This document shows positions 1 to 64,000 of a stretch of DNA of 64,000 nt, piece by piece. Made by a program: the position numbers and the translations under genes. Source of the stretch: Methanobacteriota archaeon (GTDB lineage Archaea > Thermoplasmatota > Thermoplasmata > UBA10834); NCBI GenBank assembly GCA_020725925.1, contig DYTN01000007.1, positions 9,233 to 73,232 on the forward strand, in the 5' to 3' direction. How positions within the stretch are numbered: the stretch's first letter is position 1; the number at the start of each line of letters is the position of its first letter. Under the pieces are notes generated by a model that saw nothing but the letters and a program-made list of their open reading frames with translations, was not told where the DNA came from and did no database searches.

Positions 1-589
1 GGCTGTTGATGAACACGGTCCTGCCCTCTTTCTTGAGGGCCATCAGGAACTCCCGGACGGTCAGCGACGCCTGCGGATCGAGCCCGGCCGTCGGCTCGTC
101 GAGGAACACGACCTCGGGGTCATGGGCAAAGGCCCTCGCGATGGCGATCTTCTGCTTCATGCCCTTGGAGTATGTCGCCACGGGCTCGTCCCTGCGGTCC
201 CAGAGATCCAGGAGTCTCAGGAGCTCCTCGATCCTCTTCCCGCGTTTGTCCTTCTTCACTCCGTATAGCTGCGTGAAGAAGTCTAGGTTCTTGTAGGCGC
301 TCAGCGATTCGTAGAGACCTGGAGCCTCCGGCAGGACGCCGACTATGCTCCGGATGCGCTCGGCGTCAGGCTCTTTGTTGATTTCGAAGCCGTTGACGTA
401 AGCCGTCCCCGCGGACTGCTTGATCAGGCACGAAAGCATACGTATGGTGGTGGTCTTGCCAGCGCCGTTCGGACCGAGCAGGCCGAACACCTCGCCCTGG
501 TCCACCCTGAGGTTCAGGTCCTCGACCGCTGCCTTGCCGTTGAAACTTCTCCCGAGCCCAACAGTCTCAATCATCGAGTACTTCCCCAT
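1..589 (-). CDS. ABC transporter ATP-binding protein (runs off window start)
   Basis: Manual translation: MIETVGLGRSFNGKAAVEDLNL...GLLGPNGAGKTTT (Walker A), YSKGMKQK signature, VFLDEPTAGLDP (Walker B). Start ATG at 589 or 574. Not in ORF track because it is truncated by the window. Confidence 0.9.
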   Translation of the reverse strand, partial: MGKYSMIETVGLGRSFNGKAAVEDLNLRVDQGEVFGLLGPNGAGKTTTIRMLSCLIKQSAGTAYVNGFEINKEPDAERIRSIVGVLPEAPGLYESLSAYKNLDFFTQLYGVKKDKRGKRIEELLRLLDLWDRRDEPVATYSKGMKQKIAIARAFAHDPEVVFLDEPTAGLDPQASLTVREFLMALKKEGRTVFINS

Positions 590-650
590 CAAACGGACAA
601 TGGCCCAACAGCATGTGGATTGAGATAAACCTCTCGATGGGACTATCGAC

Positions 651-1022
651 CTACATGCGAGATGCTATGATCTTCAGGATCGCCTCCGCGGGGGCACCGT
701 CGGTTTCCTGCAACGCCTTTCCCGCCTCCGACGCGCTGCACCCCGTCTGGGCCATCACGAGCTTGACATCATCCTCGGGTATGCCGCCCTCGCCCTTCGC
801 CTCCTCGCGCACCCGCTCGCGCTCCTGTGGCGTGCCGAGTATCTGGAATGTCTTCTGCCCCTGGACGGTCACGGCCGTCACGCTCGCGTCCTTGAACACG
901 AGCTCCTTGCCCTTCATCTTGATGACGACCTCCTCGACCCCTTCGAGCTCCTCCTGTGCGATCCCCATCCTCTTCATCATCGCCTTCATCTGCTTGGGGT
1001 TCATCCTTTGGCCGGGCATCAT
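651..1022 (-). CDS. nac: Nascent polypeptide-associated complex protein (aNAC)
   Basis: MNPKQMKAMMKRMGI NAC N-terminus; C-terminal UBA-like EDDVKLVMAQTGCS..A..AL..TDG..AEAI. Confidence 0.93.
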   Translation of the reverse strand: MMPGQRMNPKQMKAMMKRMGIAQEELEGVEEVVIKMKGKELVFKDASVTAVTVQGQKTFQILGTPQERERVREEAKGEGGIPEDDVKLVMAQTGCSASEAGKALQETDGAPAEAILKIIASRM

Positions 1023-1187
1023 ATGCGTTGCCTCGCTGAGGCTGCAGGTTCGAGAAGTGTCAATCGTGATAAAAGGGTTTTGGGGTTCGTTCCGCGCACA
1101 CTATCGGCTACGAGCATTCTGATGGAAATGTTTTATACGCCCTGCAGGCATTGATGCTCCGCTCGCCCGGAATGACTGGTGAGATCC

Positions 1188-1682
1188 ATGGCAGGGATCG
1201 AGAAGGATCTAATGGATGCACAGGACGCGCTGAGCGCTGGCGACTTCGAGGCCGCGGCCGCGAGGTTCTCCAAGGTCATCAAGGCCGACCCTAAGTGCGC
1301 CGAGGCGTACTTCGGGAGGGCGGAATCCTCCGTCGGCGTGCCCAAGATAGCTCCTGAGGAGGTCATGGAGCTGTACAAGAAGGCCGTCGAGCTCGACCCG
1401 AAGAACCCAATCTACCAGTCGAGCTACGGCGCCTACCTGGTGGAGATCGGCAGGTTCAACGAGGCCGAGCAGGCGTACATGAAAGCGGCGGAGCTCGACC
1501 CGGACAACGCTCGGTACTACTACTCCGAGTTCGCCGTGGAATATGTGCTGCGCGCGCCGGTCGTGATGGAGAAGTTCCTGGACGAGAAGACCAGGGACAT
1601 GATCCTCAGGAAGGGGCTCAAGTACCTGCTCAAGGCTTCGGGCATCACAGAGGACGAGGCGAAGCGCCTCCTCACTTCGTGA
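1188..1682 (+). CDS. Tetratricopeptide repeat protein
   Basis: Repeated TPR-like helices (AEAYFGRA, YKKAVELDPKNP, AYMKAAELDPDNA); ATG at 1188 follows GGTGAG. Confidence 0.8.
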   Translation: MAGIEKDLMDAQDALSAGDFEAAAARFSKVIKADPKCAEAYFGRAESSVGVPKIAPEEVMELYKKAVELDPKNPIYQSSYGAYLVEIGRFNEAEQAYMKAAELDPDNARYYYSEFAVEYVLRAPVVMEKFLDEKTRDMILRKGLKYLLKASGITEDEAKRLLTS

Positions 1683-1838
1683 TCATGTCAGGGTCTTCAC
1701 ACGCTTCTGCTTGCCAACGCACGCCCTGCAGACCCTCGTCACCGGATCTGAGTCCTGGGGACATACCAGCCTGCCACACAGCGGACATGTCGTCGACGCG
1801 GGTCTGCCGCAGATGCTGCATATGCCTATCATCGACAT
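1683..1838 (-). CDS. Small Cys-rich zinc-finger protein (51 aa)
   Basis: Manual translation MSMIGICSICGRPASTTCPLCGRLVCPQDSDPVTRVCRACVGKQKRVKTLT; three CxxC pairs plus one Cys; fills the gap between neighbours; below ORF track cutoff. Confidence 0.72.
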   Translation of the reverse strand: MSMIGICSICGRPASTTCPLCGRLVCPQDSDPVTRVCRACVGKQKRVKTLT

Positions 1839-1880
1839 GGCGTACGAGAAGCGATTCGAGGCGAGATAAAACCTTCTTGG

Positions 1881-2594
1881 TCAGCGCCTGATGAGCCGGA
1901 GCCAAGCGAGCCCCTCGACCACGCCTGACCCGTTCATGCCCTTCGCGACGAACGATGCAGCGGCCTTCGAGCCCTCGAAGGCGTTCACCACGGCCACGCC
2001 CCAGCCGCACTCGCGGATCATCATCTCGTCGTTGTCAGAGTCCCCGATGGCCGCGGTGTTCTGCACCGATATCCCGAGGAGCTCGCACGCCCTCCTCACG
2101 CCGAAGAACTTGTTCATCCCCCTCTCCATTATGTGGACCGCCCAGCCGGTGGTCTGCACCTCGACCTCCCAGCCCTTCAGGACCTCCCTCACACGCTCGA
2201 GGTCCACATCCCTCTTGAGCCCGATCTCCGTCTCGCGCCACCTGTCCGTGAACAGGCGCTCCGCAGGCATCTTCTTGACAAGATGCTCGTATGCCTTGCG
2301 GGGGACCTCGGGATGACCCAAGATCCAGATCCTCTGCCCGTGGGTCACGATGCCGCCGTTCTCGGCGATGATCGGGCCCGTGAGCCCCAGGTAGTTGGAG
2401 AGCGCATACGCGATGGGCAGCACGTTCCCGCTCGCGAGCATCACGGGCACCCCTGAGTCCTGGACCTCCCGGAGCGCCTTGACCGCGTCGAGGTTCACCC
2501 TCCTGGACTCGTCAGTCAATGTGCCGTCGACGTCGACGGCCAGGGCCTTCACGTCCCCGGGCGCCGGCCTCCGCCTCCTCCCAGACGAGATCAC
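1881..2594 (-). CDS. HAD-superfamily phosphoglycolate phosphatase (Cof/SPP-like)
   Basis: DVDGTLTD motif I, ASGN motif II, IGDSDND motif IV. Confidence 0.88.
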   Translation of the reverse strand: MISSGRRRRPAPGDVKALAVDVDGTLTDESRRVNLDAVKALREVQDSGVPVMLASGNVLPIAYALSNYLGLTGPIIAENGGIVTHGQRIWILGHPEVPRKAYEHLVKKMPAERLFTDRWRETEIGLKRDVDLERVREVLKGWEVEVQTTGWAVHIMERGMNKFFGVRRACELLGISVQNTAAIGDSDNDEMMIRECGWGVAVVNAFEGSKAAASFVAKGMNGSGVVEGLAWLRLIRR

Positions 2595-3487
2595 TTGCTC
2601 CTCAGCTCGCCAAGGGTAGTGACTCTCTCCGCAAAAGCGTTGTGCTTGTGTATGGACTCCTCGCTCTCGCTCCTGACGGTCACGTGCACGGAGTCGTCCA
2701 GCTTCTTGTACTTCTTCAGCAGCTTGCCCAGGATGTCCCTCACGACGTCCTCGACGAACTTGGGGTTCCTGTGGGCGTCCAAGACCACATTCGCCTCATC
2801 ACTGCGCTTCAGGATGCCGTACGTGGGGCTGCTGAGTGAGCCCTCGACGATGTCTATCAGGTCGTCCGCCTCCACATCCACGTGCTCTGGCACCTCTACC
2901 ATGAGCGTCGTCCTGTTGCGCTGGTTGTGCGAGATCATCGGTATGTCGCCGCACCGCTCGCTCAAGCCAGGCCCTTTCGACGCGAGCTTGTGCCTCACGG
3001 TCTCCATCGCGCAAGGGCACGCAGTCATGCCCATGACCTCCACCCCTATCAGCTTCATGAGCCCGTTCCCGCGCCTGGCAGTGGCCTTCGCCATCAGCCT
3101 GTACGGCTCGAGCGACTTGCTCCCGCCGTCAGGCCTCCGCTCCAGGAAGTACTCCGCTGACATGCGCACCTCGGCGTAGCTGGCATAGTCGTGCCTGTCG
3201 AGCAGCTCCCTGCACACATTGGCCGCCAGCTGCTCCAGGCTCGAGACCTTCCTGCGGACGCTCTCGTCGATCATCTCAGTGATGACCTCGACGTTCCTGG
3301 ACATGTGCGACCCCCGCTGGGTCGACGGGAGGTCCACGAAGACGTCTATGAGCGCATTCAGATGGTTGTCCCTGCCGCGCCTGCGCACCACCACTGGCTT
3401 CTTCACGCCCGTGACGCCCACGCGCGTCAGCCGGAAGCTGTTGTCCAGCCTCCTGTTCTGGCAATCCAGCGACTTAGAATCTGTCAA
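2591..3487 (-). CDS. mptA: GTP cyclohydrolase IV / FolE2 family (MptA)
   Basis: RGSHMSR, MTACPCA, HNQR, NPKFVEDVVR, ESIHKHNA motifs. Confidence 0.92.
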   Translation of the reverse strand: MTDSKSLDCQNRRLDNSFRLTRVGVTGVKKPVVVRRRGRDNHLNALIDVFVDLPSTQRGSHMSRNVEVITEMIDESVRRKVSSLEQLAANVCRELLDRHDYASYAEVRMSAEYFLERRPDGGSKSLEPYRLMAKATARRGNGLMKLIGVEVMGMTACPCAMETVRHKLASKGPGLSERCGDIPMISHNQRNRTTLMVEVPEHVDVEADDLIDIVEGSLSSPTYGILKRSDEANVVLDAHRNPKFVEDVVRDILGKLLKKYKKLDDSVHVTVRSESEESIHKHNAFAERVTTLGELRSK

Positions 3488-3565
3488 CTGGGCGCGAATG
3501 AAACAGTCGATTAATAAAGTCTGATGAATTTACCAACCGGACGGTAGCTGGAACCTGCTTCTTAT

Positions 3566-4309
3566 CTACTCGTACCGCTGGCATTTGAAGCAGTAGTACC
3601 TGTTGTACTCGGGTATGTACGTCAGGGCGCGCCCGCACCTCGGGCACATCCTCCCAGGCATCGGGGGAGGCTCCGGGGGAGCAGTAGCCGAGGCCGCGAC
3701 AGGGCTCTGCGCAGCGACCCGAGCAGCCCTCCTGCGCGCCTCCTCGTCCTTGAGCGCGGTCATCTGGAACGCGGCCCCGAACACGGACACGGCCAGCAGG
3801 CCTATCACGACCACGAGCATCTCCATGTCCAGCCACAACAGCCCCAGCGCCACCAGCAGCCCGCCCACTACGCCCGTCACGATGCCCATCGCCGCCTCGA
3901 TGTAGACGACGGCCACGACGAAAGCTATCACGCCGACCAGGAGGGCAACGATTGCGCTCCCTGTGAGCATCGCAACGACGATGAAACCCAGAAGGCCCGC
4001 GATGATGCCAATCCCTATCCGCGCGAGGAAGATGAAGAGTGTGCTCCCGACCATCGCGGCCAACATGCCGACTATGAACCCCATGAGCCAGCCGCCTATC
4101 GCCGCGCCGATCGCGAACCCGATGAGGCCCCCGATGATCGCCCCGACGAAGGACATCACCTGCTTCCAGATTCTGCGCCCGGCAAACGCGAGGAACAGCC
4201 CGAGAAGGATCAGTATCACGGCGATGAGCGCGAGATACTCGTTCCCACCGGCGAGGTCCAGGTCGAACAGCTCCTGACCCTGCTGCTGCATCGCCCCAGG
4301 ATGGCTCAC
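3566..4309 (-). CDS. Multi-pass membrane protein (DUF4203-like) with C-terminal zinc ribbon
   Basis: Gly-rich hydrophobic helices, Pro-rich linker, CPRCG...YYCFKCQRY. Confidence 0.75.
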   Translation of the reverse strand: MSHPGAMQQQGQELFDLDLAGGNEYLALIAVILILLGLFLAFAGRRIWKQVMSFVGAIIGGLIGFAIGAAIGGWLMGFIVGMLAAMVGSTLFIFLARIGIGIIAGLLGFIVVAMLTGSAIVALLVGVIAFVVAVVYIEAAMGIVTGVVGGLLVALGLLWLDMEMLVVVIGLLAVSVFGAAFQMTALKDEEARRRAARVAAQSPVAASATAPPEPPPMPGRMCPRCGRALTYIPEYNRYYCFKCQRYE

Positions 4310-4371
4310 GCCAGCAATAATCCTTTCCGAGCGAAGAAGCTCTATCTAACCGGGAGCGCATTGGGCATGCG

Positions 4372-5016
4372 ATGATCTGCGGGGTCGATGAGGCTGGGAG
4401 AGGGCCAATCCTGGGGCCGCTCGTCGTGTGCGCGCTCATGGTCAAGTCCGACTCCGAGCTCGTCAAACTCGGGGTCAAGGACTCCAAACAGCTCACCCCG
4501 AGACGAAGGGAGGAGCTCGAGCCAAGGATTCGCAAGCTCTGCAAGGTCGAACTGCACGAGATAGAGCCAGCGGAGATAGACTCCATGCGCAAGAGGTTCT
4601 CCCTCAACGAGATCGAAGCGAGGGCCTTCGCAGCGGTAATCGAGAAGCTCTCCCCCGTTGTCGCGTACGTCGACGCCGCCGACGTCGACGAGGAGCACTT
4701 CGGACGCATGGTCCAGGCGCACCTTAGATGCACTCCGACCATTCATTCGAAGCACAAGGCGGACGAGACCTTCCCAGTTGTGTCCGCAGCTTCCATAGTC
4801 GCGAAGGTCCAGAGGGACGCCCGGGTGAGGGAGATCGAGCAGGAGCTGGGAGAGCCGATAGGCTCCGGATACCTCACGGACCCCGTCACGACCAGATTCC
4901 TCGAGAGCTATGTCAGGCGGAACGGCGACCTCCCACCGCACACCCGACGCTCGTGGGAGCCCGCCAAAAACATAATGCTGATGAAGAGTCTCCGGAAGCT
5001 AGACTCGTTCGAGTGA
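4372..5016 (+). CDS. rnhB: Ribonuclease HII
   Basis: GVDEAGRGP, DSKQL, VSAASIVAKV, GSGY motifs; C-terminal PIP-box-like LDSF. Confidence 0.96.
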   Translation: MICGVDEAGRGPILGPLVVCALMVKSDSELVKLGVKDSKQLTPRRREELEPRIRKLCKVELHEIEPAEIDSMRKRFSLNEIEARAFAAVIEKLSPVVAYVDAADVDEEHFGRMVQAHLRCTPTIHSKHKADETFPVVSAASIVAKVQRDARVREIEQELGEPIGSGYLTDPVTTRFLESYVRRNGDLPPHTRRSWEPAKNIMLMKSLRKLDSFE

Positions 5017-5020
5017 TGCC

Positions 5021-5353
5021 ATGGTCGAACAGCTCCTGAGAGAGGCGATCGAGAAGTTCAACAAGAAGGTCGCGGACGACCCGAAACTCGCGAAGGAGCT
5101 CGAAGGAATGAAACGAACGATCCAGGTCGAGGTCACGGACGGAGATAGGTACCACTTCGTGCTAGAGAACGCCAGGGTGGGAGAGCTGGTCAAGGGCGAG
5201 ACACAGGCGCCCGACGTAAGGGTCATCGCGAGTTCCGAGACCCTGACACAGCTGTGGACGAGGGAGCTGAGACCGATGAAGGCGTTCGCGACCAGGAAGC
5301 TCCAGCTCAAGGGCTCCATCGAGGACATGCTGAGGCTCAGGAAGTTCTTCTGA
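5021..5353 (+). CDS. SCP2 sterol/lipid-binding domain protein
   Basis: PDVRV..SSETL.QL....LRPMKAFATRKLQLKGSIEDML pattern. Confidence 0.8.
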   Translation: MVEQLLREAIEKFNKKVADDPKLAKELEGMKRTIQVEVTDGDRYHFVLENARVGELVKGETQAPDVRVIASSETLTQLWTRELRPMKAFATRKLQLKGSIEDMLRLRKFF

Positions 5354-5360
5354 GCGCGGT

Positions 5361-5380
5361 GAAACGCATACTTTTAACTA
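5361..5380 (+). promoter_or_regulatory. Putative BRE/TATA promoter of tRNA-Met
   Basis: GAAACGCATACTTTTAACTA, about 25-30 nt upstream of the tRNA. Confidence 0.6.
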
Positions 5381-5403
5381 CACCGTCAACGTTTGTCGCC
5401 ATC

Positions 5404-5478
5404 AGCGGGGTGGGGTAGCTTGGAAATCCCATCAGGCTCATAACCTGAAGATCGCTAGTTCAAATCTAGCCCCCGCTA
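5404..5478 (+). tRNA. tRNA-Met(CAT), initiator type
   Basis: Cloverleaf: acceptor AGCGGGG/CCCCGCT with A1-U72, anticodon arm TCAGG-CTCATAA-CCTGA, T arm GCTAG-TTCAAAT-CTAGC, discriminator A; CCA not encoded. Confidence 0.95.
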
Positions 5479-5519
5479 CGATTCGGCATCTAATATATAA
5501 ATATTGCGATTAATCTTGA

Positions 5520-6668
5520 TCAGTCACAAAACAGCGCCAGCCCGTATCTCTTGAGGTCCTGCGTCACCAAGCCGTAGTGGAGGATGCGCCTCATATCCGA
5601 TCTTCGAAAGAGAATTCTCCAGTTGCAGCTCCAGAATCCATCGTCCTTTAGATAGAGCGAACTGACAGCGACTCTCGGCTGCAGTCCCAGTCTCCTGAGC
5701 AGAATTGCCGAGTCGTCCAGAATGCCAGAGCGCGCTGTCATAGAGCAGTAATCCAGAACCGGGATGCCGTGGACATGCCGTTTCCTAAGCTCTCCAAGCG
5801 TCATGCATCGGGTGGACAGTCTCGATGTTGGCTCAGGTGGGAGTATGATGAAGTCGATATCAGTATGCCTGGACTGAGCAACAGAGAATCCGTGCAACCC
5901 ATAGCCCAGAGAAATGCTAATACATCCTTCACCATCAAATATCGGCTGAAGGGCGGCAATCCAAGTGGCTCTGTCATCGGAATCCATCACCCAGTCTGGC
6001 AGATGCGATTCCATGCTGGCCTTGTCTCCCACTGGAACGCCGAGGTTGATCAACGACTCAACCACGAAGCGGGAGTAGATGAATCCTCGGATCGCTCTTG
6101 CGCTGTTGCCTGGTTTCTGTGGAGGCCCGATGTTGTACCGGAACACGCGTTTGCAGAGAGATCCGAAATGATTGTAGAGATCCGTTTCGTGCTCGGCAAA
6201 TGTGACATTGGCTGCGTGTTCCCCGCATCTCTGTTTCTGCATCCACACTGATCCCTCGGTGAGAAGATAGGACACGATTGCCGCAGCATCTCTCCTAAGA
6301 TTATCGTTCTCGCGCAGATCTTGCCTAGAGGGGAGTCTGACACTATCCCGACACTTGTCAATGAAGACCGCTTTGGCATGCTCAACCGCCCAAAGCCTGT
6401 CCTTTGTTGCTCCAAGCTCCCTCACCCTTCTCTCCAGATGCTCGTCGCTTGCTGCTGCGAGCATATGCTCCAATATCGAAACTGGCATCGTCAGCCTCCC
6501 GATGAGATAGTAGTGGACGGACGATTTCGGGATGTTCAGTCGCTTCGCCAGCTCCTGGCAGTTGCCGCATGATGCCGCTGCCTTCTCCACCAGCTCTCTC
6601 TGCAGCTCGCCCGGCAACGCAATCCTGTCCTCCTTCCTGTACGCGCCCCTCGTCCCTCTCTTTGCCAT
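5520..6668 (-). CDS. Free-standing HTH + double-motif LAGLIDADG endonuclease-like protein
   Basis: N-terminal HTH (QELAKRLNIPKSSVHYY); LAGLIDADG-like motifs IVSYLLTEGSV and LQPIFDGEGCI; visibly lower GC than flanks; no intein splice residues. Confidence 0.72.
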   Translation of the reverse strand: MAKRGTRGAYRKEDRIALPGELQRELVEKAAASCGNCQELAKRLNIPKSSVHYYLIGRLTMPVSILEHMLAAASDEHLERRVRELGATKDRLWAVEHAKAVFIDKCRDSVRLPSRQDLRENDNLRRDAAAIVSYLLTEGSVWMQKQRCGEHAANVTFAEHETDLYNHFGSLCKRVFRYNIGPPQKPGNSARAIRGFIYSRFVVESLINLGVPVGDKASMESHLPDWVMDSDDRATWIAALQPIFDGEGCISISLGYGLHGFSVAQSRHTDIDFIILPPEPTSRLSTRCMTLGELRKRHVHGIPVLDYCSMTARSGILDDSAILLRRLGLQPRVAVSSLYLKDDGFWSCNWRILFRRSDMRRILHYGLVTQDLKRYGLALFCD

Positions 6669-6821
6669 AGTACCCAGGCGCAGAAGGCAAAGAGAGCCAG
6701 ATAGTAGCCAGCACTACAGGTAGGCTACATCCAGCAGGTCGCGTTTCCATGTCGAATCCCTTCGAAACACGGCAGTGTATTTGTATGCGGCACGCAATCC
6801 TGCCCGAGAAGGGTTCAGAGC

Positions 6822-8273
6822 ATGAAGGGCATCCCGTGCGTCCACAGAATCAAGGTTCTTTCCGAAGAGCAGCTGGCCATGATTCACGAGGCCTCCTTGA
6901 AGCTATTGGAGCGGACCGGGATCAGGTTCGACAGCGCGGACGCCCGCGCGAGGCTTCTCCGCTGTGGCGCCCTGCCACATTATTCGCGCAAGTCCGTCTT
7001 GACATTCCCGCGATCAGTGGTCGAGGACGCCATCACGAGGGTTCCTCGGAAGGTTAGGTACTATGCCAGAGATCCTCGCTGGGACATCGAGTACGACGGG
7101 GAACACATGTTCACGTACGCCGGTGGAGGCGACCCAAAGATGGTCGACCTGGACTCTGGCCAGGTGAGGCCGTCGACATATTCGGACATCGAGATGGCCG
7201 CGTGCCTGGGTGACGCTCTTGAGAACTGCCGGTTCGCCGCCGGTCTCGTCGAGCCGACCGATGTGCCTCCTCAGATGACGGGTATCAAGAGCGTCGAGGC
7301 GATGATGAGGAATTCCGTCAAGCCCATCTCGTCCCACGCCTTCGACAGGCAGACCGTGGACTTCCTCGCGAAGATGGGTGCCTGTGTCGCTGGTGGGGCG
7401 GAGGCGTTGCGGAGGAGGCCCCTCATCTCTCTCGGTGGTTCCCCAAGCAGCCCCTTGACCTACTCCGAGAAGATGTGCGACGTGCTCATCCGAAGTGCCG
7501 AGCTCGGGATACCCTATTCGATTGTTCCGTGCCCCATCTGCGGCGAGACCGGGCCCATGACCTTGAGCGGCTCGCTCGCGCAGCAGAACGCCGAGCTCCT
7601 CGCCGGGCTGGTGCTGCTCCAGAGCATCGACGCGAGCCTCTCGACCGTTTACTCAGGCAGGGTCTGTGTCATGGATCCGCGGTCCGGGAGGGACCTCTGG
7701 GGGACACCCGAGCAATGCCTTGCGGGCGTCGCCATGGTGCAGATCGCTCGCAAGTATGGGATGGTCTCCGACGTGTGCGGTATGAATTCCGACATCCCCG
7801 GGTGGGGCCTTCAGATGGGACTGGAGCGCATGATGACCGTGCTCGTGCCCGCGCTGGCTGGTGCGGAGAGCGTGTCCGGGATCGGGACCGGCTGGGAGGG
7901 CGCCAGCAGTCTCGAGGCGATGGTGATTGACGACGAGATCCTGAACGACGTTGCCAGGCTGATGCGCGGGATCGATGTGGACGAGGCCACGTTGGGTGTG
8001 GACGTCGTCGACAGAGTGGGTCACATGGGCAGCTTCCTGGCCCAGCCGCACACGATGGAGTATCTCCGCAAGGGCGAGGTCAGGATATCTGAGCTGTGGG
8101 ACAAGCGCACTTCCGAGGCGGCCGCGAGGGAGGGCAGGAGGGCAGTCGAAGAAGTCGCGAGGGAGCGCGTGAAGGCGATTTTGAAGGAGCACGTGCCCGA
8201 GCCCTTGGACAGGGATGTGGACAGGGCCATGACCCAGGTCGTGAAGGAGGCGCAGAGAGCCCTCGTCGGATGA
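6822..8273 (+). CDS. MttB-superfamily methyltransferase, non-pyrrolysine type
   Basis: IHEASLKLLERTGI, SSPLTY, GPMTLSGSLAQQNAELLAG, MVIDDEI, GSFLAQPHT motifs; 483 aa with no in-frame TAG. Confidence 0.9.
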   Translation: MKGIPCVHRIKVLSEEQLAMIHEASLKLLERTGIRFDSADARARLLRCGALPHYSRKSVLTFPRSVVEDAITRVPRKVRYYARDPRWDIEYDGEHMFTYAGGGDPKMVDLDSGQVRPSTYSDIEMAACLGDALENCRFAAGLVEPTDVPPQMTGIKSVEAMMRNSVKPISSHAFDRQTVDFLAKMGACVAGGAEALRRRPLISLGGSPSSPLTYSEKMCDVLIRSAELGIPYSIVPCPICGETGPMTLSGSLAQQNAELLAGLVLLQSIDASLSTVYSGRVCVMDPRSGRDLWGTPEQCLAGVAMVQIARKYGMVSDVCGMNSDIPGWGLQMGLERMMTVLVPALAGAESVSGIGTGWEGASSLEAMVIDDEILNDVARLMRGIDVDEATLGVDVVDRVGHMGSFLAQPHTMEYLRKGEVRISELWDKRTSEAAAREGRRAVEEVARERVKAILKEHVPEPLDRDVDRAMTQVVKEAQRALVG

Positions 8274-8329
8274 CCCAGCTGGCCCTCGCTGTCCACAGAA
8301 ATTCTGATATAGCTGGTACGACACATACG

Positions 8330-8581
8330 ATGCCCGTGAATTTTCATCCGACCTGCTCAGATGTCAAGAGGCAGCGTCTGCTCTGTCCGGTGTGCCTTCA
8401 CTGGGACCCACGTCCGGAGGACGGCGCCGGGCCTGGGGTCGGCTACTGCATCAAGCGCGATGTCGTCACGAGGATCAGGTGCGAGTGCAACCTGTTCGAG
8501 GAGGCAACCCCGATGAAGGTGGAGGCCCGCAACCGGTCTATCTACGGCCAGATCGACGAGGGCGGCGGGGAGGAGGAGTAG
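8330..8581 (+). CDS. Small Cys-rich protein with acidic tail
   Basis: CPVCLHW...GYC...CECNLFEE; host-like codon usage; start uncertain. Confidence 0.6.
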   Translation: MPVNFHPTCSDVKRQRLLCPVCLHWDPRPEDGAGPGVGYCIKRDVVTRIRCECNLFEEATPMKVEARNRSIYGQIDEGGGEEE

Positions 8582-8650
8582 GCAGGGGTTGCCAGCCACA
8601 AAAACATTAAGTGGCCGCGGTCATGTAGCTTCTGGTCTGGTGGGTCTCCG

Positions 8651-9841
8651 ATGAAGGCTGTGATTCTGGCTGCTGGTGAGGGGATGAGGCTGCGGCCTCT
8701 GACCGTCTCCGAGCCCAAGGTGATGATACCCGTCGCGAACCGTCCCATACTCGAGTACGTCGTGGACTCGCTCGTCAAGAACGACGTGCACGACGTAGTG
8801 ATGGTCGTCGGCTACCGCAAGGAGCGGATCATGTCCCACTTCGAGGACGGGAAGAAGTTCGGGGCGAGGATCGAGTATGTCGTCCAGGACAAGCAGCTCG
8901 GGAACGGGCACGCGCTCCTGTCGGCGAAGGACCGCCTTTCAGATGAGTTCATGGTACTTCCAGGCGACAACGTCATAGACTCCCGCGCGGTGGGCGACCT
9001 GCTCAGGTCTGGGGCGTGCCCGAGCGCGCTCGTGGTCGAGAGCGAGAACCCGTCGAAGTACGGCGTCGTCACGCTGGAGAAGGGGGAGATCAAGAGCGTC
9101 CACGAGAAGCCAGCGGAGATGATCTCGAACATAATCCTGACGGGCATGTACTGCCTGACAGACAGGATATTCCAGTTCATCGAGCAGTGCATATCGGAGG
9201 GGGAGTACGGGCTCAGCAACGCCGTCCAGCTGAGCCTGGGCGCGCAGGCCGTGACCCCGGTGTTCTCGGACGGCCTGTGGATTGACGCCGTGTACCCGTG
9301 GGACCTGCTGGAGCTGAACTCGGCCGCGCTGGAGAACCTGGCCGTGCGCACCTCAGGGAAGATCGAGTCCCAGGTGGCCCTCGCCGGCCCGATAGGGATA
9401 GGCGAGGAGACCGTGATCAGGGCGGGCACGACCATCTACGGGCCCGTGCTGATCGGGGACGGGTGCGACATCGGGCCCAACGTGACGATCTTCCCGTCGA
9501 CCAGCATAGGGAACAGCGTGACGATCGAGCCGTACACGATGGTCAAGAACAGCGTGCTCATGAGCAACTGCAGCATCGGCGCTCACTCCTACCTGTCGCA
9601 CTGCGTGCTCGGGTACGGCGTGAAGTCGCAGTCCCACCTGATGGCCCCGGGGGCGGAGGCCTATGTGAACATCTCGGACGAGTTCTTCAAAGTGCCTCAC
9701 ATCGGGTCCATCCTGGGCGAGGACACGAGCTTCGGGACGGGCGTCGCCATCGAGCCTGGGACCGTCGTCGGTGCCGGGTGCAAGGTCTCGAGCGGCTCTA
9801 GGATCACGAGGAACCTTCCGAACCGCTCACTGGTCACATAG
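8651..9841 (+). CDS. glmU: Sugar-1-phosphate nucleotidyltransferase/acetyltransferase (archaeal GlmU-like)
   Basis: ILAAGEGMRLRPLT..PK motif; C-terminal hexapeptide repeats; adjacent to glmS. Confidence 0.85.
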   Translation: MKAVILAAGEGMRLRPLTVSEPKVMIPVANRPILEYVVDSLVKNDVHDVVMVVGYRKERIMSHFEDGKKFGARIEYVVQDKQLGNGHALLSAKDRLSDEFMVLPGDNVIDSRAVGDLLRSGACPSALVVESENPSKYGVVTLEKGEIKSVHEKPAEMISNIILTGMYCLTDRIFQFIEQCISEGEYGLSNAVQLSLGAQAVTPVFSDGLWIDAVYPWDLLELNSAALENLAVRTSGKIESQVALAGPIGIGEETVIRAGTTIYGPVLIGDGCDIGPNVTIFPSTSIGNSVTIEPYTMVKNSVLMSNCSIGAHSYLSHCVLGYGVKSQSHLMAPGAEAYVNISDEFFKVPHIGSILGEDTSFGTGVAIEPGTVVGAGCKVSSGSRITRNLPNRSLVT

Positions 9842-9853
9842 GGAGCAACGGGG

Positions 9854-11644
9854 ATGTGCGGGATAGTCGGATACGCTGGCAGGCGCGAGGCGCAGCCTAT
9901 ACTCCTTGACTGCCTTAAGCGGCTGGAGTACAGGGGTTACGACTCGGCGGGCATAGCAGTCGCAGGCAAGGGGCTGCAGCTGTTCAAGTCGAAGGGCGAG
10001 ATCGCGGTGCTCGAGTCGAAGATGCCCCGGATGCCGGGGACCGTCGGGATCGCGCACACGAGGTGGGCCACGCAAGGCAAGCCCACGACGGAGAACGCGC
10101 ATCCGCTCGACGACTGCTCTCACAGGCTGGCCATCGTGCACAACGGCATCATAAGCAACTTCATGGGGTTGAAGGAGTCCCTGGTGAAGGACGGGCACAG
10201 GTTCGCCAGTGAGACGGACACCGAGGTCTTCGCGCACTTGGTCGAGTCCGAGCTGAAGGGCGACCTCGTGGACGCCGTCTCGAAGGCGCTCAGGCAGGTC
10301 GAGGGCACATACGCCTTCGCTGTCGTGGCCGCGGACCGGAGCGAGATCGTGGCGACCAGGCGGGAGAGCCCTCTGGTCGTCGGCCTGGGAGAGGGGGAGA
10401 ACTTCCTCGCGAGCGACGTGACGGCCCTGTTGAAGTACACCAACCGTGTCGTCTACATCCAGGACGACGAGGTCGTCCGGGTCACGATGGACTCGGTGTC
10501 GATCCGCGGTCCCAGCGGGGAGCTGGTCGAGCGCGAGGCGCAGAAGATCACATGGAGCCTCGAGGATGCGGAGAAGGGCGGGTATCCTCACTTCATGCTG
10601 AAGGAGATATTCGAGCAGCCTGACGCCATCCACGACTCCCTGCTCGGGAGGATCGAGACGCTCGAGACGGAGCCGTTCTTCCAGGGGGACAGCTTCACCA
10701 GCGTCAAGGTGGTCGCGTGCGGCACGTCGTATCATGCGGGGCTCGTCGGGAAGTACATCATCGAGGAGCTCGCGAAGATCCCCACCACGGTCCAGATATC
10801 CTCTGAGTACAGGTACTCCCCGGTCGCGAGGGAGAGCCCGCTCGTGGTGCTCATCACCCAGAGCGGCGAGACCGCGGACACATTGGGCGCCGCGAGGGAG
10901 GCGAGGAAGAGGGGCAACAAGACCGTGGGCATAGCGAACGTCGTGGGCTCGGCCATCACGCGCGAGGTGGACCACGTGATATACACACGGGCGGGGCCGG
11001 AGATAGGCGTGGCCGCGACGAAGACCTTCGCGACGCAGCTCGCGGCGCTGTATCTCTTGGCTATGGACCTCGGGGTCCAGAACCGGGTGCTGACGGCCCA
11101 GGCGAAGAGGTCCATCACGGGCTCTCTAAGGAACCTCCCCAGGGCTGTCCAGGATGTGTTGAACCAGGCGCACCTGATCGAGGCCCTCGCGAACAAGTAC
11201 TCGGGTGCGAAGGACATGTTCTTCATCGGAAGGGGGATCAACTACCCCGTCGCCTTGGAGGGCGCGCTCAAGACCAAGGAGATATCGTACGTCCACGGGG
11301 AGGGGTTCCCCGCCGGGGAGCTCAAGCACGGGCCCTTGGCGCTCATCTCGAAGGAATCGCCCGTGGTGGCCATCGCGGTCAAGGACCACACCTACGAGAG
11401 GATGCTCGGGAACATAAGCGAGTGTTCCGCCAGAGGAAGCCCAGTGATAGCGGTGGCGTTCGAAGGGGACACGGAGATAGCGAAGTACGTGGACGATACC
11501 ATCCGCGTGCGGGAGATCCCGCCGATATTCGCGCCCGTGCCCATCATTGTGGTGCTCCAGCTGTGGGCATACTACCTGGCAAAGGCGAAGGGATGCCCGA
11601 TTGACAAGCCGAGGAACATCGCCAAGACGGTGACCGTCGAGTGA
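9854..11644 (+). CDS. glmS: Glutamine-fructose-6-phosphate aminotransferase
   Basis: MCGIVG N-terminus, HTRWAT, SQSGETADT-like TQSGETADT, PRNIAKTVTVE C-terminus. Confidence 0.97.
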   Translation: MCGIVGYAGRREAQPILLDCLKRLEYRGYDSAGIAVAGKGLQLFKSKGEIAVLESKMPRMPGTVGIAHTRWATQGKPTTENAHPLDDCSHRLAIVHNGIISNFMGLKESLVKDGHRFASETDTEVFAHLVESELKGDLVDAVSKALRQVEGTYAFAVVAADRSEIVATRRESPLVVGLGEGENFLASDVTALLKYTNRVVYIQDDEVVRVTMDSVSIRGPSGELVEREAQKITWSLEDAEKGGYPHFMLKEIFEQPDAIHDSLLGRIETLETEPFFQGDSFTSVKVVACGTSYHAGLVGKYIIEELAKIPTTVQISSEYRYSPVARESPLVVLITQSGETADTLGAAREARKRGNKTVGIANVVGSAITREVDHVIYTRAGPEIGVAATKTFATQLAALYLLAMDLGVQNRVLTAQAKRSITGSLRNLPRAVQDVLNQAHLIEALANKYSGAKDMFFIGRGINYPVALEGALKTKEISYVHGEGFPAGELKHGPLALISKESPVVAIAVKDHTYERMLGNISECSARGSPVIAVAFEGDTEIAKYVDDTIRVREIPPIFAPVPIIVVLQLWAYYLAKAKGCPIDKPRNIAKTVTVE

Positions 11645-11652
11645 CCGCCCGG

Positions 11653-12660
11653 TCAGGCGAGCCGCTCCGGGCAGATGGGCCTCCGGGAGCAGTGGACGCA
11701 CTTCCCGGGCCTGTTGTGGTTCCTGTGCACATCGCCGGTCTTTGAGATCTCGCGCATCTCCGCGAGCTTCTCCAGCAGGACCTTCTTGAGGTCCTCGTTG
11801 TACTCGATCTCGTGCTCATGCTCCGGGTACTTGAGCAGCCCGTACGGAGGAGCTCTCCCCTTCGTCTCCTCGATGAGAAGGCAGTATGCGGCGATCTGGA
11901 GTATGTGTGAGAAGAGCGGCCCTCGCGGAGTCCTCCCCGTCTTCTCCTCGACCGGGATGACATTGTCGTTCATCTTGATGACGTAGTCTGGCCTGCCCGT
12001 CAGCCCGTGTTTCTCCGACTTGAACACCATGGAGTTGTCGAGGTCTATGTACTCTATCTTCCCATCTACTCTGAACTCCTTCCTGAGCCCTTCCACAATA
12101 TCTGTCGAGCGGAGGGATCTGTAGAGGAAGAACGACGCCCCGACCAGCCACGCCACTGCGACCGCCTCAAGCGCCTCCGCCAGCCTGATGTCCTTGATCA
12201 GGAACGCAACCGCGCTCACAGCTACGATCACGGCAACTATCGCGAAGATGAGGATGATTTTCTCGTACTCGACGACGGAGCTCTGGATCGTCGACTTGGC
12301 AGACTTGTACAGGAAGAAGAGAGCCGCGAGCACCCATATGAGGGCTACAACGCCCAGTATCTGGGATATCGTGACTGATTCCTTGAGCGGGAGGAGTTCG
12401 AGGCCGATGATCGCCGTCACCGTCGCAACTATCGCCCACCAGAACACGAGCTTCTCGGACTCGCGTGCAGTCCTCTCACCGGAATCTATCTTCCACAGGG
12501 ACCTGCCCAGGCGGTCGTGCCCCTTGATCCCCTGCGCCAGCCCCTCGCTCTCGCCCTCGAACTCCGAGCTCAGCCACCAGCTCAGGGGACAGTAGCTGTA
12601 CTTCTCCAGGTCCCCCGCTGATATGTACTTGGCCGAGGTTCGGTTCATCCGGGGAATCAT
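11653..12660 (-). CDS. Solo Cas4-like Fe-S/PD-(D/E)xK nuclease with four inserted transmembrane helices
   Basis: N-terminal ISAGDL..YSYCP..WWL and G..GH; GRPDY...VEEKTG; QIAAY; C-terminal CVHCSRRPIC; hydrophobic block at about aa 70-182. Confidence 0.85.
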   Translation of the reverse strand: MIPRMNRTSAKYISAGDLEKYSYCPLSWWLSSEFEGESEGLAQGIKGHDRLGRSLWKIDSGERTARESEKLVFWWAIVATVTAIIGLELLPLKESVTISQILGVVALIWVLAALFFLYKSAKSTIQSSVVEYEKIILIFAIVAVIVAVSAVAFLIKDIRLAEALEAVAVAWLVGASFFLYRSLRSTDIVEGLRKEFRVDGKIEYIDLDNSMVFKSEKHGLTGRPDYVIKMNDNVIPVEEKTGRTPRGPLFSHILQIAAYCLLIEETKGRAPPYGLLKYPEHEHEIEYNEDLKKVLLEKLAEMREISKTGDVHRNHNRPGKCVHCSRRPICPERLA

Positions 12661-12672
12661 GCTTGCCTAGTC

Positions 12673-13458
12673 CTAAGAACCTTTCCACCCGATCTTGTCG
12701 CGCTCGCAGTCGTCGAAGAAGGTGCCTGGGAGGAGCACGATGCCCTCCGGGGGCTCGATTCCCTCAAGGAACCCGAACCAGTAGACGACCGCGCCCGGGC
12801 CGAAGATGTCTGTGTAAGGCTTGAGCTGCCTACGGACGTTCTTTCTGAGCTCGATCTCGTCCCCGAAGGACGCCTTGGATTCGATCCAGCAGACCTTCGT
12901 GCCGTCGATATGTATGGGCTTGTCAAGGAGGCAGTCAGGGGTCTTCTTGTGTGTGTTCCTGAGGTCCTCCTCGGTCCTGTACGTTATGCCCCTCTTGTCC
13001 AGCCACTCGTGGAGCTTCCTCTCGCCCCACACGCCTCTGTCGGTCTGTATCTGGGCGCCCCTGGGTGAGTAGACCATGTCCTCCTCGTCTATCTGCTGGA
13101 ACTCCTTCTTGAGCCTCTTGTCGTGGCAGGTGTTCGGGTCTCGGATGTACTTCCAGTACTGCTTCCTCGTGAGGTGTATCTCCGGTGCCATCATCAGCCC
13201 GAGCAGCACGGGCGGGAAGTTGATCTGCCTCGCGATGCGGGCTATCGGCGTGCCCCTCCGCCACTCCTTCGCGATCTTCTTGATGTCCTTCTTGACGATG
13301 TAGAACCTCCTCGTGGCGTCCCTGACGGTCCTCTGGGTGTAGAGCACCAAGAGGAACTCTCGGTCCATGCCGAGCTTCTTGGCGAGGTAGTCTATGTCGT
13401 GTGCCTTTCTGAGCTGAGAATAGATGTCTCTATAGTCTTCGAACTTCATCAGTGTCAC
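12673..13458 (-). CDS. CDIN1/C15orf41 (TPD domain) family PD-(D/E)xK nuclease homolog
   Basis: KTPDCLL..PI.I.G..VCWIESKASFG and Q...Y...FGPGAVVYWFGF; N-terminal helical/HTH region. Confidence 0.85.
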   Translation of the reverse strand: MTLMKFEDYRDIYSQLRKAHDIDYLAKKLGMDREFLLVLYTQRTVRDATRRFYIVKKDIKKIAKEWRRGTPIARIARQINFPPVLLGLMMAPEIHLTRKQYWKYIRDPNTCHDKRLKKEFQQIDEEDMVYSPRGAQIQTDRGVWGERKLHEWLDKRGITYRTEEDLRNTHKKTPDCLLDKPIHIDGTKVCWIESKASFGDEIELRKNVRRQLKPYTDIFGPGAVVYWFGFLEGIEPPEGIVLLPGTFFDDCERDKIGWKGS

Positions 13459-13656
13459 AGTCCAGCCTAGCGCTGAACGATCCGTTCAATCCGCTTCTGT
13501 TTGCGCCTGTTATATTCTCAGTCTACTTATGCCTTTGCGGCCGACCGCCACATTCTCCCTGCCTGGTTGGCCCAAACATTAATGCTGCACAAGCTTGAAA
13601 TGCGCACAAGTCATGGCCATCCTGCCGTTCTATGCGGCTTTTGGGAGGTGCTTGGA

Positions 13657-14754
13657 TTGCCTGAGAGTGGTGTCCGAAGGGTCATCCTGCCAGCGCGGTA
13701 CGTCCAAGGCTCGGGCGTGCTCAGCCAGCTGGGGTCCCACGTTAGGCAGTACGGCACGAGGCCCTTCGTGGTCGCCGGGCGGACGAGCTTCTCCAAGGTC
13801 AAGGCTCGGGTCCAGGCGAGCCTCCTGGCCGCGGGGGTTCCTGTGGTCGCCTACGACGACAGCGTGGGCGAGTGCACAATGGCCAAGATAAACGAAATCG
13901 CCGCTCGGGCCGATGAGCTAGATGTCGACGTGGTCGTCGGCTGCGGCGGGGGCAAGGCCGTCGACACCGCCAAAGCCGTGGCTGAGAAGCTGCACGTGCC
14001 TGCCATCACTGTTCCCACGCAGTGCGCGACCAATGCGGACGGCATGGCCGATGCGGTCATATTCACGGAGGACCACAGGTTCGTCCAGGACCTGTACCTG
14101 AGCAGGGCGCCTGTGCTCGTGCTCGTCGACACCGACGTGGTCGCCCGAGCGCCGCCCCAGTACCTCGTGCAGGGCATGGGCGACGCGCTCGCGAGCGCCT
14201 TCGAGAAGCCGGCATACGCGGCGTCCCAGCGCATGAAGAAGGCTGCGGACCAGGCCACCGAGGCCGCGCTCGAGGTCAACCTGAGATGCTTCTCGGTGCT
14301 CATGGCTCACGGCCTCCAGGCCAAGAAGGATGTCGAGGCTGGGAAGGTGACGGACTCGGTCGAGGCCGTGGTCGAGGCCATCAAGCTGATGAGCGGGTTC
14401 GGATTCGGTGGCGGAGGATGCGCCGCGGCACACGCGGTACACAACGGCCTCACCATCATCCCAGGGATTGCGCGCAAGCACGGCGAGATCGTTGCCTACG
14501 GCGTCCTCGTCCAGATGGTCCTCGAGAAGCGGCAGATGGGCGAGATCGAGCGGGTCATGCGCTGGTGCAAATCGCTCGGGCTCCCCACTCGGCTGAGGGA
14601 CCTCGGGGAGATCGACCGGGGCCAGCTGTTGGCCGCCGCCGAGAAGGCCTGCGACCCGACCGACTCGATGAGCTCCATGCCCTTCGCGGTCACCCCGAGG
14701 ATGGTCCTGGAGGCAATCGAGGAAGTCGAGAGGCTCGGAACGGCTCTGTCGTAG
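13657..14754 (+). CDS. Glycerol dehydrogenase / iron-containing alcohol dehydrogenase family
   Basis: PARYVQGSG, GCGGGKAVDTAKA, GMGDALA, AAAHAVHNGLT, HGEIVAYG; TTG start at 13657 after GGAGGTG. Confidence 0.88.
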   Translation: MPESGVRRVILPARYVQGSGVLSQLGSHVRQYGTRPFVVAGRTSFSKVKARVQASLLAAGVPVVAYDDSVGECTMAKINEIAARADELDVDVVVGCGGGKAVDTAKAVAEKLHVPAITVPTQCATNADGMADAVIFTEDHRFVQDLYLSRAPVLVLVDTDVVARAPPQYLVQGMGDALASAFEKPAYAASQRMKKAADQATEAALEVNLRCFSVLMAHGLQAKKDVEAGKVTDSVEAVVEAIKLMSGFGFGGGGCAAAHAVHNGLTIIPGIARKHGEIVAYGVLVQMVLEKRQMGEIERVMRWCKSLGLPTRLRDLGEIDRGQLLAAAEKACDPTDSMSSMPFAVTPRMVLEAIEEVERLGTALS

Positions 14755-14889
14755 ATTGTCGCGCCGTCAGGGCGGCGTCTGCTGGCCTGCTGGCCAGGAC
14801 CAGCAAGGCTATATATCGCCATCACGATTCTTGACCCGAGGCCGCTTCTTGCGGCTGAAGAAGGGATGACTTAGAGGAGGCATTCGAAA

Positions 14890-15519
14890 ATGAGCAGTCC
14901 GATAAGTACTATCATTGCGCCTGCTGCGAGCCCGCCGTGGTTGCCCAGGGAAGTCGCCGAGGGCCGCAAGTTCGCCTGGTGGGCGCAGATGTCGTTCTTT
15001 GGCATGGCGTTCATATGGTTTCTGCTTGCCATCGTGTCGATAGTCCTGTATGTGGACAACGGAGGCAGGGGAGCGCTCGTCGTGGGCGTCTTCGGGTTCT
15101 TCGCCATGCTGATATGCTTCACGGCCGCCGTGTTCGAGAGGAAGACCGTAATAGACGCGATCGACCAGGGGAGGTTCCACGACGCGAAGAACGACAGCAT
15201 CGTGTGGATCATCTTCGGGCTCGTCGGGTTCGTCATACCTGCGCTGTTCCTTATCCTCACCTATGCCAAGCTCGGGGACGCGCTCGCTGCCCAAGCGCCA
15301 GTGGGCTACCAGCCATACTCCCCGGGCACGGTCCAGGTGCAGCAGCCGGCCCCGTACGCGCCACCGCCCGCACCGATCCAGCCCCCGCCCGTCCCGCAGG
15401 CACCGCCGCCAGCTGCAGCGGCGCACCACGCGACTCCGATGGTCAGGTGCAAGAACTGCAACGTGCAGTACCCGGTGTTCATGCATTCGTGCCCGAACTG
15501 CGGCGCCCCGAAAGAGTGA
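14890..15519 (+). CDS. Membrane protein with Pro-rich linker and C-terminal zinc ribbon
   Basis: Three hydrophobic segments, PYAPPPAPIQPPP linker, CKNC...CPNCGAP; GGAGG RBS. Confidence 0.75.
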   Translation: MSSPISTIIAPAASPPWLPREVAEGRKFAWWAQMSFFGMAFIWFLLAIVSIVLYVDNGGRGALVVGVFGFFAMLICFTAAVFERKTVIDAIDQGRFHDAKNDSIVWIIFGLVGFVIPALFLILTYAKLGDALAAQAPVGYQPYSPGTVQVQQPAPYAPPPAPIQPPPVPQAPPPAAAAHHATPMVRCKNCNVQYPVFMHSCPNCGAPKE

Positions 15520-15571
15520 AGCTATCTCCTCCATCGGCCATTCTGCGTTCCCACAGGGCCCAGTGAACACC

Positions 15572-16288
15572 ATGACAGAGATGCTCTACATGAAGGACGT
15601 CGATTCAAACTACATCAGGGAGTTCGACGCGAGGGTTCTCGAGCGAGGGTTCGACTTCGTGGTCCTGGACAGGACCGCCTTCTATCCCCTTGGTGGGGGG
15701 CAACCGTCGGACACCGGACACCTCGAGTGGCCAGGCGGGAAGGCAGAGGTGCGCGAGGTGACCAAGAAGGAGGGCGTGAGGCACCACCTGGTCCAGAACC
15801 CTGATATCGTCCCCGAGATCGTACACGGCGTGCTCAACTGGGAGCGCAGGTATGCTCACATGAAGATGCACACGGCGCAGCACATCGTCTCGGGCGTGGT
15901 CTACGATCTGTACAAGGCCAGGACCGTTGGCAACCAGCTGTATCACGACAGGTCGAGGATAGATTTCGCCCCTGTCAAGTTCACGGACGAGATGCTCGCG
16001 GAAGTGGAGAGGAAGTGCAACGAGGTCCTCTCTACGGGCGCGAAGGTCGAGATCTGCACGGCAGCGCGGGCCGAGCTCGAACAGACGGTTGATTCTCAGA
16101 GGGCCAACTTGGACCTGCTGCCGAAGTCCGTCCAGGACCTCAGGGTCGTCAAGGTGGAGGAGTTCGACGTGTGCCCCTGTGCCGGCACTCATGTGAGATC
16201 CCTCGCCGAAATCGGCAAGGTGAGGATCACGAAGTGCGAGAACAAGGGGAAGGACAGGGAGAGGGTCACTTACGAGCTCGTCGCCTGA
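15572..16288 (+). CDS. alaX: Alanyl-tRNA editing protein AlaX-M
   Basis: TAFYPLGGGQPSDTG, HTAQH, CPCAGTHV motifs. Confidence 0.93.
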   Translation: MTEMLYMKDVDSNYIREFDARVLERGFDFVVLDRTAFYPLGGGQPSDTGHLEWPGGKAEVREVTKKEGVRHHLVQNPDIVPEIVHGVLNWERRYAHMKMHTAQHIVSGVVYDLYKARTVGNQLYHDRSRIDFAPVKFTDEMLAEVERKCNEVLSTGAKVEICTAARAELEQTVDSQRANLDLLPKSVQDLRVVKVEEFDVCPCAGTHVRSLAEIGKVRITKCENKGKDRERVTYELVA

Positions 16289-16379
16289 TTCCTGCAAGCG
16301 TGGGCGCGACAATGGCCGACCGGGACTCCAGCTAAACGCTTAAGTACGGATGCCCAGGATACTCGTCCTTGGGGATCAA

Positions 16380-16628
16380 ATGGTCGAGGCAGAAACGGCG
16401 GCGCAGGTTTCCAAGCTGTCGATGCAGATGAGCATCTTGTTCGGGATCATCGGCGTCGGCCTGCTGTATCTTGCGATCGGCATATCAGACGCGTCGAACG
16501 AGGTCAAGATAATCTGGGCGAGCGGCCTCTCGCTGACTGTCGCGTTCATGTTCCTTGTCATATGGACCATGGCGAGAGACAGCATACTGTCGCGCGAGAG
16601 GGAGCTCCGAAGGAAGCTGATGCCTTAG
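16380..16628 (+). CDS. Small two-TM membrane protein
   Basis: Two hydrophobic helices; host-like codon usage; start 16380 or 16350. Confidence 0.6.
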   Translation: MVEAETAAQVSKLSMQMSILFGIIGVGLLYLAIGISDASNEVKIIWASGLSLTVAFMFLVIWTMARDSILSRERELRRKLMP

Positions 16629-17779
16629 GCAGCCTTCCTGTTGTTCCCGTTCCCCTTTTCCACGTCCTGGGCCGAGTCCAGGAGCAGCTCCATCAGGTCG
16701 ACGACCTTGATTCCTGGGACGGTCCTCAGTTGGGTCTCGCAGAACGGGCACGAGGTCACGATGGTCGTCGCGCCCGTCGCCCTCGCCTCGGCGACCCTCT
16801 TCGTCGCGAGCTCCCGGGAGAGCTTCGGAAACGCTGACTGGAGCCCAGCCCCCGCGCCGCAGCACCTGGACTCGTACCTGTTGTTGGGCATCTCCACGAG
16901 CGTCCCCACAGCATTGACGATCTCCCTGGGCTCCTCGAACACTCCCCCGAGCCTTCCGAGGTGGCAGGGGTCGTGATAGGTGAGGCGCTCCGTGGACCGC
17001 TTCAGGTCGAGCTTCCCTTGCCTCACGAGTCCGCTGATCTCCTGTGCTACATGCCTGACATCGATCTTCACCCCGGACGATTCGACCGACTTCTTCAGCG
17101 TGGTGTAACACCCTGGGCACGCAGTCACGATCTTCTTGATGCCAAGCGACTCGAACTTGCGCATGTTCTCCCGCGACAGCTCCTCGAAGGCCATTGTCTG
17201 GCCCACTCTGAGGAGCGTGGACCCGCAGCACGGCTCGTCCTGACCCATCGTGGCGAACTTCACGCCAGCCCTTTGGAGCAGCCTCGCGCTGGCGACTAAG
17301 CTCCTGTTCAGGGGCTTCGTGACGGCCGAAGTGCATCCGGCGAAGAACAGCACCTCGGGGCCTCCAGGAGAAGCTTTTGATATGTTCAGTCCCTTCGTCC
17401 ACCTGTTCCTCGCACTCCTTGGCTGAAACCACGGGTTGCCGTAGTTCTTGATGCTGGCCAGGAGGGAGGAGTGTTCCTTCATCGGCTCGACGCCGTGCTT
17501 GAGCAGGTACTCCCTAAAAGCACGCGTGTGCTCGGTGTTCTTCAGCGAGCACCACCTGTCGCAGTTGCCGCACAGGGTGCATTCGAACGCCGCCTGGACC
17601 ACGGCCGGCGTGATCTCGAACCTGCCCTGGAGCAGGCCGAGCATGGTCCTGTTCCTGCCCCTCATGCAGAGCGTCTTCACCTTGAGCGTCTGGTACACCG
17701 GGCAGCCCCTCTCGCAGAAGCCGCAGGAGGTTCCGAAGCAGGTCTCGAGCTCCTCCCTGAACTCCTCGAGGCCATTCAC
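16625..17779 (-). CDS. Fe-S / CCG-domain protein (GlcF/HdrD-like)
   Basis: CGFCERGCP, CTLCGNCDRWC, FAGC, CCG, ACPGC, YHDPCHL, CCGAG, SCPFC; GTG start overlaps upstream stop. Confidence 0.9.
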   Translation of the reverse strand: MNGLEEFREELETCFGTSCGFCERGCPVYQTLKVKTLCMRGRNRTMLGLLQGRFEITPAVVQAAFECTLCGNCDRWCSLKNTEHTRAFREYLLKHGVEPMKEHSSLLASIKNYGNPWFQPRSARNRWTKGLNISKASPGGPEVLFFAGCTSAVTKPLNRSLVASARLLQRAGVKFATMGQDEPCCGSTLLRVGQTMAFEELSRENMRKFESLGIKKIVTACPGCYTTLKKSVESSGVKIDVRHVAQEISGLVRQGKLDLKRSTERLTYHDPCHLGRLGGVFEEPREIVNAVGTLVEMPNNRYESRCCGAGAGLQSAFPKLSRELATKRVAEARATGATTIVTSCPFCETQLRTVPGIKVVDLMELLLDSAQDVEKGNGNNRKAA

Positions 17780-19221
17780 CTGCCGGCCCCCTCGCGCCCG
17801 AACTTCTTGCCCGGGTTCATGATGCCCTTCGGGTCGAACAGCCTCTTGACCTCCCTCATGTACTTCAGGGAGGCGCCGTGCTCCAGCTCGAGGTACGGGG
17901 CCTTCTGGTAGGTGTCGCTCATGAAGGTGCTCATGGTGCCTTCGAAGGCCACCGCGAGCCTGCTGAGCTCGTCGTGGAACTCCCGGAACCTCCTCACCTC
18001 GTCCTTGTCCCTGTAGTTCACGAAGACCGCGCAGGAGAGGGAGAAGCCGATGCTGTTGGGATGCGCCAGGTACGCGTTCATGCCTATGATCTCGAGCCCG
18101 TGCTTCTCGGCCACGCTGATGAACTTGTGATAGAACTCCTCGAGACGGCCGACAGGCACTCCCGGATCTGCCGCGCCGAACTTCTTCTTCGTCTGCGAGT
18201 CCGGCCACGTCTGCTTGAAGGGCTCGAAGTCCAGCGTATACTTGGACATCCACCATGAGTCGACTATCTCGCGCTCTTCCACGAGCTGGGCCTCGAACTC
18301 CTTGGCGATCTTGAGCGCGTGTGCCCTGTGCGAATCCACGACCTCGACATCGCCTGCGAAGGCTATCGCGAGCAGGGCCTCCGCCCATTGTGGGATGTCC
18401 GGGTCCTTCCCGTGCTTTAGCTTGTAGCTGTGCGTGTAGAACCTGAGCCTGCGCTTGCAGTTGATGTGGGCGGCCTCTATGCACAGGCCTGCTTTCAGGA
18501 GCCTGCTGAGGTAGTCGACCGCAGCGCCCATGCGTGGGAATACGAGCATGTCGACCCTGCGAGACGGAGGGATCGGTTCGAGCTTCAGCGTCGCCTCGGT
18601 GATGATTCCGAGCGTGCCCTCGCTCCCCGCGAGCAGGTCCTTGAGCTTGTAGCCCGAGGATGTGAAGTGGGCCTTCCTGTGGCCCAGCTCGAGTATCTCG
18701 CCCGTGCCTGTGACAATCTCCGCGCTCAGCAGGCAGTTGAGTATCTTGCCGTACCTCACCCCGAATGTGGAGTCGTTGTCGCAGGCGATTGCGGAGCCGA
18801 CCGTGCTGACCCATTTCGATTCAGGCTGATGCGGGAGCCAGAGGTCGTAGGGCTGTACCGCGTCGTTGACCTCCTGGAGCGTCGCCCCTGCCTGGGCCCT
18901 CACCGTCTGGTTCTTGGGATCGATCTCCACTATCGCGTTCATTGTGGTCGTATCGACGTAGATGCCGCCGAATATCGGGACAGCGCCGCCGAGCATGCCC
19001 GTGAGGCCGCCGCCCGCAGTCACGGGGATGTCGTGGGCATAGGCGATTTTGACCAGCCGCTGGACGTCCTTGGTCGACCTCGGCAAGACGACGACGTCTG
19101 GCGGGACGAACTCGTCCGGGGTTCTGGGGCTCCAGTCCGCCCCGTACACGAACTTCTCGGAGGGATCTGTGAGGACCTTCTCCCTGCCGAGGACCGCCAC
19201 GAGTTCGTCTATGTATGTCAT
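17776..19221 (-). CDS. FAD-binding oxidoreductase (GlcD/D-lactate dehydrogenase-like)
   Basis: PDVVVLP, GGGLTGMLGGA, GSEGTLGIITEATLKL, FDPKGIMNPGK. Confidence 0.9.
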   Translation of the reverse strand: MTYIDELVAVLGREKVLTDPSEKFVYGADWSPRTPDEFVPPDVVVLPRSTKDVQRLVKIAYAHDIPVTAGGGLTGMLGGAVPIFGGIYVDTTTMNAIVEIDPKNQTVRAQAGATLQEVNDAVQPYDLWLPHQPESKWVSTVGSAIACDNDSTFGVRYGKILNCLLSAEIVTGTGEILELGHRKAHFTSSGYKLKDLLAGSEGTLGIITEATLKLEPIPPSRRVDMLVFPRMGAAVDYLSRLLKAGLCIEAAHINCKRRLRFYTHSYKLKHGKDPDIPQWAEALLAIAFAGDVEVVDSHRAHALKIAKEFEAQLVEEREIVDSWWMSKYTLDFEPFKQTWPDSQTKKKFGAADPGVPVGRLEEFYHKFISVAEKHGLEIIGMNAYLAHPNSIGFSLSCAVFVNYRDKDEVRRFREFHDELSRLAVAFEGTMSTFMSDTYQKAPYLELEHGASLKYMREVKRLFDPKGIMNPGKKFGREGAGR

Positions 19222-19308
19222 CTGTGCCAGGTTGTCAGCGGAATGCCGATACAAAAGCTTGATTGATGTACAATGTTGCGCCGCCGCCCCCGCGGCGGTT
19301 CAGAAGGA

Positions 19309-20259
19309 ATGATTCAATATCCCACCTGGGCATTCGAGCTGCGTCACAGGCAGGTGGATCAGATGGCCGAACAGGTGTTGGAGAGCGGCTTGCTGTACGG
19401 GTTGAAGATGCCCTCGTCATACACGGAGCTCGAGGAGAGGTCCGTGAGGACGATCTTGGATGAGCTGAAGGACTGCCCGAACGCCCTGAAGCTGTTCCAG
19501 ATGCTCCAGGCAGACGAGGAGACCAACACCTACCTCAGCCTCGCCAACTACATCGCCGTGAGAAAGCTGGGGTACAACGACCACGGCCCGATCCATGCGA
19601 GGATCGTGACCGCGAACGGGCTCAGGCTGCTGAGGATCATCCTCGACAGCGATGCGGTCGCCCTGGACTCCGTCAAAGGGCTGGGGATGTCTGAGGACGA
19701 TGCGCACCTGATCGTCGTCGCTGGCTGCTTCCTGCACGACATAGGCAACGCGGTCCACAGAGAGGAGCACGAGGTGTTCAGCGTGATCCTCGCCAAGGGC
19801 ATCCTGGAACGGCTGCTGCCTTCGCTGTGCCCAGATGTGGGGAAGAGAGTGGAGGTCACGGAGCAGATCCTTCACGCGCTCTACGCCCACGACGTAGGCG
19901 AGAACGCGCTCACGATAGAGAGCTCGATCATCGTGATAGCGGACGGGTGCGACATCACGAAGGGCAGGGGAAGGCTCTCGTTCGACCTCGGCAAGCACGA
20001 CATACATTCGATCTCAGCCTTGTCAATCGAGTCCGTCGACATACACAAGGGCAAGACGAAGCTCATTGAGATCGAGGTCAAGATGTCGAACTCGGCCGGA
20101 ATATACCAGGTTCAGGAGACCCTGGGGAACAAGGTCGCGAACAGCCCCTTGAGGGACCATGTCGAGATCGTCGCCGACCTTACTCCCTCCAAGACGCATC
20201 CGGAGACGCGCATACTGGACAGGATAGTCTTCTCGAACGGCAAGTACAGGAACATCTAG
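19309..20259 (+). CDS. HD-domain phosphohydrolase
   Basis: YNDHGPIH, LHDIGN, H..H, ADGCDITKGR. Confidence 0.85.
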   Translation: MIQYPTWAFELRHRQVDQMAEQVLESGLLYGLKMPSSYTELEERSVRTILDELKDCPNALKLFQMLQADEETNTYLSLANYIAVRKLGYNDHGPIHARIVTANGLRLLRIILDSDAVALDSVKGLGMSEDDAHLIVVAGCFLHDIGNAVHREEHEVFSVILAKGILERLLPSLCPDVGKRVEVTEQILHALYAHDVGENALTIESSIIVIADGCDITKGRGRLSFDLGKHDIHSISALSIESVDIHKGKTKLIEIEVKMSNSAGIYQVQETLGNKVANSPLRDHVEIVADLTPSKTHPETRILDRIVFSNGKYRNI

Positions 20260-21110
20260 AGCGAGAAGAGCGGGATCGACACCAAGAGCATGGCCAGCGC
20301 CATCAACTGCCTGAGGCTGAGCCGCTCCTTGAGCCTGATCTTGGCTGCGGCGATAGTCACTATCGGGTAGAGGTTCGTGATCGGCGACACTATCGAGACA
20401 TCGCCGTTCTCTATGGCCAGGTAGAGCGTGATCCCCCCGCCGGCGAAGCACAGCAGAGAGAGCTCGAGCAGCCACTTGTTTGACCTGGGCGTCTCGAACC
20501 TGCCCTTGGCCGTCCCGATCCAATAGACGGCCCAGATGCTGGGACAGACCAGTGCGTACATGCCGATGAAGTTGGTGTTGCCGATATCCGTGATGACGTC
20601 CTTTGCCAAGGCTGCCGACGTGCCCCAGAAGAACAGCGAGCAGGCAGCGAACGCTATGCCCAGGAGCTCCGTTCTCTTCTCTTTGTTGTTGCCCGCCGAG
20701 TACGTGAAGACGAGCATGCTCGCGACCACCAGCGCAACCCCCGCGCCCTCCCCGAGGCTCATGTCCTCGCCCAGGAACACAAGCGCGAGCACGACGGTCC
20801 AGGGCGCATACGCGCCGGCAATCGTGCCGACGATGCTGACCTTGCCATGCCTAAGCGATTCGTAGTAGGTGACGTAGGCGAAGCCCGAGAGCGCAGCGGC
20901 AGCCGCGGCCCACAGCCAGGTCTCAAGTCCAAAAGTGCCGGGCTCGTGCAGGAGGAGCCAGTAGACGCCCCACATGACGAGCATGTTGCCCCCGAGGAGC
21001 ACCAAGAGGCCGGCGGATGCGGCGTCTGCCCTGGTCTCCTTGGCGAAGACCTGGCCGAGACCGTACATCATGATGGTTGCCAAGGAGAACGGCAGCCAGA
21101 GAAGCTCCAT
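20256..21110 (-). CDS. EamA/DMT family transporter
   Basis: Two EamA repeats (GKVSIV / GDVSIVSP, LGE / LKERL), about 10 hydrophobic segments. Confidence 0.87.
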   Translation of the reverse strand: MELLWLPFSLATIMMYGLGQVFAKETRADAASAGLLVLLGGNMLVMWGVYWLLLHEPGTFGLETWLWAAAAAALSGFAYVTYYESLRHGKVSIVGTIAGAYAPWTVVLALVFLGEDMSLGEGAGVALVVASMLVFTYSAGNNKEKRTELLGIAFAACSLFFWGTSAALAKDVITDIGNTNFIGMYALVCPSIWAVYWIGTAKGRFETPRSNKWLLELSLLCFAGGGITLYLAIENGDVSIVSPITNLYPIVTIAAAKIRLKERLSLRQLMALAMLLVSIPLFSL

Positions 21111-21180
21111 CAGACGCGTGCATGACCATGGCCTAGATATACCTTGCCCAGCAAACGCACCGTCGGGGGCAGAGTCTCGG

Positions 21181-21435
21181 TCATGTCATGCCCTTTGCGC
21201 GCATGTCCTTCTCGAACAGGGTTCTGCCCCTGTAGTCTATCCTGAGAATCCTGTGGTACGGGATCGTCGCATCGTCTGTCTCGAAGAATCCCCTCCCCAG
21301 GGACGAGATCCTGTCCCCAGCAATCTTGAGCACGTCTCCAGGCGCTCCTCGGTGGATGTACCAAATCACCGCATCTGCCAGGGATTCGCCCTCAGTCCAC
21401 CTGAGCTTGTTCAGAACATCCCTTGGATAGACCAT
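21181..21435 (-). CDS. DUF504 / MJ1316-like RNA-end recognition domain protein
   Basis: PRDVLNKLRW...YIHRGAP...IPYHRILRI pattern. Confidence 0.82.
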   Translation of the reverse strand: MVYPRDVLNKLRWTEGESLADAVIWYIHRGAPGDVLKIAGDRISSLGRGFFETDDATIPYHRILRIDYRGRTLFEKDMRAKGMT

Positions 21436-21505
21436 CTAGAGGACGATTCCCTTGCGGGCGATATCATCGTTTCGGAGCTAGCGCTCAGGTCCTGCGTCCA
21501 AGCAC

Positions 21506-22695
21506 TCAGCCGAGCTTCTCCACGATCTTCTCCGCAAGCTCCAGCACCTTGGCGTACTCAGCCTCCTTTGGCGGGCCCTTGACGTCCACGACTCCGAGGA
21601 CCTCGATCTTGGTCCCCTCGAGGAACGACTGGAGCTGCCTGACCGCTCCGCCCGACCAGCCGTGCGATGTCAGCATGACGGCGTGCTTCGTCGGTGCACG
21701 CAGCGTCTTGACGAGGAGCGCGGCATAGGCTCCTACTGGATGCATACCGCTCAGGACTGTTGGGGCACCTACCACCAGGACAGGGGAGTCCACCAACTCC
21801 TTGGCGACATCGCCGATGTCCGATGCTGTGAGGTCGAACATGTTGACGATGACACCCTTCTTGACCAGCGCCTCCTTGAGCGCGTTCACCAGCTTCCCAG
21901 TGCTGCCCCACATGGTCACATACGCCACCAGGACCTTCCTCTCCATCTTCTCCGCGGTCCAGTTGGTGTAGGCATCAAGTATGATCTTCGTGTCCCCCAG
22001 ATTACTCCGTGGGAGGGCGCGATGATTTTCGGGCCCAGTTTCTTGACCTTCTCGAGGGCGTTCTGCCCCGGCTTCCTGAAGGGCATCATGATCTCCGCGA
22101 AGTACAGCTTGGCCATGTCCACTGCCAGCTCGTTGCCGTACTCCTCCGCGTAGAACGCTCCAGCGGCCACGTGCGAGCCGAAGAAGTCGCACGGGAAGAG
22201 TATCTTGTCCTCCTCCAGATAGGTAAAGATCGTCTCCGGCCAGTGCAGCCAAGGAGCGTCCACGAACCTGAGGGTCTTGCCGCCAAGATCGATCCTGGTC
22301 GTCTCATCGACGACAAGGATCCTCTCGGGGTCGATATCGAAGTACATCATGGCAGCCTCCTTGCCCTTGGCCCCGGCCACGAGCTTCGCGTTCTTCGCCA
22401 CGGTCAGCATGAGCTTCGTAGCGTTCGCGTGGTCTGGCTCCGCGTGGTTCATGATGATGTAGTCTATCTTCGCCGGGTCTGCGTGCGCGGATATCTTGTC
22501 CAGGAGCTCCTGCTCGAACCCTGGGTTGACCGTGTCGATCAGGGCTGTCTTCTCCTTGCCCACGACGAGATACGCGTTGTAGCTCGTCCCGTGAGGCAGC
22601 GGGATGAGACCGTCGAACAGTCTCCTGTTGTGGTGCTTGATCCCAACCCAAAACACGCCTGGCGCTATCGAAATCGTGCCGCTTGGCATCGCCAT
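21506..22695 (-). pseudogene. fprA: Flavodiiron protein FprA (MBL + flavodoxin), frameshifted near 21995
   Basis: GTSYNAYL, NHAEPDH, HWPE, CDFFGSH, APSHG in one frame; flavodoxin YVTMWGST..., SHGWSGGA in another; junction at a G5 run. Confidence 0.85.
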
Positions 22696-22824
22696 CGCAT
22701 CATCCTCTTCGTGCTGCGAATATTGAGCGGGTTATTAGACTTGTTGCTGACGAACACCCTCGGCCTCTGGGTGGTCCCAGCTGATGCGAACGGTTAATTC
22801 GAGATATCCCGATATGGATTTCGA

Positions 22825-24456
22825 GTGCGGAGCTTGATCGAAGGCAACATCGTGGACGTCCGGCACAAGAAGATCTTCCCTGGGAGGGTCGAGTTCGAGG
22901 GGGGCAGGATCAAGAGCGTAGAACCAGTGGGAGGCGACCTGCAGGGGTACATCATCCCCGGACTGATAGACTCGCACATACATATCGAGTCCTCCCTGGT
23001 CGTGCCATCCCGGTTCGCCGAGGCCGTCGTCCCCCATGGCACTACGACCGTCATCACAGACCCGCACGAGATCGCGAACGTCCTGGGCCTCCAGGGCATC
23101 GAGTACATGGTCAAGGATTCGAAGACCGTGCCGCTGAGGGTCTACTTCACGGCGCCATCGTGCGTCCCCGCGACCACCTTCGAGACCTCCGGGGCGAAGC
23201 TGGGGCCAGCGGAGATCGAGTCCCTGCTCGCCAGGGAGGAGTTCGTGGCCCTCGGGGAGATGATGAACTATCCGGGGGCGATCGCCCAAGACCCTGAGGT
23301 GATGGCCAAGATCGATGTCGCCAAGAGGCTGGGCAAGCCGATCGACGGCCACTGCCCGATGTTGCTCGGGGATGGCCTGAAGGCATATGCGAAGCTCGGG
23401 ATAACGACGGATCACGAGTGCACTTCCTCCGAGGAGGCCCAGGCGAAGTACGCCGCTGGCATGATGGTCATGGTGCGCCAGGGGAGCGCGTCGAAGAACC
23501 TGCCGGCACTGGCGAGCTTCGCGAAGAAGCACGAGTTCCTCCTGGTGTCCGATGACAAGAGCGTCTCCGACCTGATGCTTGGGCACCTGGACAAGTCGCT
23601 CGCCGAGGCCGTCTCGCTGGGCATCGACCCCCTGCACGCACTCCGCGCGGCGACGATCAACCCTGCACTGCACTACAAGCTCCCCCTTGGGGTGATCGAG
23701 CCTGGCATGGCAGCGGACGTCGTCAGGGTCAAGGACCTCAACGGGTTCGAGGTCGAGGAGGTGTACATCGAGGGGAACCTCGTGGCCTCCAGCGGGGCAG
23801 CCAAGTTCGAGGTCAAGCCGAAGGAGATGGTCAACCAGTTCGTCCTCCAGAGAAGGATTCCGTCCGACTTCGACGTCCAGGCAAAGGGCCCGATGGCCGA
23901 GGCGCGCGTGATCGGCGTTGTGCACGACGAGATAGTCACGAAGAGCCTGACTGCGACGCTCCCTGTGGACAACGGCCGGGTCATGCCCAACATCGACCAG
24001 GACATCCTCAGGATAGCCGTCGTCAACAGGTACAGGGACGCGCCTGCGAGCAACGCGTTCGTGAAGGGGTTTGGCCTCAAGTCCGGCGCGATTGCCTCGA
24101 CCGTCGCCCATGATTCCCACAACATCATCGTGGTGGGCACGAGCAACGAGGACATGGCCATGGCTGTGAACACAATCATCCAGGAGGGCGGCGGGTTCTG
24201 CGCGTGCGCTGCTGGCAAGTCCAACATGCTCAACCTGCGCGTGGCCGGCCTCATGTGCACCAAACCAGTGTTCGACGTGAGAAGGGCCCTCGACTCTCTC
24301 CACGAGAAGGTCAAGGAGCTCGGGTGCAAGGCCGAGAGCCCCTTCATGACGATGTCCTTCCTGAGCCTTCTGGTCGTCCCCAGCCTGAAGCTCGGGGACA
24401 AGGGTCTGCTCGACGTTGAGTCGTTCAAGTTCGTGAGCGTGCTCACGAGCCCGTGA
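22825..24456 (+). CDS. ade: Adenine deaminase
   Basis: DSHIHIESS, DPHEIANVLG, EMMNYPG, DGHCP, TDHEC, AHDSHN. Confidence 0.95.
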   Translation: MRSLIEGNIVDVRHKKIFPGRVEFEGGRIKSVEPVGGDLQGYIIPGLIDSHIHIESSLVVPSRFAEAVVPHGTTTVITDPHEIANVLGLQGIEYMVKDSKTVPLRVYFTAPSCVPATTFETSGAKLGPAEIESLLAREEFVALGEMMNYPGAIAQDPEVMAKIDVAKRLGKPIDGHCPMLLGDGLKAYAKLGITTDHECTSSEEAQAKYAAGMMVMVRQGSASKNLPALASFAKKHEFLLVSDDKSVSDLMLGHLDKSLAEAVSLGIDPLHALRAATINPALHYKLPLGVIEPGMAADVVRVKDLNGFEVEEVYIEGNLVASSGAAKFEVKPKEMVNQFVLQRRIPSDFDVQAKGPMAEARVIGVVHDEIVTKSLTATLPVDNGRVMPNIDQDILRIAVVNRYRDAPASNAFVKGFGLKSGAIASTVAHDSHNIIVVGTSNEDMAMAVNTIIQEGGGFCACAAGKSNMLNLRVAGLMCTKPVFDVRRALDSLHEKVKELGCKAESPFMTMSFLSLLVVPSLKLGDKGLLDVESFKFVSVLTSP

Positions 24457-24510
24457 CCGCCAGGGAGCGGGGAAACAACGTTTATTACCCCAATAGCGAT
24501 TCGTGCATCC

Positions 24511-25068
24511 ATGGCACTGGAAGCTCTCAAAGCGTCGCTCCTCGAATCCCCGGTCGTCAAGCGCGGCGATTACGACTACATGGTCCACCCCATCACAGAC
24601 GGGATACCCCGGGTCGAACCTGCCATCTTAAAGGAGGTCGCAGACGCGATGGCCGAGATCGGCAACTTCGACTGCGACGTCATCATGACAATCGAGGCCC
24701 TCGGCATACCCCTCGCGACCACCCTGGCCCTCAAGACCGGCAAGCCGTTCAACATCGTGAGGAAGAGGATGTACGGCCTTCCTGGCGAGGTCAACATGTC
24801 TCAGGTCACGGGGTACTCGAAGTCCCAGCTCTTCATCAACGGCATCAAGGCCGGGAACCGCGTGGTCATCGTCGATGACGTGATCAGCACGGGCGGCACG
24901 CTCTGGGCGCTCGTCGAGGCCCTGAAGTCGATGCAGGTCAAGATCGTGGACATATTGGTCGTCGTCGAGAAGACGGACAAGAAGGCCGAGATCGAGAGGA
25001 AGCTCGGGTGCCCGATCAAGACCCTCGTCAAGGTTGACGTCGTCGGCGGGAAGGTCGTCGTGCTGTAG
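24511..25068 (+). CDS. hpt: Purine (hypoxanthine/guanine) phosphoribosyltransferase
   Basis: YMVHPITDG, VIVDDVISTGGT PRPP-binding loop. Confidence 0.85.
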   Translation: MALEALKASLLESPVVKRGDYDYMVHPITDGIPRVEPAILKEVADAMAEIGNFDCDVIMTIEALGIPLATTLALKTGKPFNIVRKRMYGLPGEVNMSQVTGYSKSQLFINGIKAGNRVVIVDDVISTGGTLWALVEALKSMQVKIVDILVVVEKTDKKAEIERKLGCPIKTLVKVDVVGGKVVVL

Positions 25069-25165
25069 CGGCCGCTTCCTGATATCAGAGCACATCGTCC
25101 AGATGCGGCATTCTGTTTGAAGCAAAAGGGTTCATCTAAGTAGCACCGCGCGAAGCCTACGTGCA

Positions 25166-26605
25166 ATGCGCGCCCGCAACTCGCTCGAGCGCGTTCGCAT
25201 GCGCGTGGACGCGATAGCCTTCGTCGTTTCGATTGCGGCGATCTCGGCTCTCGGGGCAGGCCTGGGGTTCCTCGCGGGTCTCGTGCCGGGCCTTCACATG
25301 AACAACATCGCCGCCGCACTGACGGCGTACTCCGGAGCATCCATCGCCTTCGTCGCGGTCTTTGGGGATGTGCTCGCCGTCGACGAGCTCGGGCTACTCG
25401 CCGCATGTCTCGTCGCGTCAGCGATGACAGGCCACGCGTTTGCCGAGGCGATCACGTCGGCCTATGTTGGGATACCTGCCGAGGACGTGGTCTCCGTTCT
25501 TCCCGCGCACAGGCTGGCTCGAGCTGGCCTAGGTGGTGTGGCCGTGCGTGCTGGAGCCGACGGCACGATGGCCGGGCTGCTGTTTGCTGCGCTCCTGATA
25601 GTGCCCGTGTGCTTTATCATGGGCCCTCCGGTCGACCTCTATTCTCATCTCCGCAGATTCATCGGACTGATCGTCGTGCTGTTCTCCATAGTCCTGCTGA
25701 CGTCGGAGATGAGCCCGTCGCTGGCGTCGAGGAATGCCGGCCCTCGTCTTGGCAGGGCGCTTGCCAAGACCTGCGCTGTGTTCGGCGCATCAGGCGTCAT
25801 CGGCTCGATAGTCCTGCTGTCAGGATACTGCTGGTGTGACCTCCCAGACGCGCCCTGGCTCGCCCATCGCATCGTGTCGCCATCGTCATTGCTCCTGCCC
25901 ATGTTCGCGGGCCTCTTCGGCGTTCCGGGGCTGCTGCTCAGCCTGGGATCGAGGGCCGTGCCAGACGCTGGGAGTCTGGACATGCGGTCCCATCGCCACC
26001 GGCCTGGCGTCCGGGACCTGCTCTTGTCGTTCTCCGGCGGAATCCTCGTCGGATGGATGCCGGGAATGACCTCGGGATCTGCGGTCACGGTGTGCGCACC
26101 TTCGCTCAGGGACTCGCCGGACTCGTTGAGCATCGCGGGCTCGTCGCGGTTCATCTGGCTGTACTCGGCGATTTCCTCCTCAGGGGCGGTCTTCTCCCTC
26201 GGCGCACTGTTCGTCATAATGCGCGCGCGCAGCGGCTCCATGGACGCCCTCCAGTTCTTCCTTCGCATGGAGGGACTGGGCGGAAAGGGCGCGGATTGGG
26301 GGCTGCCCATGAGCGTCCTCCTGCTGTCGATAGTCTTGTCGGCCATCCTCTCGGTGCTGTTGCTGGAACGGTTGAGCGCCCGCGTATCGCGCGTCGAGCG
26401 GGTGCTGCTTTCGAGACGCGTGACGATTGCCTCGCTCGTCTTCATATGCGGCCTGTCGGTCGCCCTGACCGGCATACGGGGCGGGATGCTCATGGTTGCC
26501 TGCACCTCGCTCGGCCTCATTCCTCCGCTGATCGGTGTCCGGAGAATCCAGCTCATGGGCTGTCTGCTCGTGCCTGTTGCGCTGACGCTGCTCAGGGTTG
26601 TCTGA
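25166..26605 (+). CDS. TctA-like (DUF112) tripartite tricarboxylate transporter permease
   Basis: GLVPGLHMN, SVLPAHRL..G.G, PMFAGLFG, GWMPGM, ARSG, RRIQLMGCLLVP. Confidence 0.8.
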   Translation: MRARNSLERVRMRVDAIAFVVSIAAISALGAGLGFLAGLVPGLHMNNIAAALTAYSGASIAFVAVFGDVLAVDELGLLAACLVASAMTGHAFAEAITSAYVGIPAEDVVSVLPAHRLARAGLGGVAVRAGADGTMAGLLFAALLIVPVCFIMGPPVDLYSHLRRFIGLIVVLFSIVLLTSEMSPSLASRNAGPRLGRALAKTCAVFGASGVIGSIVLLSGYCWCDLPDAPWLAHRIVSPSSLLLPMFAGLFGVPGLLLSLGSRAVPDAGSLDMRSHRHRPGVRDLLLSFSGGILVGWMPGMTSGSAVTVCAPSLRDSPDSLSIAGSSRFIWLYSAISSSGAVFSLGALFVIMRARSGSMDALQFFLRMEGLGGKGADWGLPMSVLLLSIVLSAILSVLLLERLSARVSRVERVLLSRRVTIASLVFICGLSVALTGIRGGMLMVACTSLGLIPPLIGVRRIQLMGCLLVPVALTLLRVV

Positions 26606-27136
26606 TCATCTTCTGTCCAGGTAGAGCGATATGGCGCTGTCGACCAGCTTGTCCAGGAAGCTCGGGCGGTAGACCATCAGCACCTTCATGACGCTCTCCT
26701 CGTCGGCCACGAAGTACAGGTTCTCCTTGCCCCTGCGCTCCCTCCTGAGAACGTTCTTCCTGAGGAGGATGGACAGGTACGTGGAAAGGGTGGATGCGGG
26801 GAGCTGGAGGGCGGCCATCATGCTCGAGTGGGTCGCCCCCGGACTGTTCAGCAGGTGGAGCACAATCCTCCTCAGGCCCTCCTGTCTGAGGGCCTCGAAG
26901 GTCTCCGTGGGCACGCTCGGTATCCTGCCCTTCGGGAAGAACCGCTTGAAGTACCTGTCCTCTCTGGCGAAGATGAGGTCCTCTCGTTGCAGGCGGTCCA
27001 GATGGTATCTCACCACCCCCAGGGGAAGATTCGCCAGTCGCTCTATCTCCCGGAGGTGGACGCCTGGATTGCGGACGACTATCTCATACACCGCTTTTCT
27101 TGTCCCCAGTTCCGGGTTGTTCCTCAACAGACGCAC
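26606..27136 (-). CDS. Tandem winged-helix transcriptional regulator (ArsR-like)
   Basis: NPGVHLREI...GVVRYHL and SPGATH...STLSTYL; two wHTH units. Confidence 0.85.
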   Translation of the reverse strand: MRLLRNNPELGTRKAVYEIVVRNPGVHLREIERLANLPLGVVRYHLDRLQREDLIFAREDRYFKRFFPKGRIPSVPTETFEALRQEGLRRIVLHLLNSPGATHSSMMAALQLPASTLSTYLSILLRKNVLRRERRGKENLYFVADEESVMKVLMVYRPSFLDKLVDSAISLYLDRR

Positions 27137-27446
27137 CTTGTCTCCAGAGCAGCGCCGCCACGAAGAGCAGGATGATGGCGAGATCGATCGCGGCCTCGAC
27201 GAGCGCGAGCTCGGAGTGCGTCACGCTCGGCGCGTGCGGGTTCTTCTCCTTGAGCACTATTGTGAAGGTGCCCGCAGCCAGCAGAATCTCCTTCACGACG
27301 AATATGCCGAACCCCAGGGCTGCGAGCAGCAGCCTTGTCATCCGTGTGCGCCAATACGACTTCAAAAAGACGATGAAGGGTATGAGCGCGCACACGGCGA
27401 CCAATAGCCTGATCGCGATTGCCATCTCTTCGTCCACGGCGCTCAC
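27084..27446 (-). CDS. Small three-TM membrane protein
   Basis: Hydrophobic helices, SYWRTRMTRLLLAALGF; GTG start; overlaps the regulator gene by 53 nt. Confidence 0.7.
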   Translation of the reverse strand: MSAVDEEMAIAIRLLVAVCALIPFIVFLKSYWRTRMTRLLLAALGFGIFVVKEILLAAGTFTIVLKEKNPHAPSVTHSELALVEAAIDLAIILLFVAALLWRQGASVEEQPGTGDKKSGV

Positions 27447-27584
27447 CTTCTGTGCAGGCGATATCCAGGAGGCGCTAGATAATCGTTGACAGGGAAATGC
27501 CGAAAGGGGTTATCAGAGGAAGGGGACCGCCTTACTCCCCCCGAATTCGCAGTACCCGGCTAGGGCGCTCCTCCCTCGGCCTTG

Positions 27585-28082
27585 TTAGTCGTCCTCATCG
27601 GACGGAGGCCAAGGATCAATACCGAGCGCCTTTGGGCCTCCTGCCCAAGGCGGTCTCCCTTCCTCCTTTATCGTCAGCTCCTCACCAGTCGTGAGGTTCT
27701 CTATGTGCCACGCGCAGAGGACCTCCAAGCCGTCCTCCACCTCCGGCTCGCCCGTCACCTTGACCATGTCGCCCACGGCCACGACATCCGTGACGTCGGT
27801 GTCTTGGACCATCCAGTACCACCACGGCCCGAACTTCACCGCTGTCTGGTCATCTATGAGGAACGCCGTTGGGATGTCCGGGTGCGCGCTCATGGTCCGG
27901 ACGACCTCATCGTCAGCGTCGTCATGGTCGTCGTACAGGAATGCGGTCACGATGCCCTCGACCGTGACCAAGTCTGGGTTGACCTCGTCCTGACCATCGT
28001 TCAGTGCTATCGCCAAGGGCGTCGCTGTGAGAACGAGTGCCGCTATCGCAATGGCGGGCAGCGTGAGCTTTGGAATGAACAC
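27585..28082 (-). CDS. Secreted acidic protein, possible OB-fold
   Basis: Signal-peptide-like N-terminus; VTVEG.V, FGPWWY, VGDMVKVTG, GRPPWAGG; GGGGGAG RBS. Confidence 0.7.
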   Translation of the reverse strand: MFIPKLTLPAIAIAALVLTATPLAIALNDGQDEVNPDLVTVEGIVTAFLYDDHDDADDEVVRTMSAHPDIPTAFLIDDQTAVKFGPWWYWMVQDTDVTDVVAVGDMVKVTGEPEVEDGLEVLCAWHIENLTTGEELTIKEEGRPPWAGGPKALGIDPWPPSDEDD

Positions 28083-28187
28083 TTCGATCTCCCCCCTTCT
28101 CCTGCACTGACCTGTTAGCCTGCATCGTATTTATTCTTGTCGTCGAGGTGTGCCGAACATAGCACAAATCTCGAAATCAGGTGTGAT

Positions 28188-30887
28188 TCAACCTTTCCTC
28201 GGATTCACCGCCCCGAACACCTTCGAGAGCCTTTCCATGTCGTATCCGAAGGGCAGGAGCATGCCCTCCACGCCCCTGAGCAGGAGGTCGACATACGCCT
28301 CGGTATCGTACTCCTCGTCGCCGGACATGAACGAGTCGACCTTGACGCGCTTGTCTGGGTCCTTGCTCCTGCAGTCGCATATCAGGAACCTCACTGCCTC
28401 TCCCGGGTTGACATCGAACCCCTCGTTGTCCAGCTGCGTCAGGGCGGCCACGCTGTCATTGAACTGCCTGTAGTCCCCCAGGCCCTGTGAGACCCGCTTG
28501 GTGATCATCAGCTTTCCCAGGGGCACGGTCCCCGACCTCAAGGCCTCGACATAGCCATCCACCACGCCCAGGGACGAGGGCACGAGCTCTATGAACTGCT
28601 GCGAGTCCGAGGCCTTGGAGAAGTGCTCCAGAAGGTCGTTCTGCATGTCCCGGACGAGCTCGATCGTGTCGTGCTTCCTGAGCTCTATGCCGCGTATCTT
28701 GAACTTGCCATCCTCGAACATGCCGTAGTACCTGTTCAGCACGCCCACCCCGTGCGTCCTCCCTGGCAGGAACACGATCCACTTGTACACTCCCTCCGGC
28801 TCGAGCGGTATGCCTATCCTGCCGGACACGTGTTCGCAGAATTTCCTGGGGTCCCCGTTGCCCTTGAGCCAGAGCGAGTCCACGATCCCGTGGAGTATCT
28901 CGAACCCGTGCGCCTCGGCCATCTCGGACGCCTGGAGCATTATCTCCCTCCCGTAGGCGTTTATCGCCTCGTGACACTCGATCCTCCCGAACCTGGCGTT
29001 CCTGTAGCCCGTGTATCCGAAGCAGTTGTGCGTGAGCACGCCGTTCGCGAGCGCGAACCCGTGCAGCGGCTCCGAGACCCCGAGGCAGTAGACATGGTCG
29101 CCCGTCGGCTCCGTCCACCTCCTGGACCTGATGCGGACATGCGCGATGCAGCCCCCGGCCCGAGCCTCCCTGGAGTAGAGCGGGAGCAGCACGGGGAGCA
29201 CATCGCCGCATGCCAGACTCTCTGCGCTGGTCAGCTCCAAATGTCCGCCGCGGAGGACATAGCACGGGTGGTCGGGCGTGAGCCTCAGCTTCGAGCATCC
29301 GAGGTCGAGCTCGAGCACCCGCTCGGGCGCAGGGAACATGAACGCCCTGGTGACGCTCTTCAGTGATGGATTGAGCTGGCCGTCCATACCGAACAGGCTG
29401 AGCCCGTCCGCGACAGCATGCTCCCCAGGCACGCCTCGCGTGTACCTTTCTACGAGGTCCTCCACGGGGCGCACCTCGAACCTGCCGTCCCTGCTGAAAG
29501 GAATCTCGGTGCCGGAGTCGAGGCACGTGACCAGGAGCCACTTGAGTATGTCCACCCGCTCCTTGAACGCCTTCGTGTCCCCGACGCCGTCCCTGACCAT
29601 GCGCTTGAGCCTGGTCCTGCGCTCCACCACGGGCTTGAGCACTCGCGGGATGAGCCCCACCTGCCGGTCGCATGTGCCGTAGCCCAGCACGGGCACCCTC
29701 CTGGTGGGCTCGGGGCAGCAGGGGCACATGATCGTCTCCGGCGAGATGTTGAACCTCACCATGATGTTCGGGTACAGGGATGTGAAGTCGACCTCGAGCA
29801 CGCGGTCGTGTATGCCCACCACGGGCTCGTAGATGAACCCTCCCCTGTCGGCTATCACGAGCTCCTCCGCGGTCTTGAACTTCTCCGGGAGGTTCTTCTT
29901 CCACATCACCACGCACCCGTCCCTGAGCGCCTGGTTCACCTCCATGGCGCTGATGGCGCTCCCGGGCGAGAGCCTCGCCAGCTCCTGCACAGGGATGCTG
30001 GACATGCGGGAGAGGTCCGTGAGCCCCACGAGCCCGCTCTCCATGAACATGAACGAGCTGGACCTGTCTATGTGTATCCTGCCCTTGAGCTTGTATGACG
30101 GGGGCTTGTACTTGATCTGCCCGTAAGTGAAGTACGACTTCCCCTTCCTGTCCGAGCGCAGGTCGTCCTCGTCCCTGCCGAGCCTGAGGCCCGCGAGGCC
30201 TAGCCGCTTCGCCCTCTCGTACAGGTACGGGAACATGAAGGCGTCCCCGTCCTCCGTGTACACAACATCCGGGTCCTGGGCGGCCAGCTCCTCCTCCATG
30301 CCCCTGAGCACGCGCTCCTCGTCCCCGTCGATGGTGCGCTCTCCGACCTTCGCGGAGAGGAGCCTGTCGTCGTATGTGGGTATGCCCTTCCTTGCCCGGA
30401 TGGACACGTTGAGCCGTGTGCTCCTCAGCGGCGGGAGCTCGAAGTCTATCGCGTACGGGTCGTCGAGCATGCGGGGCTTGGGCCTGAGCTCGAGGAGCCC
30501 CATGGGAAAGATGTCCTTCTCGACGAAGTACCTCTGGCTGAACCGGAGGTCCACGTTGAACAGGTCATAGTCCCTGTACTTCCCGCGGCTGTCGACCGTG
30601 TGGGCGACGTCCTCGACCTTGGCGTAGTCCTTGACCGTCACGGCGAGGACCTCGCGCTCAGCCTCCCCGAGCCACGTGCGCTTCATCTCGCGCCCGACTT
30701 TTCCGACCGCATCAAGGATCGGCAGCGCCTTCTCGAGGTCGTCGAGCTTGTCCCTGGAAGCGTGGACGTAAATCTTCGGCAGGAAGGACCTGTCCGCTAT
30801 CCTGTGGGCGCCCCTGCGAGTCCTCAACCAATAGACCATGGAGTTCGTCCCGTAGTCCGGGTAGATGTCGAACAGCCAGCCCCTCAT
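28188..30887 (-). CDS. polB2: Family B DNA polymerase, PolB2 type, containing a mini-intein
   Basis: Motif A VDFTSLYPNIM; motif B KWLLVT|CFGYTGY split by intein; motif C HGIVDSLW (PolB2-type variant of YGDTDS); no clear ExoI motif. Confidence 0.9.
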   Translation of the reverse strand: MRGWLFDIYPDYGTNSMVYWLRTRRGAHRIADRSFLPKIYVHASRDKLDDLEKALPILDAVGKVGREMKRTWLGEAEREVLAVTVKDYAKVEDVAHTVDSRGKYRDYDLFNVDLRFSQRYFVEKDIFPMGLLELRPKPRMLDDPYAIDFELPPLRSTRLNVSIRARKGIPTYDDRLLSAKVGERTIDGDEERVLRGMEEELAAQDPDVVYTEDGDAFMFPYLYERAKRLGLAGLRLGRDEDDLRSDRKGKSYFTYGQIKYKPPSYKLKGRIHIDRSSSFMFMESGLVGLTDLSRMSSIPVQELARLSPGSAISAMEVNQALRDGCVVMWKKNLPEKFKTAEELVIADRGGFIYEPVVGIHDRVLEVDFTSLYPNIMVRFNISPETIMCPCCPEPTRRVPVLGYGTCDRQVGLIPRVLKPVVERRTRLKRMVRDGVGDTKAFKERVDILKWLLVTCLDSGTEIPFSRDGRFEVRPVEDLVERYTRGVPGEHAVADGLSLFGMDGQLNPSLKSVTRAFMFPAPERVLELDLGCSKLRLTPDHPCYVLRGGHLELTSAESLACGDVLPVLLPLYSREARAGGCIAHVRIRSRRWTEPTGDHVYCLGVSEPLHGFALANGVLTHNCFGYTGYRNARFGRIECHEAINAYGREIMLQASEMAEAHGFEILHGIVDSLWLKGNGDPRKFCEHVSGRIGIPLEPEGVYKWIVFLPGRTHGVGVLNRYYGMFEDGKFKIRGIELRKHDTIELVRDMQNDLLEHFSKASDSQQFIELVPSSLGVVDGYVEALRSGTVPLGKLMITKRVSQGLGDYRQFNDSVAALTQLDNEGFDVNPGEAVRFLICDCRSKDPDKRVKVDSFMSGDEEYDTEAYVDLLLRGVEGMLLPFGYDMERLSKVFGAVNPRKG
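29025..29525 (-). mobile_element. Mini-intein (167 aa, no endonuclease) in PolB2 motif B
   Basis: Begins CLDSGTEI (block A), LRLTPDHP (block B TxxH), VYCLGV (block F), FALANGVLTHN then Cys+1 (block G). Confidence 0.92.
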
Positions 30888-31183
30888 CCGTCAGACTCAC
30901 AGCTCCCGAGTTCCCCATCCTGTCCTCCGCCGTTCCTCTTCTCTTCCAGCCTCCTCCTCAGCGCCATGAGCTCCTTCTCGTGCTCCAGCAGCATCGAGAG
31001 CAGGGCCGACTCCGTCGGGTCGAGGCTTATGGCGTACGTGGACGCCGAGGCGTGCATCCTAGCCCTGTTCACGAGCGAGTCGAAGACCTCCTTGTCCCCG
31101 CTCCTGAGCGCTCTCCTGAAGTCGTTCCACTGCTGGGCCATCGATTCAAGGGCCAAGCGGTATGTAGGCACCGTCCTTCCCGT
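30884..31183 (-). CDS. Small helical PolB2-associated protein (arCOG07300-like)
   Basis: GRTVPTYR...W..FRRALR..DKE.FD.L...AR.HA.A pattern; ATGA overlap with polB2; start appears to be ACG at 31183, alternative GTG at 31171. Confidence 0.78.
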   Translation of the reverse strand, partial: TGRTVPTYRLALESMAQQWNDFRRALRSGDKEVFDSLVNRARMHASASTYAISLDPTESALLSMLLEHEKELMALRRRLEEKRNGGGQDGELGSCESDG

Positions 31184-31925
31184 CGTCCTCCCCCCTGTAC
31201 TCGTCAAGGATAGATTGATTCCAGGGCACGGGCGCGAACACGACCTCGCGCTCGGCCCTCGGAAGCCTGAACAGCATGCCCCGCCACCGGGAGCGCATCT
31301 GCACGACCACGTCCGCGTGCTCGTACAGCAGCGAGGTGAGCTTCGGCGCTGGCCGGACCTGGTGGTGCGTGTGGTTCGTCACGAGCGTGACGGTCTCGTG
31401 CTCCTTCGTCACCCTGGATATGCGCTCGGCGCACCTCCTGAGCAGCTGGTGCGACTCGATCCACTTCATGTCCTTGTCCAGGAACATCTCCGTTATCGAG
31501 GACACTATGACGGCCGCTGGGGAGCAGCGCTCGACCTGCTCCTCGAGCTTCTCGTCTATGAGCGTCACGAGCTGGTACGCGGTGAACGCCCTGGAGACGT
31601 TTATGCGAGAGAGTATCTCGCGCCTGTCCAGCCTGAGCCTCTTGCACAGGGAGCTGATGGCGTACGGGTCGATCGTGTTGCCGCCGTCGATCCACACGAC
31701 CTCCTCGTCGAACTGCGATATCGCGCGGATGCAGAGCAGGTGCAGGAGGCTGGTGGCGTAGTCGTTGTCGCAGTCGAACAGCGTGACCTGGGCCGAGCGG
31801 AAGCCGCCCGTGAGCTCGTCTATCTGCAGGACCGACGATTCGAGCACCCTCTCCCGCAGCAGCGGCTCCTCATCGACGACCTGCACGAGGGGGGTCTCGA
31901 ACGCTTCCGTCTTCTGGAGGTTCAA
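31146..31925 (-). CDS. Inactive RecA/RadA-like protein of the PolB2 cassette
   Basis: IDELTGGF, VVWIDGGN..DPY, I.VSRAFTAYQL, VTLVTN; no GKT Walker A; TTG start after GGTGA. Confidence 0.82.
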   Translation of the reverse strand: MNLQKTEAFETPLVQVVDEEPLLRERVLESSVLQIDELTGGFRSAQVTLFDCDNDYATSLLHLLCIRAISQFDEEVVWIDGGNTIDPYAISSLCKRLRLDRREILSRINVSRAFTAYQLVTLIDEKLEEQVERCSPAAVIVSSITEMFLDKDMKWIESHQLLRRCAERISRVTKEHETVTLVTNHTHHQVRPAPKLTSLLYEHADVVVQMRSRWRGMLFRLPRAEREVVFAPVPWNQSILDEYRGEDDGKDGAYIPLGP

Positions 31926-31961
31926 GCGGTGTCACCAGCGACGTATCATCTCGGACCCTGG

Positions 31962-31996
31962 GGTTAAAGCGGTACAGGGGGGAGAAAGGTGAAACT
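31962..31996 (-). promoter_or_regulatory. Putative promoter of the PolB2 cassette with upstream TTTC repeat element
   Basis: Minus strand AGTTTCACCTTTCTC...GCTTTAACC, about 40-70 nt upstream of the TTG start. Confidence 0.5.
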
Positions 31997-32209
31997 AGTC
32001 AAGACGATAAAATCCAGCAGGCGCATTGGTGGGGGTTGTCGTCGTACGGTAAATCTCAGCTAGCATTCAAACACCTCGGGTTCCCAGTGCAAATCCGGGC
32101 CCTCGAACATCTCAATTCTCCCGACTGCGTCGACATGTCGTTCGACGTCGTATTTCACATCGCGAGCACAACATCCATAGCTGGGAAAGACGATGCTCGC
32201 AAATGAGAG

Positions 32210-33016
32210 ATGGCGATGAAGTGCCGGAATTGCGGGGCCGAAAACCCGGACCATTCCATCTTCTGCGGGAGATGTTCGAAGCAACTGTCAGTTGAGCCGG
32301 GGTCGACTAGAGTTGACACTGATGAACAAGCTCACATCCTCCCCAGAATGGAAGAGAAACTGGCACAATCAAGGCGAAGAGGAAGGACCCTTCAGTACGC
32401 ACTGATCATTTCGGTCGTGTTGGCTCTCGCACTTACTGCAGTCGTTGCGATGTTCTACATCGAAGTGGTCAACCAGAGGGACGCTGGATACAGAGCGCAA
32501 TATGCTACCGTCCTAGACGTGATCAGGGTCGCGCCAGTCCTGAACCACACAATTCACCACATGATCTACAGCCATGATCTGTACTACGGCAATTCAAGCT
32601 ATGAAAGGCAAGTCCGGTTTGCCTATGGCGATTTCGCAGAGGGCACGCTCCTACAGCTTTCTTCTGAGTGCAGATCGATATCAGCTCTCTATGATGTCGG
32701 GACAGAGAGGAATTCGGTCTTCTCGAACCTATCTGACAGCTTCGCTGTTTTCGCGAACGCCGTACACTCCGGGTATTCGAGGTTGGATTGCGGGTTCCTG
32801 GAACTGGGCAGCAACTACACGTCTGAGATGGAGAACGCTTCTGTTACCATGGTCAGAATATGTGCACTGCTCTCGGACGGGGTGAGACCCGACGTAGATG
32901 GCCTCGAGAATCCTTACGATGTCCTTGCTGGGATTGAGCTGGCTGAGGTCGACCACTACTCTGCTCGCGTGTGTATCGCCGCATCATATGCTTGGCATGC
33001 ATTTGACCTACCTTGA
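32210..33016 (+). CDS. Zinc-ribbon, single-TM membrane protein
   Basis: MKCRNCGAENPDHSIFCGRCS, one TM helix, helical C-terminal domain; lower GC than flanks. Confidence 0.72.
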   Translation: MAMKCRNCGAENPDHSIFCGRCSKQLSVEPGSTRVDTDEQAHILPRMEEKLAQSRRRGRTLQYALIISVVLALALTAVVAMFYIEVVNQRDAGYRAQYATVLDVIRVAPVLNHTIHHMIYSHDLYYGNSSYERQVRFAYGDFAEGTLLQLSSECRSISALYDVGTERNSVFSNLSDSFAVFANAVHSGYSRLDCGFLELGSNYTSEMENASVTMVRICALLSDGVRPDVDGLENPYDVLAGIELAEVDHYSARVCIAASYAWHAFDLP

Positions 33017-33349
33017 TGAGAACTATCTATCCTTGATCACTTCCGTGCTTCGGCATAGCACCCGTTGGGGAGGAAGGGCGCCGATACTCCTCGCCTGTGG
33101 GAAGGGGGCTGTGTACGTGGTACTCGTCTTGTTCTATTGAGCGAAGCAGGTAGCTCCGGCTGCTGGTGGGTTCTTGGTCGACAGACGAGCTCTGGTATGC
33201 CGCAATCTCGGATTGGTGGCGCATCCTCGCGCCACACGCTGAACCGATTGCTGTGTCGGCCGCTGTTCAGTCCCATCTAGAAGGGCCATTCTCCGAAGGG
33301 CAAATCCGAAAGCCTAGAAACAACATTCACCCCAACGGAGGGTGAAGAG

Positions 33350-33487
33350 TTGGTCAGTGTGTATGAGTGCAGTGTGTGCCATGTCCTGTTCGGGAGACAT
33401 GCGCCTCAGTGCCCAGTCTGTCACCATGGAGCACTAGCTCTGGTCGGTTCTCTCTTGCCTGAGAAAGGGCATGAACAACACCAGTGA
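33350..33487 (+). CDS. Zinc-finger microprotein (45 aa)
   Basis: Manual translation MVSVYECSVCHVLFGRHAPQCPVCHHGALALVGSLLPEKGHEQHQ; TTG start 4 nt after GGAGGGTGA; two CxxC. Confidence 0.6.
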   Translation: MVSVYECSVCHVLFGRHAPQCPVCHHGALALVGSLLPEKGHEQHQ

Positions 33488-33687
33488 GCGGCATCCTGGC
33501 GCACTCATTCAAACCCGGGAAGACGAGGAAGGCCTCGTCCGTGGATTCAGTATACCAGACCTGCGGTGGCCCATCTGTTGCCCGAGCCTCGATGATAATT
33601 GCCACAACTATGTTTAAGTAGGCTTAGGGCGCTTTTCGCCCAACGGTTCCACGGGACCATCAGGATTGTTGGGAAGGGCAGAGGACA

Positions 33688-36540
33688 ATGGCCCCCAGGT
33701 CTTCATCCAGGAAACCACCTCCGGCTAGGCTCTCCTCTCAGCGCCCCTCGTCCGAGCAGATCGAGTCTGCCGAGGTGAGGCGCTCCCGGAAGGCGGCAAT
33801 ACTGCAGCTCAAGATAGGACGCTTGGCGCACACGATCGGGATAGCTTCTGCCCTATCACTCGCACTCACAGCCGTCATCGCGTATGGGCTGATCAACTGG
33901 GATTTCCTGCGGGACGCCCCCGAGATGCTCACGATCCTCAAGTGGATAATCCCATTGGTCGCCGGAGCTGCGGTGGCCGCTGTGGCAATCGCCGTCAAAT
34001 GGGAACCATATGTTGCGGACAGGGAAGAGCCTCACTTCGTATTGAGCATAGTTGCGTTCGTGGTCCCTGTGTTCATAATCACGCTCATAGTGTTGGACGA
34101 GTACGACTACGTCCAGCTAGGCAGACCCGATTGGCTCTATCCAGTGTCCCTTTTGGGCGTGTGCCTTACCGAGATATCGCTCGCGATGGTCTGGGAGGGC
34201 AACAGCTCCAGGAGGACCATCAGCGTCGTCTCCGCCATGTTCCCGGTCGCACTGCTCGTGTTCCCGATGGTTTTCCACTTCACTCCCGAGGAGCTCGCCA
34301 GCATATTGCCCATGGCCTATCTTGGCAGCGCCGTGGCGATCCACCTCAGCGGAGCAATGCTGCACATCATCGCCAGCTCGACCTCCGTACAGCAGCGGGA
34401 GGTGCTCAAGGCGAGCGACAGCAAGCTCAGGGAGCAGCTCCAGGAGCTCGACAAGAAGCGGCATGCGCTCGTGTACAGGGAGGACGCGTTGCGGTCCAGG
34501 GAGTCCGACCTCGAGAGCTATGAGAAGCGGCTCTCGGACGAGATGGCCTCGATTGAGGAGAGGAAGCAGCAGGTCACTGCCACCGAGGCCGAGGTGGAAC
34601 AAAGGCTGCAGCACGTGAGGCAGGAAAAGCAGAGGCTCTCGACGCAGCAGTCAGAGCTCGAGAGCCAGAACGAAACCCTCCAGCTCAAACTGGCGGACAT
34701 CGAGGCCCAGAAGAGGGAGCTTGAGAAGCGCTTCAAGTCCGTCGAAACTAGGGATCAGGCACTGCTTGGGAGGGAGCGCGACTCCAGCAAGCTCGTGCTC
34801 GAGATACAGGCGCGCGAGCGCGAGGTGAGGAACAGGCTCGCGGACGTCGAGAACGAGGAGTCGATGCTGGACAGCCTGCGCAAGGAGCTCGACGCGATGC
34901 AGGGCGCGCTCGCCGAGAGGGAGAAGCAGATAGGCGTGCGCGAGAGCGCCCTGGACATGAAGACCCTCGAAATAGCTGCGGCGAGGGAGCAGCTGGGGCA
35001 GGTGACTGCGGAGAAGAGCACGGTCAAGGGCCTCGAGCAGCAGCTTCTGATGAAGCAGGAGTCCCTCACGGAGAAGGAGATAGCGCTCAAGGCGCTGGAG
35101 GACGAAATCCGCCAGAAGTCCGAGAAGGCCGAGCGCCTGGCAGTCCGCGCAGATAAGCAGATTACCGAACTAGTTGAGAAGGAGGGCTCGATCCTGGCCA
35201 GGGAGAAGGCTCTGGCAGATGGCGAAACCAAGCTGAGGAGCGAGCTCTCAGGACTCAGCAACCGCCTGCAGGAGGTCGAAAGCGTCCGCGGGCTCATGAG
35301 CGACAAGGAGAAGCAGTACTACACCCTCACCGAGACCACAAGGACCAAGCTGTCCTCCATTGAGGCCAGGGAGGAGGACATGGTCCGCAAGATGCTCGCG
35401 CTGGAGAAGCGGGAGGAGAAGATCAAGGAACTCGAGTCTCGTTTCAGGCAAGAGCACGAGACAATCAACACCAAGCTCCGGCAGCTTATAGAGAAGGAGA
35501 AGGACCTGAAAGCCCATGAAGCCGAGCTCGGCCTCAAGCAGGCAGAGCTGAAGGCGATGGAGCGCGAGATCCTCGAGAGCGTCGAAGAGGTCGAGGAGGT
35601 CAGGGCGGAGCTGCCAGCAGAGGGGGAGGACGAACGAGAGAGGGCACTCGCGTACCGGGAGCGCAGGTTCGTCGAGCGCGAGCGGGAGGCCAAGTCCAAG
35701 CTGTACCAGCGCGAGAAGGAGCTCGAGAAGCGCGAGCAATCGCTGAGGGCGCACTTGGCCAAGGACATCGAGGAGATGGAAGAGGCGGTCCAGGAGGAGT
35801 ACTCAGGCGAGAAGGTCAAGACAGGCATTGACCGGCTGGACGACCTCATGATGGGTGGTATGCCGTTCGGGTCGAACGTGCTGTGCGTGGGCCCGCCGTT
35901 CATAGGCAAGGAGGTCGCGATGCTGCTCTTCGTTGCCGAGGGCCTCAAGAAGGGCGTGCCAGCGATCATAGTCATCACATCGAAGAACCCGACGGAGATC
36001 GCGAAGGAGATGGCTCCCATACTGCCGACCTTCAAGGAGTTCGAGCAGCTGGGGCTCGTCTGGTGGGTCGATGCGTCGGGCATGCAGCCGGGCGAGGAGG
36101 GCATGGCCGAGGAGGCTCATGTCGTGACGGTCGACAAGCCGGGGAACCTGAGCGCCGTGCAGGGCGCGATCGACAAGTGCGTCTCGGCGCTGAAGAGGCA
36201 GAAGCACCCGTACCTCAGGCTCGCCTACATGTCCCTTTCCATGAGCATCACGCAGGCGGACGAGAAGAGCGCCTTCCAGTTCGTCCAGACGCTTGCGGGA
36301 AGGCTGAAGCAGGCAGGAGCGGTGTCGGTCTTCGCCGTGGAGAGGGGCATGCACACGGAGCAGCAGCTCGAATCGATTCAGCACCACATGACCGGAGCCA
36401 TCCAGTTCAAGACCGACAAGCAGAAGACGCTTCTCAGCATCCAGGGCGTCGGCGACGTCCAGACCAGAGACTGGGTCGAGTACAAGCACACGAACAAGGC
36501 CCTTATGATCGGAGCATTTTCGCTTGAGAGGATAAGGTAG
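33688..36540 (+). CDS. Membrane-anchored long coiled-coil protein with C-terminal KaiC/RecA-like domain
   Basis: About six TM helices (aa ~45-230), E/K/R-rich heptads (aa ~235-705), KVKTGIDRLDDLMMGGMPFGSNVLCVGPPFIGKE KaiC-like start. Confidence 0.85.
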   Translation: MAPRSSSRKPPPARLSSQRPSSEQIESAEVRRSRKAAILQLKIGRLAHTIGIASALSLALTAVIAYGLINWDFLRDAPEMLTILKWIIPLVAGAAVAAVAIAVKWEPYVADREEPHFVLSIVAFVVPVFIITLIVLDEYDYVQLGRPDWLYPVSLLGVCLTEISLAMVWEGNSSRRTISVVSAMFPVALLVFPMVFHFTPEELASILPMAYLGSAVAIHLSGAMLHIIASSTSVQQREVLKASDSKLREQLQELDKKRHALVYREDALRSRESDLESYEKRLSDEMASIEERKQQVTATEAEVEQRLQHVRQEKQRLSTQQSELESQNETLQLKLADIEAQKRELEKRFKSVETRDQALLGRERDSSKLVLEIQAREREVRNRLADVENEESMLDSLRKELDAMQGALAEREKQIGVRESALDMKTLEIAAAREQLGQVTAEKSTVKGLEQQLLMKQESLTEKEIALKALEDEIRQKSEKAERLAVRADKQITELVEKEGSILAREKALADGETKLRSELSGLSNRLQEVESVRGLMSDKEKQYYTLTETTRTKLSSIEAREEDMVRKMLALEKREEKIKELESRFRQEHETINTKLRQLIEKEKDLKAHEAELGLKQAELKAMEREILESVEEVEEVRAELPAEGEDERERALAYRERRFVEREREAKSKLYQREKELEKREQSLRAHLAKDIEEMEEAVQEEYSGEKVKTGIDRLDDLMMGGMPFGSNVLCVGPPFIGKEVAMLLFVAEGLKKGVPAIIVITSKNPTEIAKEMAPILPTFKEFEQLGLVWWVDASGMQPGEEGMAEEAHVVTVDKPGNLSAVQGAIDKCVSALKRQKHPYLRLAYMSLSMSITQADEKSAFQFVQTLAGRLKQAGAVSVFAVERGMHTEQQLESIQHHMTGAIQFKTDKQKTLLSIQGVGDVQTRDWVEYKHTNKALMIGAFSLERIR

Positions 36541-36590
36541 CTTATACCTCGAGGGCTCTCTGTCCTCACGCAGGGCCGAGGGTCTCACCG

Positions 36591-37553
36591 ATGATCCAGC
36601 ATGGGAACGGCATCCTGGTGGAAGTGGACGGTCGGAAGTTCAGGTTCGATCCTCGCAGGGTCAACCAGGACGACACGTGCATGATTTCGCATGCGCACAC
36701 GGACCACCTGCCGACCTCGTTCAGGGGCAGCTCGGTCGTGTGCTCGCAGATAACCCGCGACTTCGTGAAGCTGCGCAGGAACAAGGAAGTCCAGATCGTG
36801 GATGACGAGCACGTGAGGCAGCTCGAGGCGGGGCATATAGCCGGCTCGCAGATGTTCCTCGTGGAGGGGGAGAAGAAGGTGCTCTACACCGGCGACTTCT
36901 GCACGAGGGAGAAGGAGCACACGAAGGCTGCCATGCCGCACAAGTGCGATGTGCTGATCATGGAGGCGACCTACGGGAAGCCGCACTATGTGTTCCCGGA
37001 CCATGCCGAGATGATGGCAGTGGTGAAGGATTGGCTCAACGATATCATGCGCGCAGACGGCATCGCCGTTCTGTACGCATACCCTCTCGGCAAGTCCCAG
37101 GAGCTGAGCGCGTACCTGAGGGACTTCCCGCTGTTGCTGCATGGGGCCATCGCGGAGAACAACCGACTGCTTCGAGCGCATGGAATGACACTCTCCGACG
37201 TGGAATACGACCAGCATCTCGCAATCCCTCCGTTCGTCTACATCACATCGGGCCTCGGTCGGGATCTCGCGAGGGTGGAATCGCTGAAGAAGAAGGGGGC
37301 CAAGACGGCTGCGTTCTCGGGGTGGGCGCTCGACAGGGACTTCGTGAGCGTCTCACGGGCGAACGAGGCGTTCCCAGTATCCGACCACTGCGGGTTCGAC
37401 GAGCTCGTGGAGTTCGCCAGGAGATGCGATCCTGAGGCGGTCTTCACGACGCACGGCTTCGCCAAGGAGCTGGCAAATCACCTGAGGCGCAACCTCGGCA
37501 TCCAAGCGCAGCCGCTGGTGGCCAGGCAGAGGACTCTGGACCATTTCTGCTAA
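36591..37553 (+). CDS. Metallo-beta-lactamase / beta-CASP nuclease
   Basis: SHAHTDH, AGHIAGS, YTGDF, MEATYG, LGKSQE, SDHCG, THG. Confidence 0.88.
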   Translation: MIQHGNGILVEVDGRKFRFDPRRVNQDDTCMISHAHTDHLPTSFRGSSVVCSQITRDFVKLRRNKEVQIVDDEHVRQLEAGHIAGSQMFLVEGEKKVLYTGDFCTREKEHTKAAMPHKCDVLIMEATYGKPHYVFPDHAEMMAVVKDWLNDIMRADGIAVLYAYPLGKSQELSAYLRDFPLLLHGAIAENNRLLRAHGMTLSDVEYDQHLAIPPFVYITSGLGRDLARVESLKKKGAKTAAFSGWALDRDFVSVSRANEAFPVSDHCGFDELVEFARRCDPEAVFTTHGFAKELANHLRRNLGIQAQPLVARQRTLDHFC

Positions 37554-38524
37554 GCGCTCTTCTGCGAGCTTCCCCAGACTCGCATGTAGGTCCCGACTGG
37601 CATGAGGACTCTCGAGACATCCACTGCGAAACCCTCCTTTCGCTTGAGCATCTCCTCAGCGTCCATGAGGGCCGTCCCGATGCCGACCCCCTCCCCGCTG
37701 AGCGTCATGACGGCGACGGTCCCGCCCTTGCGGATGGTCTCATCGATCGTGACGATCCCAGGGGCCGCGAGGCTCGCACCGTGGCATATCGCATCCACTG
37801 CGGAGTCCTTGACCTCCACCTTCGGGATCTGTGCCAGGAGCATCTCCTTGGGAAGGAGCATCTTCTTCAGGTGGGTGCTGTTGCCCGACCTGTGCTCCTC
37901 CAGCGAGTCCTTGAGGTCGTGGAGCGAGACGGCCATGTCCTCCGTCAGCACGCCCGCTCTGGTCCGCCTCAGGTCCTGGAGGTGTGCTCCTACGCCTATC
38001 GCATCGCCCATGTCCACGCACAAGCTCCTGATGTATGTCCCCGCCTCACAGTCGACCATGAAGAGAACGTCCCTGTCGGACACTTCCAGCATCTTGAGCG
38101 ACTCCACGATTCTCGTGCGCATCTCGCGCTTGACGGCCGAGCGCATCGGAGGGGTCTGGAAGATCTCGCCCGTGAACTCGTCGAATACCTCCGCGAGCCT
38201 CTTCTGGTCGACACTGCCGTGCATCTTCATGACGCCGACATAGGCCTTCGTGCCGTAGTGGAGGGCGTCCATCGCACGGACCGCGCTCCCCAGCCCGACT
38301 GGGAGCACGCCCGTGACCCTCGGGTCGAGCGTGCCGCCATGGGCCGCCTTGCTCGCGCCCGTCATCTGGCCGACCCAGCTGGTGACCTGGTGGGATGTGG
38401 GGCCCGCAGGCTTGTCGATGACGACGATGCCGTCCTTGAGCAGCTCCTCGACGGTCCTGTCCTCCGGCCTCCTGCCCACGCCCGAGCTAACCGGCCTCTT
38501 CGACTTGACGAGCATCTTCGGCAA
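37550..38524 (-). CDS. cbf5: Pseudouridine synthase Cbf5/TruB
   Basis: DKPAGPTSHQV, HGGTLDPRVTGVL, GTYIR, C-terminal PUA domain. Confidence 0.96.
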   Translation of the reverse strand: MPKMLVKSKRPVSSGVGRRPEDRTVEELLKDGIVVIDKPAGPTSHQVTSWVGQMTGASKAAHGGTLDPRVTGVLPVGLGSAVRAMDALHYGTKAYVGVMKMHGSVDQKRLAEVFDEFTGEIFQTPPMRSAVKREMRTRIVESLKMLEVSDRDVLFMVDCEAGTYIRSLCVDMGDAIGVGAHLQDLRRTRAGVLTEDMAVSLHDLKDSLEEHRSGNSTHLKKMLLPKEMLLAQIPKVEVKDSAVDAICHGASLAAPGIVTIDETIRKGGTVAVMTLSGEGVGIGTALMDAEEMLKRKEGFAVDVSRVLMPVGTYMRVWGSSQKSA

Positions 38525-39053
38525 CCGCCTTCCTGGCCCTCTCGACTATCATGTCCGCGATCCTGTCGGCGCGGGTGTTCGAGGAGTCGACCCAGAGGTC
38601 GTAGAAGGCCTTGTCGGTGGGGTCTATGCCGTAGTAGGCCTTGTAACGCTTCTTCTCAGACCTCTCCCGGGTGCGCATCTCCTTGAGAACGGCCTCGACC
38701 TCCCTTCCTTCCCTCTGCGCTACCCTCTGTATCCGGATGTCCTCCGCAGCGTCGACGTACACCGCGAACACCGGCACCTTCCTGCCCTTCAGCATCGGTC
38801 CCGCGAGCCTCCCCTCGAGCACGATGTTCTCGTTGGCGCGCGCGAGCGCGACCATCCGCTCGTCGAGATCCTTGTCTATGGTCTCGTCCTCCTCCGCCAG
38901 CCTGCCGAAGGTGCCGAGGTCGAGCTTCCTCTCCTCCGCCATCTGCCTGAAGAGCTGCCCCACGAGGACGAAGTCGTAGTCCAGCCTGTTGGCCACGAGC
39001 ATGCATATGGTCGTCTTGCCGCTCCCGGGTGGACCTGAAATGGCTATCCTCAT
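38487..39053 (-). CDS. cmk: Cytidylate kinase
   Basis: MRIAISGPPGSGKTT, EGRLAG, RY..YYGID. Confidence 0.93.
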   Translation of the reverse strand: MRIAISGPPGSGKTTICMLVANRLDYDFVLVGQLFRQMAEERKLDLGTFGRLAEEDETIDKDLDERMVALARANENIVLEGRLAGPMLKGRKVPVFAVYVDAAEDIRIQRVAQREGREVEAVLKEMRTRERSEKKRYKAYYGIDPTDKAFYDLWVDSSNTRADRIADMIVERARKAVAEDARQVEEAG

Positions 39054-39757
39054 CCGGCCGCTCCCTCTTCCTCGATGTCCGAGCTCTCCGCGCCCTTCAC
39101 CTTGAGCTCGCTCAGCCTGCGCCTGAAGCTGATGAACTTCAGGCTCCTGGTCAGCACCTGCCCGAAAGGCAGTGTCAGGAGCGAGTAGAGCAGGACCCAG
39201 TTGGGCAGCACGTTCGAGTGCTTCATGTCCGCGTCGAACGCCCACGGGACGGAGAAGGTCGTGGACGAGAGGTCCAAGTACACGAAGTTCGCGAGCCATG
39301 CGAATATCGGTATGATGACCAGCATGGTCAAGGGCATCAGCTTGAGCTGCATCTGGGACGCCTTGAGCGACTGCGCCATGATCTGCGGCTGGAGCTCCGT
39401 GAGCTTCTTGAGCTTGAAGGTGTTGTTGCTCGCCCTCGCCTCCCTGAGCTCCTTCTGGAAGGCCGAAGTGATCCTCGCGTTCCTCGCCTGGTCGACCCAG
39501 TCGACGAAGAAGTGCCTCACGCTTATGCTGAAGAAGCTCATGATGAGGCCGGTGAAGAGGAGCGTGAGAATGGGCTGATCGCCGTCGAAGCCGACCAGGG
39601 GCGTCAGGGGCACGCCGATTATCCTCCCGAGGCCCTGCCTCAGGTCGTTGTCGAACATGACGAACATTGCGAGCAGGAAGGCCATCATCACGATGAGCTG
39701 GTTCCCGAAGTCCGGCCTGGGAGGCCTCGCTCCTCCAGCGCCCCTGGAGCCCGCCAT
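39050..39757 (-). CDS. DUF106 / EMC3-TMCO1 (YidC-like) membrane protein
   Basis: TM, coiled-coil, TM architecture; conserved position downstream of secY. Confidence 0.88.
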   Translation of the reverse strand: MAGSRGAGGARPPRPDFGNQLIVMMAFLLAMFVMFDNDLRQGLGRIIGVPLTPLVGFDGDQPILTLLFTGLIMSFFSISVRHFFVDWVDQARNARITSAFQKELREARASNNTFKLKKLTELQPQIMAQSLKASQMQLKLMPLTMLVIIPIFAWLANFVYLDLSSTTFSVPWAFDADMKHSNVLPNWVLLYSLLTLPFGQVLTRSLKFISFRRRLSELKVKGAESSDIEEEGAAG

Positions 39758-39761
39758 CCGA

Positions 39762-41345
39762 TCACTCGCCTCCGAAGAAGCCTCTGAGTACCGGATGCAT
39801 CTCCATCATCTGCTCCCTGCCCATGGCATCGTAGAGCTGTATCATAATGCCCACGGCGAGGAGCACGCCGGTGCCCGACGCGTTCCCCACCGTGCCTATC
39901 AGGTCCGCGCCCGCTGCGAGCCCTCCGACCGTCGCCCCCGAGATGACAGTCACCACCGGTATGTACCTCTCCAGGACCCTCTTGAGGACCCTCGGGTCCC
40001 TCCTGAAGCCCGGGATCTGCATCCCGCTCGACTCGATCTGCGATGCGACCGCCTCCGGGCCCATGTTCGTCGTCTCGATCCAGAACTTCGCGAACAGGAC
40101 GGAGCCCAGGACCATGACGCCCACGTAGACCATGACATGGATGCCTATCTGGTACCTCTCCTTGTCCAGCCCCAGCCCGCTGAGATAGCTGTCGCTAAGA
40201 AGAGGCAAAAGCCAGTCGCCGACGCCGTTGATCGTGGATAGGTAGTACGCCAGCCCGCCGGACGGCCTCGTGGCGTCTGCATCGTAGTAGCCGAGCATCC
40301 AGTTCTCGCCCAGCAGGGGCACGTTCCGGAAGGACGGGTGGCTCCAGAAGAGCATCGAGAACATGCTCACGTTCGCCAGCAGGGCGGCCATGAGGATGAC
40401 CGGGATGTTGGACGCGTAGATGAGCTTGATCGGGTACCTGCCCCGGGCTCCTCTCGCCCCTCCGTGCGCGAGCGGGAGCTCTATCCTGCTCGATTCCGTG
40501 TACGCGACGAACAGGAAGATGACTATTGTGCCTATGAGGGCCACCATCGGGTTCGGCTGCGCCAGGAAGATGCGCTCGTACCCGCCCCCTGAGAGCTCAG
40601 GGGCGGACATGTGGTGGAATAGGTAGATCGTCTTCGGGAGCGTGCCCGCCGGCGGGTTGTCGTAGGGGTCCATCGGGATTGCGTTGTCCACGGGGTGCCA
40701 GTTGAGCGACCCCGTGAATATCTGCTGCGCGACGCCCGCGGCGATGAAGAGCGATATGCCGCTCCCTATGCCCCACTTCGAGACCACCTCGTCCATGAGG
40801 AACACGAGGTACGAGCCGACGAAGAGCTGGACCACGATGAGCGTCCGGGCCAGGGCGAGTCCGTTGCCCGCCCAGATGCCTTCCATGCCGTCCCTGAACC
40901 TCGAGGTCGGCTCCATGAAGCCGTAGACCTGCGGCACCGCCTCGACGACTATCATGATTATCACCAGGAGCTTCTGTGTGCCCTGGTACACCGCCTTGTC
41001 CTCGTCTTCCTTGAGGTTGAGCTTGATGATCTTCGCGCCCGTGAAGAGCTGCATGATGATCGAGCCGGTGACGATGGGCCCTATCCCCAGGTGCATGAGC
41101 GAGAACTGCGCGCCCGCGAGTATCGCCCTGTACTGGGCGAACAGGTCCACACCCTCTCCTGTGTTCACGCCATAGATCACGATGTTGGTCATGGCGAAGT
41201 ACAGGACCAGGATGAGGACGAGCCACATCATCTTCGTCCGGAAGTGCACATGCCCCTCGGGCCTGGTCACCGCCGGAATCCTCGACGTGATCGGCTTGAG
41301 CTTGTAGAGCATGCTTCTTTCTTCTTTCTCCTCGGCCATCTGCAC
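39762..41345 (-). CDS. secY: Preprotein translocase subunit SecY
   Basis: LGIGPIVTGSIIMQL, GIGSGISLFI, YASNIPVIL, IPGFRRD, SGTGVLLAV. Confidence 0.97.
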   Translation of the reverse strand: MQMAEEKEERSMLYKLKPITSRIPAVTRPEGHVHFRTKMMWLVLILVLYFAMTNIVIYGVNTGEGVDLFAQYRAILAGAQFSLMHLGIGPIVTGSIIMQLFTGAKIIKLNLKEDEDKAVYQGTQKLLVIIMIVVEAVPQVYGFMEPTSRFRDGMEGIWAGNGLALARTLIVVQLFVGSYLVFLMDEVVSKWGIGSGISLFIAAGVAQQIFTGSLNWHPVDNAIPMDPYDNPPAGTLPKTIYLFHHMSAPELSGGGYERIFLAQPNPMVALIGTIVIFLFVAYTESSRIELPLAHGGARGARGRYPIKLIYASNIPVILMAALLANVSMFSMLFWSHPSFRNVPLLGENWMLGYYDADATRPSGGLAYYLSTINGVGDWLLPLLSDSYLSGLGLDKERYQIGIHVMVYVGVMVLGSVLFAKFWIETTNMGPEAVASQIESSGMQIPGFRRDPRVLKRVLERYIPVVTVISGATVGGLAAGADLIGTVGNASGTGVLLAVGIMIQLYDAMGREQMMEMHPVLRGFFGGE

Positions 41346-41391
41346 CCTTCCTAGTCGCAGGAGTTCGTGGTCTATGCCCTGCCCTGTCTGT

Positions 41392-41817
41392 TCATTCCTT
41401 CAGCAGCGTTCCCCCGGCCTTCTTCAGCTTCTCCTCCGCACTCGCCGAGGCCTCGGGTACTTTGATCGTGACAGGCGTGGTCATCCTCCCGGAACCCAGG
41501 AGCTTGTCCACGCCGAGCTTCGCCAGGTCGACAGTCCACTTGCCGTCCTTGTGTTCCGCGTATCCATCCTTCGCTAGTGCTTGAAGGGACTGCTCGACCT
41601 CTGAGAGGTTCATAGTGACCTTGTCCCTCACCACGGACTGGGGCCTCTTGAACCCGTGGCGGCCGAAATGGTCAGGATCGTATTTAATCACGCTTATCCA
41701 CTTGTGCTTGTGCAGGCCGGCGTTTCCCCGCCCGCCCCTGAGGCCAGCGCCCCTCCCGGCCTTCTTGCCCCGGCCGTGGGTCCTGCTGCCCCTGAACTTG
41801 CTCGTCCTGCTTACCAT
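41392..41817 (-). CDS. rpl15: 50S ribosomal protein uL15
   Basis: RGSRTHGRG..RGAG.RGGRG.AG, FGRHGF. Confidence 0.96.
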   Translation of the reverse strand: MVSRTSKFRGSRTHGRGKKAGRGAGLRGGRGNAGLHKHKWISVIKYDPDHFGRHGFKRPQSVVRDKVTMNLSEVEQSLQALAKDGYAEHKDGKWTVDLAKLGVDKLLGSGRMTTPVTIKVPEASASAEEKLKKAGGTLLKE

Positions 41818-42306
41818 CTACTTCGCCTCCTTCAGCTTCGGGAGCATCTTGTCGATGAGCTTCTCCATGTCTGCGCCCCTGTAGCCGAGCGAGCCGCCGT
41901 CCACGAACGGTCTCCTCGTGCTCCTGTGCCCCTGCCTGGGCGGAGGGAGCCTTAGGACGGGCTTGAGCCCCTTCACGTCTGAGAACCGCGCCTCGCCCTT
42001 CTCGAGCGCCTTCGCGAAGGAGAGTATCGATGTGAACGCGGAGTTGTCCTTGACATAGGCGTCCGTGAGCCTTGCGCCCCCGGCCACCTCGCCCTTGTGG
42101 AACAGCAGGCGTGCGATCGCCTCTGGCGTCAGCTCCCCCCAGGTGACGTAGTCCTTCACCACCTGCAGCATGCCGCTGGTCGTGTCGTTTTTCGGGAGGA
42201 CCGCGCAGTGGTTCACCCTGTTCAGCCTGAGCATGTCCATCGTCTCCACCGCCTGCCGCTGTATCTTCGCGTGTCCCCTCACCCTCACCACTGCGACTGC
42301 GGCCAT
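41818..42306 (-). CDS. rpl30: 50S ribosomal protein uL30
   Basis: AVVRVRG, GMLQVVKDYVTWGE, LRLPPPR.G, LGYRG. Confidence 0.95.
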   Translation of the reverse strand: MAAVAVVRVRGHAKIQRQAVETMDMLRLNRVNHCAVLPKNDTTSGMLQVVKDYVTWGELTPEAIARLLFHKGEVAGGARLTDAYVKDNSAFTSILSFAKALEKGEARFSDVKGLKPVLRLPPPRQGHRSTRRPFVDGGSLGYRGADMEKLIDKMLPKLKEAK

Positions 42307-42307
42307 C

Positions 42308-43027
42308 CTACTCGCCCTCCTTGGTGGTCTCTGGCGCAGGCCCCTCGGGCTCCTCCTCTGGGGGCACACCGACGGACGCGACGTGTATCTGGGTCGGCCC
42401 CGAGACTATCTGGAGCCTGGACCTCTGCTCGTCCGTGACCCTGATCTGCGATGTCTTCTTGAGCGCATCGAAGGTCGCGATGGAGTTGTTGATCGTGGTC
42501 TTCGTGTGCCCGCTCGTGAAGCCCCAGGAGTCCTTTATCCCGGCCATCTTAAGCACGCTCTTCCCGATGTCCCCGACTGCGAGGCCCGTGCCCCTTGGAG
42601 CCGGCTTCAACGTCACGTACACGGACCCCGAATGGCCCGTGACCTCGAACGGGAGCGAGTGGGGCGTCAGGCAGCCGCACTGCCACGAGCCGCACCCGCG
42701 CTTGACCTCGATTATGTTCAGCTTCGCGACGTCGATGGCTGCCCTTATCGCGGGCCCGACCTCCTTGCCCTTGAGCCTCCCGAGGCCGACGAAACCGTCG
42801 TTGTTGCCGACGACGACTGTGATGGCGAACCTGACCCTCCGGCCAGAGTCGGTCATGCGCTGGACCATGTTCACGTCCAGCACCTCGTCCGCGAGCTCGG
42901 GCAGGAGTATGTCCACGATCTCCGCCTCCCTCAGGGGCAGCCTCGTCCTGAGCGCTTCGCTCATCGTGGTTATCTTGCCCTCGGCGACGAGCTTGCCCAG
43001 CCTCGTCTTGGGTACCCAGTCACCCAT
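42308..43027 (-). CDS. rps5: 30S ribosomal protein uS5
   Basis: [32 protein letters not shown]. Confidence 0.96.
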
Positions 43028-43538
43028 CGGTCGCACCTCCTATCTTGCCCTTCGCGCCCTCGAACATGCCCGCGGTTCCCTCGCGCATGTGCTTTCCCGT
43101 GATCCTGTCCTGTGAAGGGAGCATGACGTCGCTGTGCGGGACCTCTATCCCCGCGTCGACTATCCCCTTCAGCGCCGCGAACACGACCGCGCCCTTGGTC
43201 GGCTCCCGGAGGCCTATGTCCAGCACGGCCTCATGAAGGCCCTTCTCCTTGGCCCTCCTGCCCGCGAGAAGGCCCGTGAGGTACGCGCCCGGGGTGCTCT
43301 TGCCCGAGCCCGTCCAGCCGAGCTCCGCGAGCTCCGTCGACACGGCGGACGCGATCACGAAGTCCGCGCCCTCCCTGAACTCGACGAACTGCACCCTCGT
43401 GTGCCTGTTGGACTTCCTCACCACCGCGCGGACCTTGCCGCCCCTTAGCAGCGCCGCCCTGTGCCTGTAGTCCGTCCGCCCCTCGCGCCTTCTCCTGAAA
43501 GGCACTCTGTACCTGGGTCCTGTGGCCATCATCATCAC
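43020..43538 (-). CDS. rpl18: 50S ribosomal protein uL18
   Basis: [30 protein letters not shown]. Confidence 0.96.
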
Positions 43539-43984
43539 TCCTTCAGGACTCCCTCGGCCTTCATGTGCGACTCCATGTGCGGCCTGCTCTTGAACACGCC
43601 GCCCTTGGCCTTGAGGTAGTAGTCACGGTATGTCGCCGTGTCGATCTTTCCCGCGTCCCTGAGCTCCTTGAGCTTCTTCCGGATGGGGCGTATGGTCTGC
43701 ATCCATCGCTCCTTGGTCGGCTTGCGCGCGCCCGTCCTGCCGCGCCTCGAGCCGTGCCCCCTCTGCCTGCCCTTCCTCCGCTGGGCCTGGTGGTACTTCG
43801 TCCTGCCCCTCGAGACGCCCTTCTTCTGCCTCGAGGCTATCGCGCCCGAGTTGATGAGCGTCCTGACATCGGCGCGGGTGATGGCGTCGGCCGCATCCTC
43901 CATCTTGTTCGGGTCTATCCAGACCCTGTTGGACCCGCACTTGAGGATCTCCGCGGCCATCCGCCTCTGGTTCTTGAGATTCAT
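43535..43984 (-). CDS. rpl19e: 50S ribosomal protein eL19
   Basis: QRRMAAEILKCG.NRVWIDP, G.GSRRG, YLKAKGG.F. Confidence 0.96.
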   Translation of the reverse strand: MNLKNQRRMAAEILKCGSNRVWIDPNKMEDAADAITRADVRTLINSGAIASRQKKGVSRGRTKYHQAQRRKGRQRGHGSRRGRTGARKPTKERWMQTIRPIRKKLKELRDAGKIDTATYRDYYLKAKGGVFKSRPHMESHMKAEGVLKE

Positions 43985-43987
43985 GCC

Positions 43988-44734
43988 TCATCCGCTCCTG
44001 TTGAGTATCCTTATGCCGAGCTCGTCCGCCTTCTCCTCTATCTGGAGCCGCTTCCTCATGCCCACCTGGTGCGCGACCCTCGCGGCCTCGAGCTCCGGCC
44101 TGATCTTGTCGAGGTCGGCGATGTTCCGGACCATGACCTCCCTGAACCCGGACGGGTGCAGGTGCCTGGCCCCCCTCGGCGAGCCGTAGCCTATCGACAC
44201 CACGTTCCGCCTGTAGCGGTAGTGCTGCCTCATCTTGGAGTGGTCCCCCACGGGCTTCCGCCAGCGCGCGCTCTGGAGGCACTTCCTCCTGTGCCACTCC
44301 TGGCGCAGGAACTCCGGCCTCCTGGCGTCCACTTCAGAGCGCTTCCTGAGGGCCTCGAGGGTCTCCTTGGAGAGCTTCGGCTTGAGCTTGACCTCGTAGC
44401 CCCCCTCCTCCTCGATCTCGACCTCTTTTTCCTTCTCCTTCTTGGCCTCGGCCTCCGGCTCCTCCTCGGGCTCCTTCTCCTCGGCCTCCGCCGCCTCCTT
44501 CTTCTCCTCCGGCTCTGCAGGGGCCTTGAGGTCCTCCTCCCAATGCTCGATCGTCTTGGGGCCGACTCCCTTGAGGTGCTCCTGTATCTCCTTGGCCCTC
44601 TCCTCGTCCGCGAGCGCCTCGCCGAGCTGCTTGGGCGTCTTGATGCCCAGCGCATCGAGCTTGGGGATGTACTCCTCCTTGAACATGTGGAGCTTCATGA
44701 ACTCGTCATGGTGGGGTGACTTCTTCTCTGCCAA
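43988..44734 (-). CDS. rpl32e: 50S ribosomal protein eL32 with N-terminal HhH-like and acidic extension
   Basis: FLRQEW..., WRKPVG, GYGSP, HPSGF, IRILN; TTG start after GGAGGTGA. Confidence 0.93.
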   Translation of the reverse strand: MAEKKSPHHDEFMKLHMFKEEYIPKLDALGIKTPKQLGEALADEERAKEIQEHLKGVGPKTIEHWEEDLKAPAEPEEKKEAAEAEEKEPEEEPEAEAKKEKEKEVEIEEEGGYEVKLKPKLSKETLEALRKRSEVDARRPEFLRQEWHRRKCLQSARWRKPVGDHSKMRQHYRYRRNVVSIGYGSPRGARHLHPSGFREVMVRNIADLDKIRPELEAARVAHQVGMRKRLQIEEKADELGIRILNRSG

Positions 44735-44739
44735 ACCTC

Positions 44740-45288
44740 TCACCTCCCTGGCTTCTCAGTTATGTAGATGCCATCCTGGAAGACCCTGGGGTCGAACCCC
44801 TTGATCTTCGTGGCGCGCTCGATGTTCGCCGCCGTCTGGCCGACGTCCTCGACGTTCGGGCCGTTGAGGACGACCTGGTCTCCCTTCACGGAGACCTTCG
44901 TGGCGCCCAGGATCCTGGTCTTCCTCGGGTACTTCTCCCCCAGGAAGTTCTCGATCACGAACGTGTCGCCCTTCACCGACGCCTTGATCGGGAAGTGCGC
45001 GTAGACGATCTTCATCTTGTACTCGAACCCGTCCGTGGCGCCCCTGAGCATGTTCCTAATGTACGCGCCGTAGGTCCCGACCAGGGCCTTCTCCCTCTTC
45101 CTCGGGAGCTCGCACGAGACGACGACGTGCTTGCCCTTGACCTCGATCCTGACCCTCGGGTGCGAGAGCTCCTTCGAGAGCTCCCCCTGGGGTCCCTTGA
45201 CCTTCGCGACGCCGTCCTGGAAGCTCACATGGACCTTGTCGGGTATCTGTATCTCGTCCTTCAGCAATCCGCCGCGCATCATGAACAC
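44740..45288 (-). CDS. rpl6: 50S ribosomal protein uL6
   Basis: YAHFPI, NFLGEK, DPRVFQDGIYI. Confidence 0.96.
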   Translation of the reverse strand: MFMMRGGLLKDEIQIPDKVHVSFQDGVAKVKGPQGELSKELSHPRVRIEVKGKHVVVSCELPRKREKALVGTYGAYIRNMLRGATDGFEYKMKIVYAHFPIKASVKGDTFVIENFLGEKYPRKTRILGATKVSVKGDQVVLNGPNVEDVGQTAANIERATKIKGFDPRVFQDGIYITEKPGR

Positions 45289-45289
45289 C

Positions 45290-45679
45290 TCAGTACACGA
45301 ACGCCAGCAGCTTGCCGCCGACGCCTCCCTTCTTCGCCTCCGTGTGCGTGAGCACGCCCTTCGTGGTCGTCAGGATGAGCACGCCGAAGTCCTGCGCGGG
45401 CAGGTACCTCGACTCCCACTTCTCCAGCTCGCCCACCTTGACGGAGTACCTTGGCCTGATCACGCCGCAGTCGTTTATGTGTCCCGCCAGGGCGACCTTG
45501 AACATGCCGCTCCTGCCGTCGTCGACGAGCTCGAACTGCCCGATGTAGCCGTTCTCCTGCATGACCTTGAGGACCCTGCCTATCAGCCTCGAGGACGGGC
45601 GCACCATGCACTCGCCCTTGCCCACCTTCTCGGCGTTCCTGATGAGAGCCATCGCGTCGTTGAGTGTGTCCTGCTGCAT
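45290..45679 (-). CDS. rps8: 30S ribosomal protein uS8
   Basis: [28 protein letters not shown]. Confidence 0.96.
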
Positions 45680-45690
45680 GTCATCTCACC

Positions 45691-45837
45691 TCACGAGTAC
45701 TTCCTGAAGCCTATGTGTGGCGCGATCTCCCTGAAGCACTGCCTGCACAGGTGCATCCCGTACCTCCGTATGATGCCCCTCTTCCTGCCGCACCGGGTGC
45801 ATCCGACGGTCCTGCCGAACTTCTTCTTGGGCTTCAA
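45691..45837 (-). CDS. rps14: 30S ribosomal protein uS14 (Zn-binding)
   Basis: Manual translation [48 protein letters not shown]; canonical position; not in ORF track. Confidence 0.95.
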
Positions 45838-46346
45838 TCGACCACCTCCACACCGAACTTCGTCCTGACGAATGCGATGCCTTCCTTCTTGGAGACCCTG
45901 TGGTGCTTCGGGAGCCTGCGCCTCATCATGCGCCTGCTCTGGACGCGCCTTCCGGGCCTGCTTATCGAGGCGCAGACGTCCATCCCGAAGATGCCTATCT
46001 CAGGGTCATACTTCATCCCGGGGAAGTCCGTGTAGTCCGTGATGCCGAGCGAGAAGTTGCCCTCGGGGTCGAAGGAGTAGTCGGCTATCCTGTTCTCCCT
46101 GATCCAGAAGGCCTTCTTGACGAACTCCTCGGCCTCCTTCCCCCTGAGCGTGACCTTGCACCCGATGTGCATGCCCTTCCTGATGCCCAGGTCCCTGTTC
46201 GTGGTCTTGGCTATCGTGCGGACGGGCTTCTTCCCCGTGACCATCTGGAGGACCTTCTCGGCCTTCAGGAGCCTCTCGCCTGCGTCCCCGACGCCGATGT
46301 TGACGACGGCCTTCTCGAGCCTGATGTCCCTCATGGTCTCTGTCAT
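45834..46346 (-). CDS. rpl5: 50S ribosomal protein uL5
   Basis: [33 protein letters not shown]. Confidence 0.96.
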
Positions 46347-47053
46347 GCGGCCTTCGCCTCCAGGAGCTTGATCTCAGGGGCCTTGTCCCCCACGACGAAG
46401 ACGTTCTCCTTGACGGTCCCGAACCCCTCCTTGAATGTGACGAGGTTGGGCGCTGAGCCCCTCCTCACCTTGTAGGTCTCCACCGTCTGTACGCTGCCTG
46501 GGTGGGACCCGCCCGTGAGGAGGGCGATGCTCCCCTTCTCGAGCTTGAACGACTTCATGATCTTCTGCGACGGCAACTCTATCTTGAGCACGTCGCCCGA
46601 TTTGTACTGGTCCTTCGGGAGCACTATGCACCTGCCGTCGTGCAGGTTGAGCTGGACCTTGCCCTTCTTCAGGACCTTCTTCTTGTCTATCCGGGCGAGC
46701 TTCCAGCCCTTCTCCGCGTCGTCTATCGCGACGAGCTGCAGCTTCGCCTTGTAGTCCACGAGCATCCTGTAGCTCTGCTTCGTCTTCAGGATCGTGACGA
46801 CGTCCATGAGCCCGACCGGGAATTTGTAGTCCGAGACGGGCTTGCCGTCCACTGCCACGCCCCTGCCCCCGATGATGAACCTCGCCTCGCGCGAGTTGTC
46901 GCAGAGCTTGAGCATGTCCCTCACGACCGCCAGGAGCGGCATCGATTCGTGCATTCCATGCGGGCCAGGGCTGGGCTTGGTCACCCAGTGGCTCGTCTTC
47001 CTCGGTATCGCCCAGCTGCTCGGGGCAGCCATCCTCTTGACATGCTTCTTCAT
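46343..47053 (-). CDS. rps4e: 30S ribosomal protein eS4
   Basis: HVKRMAAP..W, PGPH, FPVGLMDV, QLNLHDGR. Confidence 0.96.
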   Translation of the reverse strand: MKKHVKRMAAPSSWAIPRKTSHWVTKPSPGPHGMHESMPLLAVVRDMLKLCDNSREARFIIGGRGVAVDGKPVSDYKFPVGLMDVVTILKTKQSYRMLVDYKAKLQLVAIDDAEKGWKLARIDKKKVLKKGKVQLNLHDGRCIVLPKDQYKSGDVLKIELPSQKIMKSFKLEKGSIALLTGGSHPGSVQTVETYKVRRGSAPNLVTFKEGFGTVKENVFVVGDKAPEIKLLEAKAA

Positions 47054-47430
47054 GCCGACCCACCTCCCTTGAGGCTGTCCAGCTTGCTCTTCCTCCACGG
47101 GTCCGAGAGGTCGAGCTTCGTGATCACGAGGTCCGAGGGGTCGATCGGCTTGGGCTTCTGCGTGCCGTCCGCCTTGGGCACCGTGATGTTCTCGATTATG
47201 ATCTTCATGTGCTTCAGGTCCACGGACGCGACCTTGGACTCCGTCGCCTTGAAGTCCGCGTGTCCCCTGACCACCTTGACGGTGTCGCCCTTCCTCACCG
47301 GCAGGGAGCGCACGTTGTACTCGGTCATGAGCGCTGAGTCGAGGTGCGCGGACACCATCCGCCTCTTCCTGTGCAGCGGGGCCTCGGCCCTCGCCCTCCT
47401 CTGCTTCCTGGCCTTCGTGCTAGCGGTCAT
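47050..47430 (-). CDS. rpl24: 50S ribosomal protein uL24
   Basis: RKQR...APLH, RSLPVRKGDTVKVVRG, PIDPS. Confidence 0.95.
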   Translation of the reverse strand: MTASTKARKQRRARAEAPLHRKRRMVSAHLDSALMTEYNVRSLPVRKGDTVKVVRGHADFKATESKVASVDLKHMKIIIENITVPKADGTQKPKPIDPSDLVITKLDLSDPWRKSKLDSLKGGGSA

Positions 47431-47439
47431 CCTGCCACC

Positions 47440-47838
47440 TCACACTATCATCGAGGCCGTGGCCGCGATCCTGGGCCATCTCTCGGCGGCCTCCCTCGCG
47501 ACCGGGCCCTTGATGTCGGTCCCCTTGGTCTCTCCTGTCTCCGTGACTATGACGACCGCGTTGTCCTCGAACTGGACCATCGTGCCCTCGGGCCTCCTGA
47601 AGGGCCTCCTCTGGCGCACGATGACCGCCCTGAACAGCTGCTTCCTCGTCTCGGGCGTGCCCTTCTTGACGGTCACGACCATCATCTCCCCCAGGGCCGC
47701 GTTCGGGTACCTCCTCTTGGTGCCGTGGTAGGTGGGCACGCTGACGACCTGGACGACCTTCGCGCCCGTGTTGTCGATGCAGTCGAGCCTCGCACCCGTC
47801 GGGATGCCCCTTGTCTGTCTGCCAGGAATGCCTTTCAT
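47440..47838 (-). CDS. rpl14: 50S ribosomal protein uL14
   Basis: [34 protein letters not shown]. Confidence 0.96.
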
Positions 47839-47847
47839 CGCGCTCAC

Positions 47848-48204
47848 CTACCGCTTGTTCTCTATGACCACGAATGACACTCTCTTGCTCAGCGGCCTGC
47901 ACTCCATGATCGTGACGCTGTCGCCGAGCTTCGCCTGCAGGCAGGGCGGCGAGTGTGCCAGGTACTTGCTGGTCCTCTTCTCGTATCTCTCGTACTTGGG
48001 GAGGTACCTCATGTACTCCCTCTCGACCACTACCGTGGCCTGCATCTTGGCCGACACGACCTTCCCGCCCAGCACCGTGCCCCTGACGGGCAGCTGTCCG
48101 TGGAACGGGCAGTGCTTGTCCGCGCACGCGCCCGCCGGCGGCTCGACATCGAGACCGATGTCCGCGGGCTCGGTCTTGGCCATCTTCTTGACCTTCCTCA
48201 CCAT
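47848..48204 (-). CDS. rps17: 30S ribosomal protein uS17
   Basis: [24 protein letters not shown]. Confidence 0.96.
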
Positions 48205-48215
48205 CTCATCTCACC

Positions 48216-48479
48216 CTACCGCACCTTCTTGATCCTGTCCTCAGGTCTGAACTTGATGTCCTTCCCGGAGACCATATGGGTCCTGTGGCCATCGACGAAC
48301 TTGAACTTGCAGCAGTCCTTGGGGACCTTCCTCTCCCTGCCGTCCTGTTCTATCGTGAGCGTGTTCCTCGTCTCGTCCACGACCCTGCCCTTGATGCCGA
48401 CGTACTCCGCGCAGGTGGACTCGACGACCTCCGCTCCGAGGCCGATGAACTCCCGTCTCCGGAAATCTCCTGAACTCAT
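48216..48479 (-). CDS. rnp1: RNase P protein component 1 (Rpp29)
   Basis: EFIGL, GI.G.VVDET.NT, RPEDRIKK; position between SUI1 and uS17. Confidence 0.92.
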   Translation of the reverse strand: MSSGDFRRREFIGLGAEVVESTCAEYVGIKGRVVDETRNTLTIEQDGRERKVPKDCCKFKFVDGHRTHMVSGKDIKFRPEDRIKKVR

Positions 48480-48491
48480 GCTCGGTTTCCT

Positions 48492-48785
48492 TCACTCCAC
48501 GGAAAACCCCAGCTCCTCCAGGACCTCCTTGACCTTCTTCTTGTGATCCCCCTGGAGCTCTATCCTGCCGTCCTTGGCAGTGCCCCCGGCGGCGCACCTG
48601 GTCTTCAGCTTCCTCGTGAGGTCCTCCAGATCGATGTCCGTGTCGTCTATGCCCTCGACAACGGTCACGATCTTGCCGTAGCGTCTGGTGTCCGAGAGTA
48701 TGCGTATCTTCTGCTGTTCCTTGGCAATCTGCTCACACATGCACAGCTCTTCTGGCAGTCCGCAAACCGAGCATATTCCAGCCAT
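48492..48785 (-). CDS. sui1: Translation initiation factor aIF1 (SUI1)
   Basis: [27 protein letters not shown]. Confidence 0.95.
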
Positions 48786-49108
48786 TACTTCTTCTCCTCC
48801 TTCTTGGGCTTCTCAGCCTTCTCCTTCTTCTCCTTCTGCTTGGGGGCCTTCGCCTCCGTCTTCTCCGCGGGGGCCTTCTTGACGGGCTTGGCAGCCTCTG
48901 CCATCCCCAGCTCCCGCTGGACCGTGTGTATGCGGGCGATGCTCGTCCGGAGGGCCCGGATCTTTCCTGGGCTCGCGGGCGCCCCGCCCATCGCCGCAAC
49001 GCCCCTCTCGTGCATCAGCTCGTCGTTCAGCTCCTTGAACTTCGCCCTGATGTCCTCTGGGCGCATCGACCTCAACTCCTTCGGCTTCAGCAGGGGCATC
49101 CGGCTCAC
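48785..49108 (-). CDS. rpl29: 50S ribosomal protein uL29 with Lys/Glu-rich tail
   Basis: [18 protein letters not shown]. Confidence 0.92.
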
Positions 49109-50097
49109 TCCTCCTTCTTCTCGCCCTCTGCTGCCTCGGGCTTCTTCTCCTCCGCCGGCGCCTCCTCGACCTTGTCCACGGGCTCCGCCAATGGGGCGGG
49201 CTCGGGGACTGTCATGGCCTGCGTGGGGGCAGGCGTGATGGCCTCTGTGGGCGGCGTCCCAGCCGGTGCTGGAGCGGCCTCCTTCTTCTTGCGCTTCCTC
49301 GGAGGCTTCTTCTCCTCGGCTCCCGGGGCGCCCTCGCCCTCCTTCTTCTTCCTCGGCTTCCTTGGCTTTGCCGCCGCTGCCCCCGCCTCCGCGGCCTTCT
49401 TCAGCTCCTCGACCGCCTCCACAACCTTCTTTTCCTCGGCCTTTGTCTCGGGCGCCGGCTGCGCGGGCGCGGGTGCTGGGGCGGGCTCTGCGGGCGGCGG
49501 GATGATGTCTATCTCGTCCGGCAACCTCGCCTTCGGGTTCATGATCTGGACCGTGACGCCGAGCACTCCAGGCTTCAGCTTGGCGGCCGCGAACCCCTGC
49601 TGCATGAAGTCGAGCTTTGCCTGGCCGCAGTACTTTATGTGGCCGTCCTTGAACTTCTCAGTCCTGTGCCTCTGGCCCGTCAGCTTCCCCGCGATGATCA
49701 CCTGGCAGCCCCTGGCGCCGGACTCCATGATCCTCCTTACGGTCGAGTGGCCGGCGCGCCTGAAGTGCCAGCCCCGCTCGAGCGCGTTCGCGAGCTTCTC
49801 CGCCATGATCTGGGCGTTCAGGTTGGGGTTGTCGACCTCCTGGACCTCGATCTGCGGGTTGTTGAAGTTGAAATCCTCCTCGATGGCCTTCGTGAGGCTC
49901 TTGATGGCCTCTCCCCTCCGGCCTATCACCAGGCCCGGCCGCTCGGTTATGAGGGTGACCCTGGTGCCCATGGGCGTCCTCTGCACGTCCAGCCCGCCGA
50001 AGCCTGCCCGGCCGACCTTGGCCATCATGTACTCCTTGAGCAGGATCCTGCGGATGTTCTCCGTGACGAACTTCCTCTCGCTTGCCATCTTCATCAC
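49105..50097 (-). CDS. rps3: 30S ribosomal protein uS3 with long C-terminal extension
   Basis: RAGFGG, RPGLVIGRRG, LERGWHFRRAG, GKLTG.R. Confidence 0.96.
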   Translation of the reverse strand: MMKMASERKFVTENIRRILLKEYMMAKVGRAGFGGLDVQRTPMGTRVTLITERPGLVIGRRGEAIKSLTKAIEEDFNFNNPQIEVQEVDNPNLNAQIMAEKLANALERGWHFRRAGHSTVRRIMESGARGCQVIIAGKLTGQRHRTEKFKDGHIKYCGQAKLDFMQQGFAAAKLKPGVLGVTVQIMNPKARLPDEIDIIPPPAEPAPAPAPAQPAPETKAEEKKVVEAVEELKKAAEAGAAAAKPRKPRKKKEGEGAPGAEEKKPPRKRKKKEAAPAPAGTPPTEAITPAPTQAMTVPEPAPLAEPVDKVEEAPAEEKKPEAAEGEKKEE

Positions 50098-50099
50098 TC

Positions 50100-50549
50100 C
50101 TAGGACGCCTCGATCTCCTCCAATATGATCTCTATGTTCGTCGTCTGCTCGTTCCAGGGGGTGCTCCTGCCCTGCGCCCTGGGCATGTACGACTTCTCGA
50201 TCCTGCCCCTGTGGGCGGCAGCGACCTTGACCCTCATGTTGTCCGCCTCAAGCCCCTTGTACTCCGCGTTGGACTGGGCGCTCTCTATCACGCGCAGGAT
50301 GGCCTTCGCGGCCTTCTTCGGGTATCTGCCGGGCCCGACGCCCGGCTTCGGGCTCAGGAACATCTTGAAGCGCGTGTAGGGCACTGGCCGCTTCAGGTCG
50401 GCGACCTCCTTGAGGTACTTCTTCGCGTCCTCGACCTTCATGCCCGTGAGCATCTTGCAGACTTCCCGGCAGTGCTTCGGGCTGACGCCCAGTTCCTTGC
50501 CTATGGCCTTCGAGGTCGTCTCCGGGTCCGATTCCTGCGTGTATCCCAT
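50100..50549 (-). CDS. rpl22: 50S ribosomal protein uL22
   Basis: SPKH..E, GRYPKKAA, NAEYKGL, PRAQGR. Confidence 0.96.
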   Translation of the reverse strand: MGYTQESDPETTSKAIGKELGVSPKHCREVCKMLTGMKVEDAKKYLKEVADLKRPVPYTRFKMFLSPKPGVGPGRYPKKAAKAILRVIESAQSNAEYKGLEADNMRVKVAAAHRGRIEKSYMPRAQGRSTPWNEQTTNIEIILEEIEAS

Positions 50550-50564
50550 TGCCCTCGCCCTCCC

Positions 50565-51176
50565 TCACTTCAGCGGCATGAACTTGGACGACCTGGTCGC
50601 GCCAACCCCGAGGCCGGAGTGCCTCACCGACTTCCTCGTGAGCGCGAACTCGCCCAGGTAGTGCCCGATCATCTCGGCCTTGATGTCCACGGGCGAGAAC
50701 TCCTTGCCGTTGTACACGTGGACGGTCTTGCCGACGAACTCCGGAAGTATGGGTATCTCGCGCCTGTGAGTCCTGACCGGCTCGTCCGAACTCCTGAGCC
50801 TCTTGATGAACGCCTCCTGCTCGGAGTTGAGGCCCCTGATGTAGGTCCTCCTCGCCCTCGCGGGCAGGAGTTCTATGATCTCCGCGAACGGCAGCTTCAG
50901 GAGCTCCTCCAGGGTGTGCCCCCTGTAGGTGAACTCCTTCTTCCTGCGGGCCTGGATCTGGCTCTTCTTCTTCCTCATCTTCCTTCTCGCGGCCTTCGCC
51001 GACCCCGTGAACCTCGCGGAGGGCTTCGCCTTCTTCTCCGGAGGCGGAGCCGCCGCGGCAGGCGCTGCCGGGGCCGCTGTTGGAGCCGCTGCGGGCTTCG
51101 GCGCCCCCGCCTTCTCCGCCGCTGGTGCCTTCGCAGGTGCCTTCTGCTGTGAATCAGCCTTCTTCTCCTCGGCCAT
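50565..51176 (-). CDS. rps19: 30S ribosomal protein uS19 with Ala/Pro-rich N-terminal extension
   Basis: FTYRG, RTH.R, YNGKEF, MIGHYLGEF, GATRSS.F.PLK. Confidence 0.95.
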   Translation of the reverse strand: MAEEKKADSQQKAPAKAPAAEKAGAPKPAAAPTAAPAAPAAAAPPPEKKAKPSARFTGSAKAARRKMRKKKSQIQARRKKEFTYRGHTLEELLKLPFAEIIELLPARARRTYIRGLNSEQEAFIKRLRSSDEPVRTHRREIPILPEFVGKTVHVYNGKEFSPVDIKAEMIGHYLGEFALTRKSVRHSGLGVGATRSSKFMPLK

Positions 51177-51179
51177 CTA

Positions 51180-51881
51180 TCACACCTTCCTCTTCTTCCT
51201 CTGAGGTGCCAGCCGGCCCACCTTCCTGCCCGGGGGAGTGTTCCTGCCCACGCTCGACTGCGTGCCGACGTGCGGGTGGCCGCCTCCGCCGTGCGGGTGG
51301 TTGACCGGGTTCATCGCTATGCCTTTGACCTTGAAGTACGCCTTCGCCTTCGCGCCGTACGCGTGGAACTTCTTCCCTGACTTCGCGAAGGGCTTCTCCT
51401 TGTGCCCGCCGCCTGCCACCAGCCCGACGGTCGCGAGGCACTTGTTGTCGACCTCCTTGAACTTGCCAGACGGCATCAGGAGGACCGTCTTGTCACCGTG
51501 GGTGACGATCGTGGCGGCGGTACCAGCGGTCCTGGCGAACTTCCCGCCGTCCCCTGGCTGGGACTCGATGTTGTAGACTATCGTGCCCTCGGGCAGCGCG
51601 CCCACAGGCATCGTGTTGCCTGCGGATACGGCGCCCCTCGCGCCGAATGTGATCTCTTGGCCGACGCTGACGCCGTCGGGCGCGATCATCAGGTGGTCCC
51701 TGTCCGAGTACCTCACCTTGACCAGAGGCGCGATCCTCCCGGGCTCGTGGAGGATGTCGACGACGGTCCCTGAGTCCGCGCGCATCTTCGGGTGGCTGGC
51801 GTCCGTGAACCTGAGGTGCCTCGGGGACCTGTACCTTCCGAAGCCCCGGCCCCTCCTCTGTGTGATCAACCTCTTTCCCAT
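51180..51881 (-). CDS. rpl2: 50S ribosomal protein uL2
   Basis: MGKRLITQRRGRG, AMNPVNHPHGGG, PPGRKVG. Confidence 0.97.
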   Translation of the reverse strand: MGKRLITQRRGRGFGRYRSPRHLRFTDASHPKMRADSGTVVDILHEPGRIAPLVKVRYSDRDHLMIAPDGVSVGQEITFGARGAVSAGNTMPVGALPEGTIVYNIESQPGDGGKFARTAGTAATIVTHGDKTVLLMPSGKFKEVDNKCLATVGLVAGGGHKEKPFAKSGKKFHAYGAKAKAYFKVKGIAMNPVNHPHGGGGHPHVGTQSSVGRNTPPGRKVGRLAPQRKKRKV

Positions 51882-51892
51882 GTCAGCACCAC

Positions 51893-52171
51893 CTAGAATA
51901 TGCCTATCCTCATGCCGATATCCTCGGCGGAGTAGCCCTCCTTGAGCCTGATGATCGCGTGCTTGCCGTCCCTCATCAGCTTGACGTTGATCCTGTCCAC
52001 CTTCGCCTCGAACCGCTCCTCGAAGGCTTTCTTGATCTCGGGTTTGGTCGCATCCTTGCGGACGATGAACTCCAGCCTGTTGCCGTCCTTCAGGTCCTGG
52101 ACGGGCGTGCCGGACATCGCGTTCATCGTCTTCTCTGTGACGTATGGATGCAGGATGATCGTGCGCCTCAT
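51893..52171 (-). CDS. rpl23: 50S ribosomal protein uL23
   Basis: HPYVTEK, N.LEFIV, IK.A.E..F, A.DIG.RIGIF. Confidence 0.94.
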   Translation of the reverse strand: MRRTIILHPYVTEKTMNAMSGTPVQDLKDGNRLEFIVRKDATKPEIKKAFEERFEAKVDRINVKLMRDGKHAIIRLKEGYSAEDIGMRIGIF

Positions 52172-52992
52172 CTCCTCCACGCTCCTATCGTCTGCAGCGC
52201 GGACTCGCTCACGAGCATGAGCCTCCCGGGCGCCCCGCCGGGCGCCAGCACGGATGCGTTGAGCTTGCTCGGGGTCGCGACGTCCACTCCGGGCAGGTTC
52301 CTTACGCTCCTGCCGCCGACGCACTCCTTCGAGAGCACGACGAGCAGGCTCTTGGGGACCCTGTACCTGCGGCCCCGCATCTTGCCCCTCCCTGCCCTGA
52401 TGTTCGTGCCCTTGAGCGCGCGCTCGACGTCGTCATAGACACCGATCGACTCGAGCGCCTTGACCGCGTCCTGGGTGCTCTTGATGGATTCGAAGTCGTC
52501 CCTGACCACGACTGGGACGGTGAGCCCGTCGCTGAACCTGTGTCCCCGCGCCCGGACGAGCCCCGCCTCGCTCGTGGCGCGAAGCGCCGAGAGCTTGCCG
52601 AGCAGGAGCTCCTTGTGGTTGATCTTCTTGCCCAGGTCCTTCTCCACCTTCGGCGGGTGCGCGCGCCTGCCCCCGACGTTCCCCGGGGACTGCGCGCCCG
52701 TGGAGCTGTTCATCAGCCTCTGGACCCTCGACACTCCTCTCCCCTTGCCCCAGGTCTCCACCGAGTGGCGCATGCCCGCCCTGGGAGCGGGCGCGTACGG
52801 CTGCCTGGCGTTCGCCTCGATGGCCGTAACGGCCCTCCTGATGATGTCGGGCCTGTACTCGCCCTTGAACGATTCGGGCAGGTCCAGCTCCCCGGACACC
52901 TTGCCGTCCAGGTCGTAGACCATGAGCTTCCCGGGAGCGTGCTTCGGCTTCTCCTCTTCGGCCTTTTTCTTCTTCACTTGCTTCTCAGCCAT
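52168..52992 (-). CDS. rpl4: 50S ribosomal protein uL4
   Basis: RPDIIRRA, WGKGRGVSR, GGRRAHPP, RAGRGKMRGR, LAPGG.PGRL. Confidence 0.96.
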   Translation of the reverse strand: MAEKQVKKKKAEEEKPKHAPGKLMVYDLDGKVSGELDLPESFKGEYRPDIIRRAVTAIEANARQPYAPAPRAGMRHSVETWGKGRGVSRVQRLMNSSTGAQSPGNVGGRRAHPPKVEKDLGKKINHKELLLGKLSALRATSEAGLVRARGHRFSDGLTVPVVVRDDFESIKSTQDAVKALESIGVYDDVERALKGTNIRAGRGKMRGRRYRVPKSLLVVLSKECVGGRSVRNLPGVDVATPSKLNASVLAPGGAPGRLMLVSESALQTIGAWRR

Positions 52993-52996
52993 AAAG

Positions 52997-53998
52997 TCAC
53001 ACTCCCTGTTTCGATTCAATGGACACAAAAGTCAGTTCCGGGGGTTCCGTGAGCTTCACTCCCGTCGCCCTCACGGGCTCCCTGAGCCGCACGATCCTCT
53101 TCGTCGGGCCGGGCACGGACCCGTGCAGGAGCATGTAGCTGTTCTTCACCTCGCCGTAGTGGAGGAACCCTCCCTTCGGCGTCACCTCAGCCCCGTTGTC
53201 ACCTATCTTGAGGACGCGCTTGTTCAGCTCGGTCCTCTGATGGAAGCCTATCTGGCCTCCCTGGGGAACGGTCGGCCGCACATAGTTGGGCCTCTTCGTG
53301 CCCAGCGTGCCCACGAGGCGCCTGTGCTTGCTGTTCTTGTGCATCAGAAGCTTGGTGCCCCATCTCTTCGTCGTGCCCTGCCATCCCTTCCCCTTGGTGA
53401 TGGACGAGACATCGATCATCTCGCCTTCCTTGGTGAAATCCTTGATCGTGACTGTCTTGCCCAGGATGCTCTTGGCGTAGCCGAGCCTGTCCTGGAGCTT
53501 CGCCCCGCCAACCCTGATCTCCATGAGCTCCGGGCGCTTCTTCGGCAGCCCGGACACGAGCGTGGGCTGCGTGTACAGGAGCGCCCTGATGTCGTCGTAC
53601 TCCAGCTTCTCGACCGCTGCCCAGCCGGCCTTCTCGTCGTAGCTCTTCGGTATCGGCAATCTGCGGGCCAGCTCCTTGTCCAGGTTCTTGGACCACACCT
53701 CTCCAACGGCCTTCCTGCCGTAGGCGGTGTCCTGGTAGAACCTCACGCCGCAGACCTTCATCGGGGGGACCTCGAGCACGGTCACAGGCACCTGGACCTC
53801 CTGGCCTGCGGTGGTGCTCCTGGGCCTGTAGTCGACGACGAACGCGTGCGTCATGCCCGCCTTGTACCCGGCGAAGCCCTGGAGCTTCGCCCCGTCGCCC
53901 CCTTCCGGCCAGGTCGAGATCCTGGCGGTTATGCTCCTGGCTCTCTTCCTAGGTGAGTAGCCCATCGAGCCCTTTCTCGGACGTCTTGTGGTTGGCAT
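52997..53998 (-). CDS. rpl3: 50S ribosomal protein uL3
   Basis: PRKGS.GYSPRKRA, GYKAGMTH, TKGKG.QG, GSVPGP.KR. Confidence 0.97.
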   Translation of the reverse strand: MPTTRRPRKGSMGYSPRKRARSITARISTWPEGGDGAKLQGFAGYKAGMTHAFVVDYRPRSTTAGQEVQVPVTVLEVPPMKVCGVRFYQDTAYGRKAVGEVWSKNLDKELARRLPIPKSYDEKAGWAAVEKLEYDDIRALLYTQPTLVSGLPKKRPELMEIRVGGAKLQDRLGYAKSILGKTVTIKDFTKEGEMIDVSSITKGKGWQGTTKRWGTKLLMHKNSKHRRLVGTLGTKRPNYVRPTVPQGGQIGFHQRTELNKRVLKIGDNGAEVTPKGGFLHYGEVKNSYMLLHGSVPGPTKRIVRLREPVRATGVKLTEPPELTFVSIESKQGV

Positions 53999-53999
53999 C

Positions 54000-54190
54000 G
54001 CTATCCCTCTCGCGGAATCGATGGACCTGTCTGCAGGTCCTCGAGTTCTCGAGCACAGCGTCCCAAAGGCATTGTTCGTCGGCCGTGACGCCTCGTTCGC
54101 GCCTGAAAACCTGTTTCAGCGCGAGTGTTGGGTTGCTCTCGGCATTGCCCACATGGCGTCTGGCCGATACCGCCTAAGGTATCGCGGATT
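54000..54190 (-). ncRNA. Candidate structured 5' leader of the rpl3 operon
   Basis: About 190 nt between TATA box and rpl3 ATG containing at least five hairpins, e.g. GATACC/GGTATC, CGCGCTGAAA/TTTCAGGCGCG, GGCGTC/GACGCT, CTCGAG/CTCGAG, GGACCTG/CAGGTCC. Confidence 0.5.
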
Positions 54191-54208
54191 TGCTGAATGG
54201 GGTACTGG

Positions 54209-54217
54209 TATTTAAAG
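54209..54217 (-). promoter_or_regulatory. TATA box of the rpl3 operon
   Basis: CTTTAAATA on the minus strand, in the intergenic region upstream of the leader. Confidence 0.6.
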
Positions 54218-54247
54218 GTCACCGAGCTGGCACATGCTGCCGCAGGT

Positions 54248-54568
54248 TCAGAGCTTCCCTTCCTTGGCCTTCTTCTGGATCCTCTTGCTCCTCTCCTTCG
54301 AGGTGAGCCCGGTGACGCGCTCCAGGAACGAGTTGTACGCCTTGATCGTGCTCCTCGCCACGTCGTCCGGCACCGAGGGGTCCATGACCATGTCCACGAA
54401 GAGCGACTTCTTGCCCGGCCACGCCCTGAACTCCTTCAGCGCCCCGAAGGAGGTGACGAACTTCCCGTCCCTTTCCTCGACCTTTCCGAAGCTGTCCTGT
54501 ATGAGTGCTCTCAGCTTGTCGGGCTGTATGTTGTCCTGCAGGCCCCTCTTGACCTCGTACTCCTGCAT
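54248..54568 (-). CDS. DUF5611-like conserved archaeal protein
   Basis: MQEYEVKRG, SFGAL, YN.FLE.VTG.T.KER.K. Confidence 0.75.
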   Translation of the reverse strand: MQEYEVKRGLQDNIQPDKLRALIQDSFGKVEERDGKFVTSFGALKEFRAWPGKKSLFVDMVMDPSVPDDVARSTIKAYNSFLERVTGLTSKERSKRIQKKAKEGKL

Positions 54569-54586
54569 CTCCTCACGCTCACGGGA

Positions 54587-55612
54587 CTAAGCTCGCTGCC
54601 GCCTGAAAAACCTTTGGAGGTCCGGCGTGCCCCCCATGACGAAGCCTTCCAGCTCCATGACTGACTCCCAGATCCCTCTGCACTCGCAGTCAGGCGCCCC
54701 CAGCCTCGAGTGGTCCTGGGAGAGAGAGAACGCTTTCACGGAATCCAAGACCACGCCGTCGCACTTCCCGCAGTTGTGCGCTCCCCGCTCCTTACCTCCG
54801 CCGCTGGGGTCGCAGACGATCTTCGAGTCAATGCCCTTCGTAGATCTCAGGACCTCGAGCACGCTCCACAGCCACGGCGGCCTGTAGGCCCAGGTCCGCC
54901 ACAGCCTCTCCACCAAGGTCCCCTTCTGCACGTTCACGGGATTGAGCGAGATGCATGAGCTGGCCTTCGAGGCATGGGCGATCGTTCGCTCCGCATCCTC
55001 GACTGCCTCGCGCTCCGTGAGGAACGGCGGCTTCAGGAGCACGTAGGTGCGGACATCGATGCCCTTGTCTTTGAGCTTCCTCGCCGCCTCATCGTAGTCC
55101 TTGACGGCGAATCCTTTGTTGATCGACCAACTGAGCACATTATCGTTCGCGCTTTCGAGTCCGAGCGCGATCTCGATGTCGGAATGGATCGCCCTCACGT
55201 GGTCCAGCGTCTGGTCCGTCACGAACTCCGGCCTCGTCTCGAAGAGAAGCCGGGTGCCACGGTCCGCGCAGGCGCTCAGGAGCTTGTCCCTGGGCCCAGA
55301 CGGGACCTCGCACTCGTCCAGGAACGATCCGGATGTGTAGATCTTGATGAAGGGCACATCTTTGAACTGCCCCAGTGCGTGTTCCACCTGTTTCTCTAGC
55401 TGTTCAGGCTTGACGTCCCCGGCTCCGTCGACATTGTACCCGCACATCGAGCACCCGCCCTCGTGATAGTGCCTGCAACCGGAGGTCTGCAGGATCGCAA
55501 CGCCGACGTCTACGACCTTCCCCTGCAGGAGTTCCTTCTCCCTCCATACAGAGGCCGGGCTCGTGAGGTCTCTCCGCCAATCCATCGGGCGCTTCCGCTT
55601 CTGTGCTGGCAT
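54587..55612 (-). CDS. Archaeosine biosynthesis radical SAM protein RaSEA
   Basis: GC......CSMCGY, KIYTSGSFLD, ETRPE, GLESAND, YVLLKPPFL, RGAHNCGKC. Confidence 0.88.
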   Translation of the reverse strand: MPAQKRKRPMDWRRDLTSPASVWREKELLQGKVVDVGVAILQTSGCRHYHEGGCSMCGYNVDGAGDVKPEQLEKQVEHALGQFKDVPFIKIYTSGSFLDECEVPSGPRDKLLSACADRGTRLLFETRPEFVTDQTLDHVRAIHSDIEIALGLESANDNVLSWSINKGFAVKDYDEAARKLKDKGIDVRTYVLLKPPFLTEREAVEDAERTIAHASKASSCISLNPVNVQKGTLVERLWRTWAYRPPWLWSVLEVLRSTKGIDSKIVCDPSGGGKERGAHNCGKCDGVVLDSVKAFSLSQDHSRLGAPDCECRGIWESVMELEGFVMGGTPDLQRFFRRQRA

Positions 55613-55640
55613 CTGCTCACTGGGATTGCACTCGCGGGCC

Positions 55641-55805
55641 TCAGAGGTCGTACGGTTTGAGGGTCCTTCGGCCGTTCTTCTTGGCCCTCCTAGCCGCGCT
55701 CTCGATCATGTCGTGGACCTCTCTGTCCAGCTCGTAGTAGAACTCCTCGGAGATCCGGATCCCCTCTCCGGCGACATCCTTCACATCAGACACCTTGATG
55801 ATCAT
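55641..55805 (-). CDS. Short histone-fold protein (DUF1931 / face-to-face histone-like)
   Basis: MIIKVSDVKDVAGEGIRISEEFYYELDREVHDMIESAARRAKKNGRRTLKPYDL; terminal R.T....DL histone signature with truncated alpha3. Confidence 0.82.
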   Translation of the reverse strand: MIIKVSDVKDVAGEGIRISEEFYYELDREVHDMIESAARRAKKNGRRTLKPYDL

Positions 55806-55968
55806 CTTGCCATTTCGCAACGCCGAGACCTTCATGCGCTCCCCCTTCTTTGCGAATCCCCGAGTATGGGGCTAATGCTAATGCGTGTGGGCTTCTTAGC
55901 GTTTTCCATGCCCTCCTCGTCCCAAAGCTTTTTTCTGCACACTCCTCCATCGGGACTTGGGCCGTACG

Positions 55969-57012
55969 ATGGATGTCGAATCTAAGTTGTCTCTCGCCAC
56001 CAGGAACGCCGTCGAGGTGATCACCGTCGAGGAGCTGAGGAAGCTCTTCGAGACCAAGGGCAAGCCGACGGCATACATCGGGTACGAGCCCAGCGGGTTC
56101 GTGCACACGGGCCAGGTCATCACCGCGGCCAAGATAGTGGATCTCCAGAACGCGGGCGTCGAGGTGACGATATTCCTGGCCGACTGGCACGCTTTCATCA
56201 ACGACAAGTTCGGGGCGAACCTGGACAACATCCGCGTGTGCGGGGAGTACCTGAAGGAGTGCTTCCTCGCCCTAGGGGTCAAGGACACCGCGAAGTTCGT
56301 CTGGGCGAGCGACCTGATAGACCACGCCAGCTACTGGGAGAAGTTCCTCCGCATCAGCAAAGCGAGCTCGCTCATGCGGATCAAGCGCGCCATGACGATC
56401 ATGGGCAGGACTGAGGACGAGGCCGAGATGGACGCGTCCAAGGTGATGTACCCGCCCATGCAGGCGGCGGACATATTCGAGCTCGGGGTAGACATCGCCC
56501 TCGCGGGCATGGACCAGCGCAGGGCGCATATGCTCGCCAGGGACGCGGCCGAGAAGCTCGGCTGGAACAAGCCCATCGCGCTCCACACGCCGTTGCTGGT
56601 GAGCCTGCTCGGGAGCGGCAGGATGGACCCAGTCGAGGCCAAGATGTCCAAGAGCACTCCGAACAGCGCCTTGTTCCTGCACGACACGCCCGACGAGATC
56701 TCCAAGAAGATCAAGAACGCCTTCTGCCCGGCGACCGTCGAGGAGAACCCCGTAATGGACATCGTGAAGCTGATAGTCTTCCCGAAACTGGGCAAGGTGG
56801 AGATCGACCGCCCAGCGAAGTACGGCGGGTCGATCGAGTTCGACAGCCTCGAGGCGCTCTCCCAGGCATATTCCTCGGGGAAGCTCCACCCGCAGGACCT
56901 GAAGAAGGGAGCGGCTGAATCGCTCGTGGCGATACTGGAGCCGATCAGGAAGCACTTCGAGGCGCATCCTCAGAACCTGGCCAAGGTCAAGGCGCTTTCA
57001 GTCACGAGATGA
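55969..57012 (+). CDS. tyrS: Tyrosine-tRNA ligase
   Basis: YIGYEPSG.VHTG, YPPMQAADI, GMDQRRAH, KMSKS, LHPQDLK. Confidence 0.96.
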   Translation: MDVESKLSLATRNAVEVITVEELRKLFETKGKPTAYIGYEPSGFVHTGQVITAAKIVDLQNAGVEVTIFLADWHAFINDKFGANLDNIRVCGEYLKECFLALGVKDTAKFVWASDLIDHASYWEKFLRISKASSLMRIKRAMTIMGRTEDEAEMDASKVMYPPMQAADIFELGVDIALAGMDQRRAHMLARDAAEKLGWNKPIALHTPLLVSLLGSGRMDPVEAKMSKSTPNSALFLHDTPDEISKKIKNAFCPATVEENPVMDIVKLIVFPKLGKVEIDRPAKYGGSIEFDSLEALSQAYSSGKLHPQDLKKGAAESLVAILEPIRKHFEAHPQNLAKVKALSVTR

Positions 57013-57957
57013 GCCCAGCTTCTTCAGCAGCTTGACCGCGTTCTCGACCGAGATGTTCAGGATCGCCTCGACATCGCCCGTGCCGGAGAGGCCCGCAGCT
57101 CCTGGGTGGCCCCCGCCGCCGTTGGTCGTCTCCGAACCGACACCGCCGAGCAGCTTCCCGAGGTGCACGCCCTTCCTGACCATCGCCTGGGTCGCCCGGG
57201 CGCTCACTCGGAACTGTTCCCCCCGCTGCGACCCCACGAAGGCGATGTCCGCGCCGAGGGACAGCAGCGCCTTGCACACGGAGGCCTCGAAGGCGCTCCC
57301 CTGGGACACGGCGACCAGGTAGTCCCCGACCTTCCAGTACTTGAGCCTCTGCGCTCCTTTGAGCTGCGACACCCGCTCCGAGATGTCGACATCGACGCTG
57401 ACGAGGCCCATGACCTCGTCCATCTGGATGCCGTGCCGCTCCATAAGGCGGGAGAAGGTCACGAGCGTCTGGGGCCTGGCGAACTTGAAGTATCCCGTGT
57501 CCGTGAGCATGCCGAACATGAGCCCGAGCGCGGCATCGCGGGAAGGCTCCTTCCCGGAAGTCGAGATCAGTTCGTTGACTATTTCGGAGCAGGAGCTCTT
57601 GCCGTCGTCACAGTAGTAGATCTTCGCCCCCGCCCACTTCTCATTCTTGGTGTGGTGGTCCACGACAATCGCCTTCGACAGGTCGAAGTCGCCGTTCAGC
57701 TGCTCCGGGCCAGAGGTGTCGAGTATCAGCAGCCTGTCCATCCGCGTCTTGGACAAGTCCTCAACGGTCTCGATGCTCAGCTCCTTGGCCAGGAGCTTCG
57801 AGATGCGGTCGAGCCCGCCCGGGACGCCTATCGTGACCTTCGGAAAAGCCTCCTGGACGGCGAAGGCGCTCGCGAGCGCGTCTGGGTCCGCGTTGCCGTG
57901 CAGGAGCACCAGGGTGTCGCCGCCGCTGGCCAGCTCCTTGGCGATGCTCTGGAGCAC
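56998..57957 (-). CDS. DHH family phosphoesterase
   Basis: HGNADPDA, VDHH, LTDTG.F, GGGHPGAAG. Confidence 0.9.
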   Translation of the reverse strand: MLQSIAKELASGGDTLVLLHGNADPDALASAFAVQEAFPKVTIGVPGGLDRISKLLAKELSIETVEDLSKTRMDRLLILDTSGPEQLNGDFDLSKAIVVDHHTKNEKWAGAKIYYCDDGKSSCSEIVNELISTSGKEPSRDAALGLMFGMLTDTGYFKFARPQTLVTFSRLMERHGIQMDEVMGLVSVDVDISERVSQLKGAQRLKYWKVGDYLVAVSQGSAFEASVCKALLSLGADIAFVGSQRGEQFRVSARATQAMVRKGVHLGKLLGGVGSETTNGGGGHPGAAGLSGTGDVEAILNISVENAVKLLKKLGSSRD

Positions 57958-58039
57958 GAGTAGATGTCAGAAGCGTCGGTGTATAAAATAGGTGCTGAGC
58001 TCGTGGTTTCTGACTGCGGGGGAGCGTCCGGGCGTCTGC

Positions 58040-58426
58040 TCAGCCCGAGTCGCTCTCCGGCTTGGGGGCGGCGACCGCGGGCCCCTGGAGGGCCTGCGTG
58101 ATCTGGTCCTGGAGGCTCTTGTGCCTCTCCCTCAGGTGTTTGTCCTGCCTGTCCAGCGTCTTGACGCGCACCTCGGTCGTCTCCTTCTGCTCCTTGAGCT
58201 CCGTGACGAGGGCCGCGCGGTCCTTCACCTGTATCAGGAGCGAACCCGCGTTCTTGAACACGACCGCATCCTCCGCTGCCTTCTCGAGCTCCTCGACGGT
58301 CTTCTCCAGCTCCCTCACCTGCGCCTCGAGCTGTATCTTCTGCGTGGTGACTATCTGGATCTGCTGCGTCAGCTGCTGGAACTGCGCGATCTGGTTCTGG
58401 ACCTTCGGGGGAATGTTGTCCATCAT
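58040..58426 (-). CDS. pfdB: Prefoldin subunit beta
   Basis: IPPKVQNQIAQFQQL.QQ, VFK.AG.LL, coiled coils. Confidence 0.93.
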   Translation of the reverse strand: MMDNIPPKVQNQIAQFQQLTQQIQIVTTQKIQLEAQVRELEKTVEELEKAAEDAVVFKNAGSLLIQVKDRAALVTELKEQKETTEVRVKTLDRQDKHLRERHKSLQDQITQALQGPAVAAPKPESDSG

Positions 58427-58668
58427 CTCCTTCCTGCCTCCTTCGCCGTCTCCTCTGCCACATTGGTCCATCTGATATATGAGTTCAGGGCCGCCCTGAG
58501 CGCCGTCTGGTCGTCCGCCACGATCTCGACCACGACCTCGCCCTTCTGGGTCTTGACCGCGACCTTCGTCCTCGGTATCCGCTCCGCCAGCTCCGGAGAG
58601 AGCGCACCCGAGAGCACCTCTGGCCTCTCGGTCCTCACCCTGAGCTCGGCCCTGCACGCCAAGGTCAT
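58423..58668 (-). CDS. pcc1: KEOPS complex subunit Pcc1
   Basis: ALSPE, A.D.TALRAALNSY.RW. Confidence 0.88.
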   Translation of the reverse strand: MTLACRAELRVRTERPEVLSGALSPELAERIPRTKVAVKTQKGEVVVEIVADDQTALRAALNSYIRWTNVAEETAKEAGRR

Positions 58669-58799
58669 CTTCCCTGGATCAGTTTCCTGACGTTCGGCCT
58701 CTCCTTGTAGAAGACCTTGGAGCCGCACTTCTCGCACTGCAGCCCGACCGTGTTGACGTTCGTCCTCACGGGCTCCTTGCACTTCGAGCACTTGTACAT
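58665..58799 (-). CDS. rpoP: RNA polymerase subunit Rpo12 (RpoP)
   Basis: Manual translation MYKCSKCKEPVRTNVNTVGLQCEKCGSKVFYKERPNVRKLIQGR; position between eL43 and pcc1; not in ORF track. Confidence 0.92.
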   Translation of the reverse strand: MYKCSKCKEPVRTNVNTVGLQCEKCGSKVFYKERPNVRKLIQGR

Positions 58800-58804
58800 C
58801 TCAT

Positions 58805-59161
58805 CTACTCCTTCTTGCCCTTCCTGGGCCTGTCCGCCTTGGCAGGCTCCTCTTCCGGCTCCTCGATGACCTCCTCCTCGGCCATCTCCCTGCCCTCGAC
58901 CTTCGCAAGGACCTCGGCGAGCTCGCGCTTCACCGCCACGGGCGGCGTCGGCATGTAGGAGCTGCTGGCGATCCTAGCACCGCATCGCCTGCACGCCCAT
59001 ATGCCGCTTGCGGTCCTTGTCATCGCCTGGGCCCTGCATTTGGGGCACTCGTGCCTGCCCTTGCTCACGCCCTCTACATCCGCGATGCGTCTCCTGATCC
59101 TGACACCGTACCTCGCGCCTAACCTGCCGGCGGAACCGACCTTCTTGGTTCTCTTGGACAT
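58805..59161 (-). CDS. rpl37ae: 50S ribosomal protein eL43 (L37Ae) with C-terminal extension
   Basis: KKVGSAGRLGARYG, CPKC, GIWACRRCG. Confidence 0.93.
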   Translation of the reverse strand: MSKRTKKVGSAGRLGARYGVRIRRRIADVEGVSKGRHECPKCRAQAMTRTASGIWACRRCGARIASSSYMPTPPVAVKRELAEVLAKVEGREMAEEEVIEEPEEEPAKADRPRKGKKE

Positions 59162-59176
59162 CAGCGTCACTCCCCG

Positions 59177-59947
59177 TCAGAACCTCGAGCGCACTTCCGA
59201 TCCTATCTTCCTGGACAGCTCGACGACCTTGAACACCTCGTCCAGCTTGAAGGCACCGTTGAGCCCCTTCTGCATGGCGCACAGGTTGCCGGTCTCGAGC
59301 GTCGCGACGGTGAGCCTCGCCTCAGCCACCCTCTCCTCGTCGTGGGTCGGGTCGATGAGTATCTTGTCATCTATCTTGACTGCTGTGATGGAGATCGGCT
59401 GGTGCTGGACGGGGAGCTGGTAGTCCTCGCCCTTGCCCGCGCGCTTCGCAGGCACGATGCATGTCTTGAGGGCAGCGTTCGCGCCTATGTTGGCGGCGTC
59501 GAACAGGTTGCCGTCGTAGTCGAGGACATGCACGTCCACGAACATGATCCAGACCTCCTTTCCGGGCTCGATCACGAGCTTCGACATGTCCACGGCGTGG
59601 CCTTCCCTGATGCCCCTATCTATGACCCTCGCGACCTCGATGGACTCCTGGTCCGGCGGGCCGCCCTCGAAGCTGTCGCTGGCCATCGGAATGAGCTCTG
59701 CGTTGGTCGTGAGCACGCCGCTGTTAGGCGTGTCCGGGAATGGCTCCCCAGTGACGAGCTTCACGCCCACCACGACCTGCGTGTTGCCCAGCTCCACTCT
59801 CGCGGAGCCCTCGGCCGAGCGCACGAAGCCCGTCTCAATCTTGAGCGGGCGCATCTCGTCGAAGCGTCTGCCGTCCGCCCTGGCACCCTTCGCCAGGAGC
59901 TTGGATATGTAGTCCCGCTTCAGGTCAGCAACGACATCCTTGCCCAT
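59177..59947 (-). CDS. rrp42: Exosome complex subunit Rrp42
   Basis: RADGR, AEGSA.V.LG.T.V, PFPDTP, LDYDGNL.DA. Confidence 0.95.
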   Translation of the reverse strand: MGKDVVADLKRDYISKLLAKGARADGRRFDEMRPLKIETGFVRSAEGSARVELGNTQVVVGVKLVTGEPFPDTPNSGVLTTNAELIPMASDSFEGGPPDQESIEVARVIDRGIREGHAVDMSKLVIEPGKEVWIMFVDVHVLDYDGNLFDAANIGANAALKTCIVPAKRAGKGEDYQLPVQHQPISITAVKIDDKILIDPTHDEERVAEARLTVATLETGNLCAMQKGLNGAFKLDEVFKVVELSRKIGSEVRSRF

Positions 59948-60727
59948 CTACGGTCCCTCCTTGGGCATCTCGGGGACCGCCTGTGCGGCATCGACGTCGG
60001 CCGAGCTCGCGCTGTAGCGCCTCTTGAGGGCGTCCCTCTGGATCTCCGAGACCTTCCTGCACGCGTCTATGGCCATCCGGACGCCCTTGTCGAACTCCTC
60101 CGGTGAGAGGTCGCCGTCCATCTGGAGCAGGACGATCTCCCCCGTCCTGGGCACGTATCCGAGCGGTATGTCCGCCTGGCCGGAGTTGTCCTCCTCCTTG
60201 CCGAGGTCCAGGACAACGGTGTCCGCGACCTTTCCGGCGGCGCATGCAGCGACCAAGTCCTTCATCGGCACCCCGGCGTCTGCGAGCGCCACGGAGGCGG
60301 CCGTCAGGCCAGCGCACCTCGTGCCAGCGTTCGCCTGGAGCACCTCGATGTACACATCGATCGATGTCCTGGGGAAGTACTCGGTGAACACGACGTGCGT
60401 GAGTGCCTCGGAGATGATCTTGGATATCTCGTGCGAGCGTCTATCGGGGCCTGGCCTCTTCCTGTCTTCCACGGAGAACGAGGCCATGTTGTAGTTGCAC
60501 TGCACGAGCGCCCTCTCTGGGTTCTGGAGATGCCTCGGATGGCACTCCCTCGGGCCGTACACTGCCGCCATGACCTTGTTCTGTCCCCATTCCACGTACG
60601 CAGAGCCGTCGGCCCTCTTGAGCACGCCGGCCTCTATCCTCAGCGGCCTCATCTCGTCCGGTCTTCTGCCGTCTATCCTGAGGCCCCTCTCGTCAATCAG
60701 TTTCAAGTCTGTGGGCGTTCCACCCAT
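59948..60727 (-). CDS. rrp41: Exosome complex exonuclease Rrp41
   Basis: [37 protein letters not shown]. Confidence 0.96.
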
Positions 60728-60732
60728 TCGAA

Positions 60733-61428
60733 TCACATCTCCCTCTCTGAGCCCTTCCTGCTCAGCAGCTCCTTTACTTTCTCCGTCAGGCCGAGGCTGT
60801 GCGACTCATCCTCGATCAGCTTGATGGCCCGCACGGCCTTGACTATGTTGTCCAGCTCCCCGTCGATCCAGATCCTGCCGTTCTGCCCGACATATATGCG
60901 GCAGCCGGTCTCGTTCTTCAGCATCTGTATCATGGAGCCGTTCTTGCCAATGACGCGGGGCACCTTGGATGGCGAGACCTCCATCACCATGCCCCCCGTG
61001 AGCTTTCTCAGCCCGTGGTCCTGCATGGACACCTGGATCCGCTTCACCTCGTCCACGCCGACGACCTTGATGAGCACTATGTCCCCGACGGTCATGAACT
61101 TCCCAGTCTCGCCGAACTCGACCCTCCAGGGCACCTCGTTGACGTGCAACGGTGCCGGATAGGGCGAGTTGATGTCCACGAGCCAGTTGGAGGCGCCTAT
61201 GTCGACAATCTTGCCTACCACGAGGTCGCCTCGGATTGGTATGTACTGCCCCGACAGGGGCACGACGCTGATCGAGTCCTGTCTCACGGTCTTTATCCCG
61301 AGCTGCGAGGCGAATATCTTGCCCCCCTCGGAATAGGTCCCGGGCCCCGCCTTCTTGCCGGAGATGGCAAGGAGGTCCCCAGGTACGACTATCTCTCTCG
61401 AGCTCTCCTTAGAATCGTTTGTCTCCAT
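60733..61428 (-). CDS. rrp4: Exosome RNA-binding subunit Rrp4
   Basis: [32 protein letters not shown]. Confidence 0.95.
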
Positions 61429-61622
61429 CTGTCTCACTCGCTTGGTGCGATAAAAGCGCTGCCAGCGAGGCGTCAAATCACAAAGACTTGCCACGCGGCT
61501 CGCAGTGCATTTACCCTTATCTCTGTTCGGAGCCGAAAACGCGTTCCGTGCTTAAAGGTTTTGGTCGTGCGGGTGAGGGCCTGCAGGGTCTCCGCTTGAA
61601 ATAGCCAGCACCTCGAAAACCG

Positions 61623-62318
61623 TCACTTGATGATCTTCGTCTCGGCCTCACCGTGCGTCTTGTTGCTGAGCTTCTCCAGGAAGTCGGTCTGCATCCCCGC
61701 GGGCATCTCGACGATGCCTATCCAAGAACCGTCCTTCTGCCACTCCTCCTTTGTGATCTTCCCGAAGTGCTTGAAATCCTCGTAGCACCGCCCGTAGTTC
61801 TCCCCCGACACCTTGACCGCTATCCGGACCTTGTCGAACCGGATCGGTATGAGCGGGCGGAGGGCGTCCATGATCCCGGGCACCTGCGCCTCAACGGGCT
61901 TGAACGGGTCGACGTGCACCCTCGCCTCCTCCATGGCGGTCTCGATCCTCGTCGGCGGGTGCGGGGCGCCCGTCTGGGGGTTCATGGCGTTCCTAGCGAT
62001 GTACTCCACGATGCGCTTGCGCTTGTTCTCCTGCATTATCTTCCGCTGCTCGGTCGTGAGCTGGACCTCGCCTTTCAGAACGATCGCACGGGCGACCTCC
62101 GTGGGGTCTACCGTCCCGAAGACCTCCTTGATCTTGTCCTCGGGAGCACGCGTGCCCTTCTTCGCGTTCTTGAAGATGGTGTCTATGACCATGTTGTCCA
62201 GCAGGTCGACCTCCTTGCCGTCCTTCATCTTCTGGACGACCTTGGGGTCTATGAGGATCTCGAAGCTCTCTCCGTGCGCCTCGTACCTTGCCACTATCGC
62301 CTCGTCGAGGTCGACCAT
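61623..62318 (-). CDS. Ribosome maturation factor SBDS/SDO1
   Basis: FEIL.DP, GEVQLT.EQR, PHPP.RIE.AM. Confidence 0.95.
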
Positions 62319-62328
62319 GACCCTCAGC

Positions 62329-63045
62329 TCATGCGGACAGTCTCTTCACGTAGGCCTCGACCTCGGCCTCCGAGAGCCTCCTGAACCTCTCCCCCGCCTT
62401 GACCAGGCCTATCTCGACGGCCTTGGTGTTCAGGCTCTCCTCCGTGGCCTTGGTGAGCGCCTTCAGCCCGAGAAGTATCGCCTCGTCCATGGTCATCTCC
62501 TCCTTGAACTCCTCCTCGAAGACGTCCATGATTGCATTCTTGCCCGCGCCTATCGAGCCCGCCTTGTACGCCACCAGCGCCCCGCTGGGGTCGGTCTCGA
62601 ACAGGTGGCAGCCCTGCTCGTCCACGCCCGCGACCAGCAGCGCCGTCCCGAAGGGCCTCACGCCGCCGTATTGCGTGTAGTTCTGCTTGAAGTCGCAGAG
62701 CCTCTTCACGAGGGTCTCGATGTCCATCTTCTCGGCGTATGTGACCTTGTTGATCTGTGCGAGCATCCTCGCGTAGTCCACCAGGACCCTCGCGTCGGCC
62801 ACGAGGCCAGATGTGGCGCAGCCGATGTGCTCGTCTATCTGGAATATCTTCTCTATCGATTTCGACTCGATGAGCTTGCTGGCAATCCTCTTGTCCACGA
62901 TGAGGGCGACGCCGTCCTTGAACTTCAAGCCAACTGTGGTCGTGCCCCTCTTGACGGCCTCCCTCGCGTACTCGACCTGGAACAGCCTGCCATCGGGCGA
63001 GAACACAGTAATTGCCCGGTCGTATGCCATTTGTCCTGGTTGCAT
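62329..63045 (-). CDS. psmA: Proteasome subunit alpha
   Basis: [36 protein letters not shown]. Confidence 0.97.
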
Positions 63046-63167
63046 TTCCGTGACACCTCTGAGAGCAAGATGACTGAAGCTACTGCTTCTATGACTGGAT
63101 TCTGCCTAAGGCGGTCTCGGATATAAAGGTTTTCGGCCGACCGTTGAGGCGCTTTCACGACCCAGAA

Positions 63168-63500
63168 CTAGTACTCGTCTCCGCCAACCATGTGCTCCTT
63201 GTAGTGCGTCTTCAGCTTCCTGATGGTGCCCGAGGTCTTGAGTGTGAGCACCCTGCACGGCACTCCCCGGACCTCGTCCACCGACCCGAGCACCTCGATA
63301 GCAGCGTCCTTGAGCTTGTGCGGGACCTTGAGTATCCCGAAGTTCCGGTCGAAGACGGTTATGCGGAATGTGTCGCCGAGCGGCGTGCCCTTGGCCTTTC
63401 TGAGAAGAGCTCCGAGGAAATCGTTCCTTGCGACCGTCGAGCCTCCTTCGATCTCGAAGGCGATGTACCTCCACTTCTCGCCCGGGGCTCTTCTGGGCAT
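63168..63500 (-). CDS. rnp2: RNase P protein component 2 (Pop5/Rpp14)
   Basis: RYIAFEI, TSGTIRKLK; position upstream of psmA. Confidence 0.85.
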   Translation of the reverse strand: MPRRAPGEKWRYIAFEIEGGSTVARNDFLGALLRKAKGTPLGDTFRITVFDRNFGILKVPHKLKDAAIEVLGSVDEVRGVPCRVLTLKTSGTIRKLKTHYKEHMVGGDEY

Positions 63501-63508
63501 GGGAGCCC

Positions 63509-64000
63509 TCAGCGGACGAACTCGACGCCGTGCTTCGTGTTCGGCTCGGAGTCGAACTGCGGCATCAGGTTCGGGCTCTTGACGCCCGTGAGGACCACCA
63601 TGACCCTCACGGTCCCGCTCAGGTTGTTGTCCACGCTGCATCCCCAGATCGTCCTCGCGCTCGGGCTGATCTCCGCGGTGACGAGCTCAGCGGCCTTCTC
63701 GGCCTCCGCGACGGTCATGTCGTTCCCGCCTGTCACCCTGATCAACGCGCCTCGCGCTGTCGAGAGGTCGATCTGGCCGAGCAGGGGCGACTCGAGCGCC
63801 TGGCGCACGGCGTCGTCGATCCTGTCTCCCTTAGCCGTCTTCGTCGTTCCCTCGCCCATGCCTATCATCGCGACCCCGCCGTTCTTCATGATGGTCATCA
63901 CGTCGTTGAAGTCGAGGTTCACGAGCCCCGGCCTCGTGATTATCTCGGTCAGGCCCTTGATGGATTCCATGAGGACCTCGTCCGCGACCCTGAAAGCGGC
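63509..64000 (-). CDS. ftsZ: Cell division protein FtsZ (3' part; 5' end beyond window)
   Basis: AFRVADEVL, PGLVNLDFNDV T7 loop, GVAMIGMG, AL.SPLL, TIWG, VMVVLTG. Confidence 0.93.
   Translation of the reverse strand, partial: AAFRVADEVLMESIKGLTEIITRPGLVNLDFNDVMTIMKNGGVAMIGMGEGTTKTAKGDRIDDAVRQALESPLLGQIDLSTARGALIRVTGGNDMTVAEAEKAAELVTAEISPSARTIWGCSVDNNLSGTVRVMVVLTGVKSPNLMPQFDSEPNTKHGVEFVR

Follow-up and report, generated by a model that had tools for sequence, protein, structure and literature searches.

Two adjacent nuclease genes lie in the window, the 64,000-nucleotide stretch of DNA from an archaeon of the class Thermoplasmata that was analysed here, and our observations suggest that they are neighbours by inherited gene order and not the components of a dedicated two-part system. 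One belongs to the TPD/CDIN1 (C15orf41) family (hereafter TPD), the other encodes a solo Cas4-family nuclease with a membrane insert (hereafter Cas4TM). We consider it probable, at roughly 60%, that both are intact, single-copy and vertically inherited nucleases that share a short, lineage-specific operon and are functionally independent of each other. What we computed here is the integrity of the genes, their families, motifs and folds, and their distribution and synteny; substrates, topology and co-transcription we infer.

Table 1. Features of the TPD/Cas4TM locus and its surroundings, in window coordinates.
Feature	Position	Strand	Remarks
TPD/CDIN1 (C15orf41)-family gene	12673..13458	-	261 aa ORF, GTG start; PF14811 match
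TPD N-terminal all-helical domain	13123..13458	-	~residues 1-112 in 261-aa numbering; HTH-like candidate for nucleic-acid binding
TPD PD-(D/E)xK nuclease domain	12745..13122	-	Pfam stretch, residues 113-238
Intergenic spacer TPD/Cas4TM	12661..12672	-	12 nt; 24 nt if the Cas4TM start is 12648
Cas4TM, solo Cas4-family nuclease with membrane insert	11653..12660	-	335 aa ORF, ATG start
Cas4TM four-helix hydrophobic insert	12127..12450	-	residues 67-174 of the 331-aa form
Cas4TM Cas4/RecB-type nuclease core and C-terminal Cys triad	11656..12066	-	~residues 195-331
glmS	9854..11644	+	convergent neighbour; member of the synteny block, outside the nuclease pair
Fe-ADH/glycerol-dehydrogenase-like gene	13501..14754	+	PF00465; divergent from TPD
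Membrane zinc-ribbon gene "c4"	14890..15519	+	from protein clustering; divergent from TPD in the ancestral block

The layout described by the sequence-only reading, namely two co-oriented genes 12 nt apart that are bounded by oppositely oriented ones, holds: both are minus-strand ORFs, and they are enclosed by the convergent glmS and the divergent Fe-ADH (glycerol dehydrogenase-like) gene (Table 1). The likely true starts are ATG 13449 for TPD, yielding 258 aa, and ATG 12648 for Cas4TM, yielding 331 aa, which correspond to the database versions of the two proteins. With a spacer of 12–24 nt, a separate promoter has no room in the gap. Across 54 related adjacent loci the gap, taken as the distance between the TPD stop codon and the closest upstream ATG for Cas4, is 24 nt at the median (range −23 to 99), and such consistently short or overlapping gaps make co-transcription plausible. 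At the other end, the stop codons of Cas4TM and glmS are 8 nt apart. The base composition is ordinary, with a GC content of 0.56–0.62 in the pair region and 0.60–0.66 in the flanks. The Fe-ADH gene is present only in loci L071–L103 and is an insertion specific to the source genome's family, located between TPD and "c4"; the homologue of the latter gives weak DUF4064 and Zn-ribbon matches.

Judged by its sequence, the TPD gene is an archaeal orthologue of human CDIN1 with the putative metal-binding residues E...D...ExK intact. The protein matches the PF14811 TPD profile over residues 113–238 (E 3.3e-43; 147.3 bits against a cut-off of 27), and both the TPD and the WIESKA motif are present, which confirms the homology to CDIN1/C15orf41 proposed earlier. 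In the scan of the source genome the same profile scores 148.7 bits and the gene is single-copy; 900 homologues at E ≤ 1e-3 go by the NCBI names "C15orf41 family protein" or "TPD domain-containing protein". In alignments of 14 and 60 sequences, E143, D172 and K192 (numbering of the 258-aa form) are invariant and E190 occurs in at least 90% of the rows. Their spacing is the same as that of E166/D196/E214/K216 in human CDIN1, as given in the available text of PMC13463051, a correspondence that is based on spacing and motif and not on a direct alignment with the human protein. The structural model (m1833b0515c9b) has a pLDDT of 93.2 and an all-helical N-terminal part (residues 3–123 at pLDDT >90), and human CDIN1 likewise carries a helical N-terminal domain before its nuclease domain. 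The best match in an HTH profile search of TPD, HTH_Cbp1, is sub-threshold (E 0.024; 14.6 bits against a threshold of 140); the HTH nature of the CDIN1 N-terminus comes from the CDIN1 literature (PMC7261414, in the part available). A PDB sequence search with the TPD profile returned 0 hits, the TPD model produced nothing at E ≤ 1e-3 in Foldseek and weak PD-(D/E)xK matches only, and these sequence and fold searches did not turn up a solved structure of the family. In the literature searched, archaeal TPD proteins did not appear beyond the CDIN1 papers.

What this nuclease might act on can be judged from its human relative, whose function the sequence-only reading had called poorly understood. 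This still applies to the cellular role and no longer to the activity: according to the accessible portion of PMC13463051 (2026), human CDIN1 is an RNA nuclease that cuts RNA and not DNA, and the protein works bound to Codanin-1, by which the substrate is fed. By analogy, we infer that the archaeal TPD protein does not cut DNA but shortens the 3' ends of RNA in RNA duplexes or RNA:DNA hybrids. Archaeal (euryarchaeal) orthologues of C15orf41 have already been reported, with a human-versus-archaeal E of ~1e-34 (PMC7092493). As the available part of the same study describes Codanin-1 as younger than C15orf41, the archaeal protein would be expected to work on its own or with a different partner.

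The second gene had been read as a membrane Cas4, and this assignment stands on Cas4 profile matches above the cut-offs, on four hydrophobic windows and on four long model helices. The profile matches (PF12705, 3.8e-12, 47.1 bits against 22; PF01930, 1.1e-8, 35.8 against 22.7; TIGR00372 cas4, 72.4 bits against 65) cover residues ~187–331 together with a weak N-terminal stretch, and 1032 homologues were retrieved at E ≤ 1e-3. Among 36 sequences D221, K236, Q251 and Y255 are invariant and E234 is nearly so, which constitutes a RecB-type D/ExK/QxxxY site; equally invariant are the N-terminal C20 and the cysteines C317, C320 and C326, a 1+3 pattern of predicted [4Fe-4S] ligands. The hydrophobic 19-residue windows (Kyte–Doolittle; residues 67–85, 94–112, 131–149 and 156–174 of the 331-aa form) and the long helices of the AlphaFold model (pLDDT 81.9; residues 35–84, 91–118, 122–148 and 154–192) belong to an insert that follows the N-terminal Cys helix and precedes the nuclease core; it lies outside every Cas4 HMM stretch and would separate the first cysteine from the core of the fold. 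With four helices, an even number, both halves would come to lie on the same side of the membrane, presumably in the cytoplasm, where Fe-S clusters are assembled. Since the loops carry balanced numbers of K/R and D/E, the positive-inside rule gives no orientation, and the one predicted here is derived solely from the even count of helices and from the requirement for Fe-S assembly. By analogy with its relatives, Cas4TM may process DNA ends at the inner membrane face, and the contrast between RNA as the likely substrate of TPD and DNA as that of Cas4TM is drawn from distant homologues.

In fold comparisons, the top PDB matches of Cas4TM in Foldseek are the Cas4 structures 8d3q_J (E 1e-5), 4ic1 and 7mi4, and profile matches in the PDB are 8d3l, 4ic1 and 4r5q. 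The best structure and sequence matches thus stem from the Cas4 of CRISPR adaptation (Cas4–Cas1–Cas2, 8D3Q/7MI4), from which Cas4TM differs in its added membrane insert and in its context: its neighbours are glmS, TPD and Fe-ADH, there are no cas genes among them, and a scan for Cas1 (PF01867) gave no match in the source genome, the assembly of which is 92.9% complete. Cas4TM is also the only PF12705 match in this genome; a PF01930 scan missed even the window's gene, and the absence accordingly rests on the PF12705 and Cas1 scans. Because no Cas1 was found and the neighbours are not cas genes, we file Cas4TM as a solo-Cas4, and the label "CRISPR-associated exonuclease Cas4" reflects homology, not context. 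Solo-Cas4 proteins are described as vertically inherited and common in archaea (PMC5704561, in part), and the one from Methanosarcina mazei is reported to cut DNA (available text of PMC12501428). With archaeal solo-Cas4 (COG1468/PF01930; SSO0001, 4IC1, and M. mazei) Cas4TM shares the RecB motifs, the 1+3 cysteines and the Cas4 fold, and, as the accessible part of PMC5704561 describes for this group, it lies outside CRISPR-cas loci and has a distribution and trees that fit vertical inheritance. It departs from them by the extra ~110-residue four-helix insert, which brings it to 331 aa compared with the 190–218 residues of Cas4 chains in the PDB. No published description of a membrane-inserted Cas4 was found in the literature searched; the word "transmembrane" has 0 occurrences in the main text of PMC5704561, whose supplements may list this branch. 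The membrane-split solo Cas4 is widespread in Thermoplasmatota, annotated only as "CRISPR-associated Cas4", and this four-helix-inserted protein is a more novel element of the locus than the pair.

How firmly the two genes belong together was assessed by their neighbourhoods in other genomes. TPD and Cas4TM are adjacent in 26 of the 77 class-level genomes that have both genes, the arrangement extends over five families (f1, f2, f8 and f26 in the class and f31 in the phylum sample), and of 80 public loci 60 are adjacent, 17 are not and 3 are broken by contig ends. Public loci that bear the pair include some titled Methanomassiliicoccus or Methanomassiliicoccaceae (e.g. L109, L135–L137 and L140). 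The sequence-only reading had named an adjacency unique to this genome as the observation that would speak against a new system; the adjacency recurs elsewhere. In the other 51 of the 77 genomes the pair is unlinked, where "not adjacent" denotes different contigs or a distance of >10 kb, and where a partner may have been lost at a contig break in fragmented assemblies. In other classes of the phylum, 0 of the 70 genomes with both genes show the adjacency. Adjacency and presence/absence counts were tallied by hand from the genome tables. In one genome (G060), the contig that carries TPD breaks off there with no more than 24 residues of Cas4TM, and a complete Cas4TM resides on another contig. 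Within the fetched flanks, which span ~4 kb where the contig allows and less near contig ends, absence of the partner was confirmed on the DNA in 12 TPD loci (L039–L050) and in 19 of the 20 fetched Cas4TM loci L051–L070 (L051–L066, L067, L069 and L070); in the remaining one, L068, TPD is found at the contig end. In a TPD tree (39 rows from fetched loci, one to seven per family; unrooted, midpoint for drawing; four long branches) the adjacent families do not form one clade, with 4 changes of which at least 2 are forced by well-supported branches. This non-monophyly fits either repeated loss or selective retention.

The presence and absence of the two genes give a clearer picture. Of the 151 genomes in the class set, 111 have TPD and 102 a Cas4TM-type match; both genes occur in 77, TPD alone in 34, Cas4TM alone in 25 and neither in 15. 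Co-occurrence is hence at chance level (77 observed versus 75 expected), for which we claim no statistical test, because kin are not independent. Set aside from the Cas4TM count were 21 genomes with weak, mostly C-terminal-only Cas4 matches (15 in f11, 5 in f19, and G088); the f11 tallies include the unpublished genome G098, with TPD and a weak Cas4 match, on which no conclusion hangs. Whole families possess just one of the genes: TPD occurs without Cas4TM in f6 (16/16, and 23/23 in the phylum sample), f7 and f30, and Cas4TM without TPD in f16 (17/17), f14 (3/3), f20 (2/2) and f27 as well as in f32 of another class (11/11). Moreover, in loci L111, L117, L141 and L177 Cas4TM has been cleanly lost from between TPD and glmS.

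The flanks of the pair are conserved to the same degree. The convergent Cas4TM–glmS junction is found in all 55 informative adjacent loci and the c4–TPD junction in 47 of 50 (20 direct, 27 with the Fe-ADH gene between), which means that the pair is no better kept than its junctions with unrelated genes. The ancestral block would have comprised the membrane Zn-ribbon gene, TPD divergent from it, Cas4TM downstream of TPD in the same orientation, and glmS convergent with Cas4TM, next to glmU in the orientation of glmS. TPD and Cas4TM would adjoin because this block was kept in part of the class Thermoplasmata, not because of mutual need. RNase HII is located in the same block, 1–5 kb away and on the opposite strand in pair-bearing loci; it shares the strand only in locus L044 of f6, where Cas4TM is absent. 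For human CDIN1, a DepMap link to RNase H2 is mentioned in the available part of PMC13463051; owing to the distance and the opposite strand, we rejected RNase HII as a functional hint for TPD and treated it as synteny only.

Operon partners are often functionally related, and this counts against independence, as does the persistence of the pair down to 45–51% (TPD) and 36–47% (Cas4TM) identity to the window proteins. The soluble TPD nuclease and the membrane Cas4 could thus form a functional two-nuclease module in repair or membrane DNA handling, in which, for example, TPD strips RNA from RNA:DNA hybrids or primed ends and Cas4TM then resects the DNA. The shared strand and the short gap agree with such a module, as do the recurrence of the adjacency in five families and in most public loci, the presence of RNase HII in the block, and the survival of the pair unsplit while both flanks changed, by the insertion of Fe-ADH in the genome's own family and by c2/c35 replacing glmS/glmU in f8. 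Complementary substrates are also conceivable, namely the RNA strand of hybrids and DNA, as far as the accessible portions of PMC13463051 and PMC12501428 go. We nevertheless judge this module unlikely: the genes co-occur at chance level and, where both are present, lie apart in 51 of 77 genomes of the class and in all 70 of the other classes, entire families have only one of them, TPD was kept where Cas4TM was deleted, the junctions with unrelated genes are equally conserved, and in other families different genes closely adjoin each of the two. Most of these observations also count against the dedicated DNA-processing or defence module put forward by the sequence-only reading, which we do not uphold. 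Independence in presence and absence is compatible with facultative cooperation where both genes occur. A prediction of the TPD–Cas4TM complex gave a score of 0.00 in two runs and, as controls were not folded, counts neither for nor against. We give little credence to the idea that the two proteins cooperate on RNA-containing DNA ends at the membrane and that, separately, Cas4TM represents an undescribed class of membrane-bound DNA-end enzymes; here, TPD would trim the RNA strand and Cas4TM would resect the DNA in the pair-keeping Thermoplasmata clade, with R-loops, primed replication intermediates and incoming DNA as possible substrates.

The genes found close to TPD or Cas4TM in other families raise the question of whether the true partners are to be sought there, in which case the window's arrangement would be a secondary rearrangement. 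Cas4TM, a surface PLD-family protein and a small protein might then process DNA or lipid at the envelope, and TPD might serve as an RNA trimmer with a small-subunit ribosome maturation cluster (aIF-1A, Rio1 kinase and a Dim2/Pno1-like KH protein). Indeed, 7 of the 20 Cas4TM loci that were fetched (L052, L054, L056, L059, L060, L064 and L070) carry a PLD-LTD-PKD gene (PLDc_2, lamin-tail and PKD) immediately upstream of Cas4TM and co-oriented with it, with an 8-nt gap in L052, a convergent ORF of ~105 aa occurs in loci of eight families (f4, f8, f15, f16, f21, f23, f25 and f29), and the order TPD > aIF-1A > RIO1 > KH protein is found in L040, L042, L049 and L050 and in six public loci, in line with CDIN1 as an RNA 3' nuclease (PMC13463051, available text). 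Both contexts are, however, confined to one clade (f15, f21, f23, f25 and f29; 98/95 support in the TPD tree) and may therefore be inherited synteny, like the window's pair. Furthermore, no recurrent TPD neighbour was found in 20 loci of other families, none of the above genes stands by TPD in the 18 of these that come from other classes, and the PLD-LTD homologue of the source genome is on another contig than the pair. We regard partners of this kind as improbable. Even less can be said for an anti-virus defence island, composed of a membrane sensor-nuclease and a second effector nuclease. PADLOC Cas4 models do match the C-terminal core of Cas4TM, including weaker DruK matches, and Cas4-family partners of defence proteins are known: in ACE1-Argonaute (PMC12094033), a Cas4-family protein is reported to act with a neighbouring nuclease, and the ACE1 structures 9iab and 9iac hold ranks 11–12 among the fold matches of Cas4TM. 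That system is defined by co-encoding; in contrast, TPD and Cas4TM have no Argonaute and no defence context, and their linkage is not conserved with co-occurrence. Since the TPD protein has no match among the PADLOC models, each gene occurs in a single copy and the block with glmS/glmU is stable and housekeeping in nature, we rejected this reading as very improbable; trees that follow family groupings, ordinary base composition around the pair and the absence of defence genes nearby likewise speak against it.

A genuine module of the two proteins would place CDIN1, a human disease (anaemia) gene, within a prokaryotic pathway, and cooperation of the two proteins on RNA-containing DNA ends, if true, would be the first cellular pathway context for CDIN1-type nucleases. 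The evidence points away from a module and toward an archaeal CDIN1 orthologue that has no constant partner across the phylum and is kept where Cas4 is lost. As these orthologues are small, Codanin-free and confidently modelled, and the searches turned up no solved structure for the family, they are good material for structure determination and RNA-nuclease tests. Cas4TM, for its part, would by analogy be a DNA-end nuclease tethered to the membrane, a point of relevance to what solo-Cas4 does in archaea.

The CDIN1/C15orf41-family gene (TPD) and the solo Cas4 gene with a membrane insert (Cas4TM) lie as the sequence-only reading had described them: Coordinates and open reading frames agree with two co-oriented genes, separated by 12 nt in the sequence as read, between a convergent glmS and a divergent dehydrogenase gene (see table). 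Public collections place both starts later, yielding proteins of 258 aa (P0001) and 331 aa (P0121), to which all residue numbers refer, so that the gap becomes 24 nt. There is no defence context at the locus: The neighbouring genes are metabolic, the DNA composition around the pair is ordinary, and no PADLOC model matches the TPD protein.

Features of the window and coordinates in related loci (L), genomes (G; G000, source genome) and families (f)
Feature	Position	Strand	Length	Remarks
TPD ORF	12673-13458	-	261 aa	
Cas4TM ORF	11653-12660	-	335 aa	
glmS	9854-11644	+		convergent with Cas4TM; 8 nt separate the stop codons
Fe-ADH/glycerol-dehydrogenase-like gene	13501-14754	+		divergent from TPD
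tRNA-Met (CAT)	5404-5479			sole RNA gene detected in the window
MttB-family methyltransferase ORF	6822-8273			reads through without internal stop; insertion in the synteny block, between SCP2 gene and small conserved ORF
AlaX-like editing-domain ORF	15263-16288			tRNA_SAD plus fragment of class II Ala-tRNA synthetase family
CCG/4Fe-4S heterodisulfide-reductase-like ORF	16625-18814			~340 N-terminal residues resemble an Arg-rich overprint; true start probably far downstream
TPD-aIF-1A-RIO1-KH loci	L040:4631-9930, L042:4707-9989, L049:3390-9618, L050:4707-9868			also L045, L113, L129, L142, L144, L146, L150
PLD protein upstream of Cas4TM	L052:2021-5972, L054:4167-8120			also L056, L059, L060, L064, L070
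RNase HII with SCP2-domain gene	L036:276-1265			in the pair's conserved block, 1-5 kb off; also L032-L034, L038
RNase HII in TPD-only family f6	L044:6508-7479			~1 kb downstream of TPD, same strand
PLD-LTD homologue, source genome	G000:C52:52724-54320		333 and 387 aa	two abutting frames (L152, L153)
TPD at contig end	G060:C21:10-909			L068; followed only by a 24-residue Cas4TM fragment
Cas4TM beside glmS	G060:C16:898-2004			L067; full Cas4TM, opens another contig; genome of the same taxonomic order as the source genome
Longer membrane Cas4 form	L055:4626-6284			G029; also G039, G049, G059, G017 and several other-class genomes

The TPD gene belongs to an already known and annotated family. Its product matches PF14811 (TPD, C15orf41/CDIN1 family; Pfam) at 3.3e-43, the PF14811 profile finds one copy in the source genome (2.04 Mb, 92.9% complete), and homologues from Thermoplasmata and Methanomassiliicoccales MAGs are named 'C15orf41 family protein' or 'TPD domain-containing protein' in their sources; euryarchaeal C15orf41 orthologues, older than Codanin-1, have already been noted (PMC7092493). 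Two alignments, of 14 and 60 sequences, show E143, D172 (from the TPD motif) and K192 without exception and E190 almost always, spaced as the reported catalytic residues E166, D196, E214 and K216 of human CDIN1 (PMC13463051). The AlphaFold model is confident (pLDDT 93.2, pTM 0.86) and consists of helices in its N-terminal half and of a mixed alpha/beta fold in the C-terminal one. The TPD profile has no match among PDB sequences, and Foldseek returned only weak PD-(D/E)xK folds, all with E ≥ 0.03 (AF1548, RPB5 N-domain, DdmD nuclease domain, NucS, Hjc).

Cas4TM exceeds the cut-offs of PF12705, PF01930 and TIGR00372 but is matched over residues ~187-331 only. An alignment of 36 sequences shows no variation at C20, D221, K236, Q251, Y255, C317, C320 and C326 and very little at E234; these positions correspond to a RecB-type active site and to the 1+3 cysteine pattern of Cas4. 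The stretch that separates C20 from the core contains four hydrophobic windows (residues 67-85, 94-112, 131-149 and 156-174), where the model (pLDDT 81.9) shows four long helices; among PDB structures, the fold is best matched by Cas4 of the I-C adaptation complex, SSO0001, a Cas4/Cas1 fusion, MGME1 and ACE1. Because these Cas4 motifs are combined with hydrophobic helices, and neither Cas1 nor a further PF12705 gene was detected in the 92.9% complete source genome, we regard the protein as a solo Cas4 carrying a membrane insert. With an even number of helices, the first cysteine and the C-terminal three would face the same side of the membrane, which we infer to be the cytoplasmic one. The family is known; a description of a Cas4 with such a membrane-inserted architecture could not be found in the main texts searched. 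The insert varies across the phylum, as additional residues separate the N-terminal Cys region from the core in longer forms (open frames of ~500-700 aa), and family f41 has short soluble forms of ~180-230 aa.

The adjacency of the two genes is not unique to this genome and recurs in families f1, f2, f8, f26 and f31. We searched 151 genomes of the class Thermoplasmata with PF14811 and with the Cas4TM protein and compared coordinates: TPD was found in 111 and Cas4TM-type matches in 102, a count that leaves out 21 genomes with weak, mostly C-terminal-only matches (15 in f11, 5 in f19, and G088). The two genes are found together in 77 genomes. Of these, 26 have Cas4TM directly after TPD on the same strand (f1 14/14, f2 2/2 with one case cut by a contig end, f8 9/9, f26 1/1); in the remaining 51, from 17 families, the genes are on separate contigs or distant from each other, as in G021, where 340 kb separate them on one contig. 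A phylum sample of 201 genomes (completeness ≥ 85%) adds f26 (4/4) and f31. Scanning a species-representative collection with the TPD alignment yielded 466 confirmed loci; among the 80 kept, all Thermoplasmata by title, Cas4TM lies directly downstream in 60, not in 17, and 3 are cut by contig ends. The adjacent loci include some titled Methanomassiliicoccus or Methanomassiliicoccaceae (TPD identity 45-51%), and the gap has a median of 24 nt (range -23 to 99; 54 loci). This recurrence across families and public loci, together with the short gaps, indicates that the adjacency is real, old and operon-like. Outside the class, 70 genomes carry both genes, and in none of these are the two adjacent. 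In G060, the two genes on separate contigs (see table) are probably a single locus broken by assembly.

A dedicated two-nuclease system, as had been proposed, is unsupported, and we give it a probability of about one in eight. Co-occurrence in the class is at chance level: TPD alone is present in 34 genomes, Cas4TM alone in 25 and neither in 15, and the expected number with both is 111 x 102 / 151 = 75 versus the 77 observed. Whole families of high-quality genomes retain just one of the two genes, either TPD (f6, 16/16 and 23/23 in the class and phylum samples, mostly 99% complete) or Cas4TM (f16 17/17, f14 3/3, f20 2/2, f32 11/11). In L111, L117, L141 and L177, Cas4TM has been cleanly lost with TPD and glmS left in place; the genome behind L177 (G267) is a single contig, 99% complete, without any match to the Cas4TM alignment. 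Moreover, the pair is part of a wider block in which a membrane Zn-ribbon gene diverges from TPD and glmS, with glmU upstream of it, converges on Cas4TM. Among informative loci with the adjacent pair, glmS follows Cas4TM in 55/55 and the Zn-ribbon gene precedes TPD in 47/50 (20 directly, 27 with the Fe-ADH gene inserted), so that the pair is conserved no better than junctions with unrelated genes. In favour of linkage, the pair stays intact where its flanks change, namely upon Fe-ADH insertion in the source family and upon replacement of glmS/glmU by the genes c2/c35 in f8. On the unrooted TPD tree, the families with adjacency do not form one clade (f8 is sister to non-adjacent f13, f26 to TPD-only f6), and 4 changes are needed, of which well-supported branches force 2 or more; this pattern is compatible with one early origin and several later breakups and losses, and selective retention of the pair would also produce it.

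Elsewhere, each gene has other neighbours, which also speaks against a dedicated system. In a five-family Thermoplasmata clade that is well supported on the TPD tree (f15, f21, f23, f25, f29), TPD has a UPP synthase gene on one side and, on the other, co-directional genes for aIF-1A, RIO1 kinase and a two-KH-domain Dim2/Pno1/KRR1-like protein, which begin directly downstream of TPD and are succeeded by PPDK. These three are small-subunit ribosome maturation genes. As human CDIN1 is an RNA 3' nuclease, this neighbourhood is a lead towards rRNA processing; the linkage is confined to this clade and may be plain synteny. In the same families and f27, Cas4TM lies ~8 nt (8 nt in L052) downstream of a gene whose 650-880-aa product combines two PLD-like (PLDc_2) stretches with lamin-tail domains (LTD) and a PKD domain, and a conserved ~105-aa ORF without Pfam match converges on Cas4TM; together they may constitute an envelope-associated nucleic-acid or lipid processing set. 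In f14 (L061, L065) the PLD gene and Cas4TM are separated by a metallo-beta-lactamase-fold gene. The source genome's own PLD-LTD homologue, either frameshifted or split, is not linked to Cas4TM. The clade-specific neighbours are absent from 20 TPD loci of other families (18 from other classes), and these loci show no recurrent TPD neighbour beyond close relatives. RNase HII genes near TPD are listed in the table; CDIN1 is reported to be genetically co-dependent with RNase H2 (PMC13463051).

Human CDIN1 is reported to cut from the 3' end, acting on dsRNA and on the RNA strand of RNA:DNA hybrids, with Codanin-1 positioning the substrate and DNA left uncleaved (PMC13463051); an earlier study reports no activity at all (PMC7261414). 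Solo-Cas4 proteins are described as common among archaea, passed on vertically and without a known role (PMC5704561), and that of M. mazei as binding a [4Fe-4S] cluster and cutting dsDNA (PMC12501428). From these relatives, the most economical reading is that TPD would act as an RNA-end nuclease and Cas4TM as a membrane-tethered DNA-end nuclease with separate jobs, probably expressed on one transcript in this lineage. More promising leads than a two-nuclease system are the solo Cas4 with its membrane insert and, as a tractable, Codanin-free model for structural work and RNA-nuclease assays, the archaeal CDIN1 orthologue.
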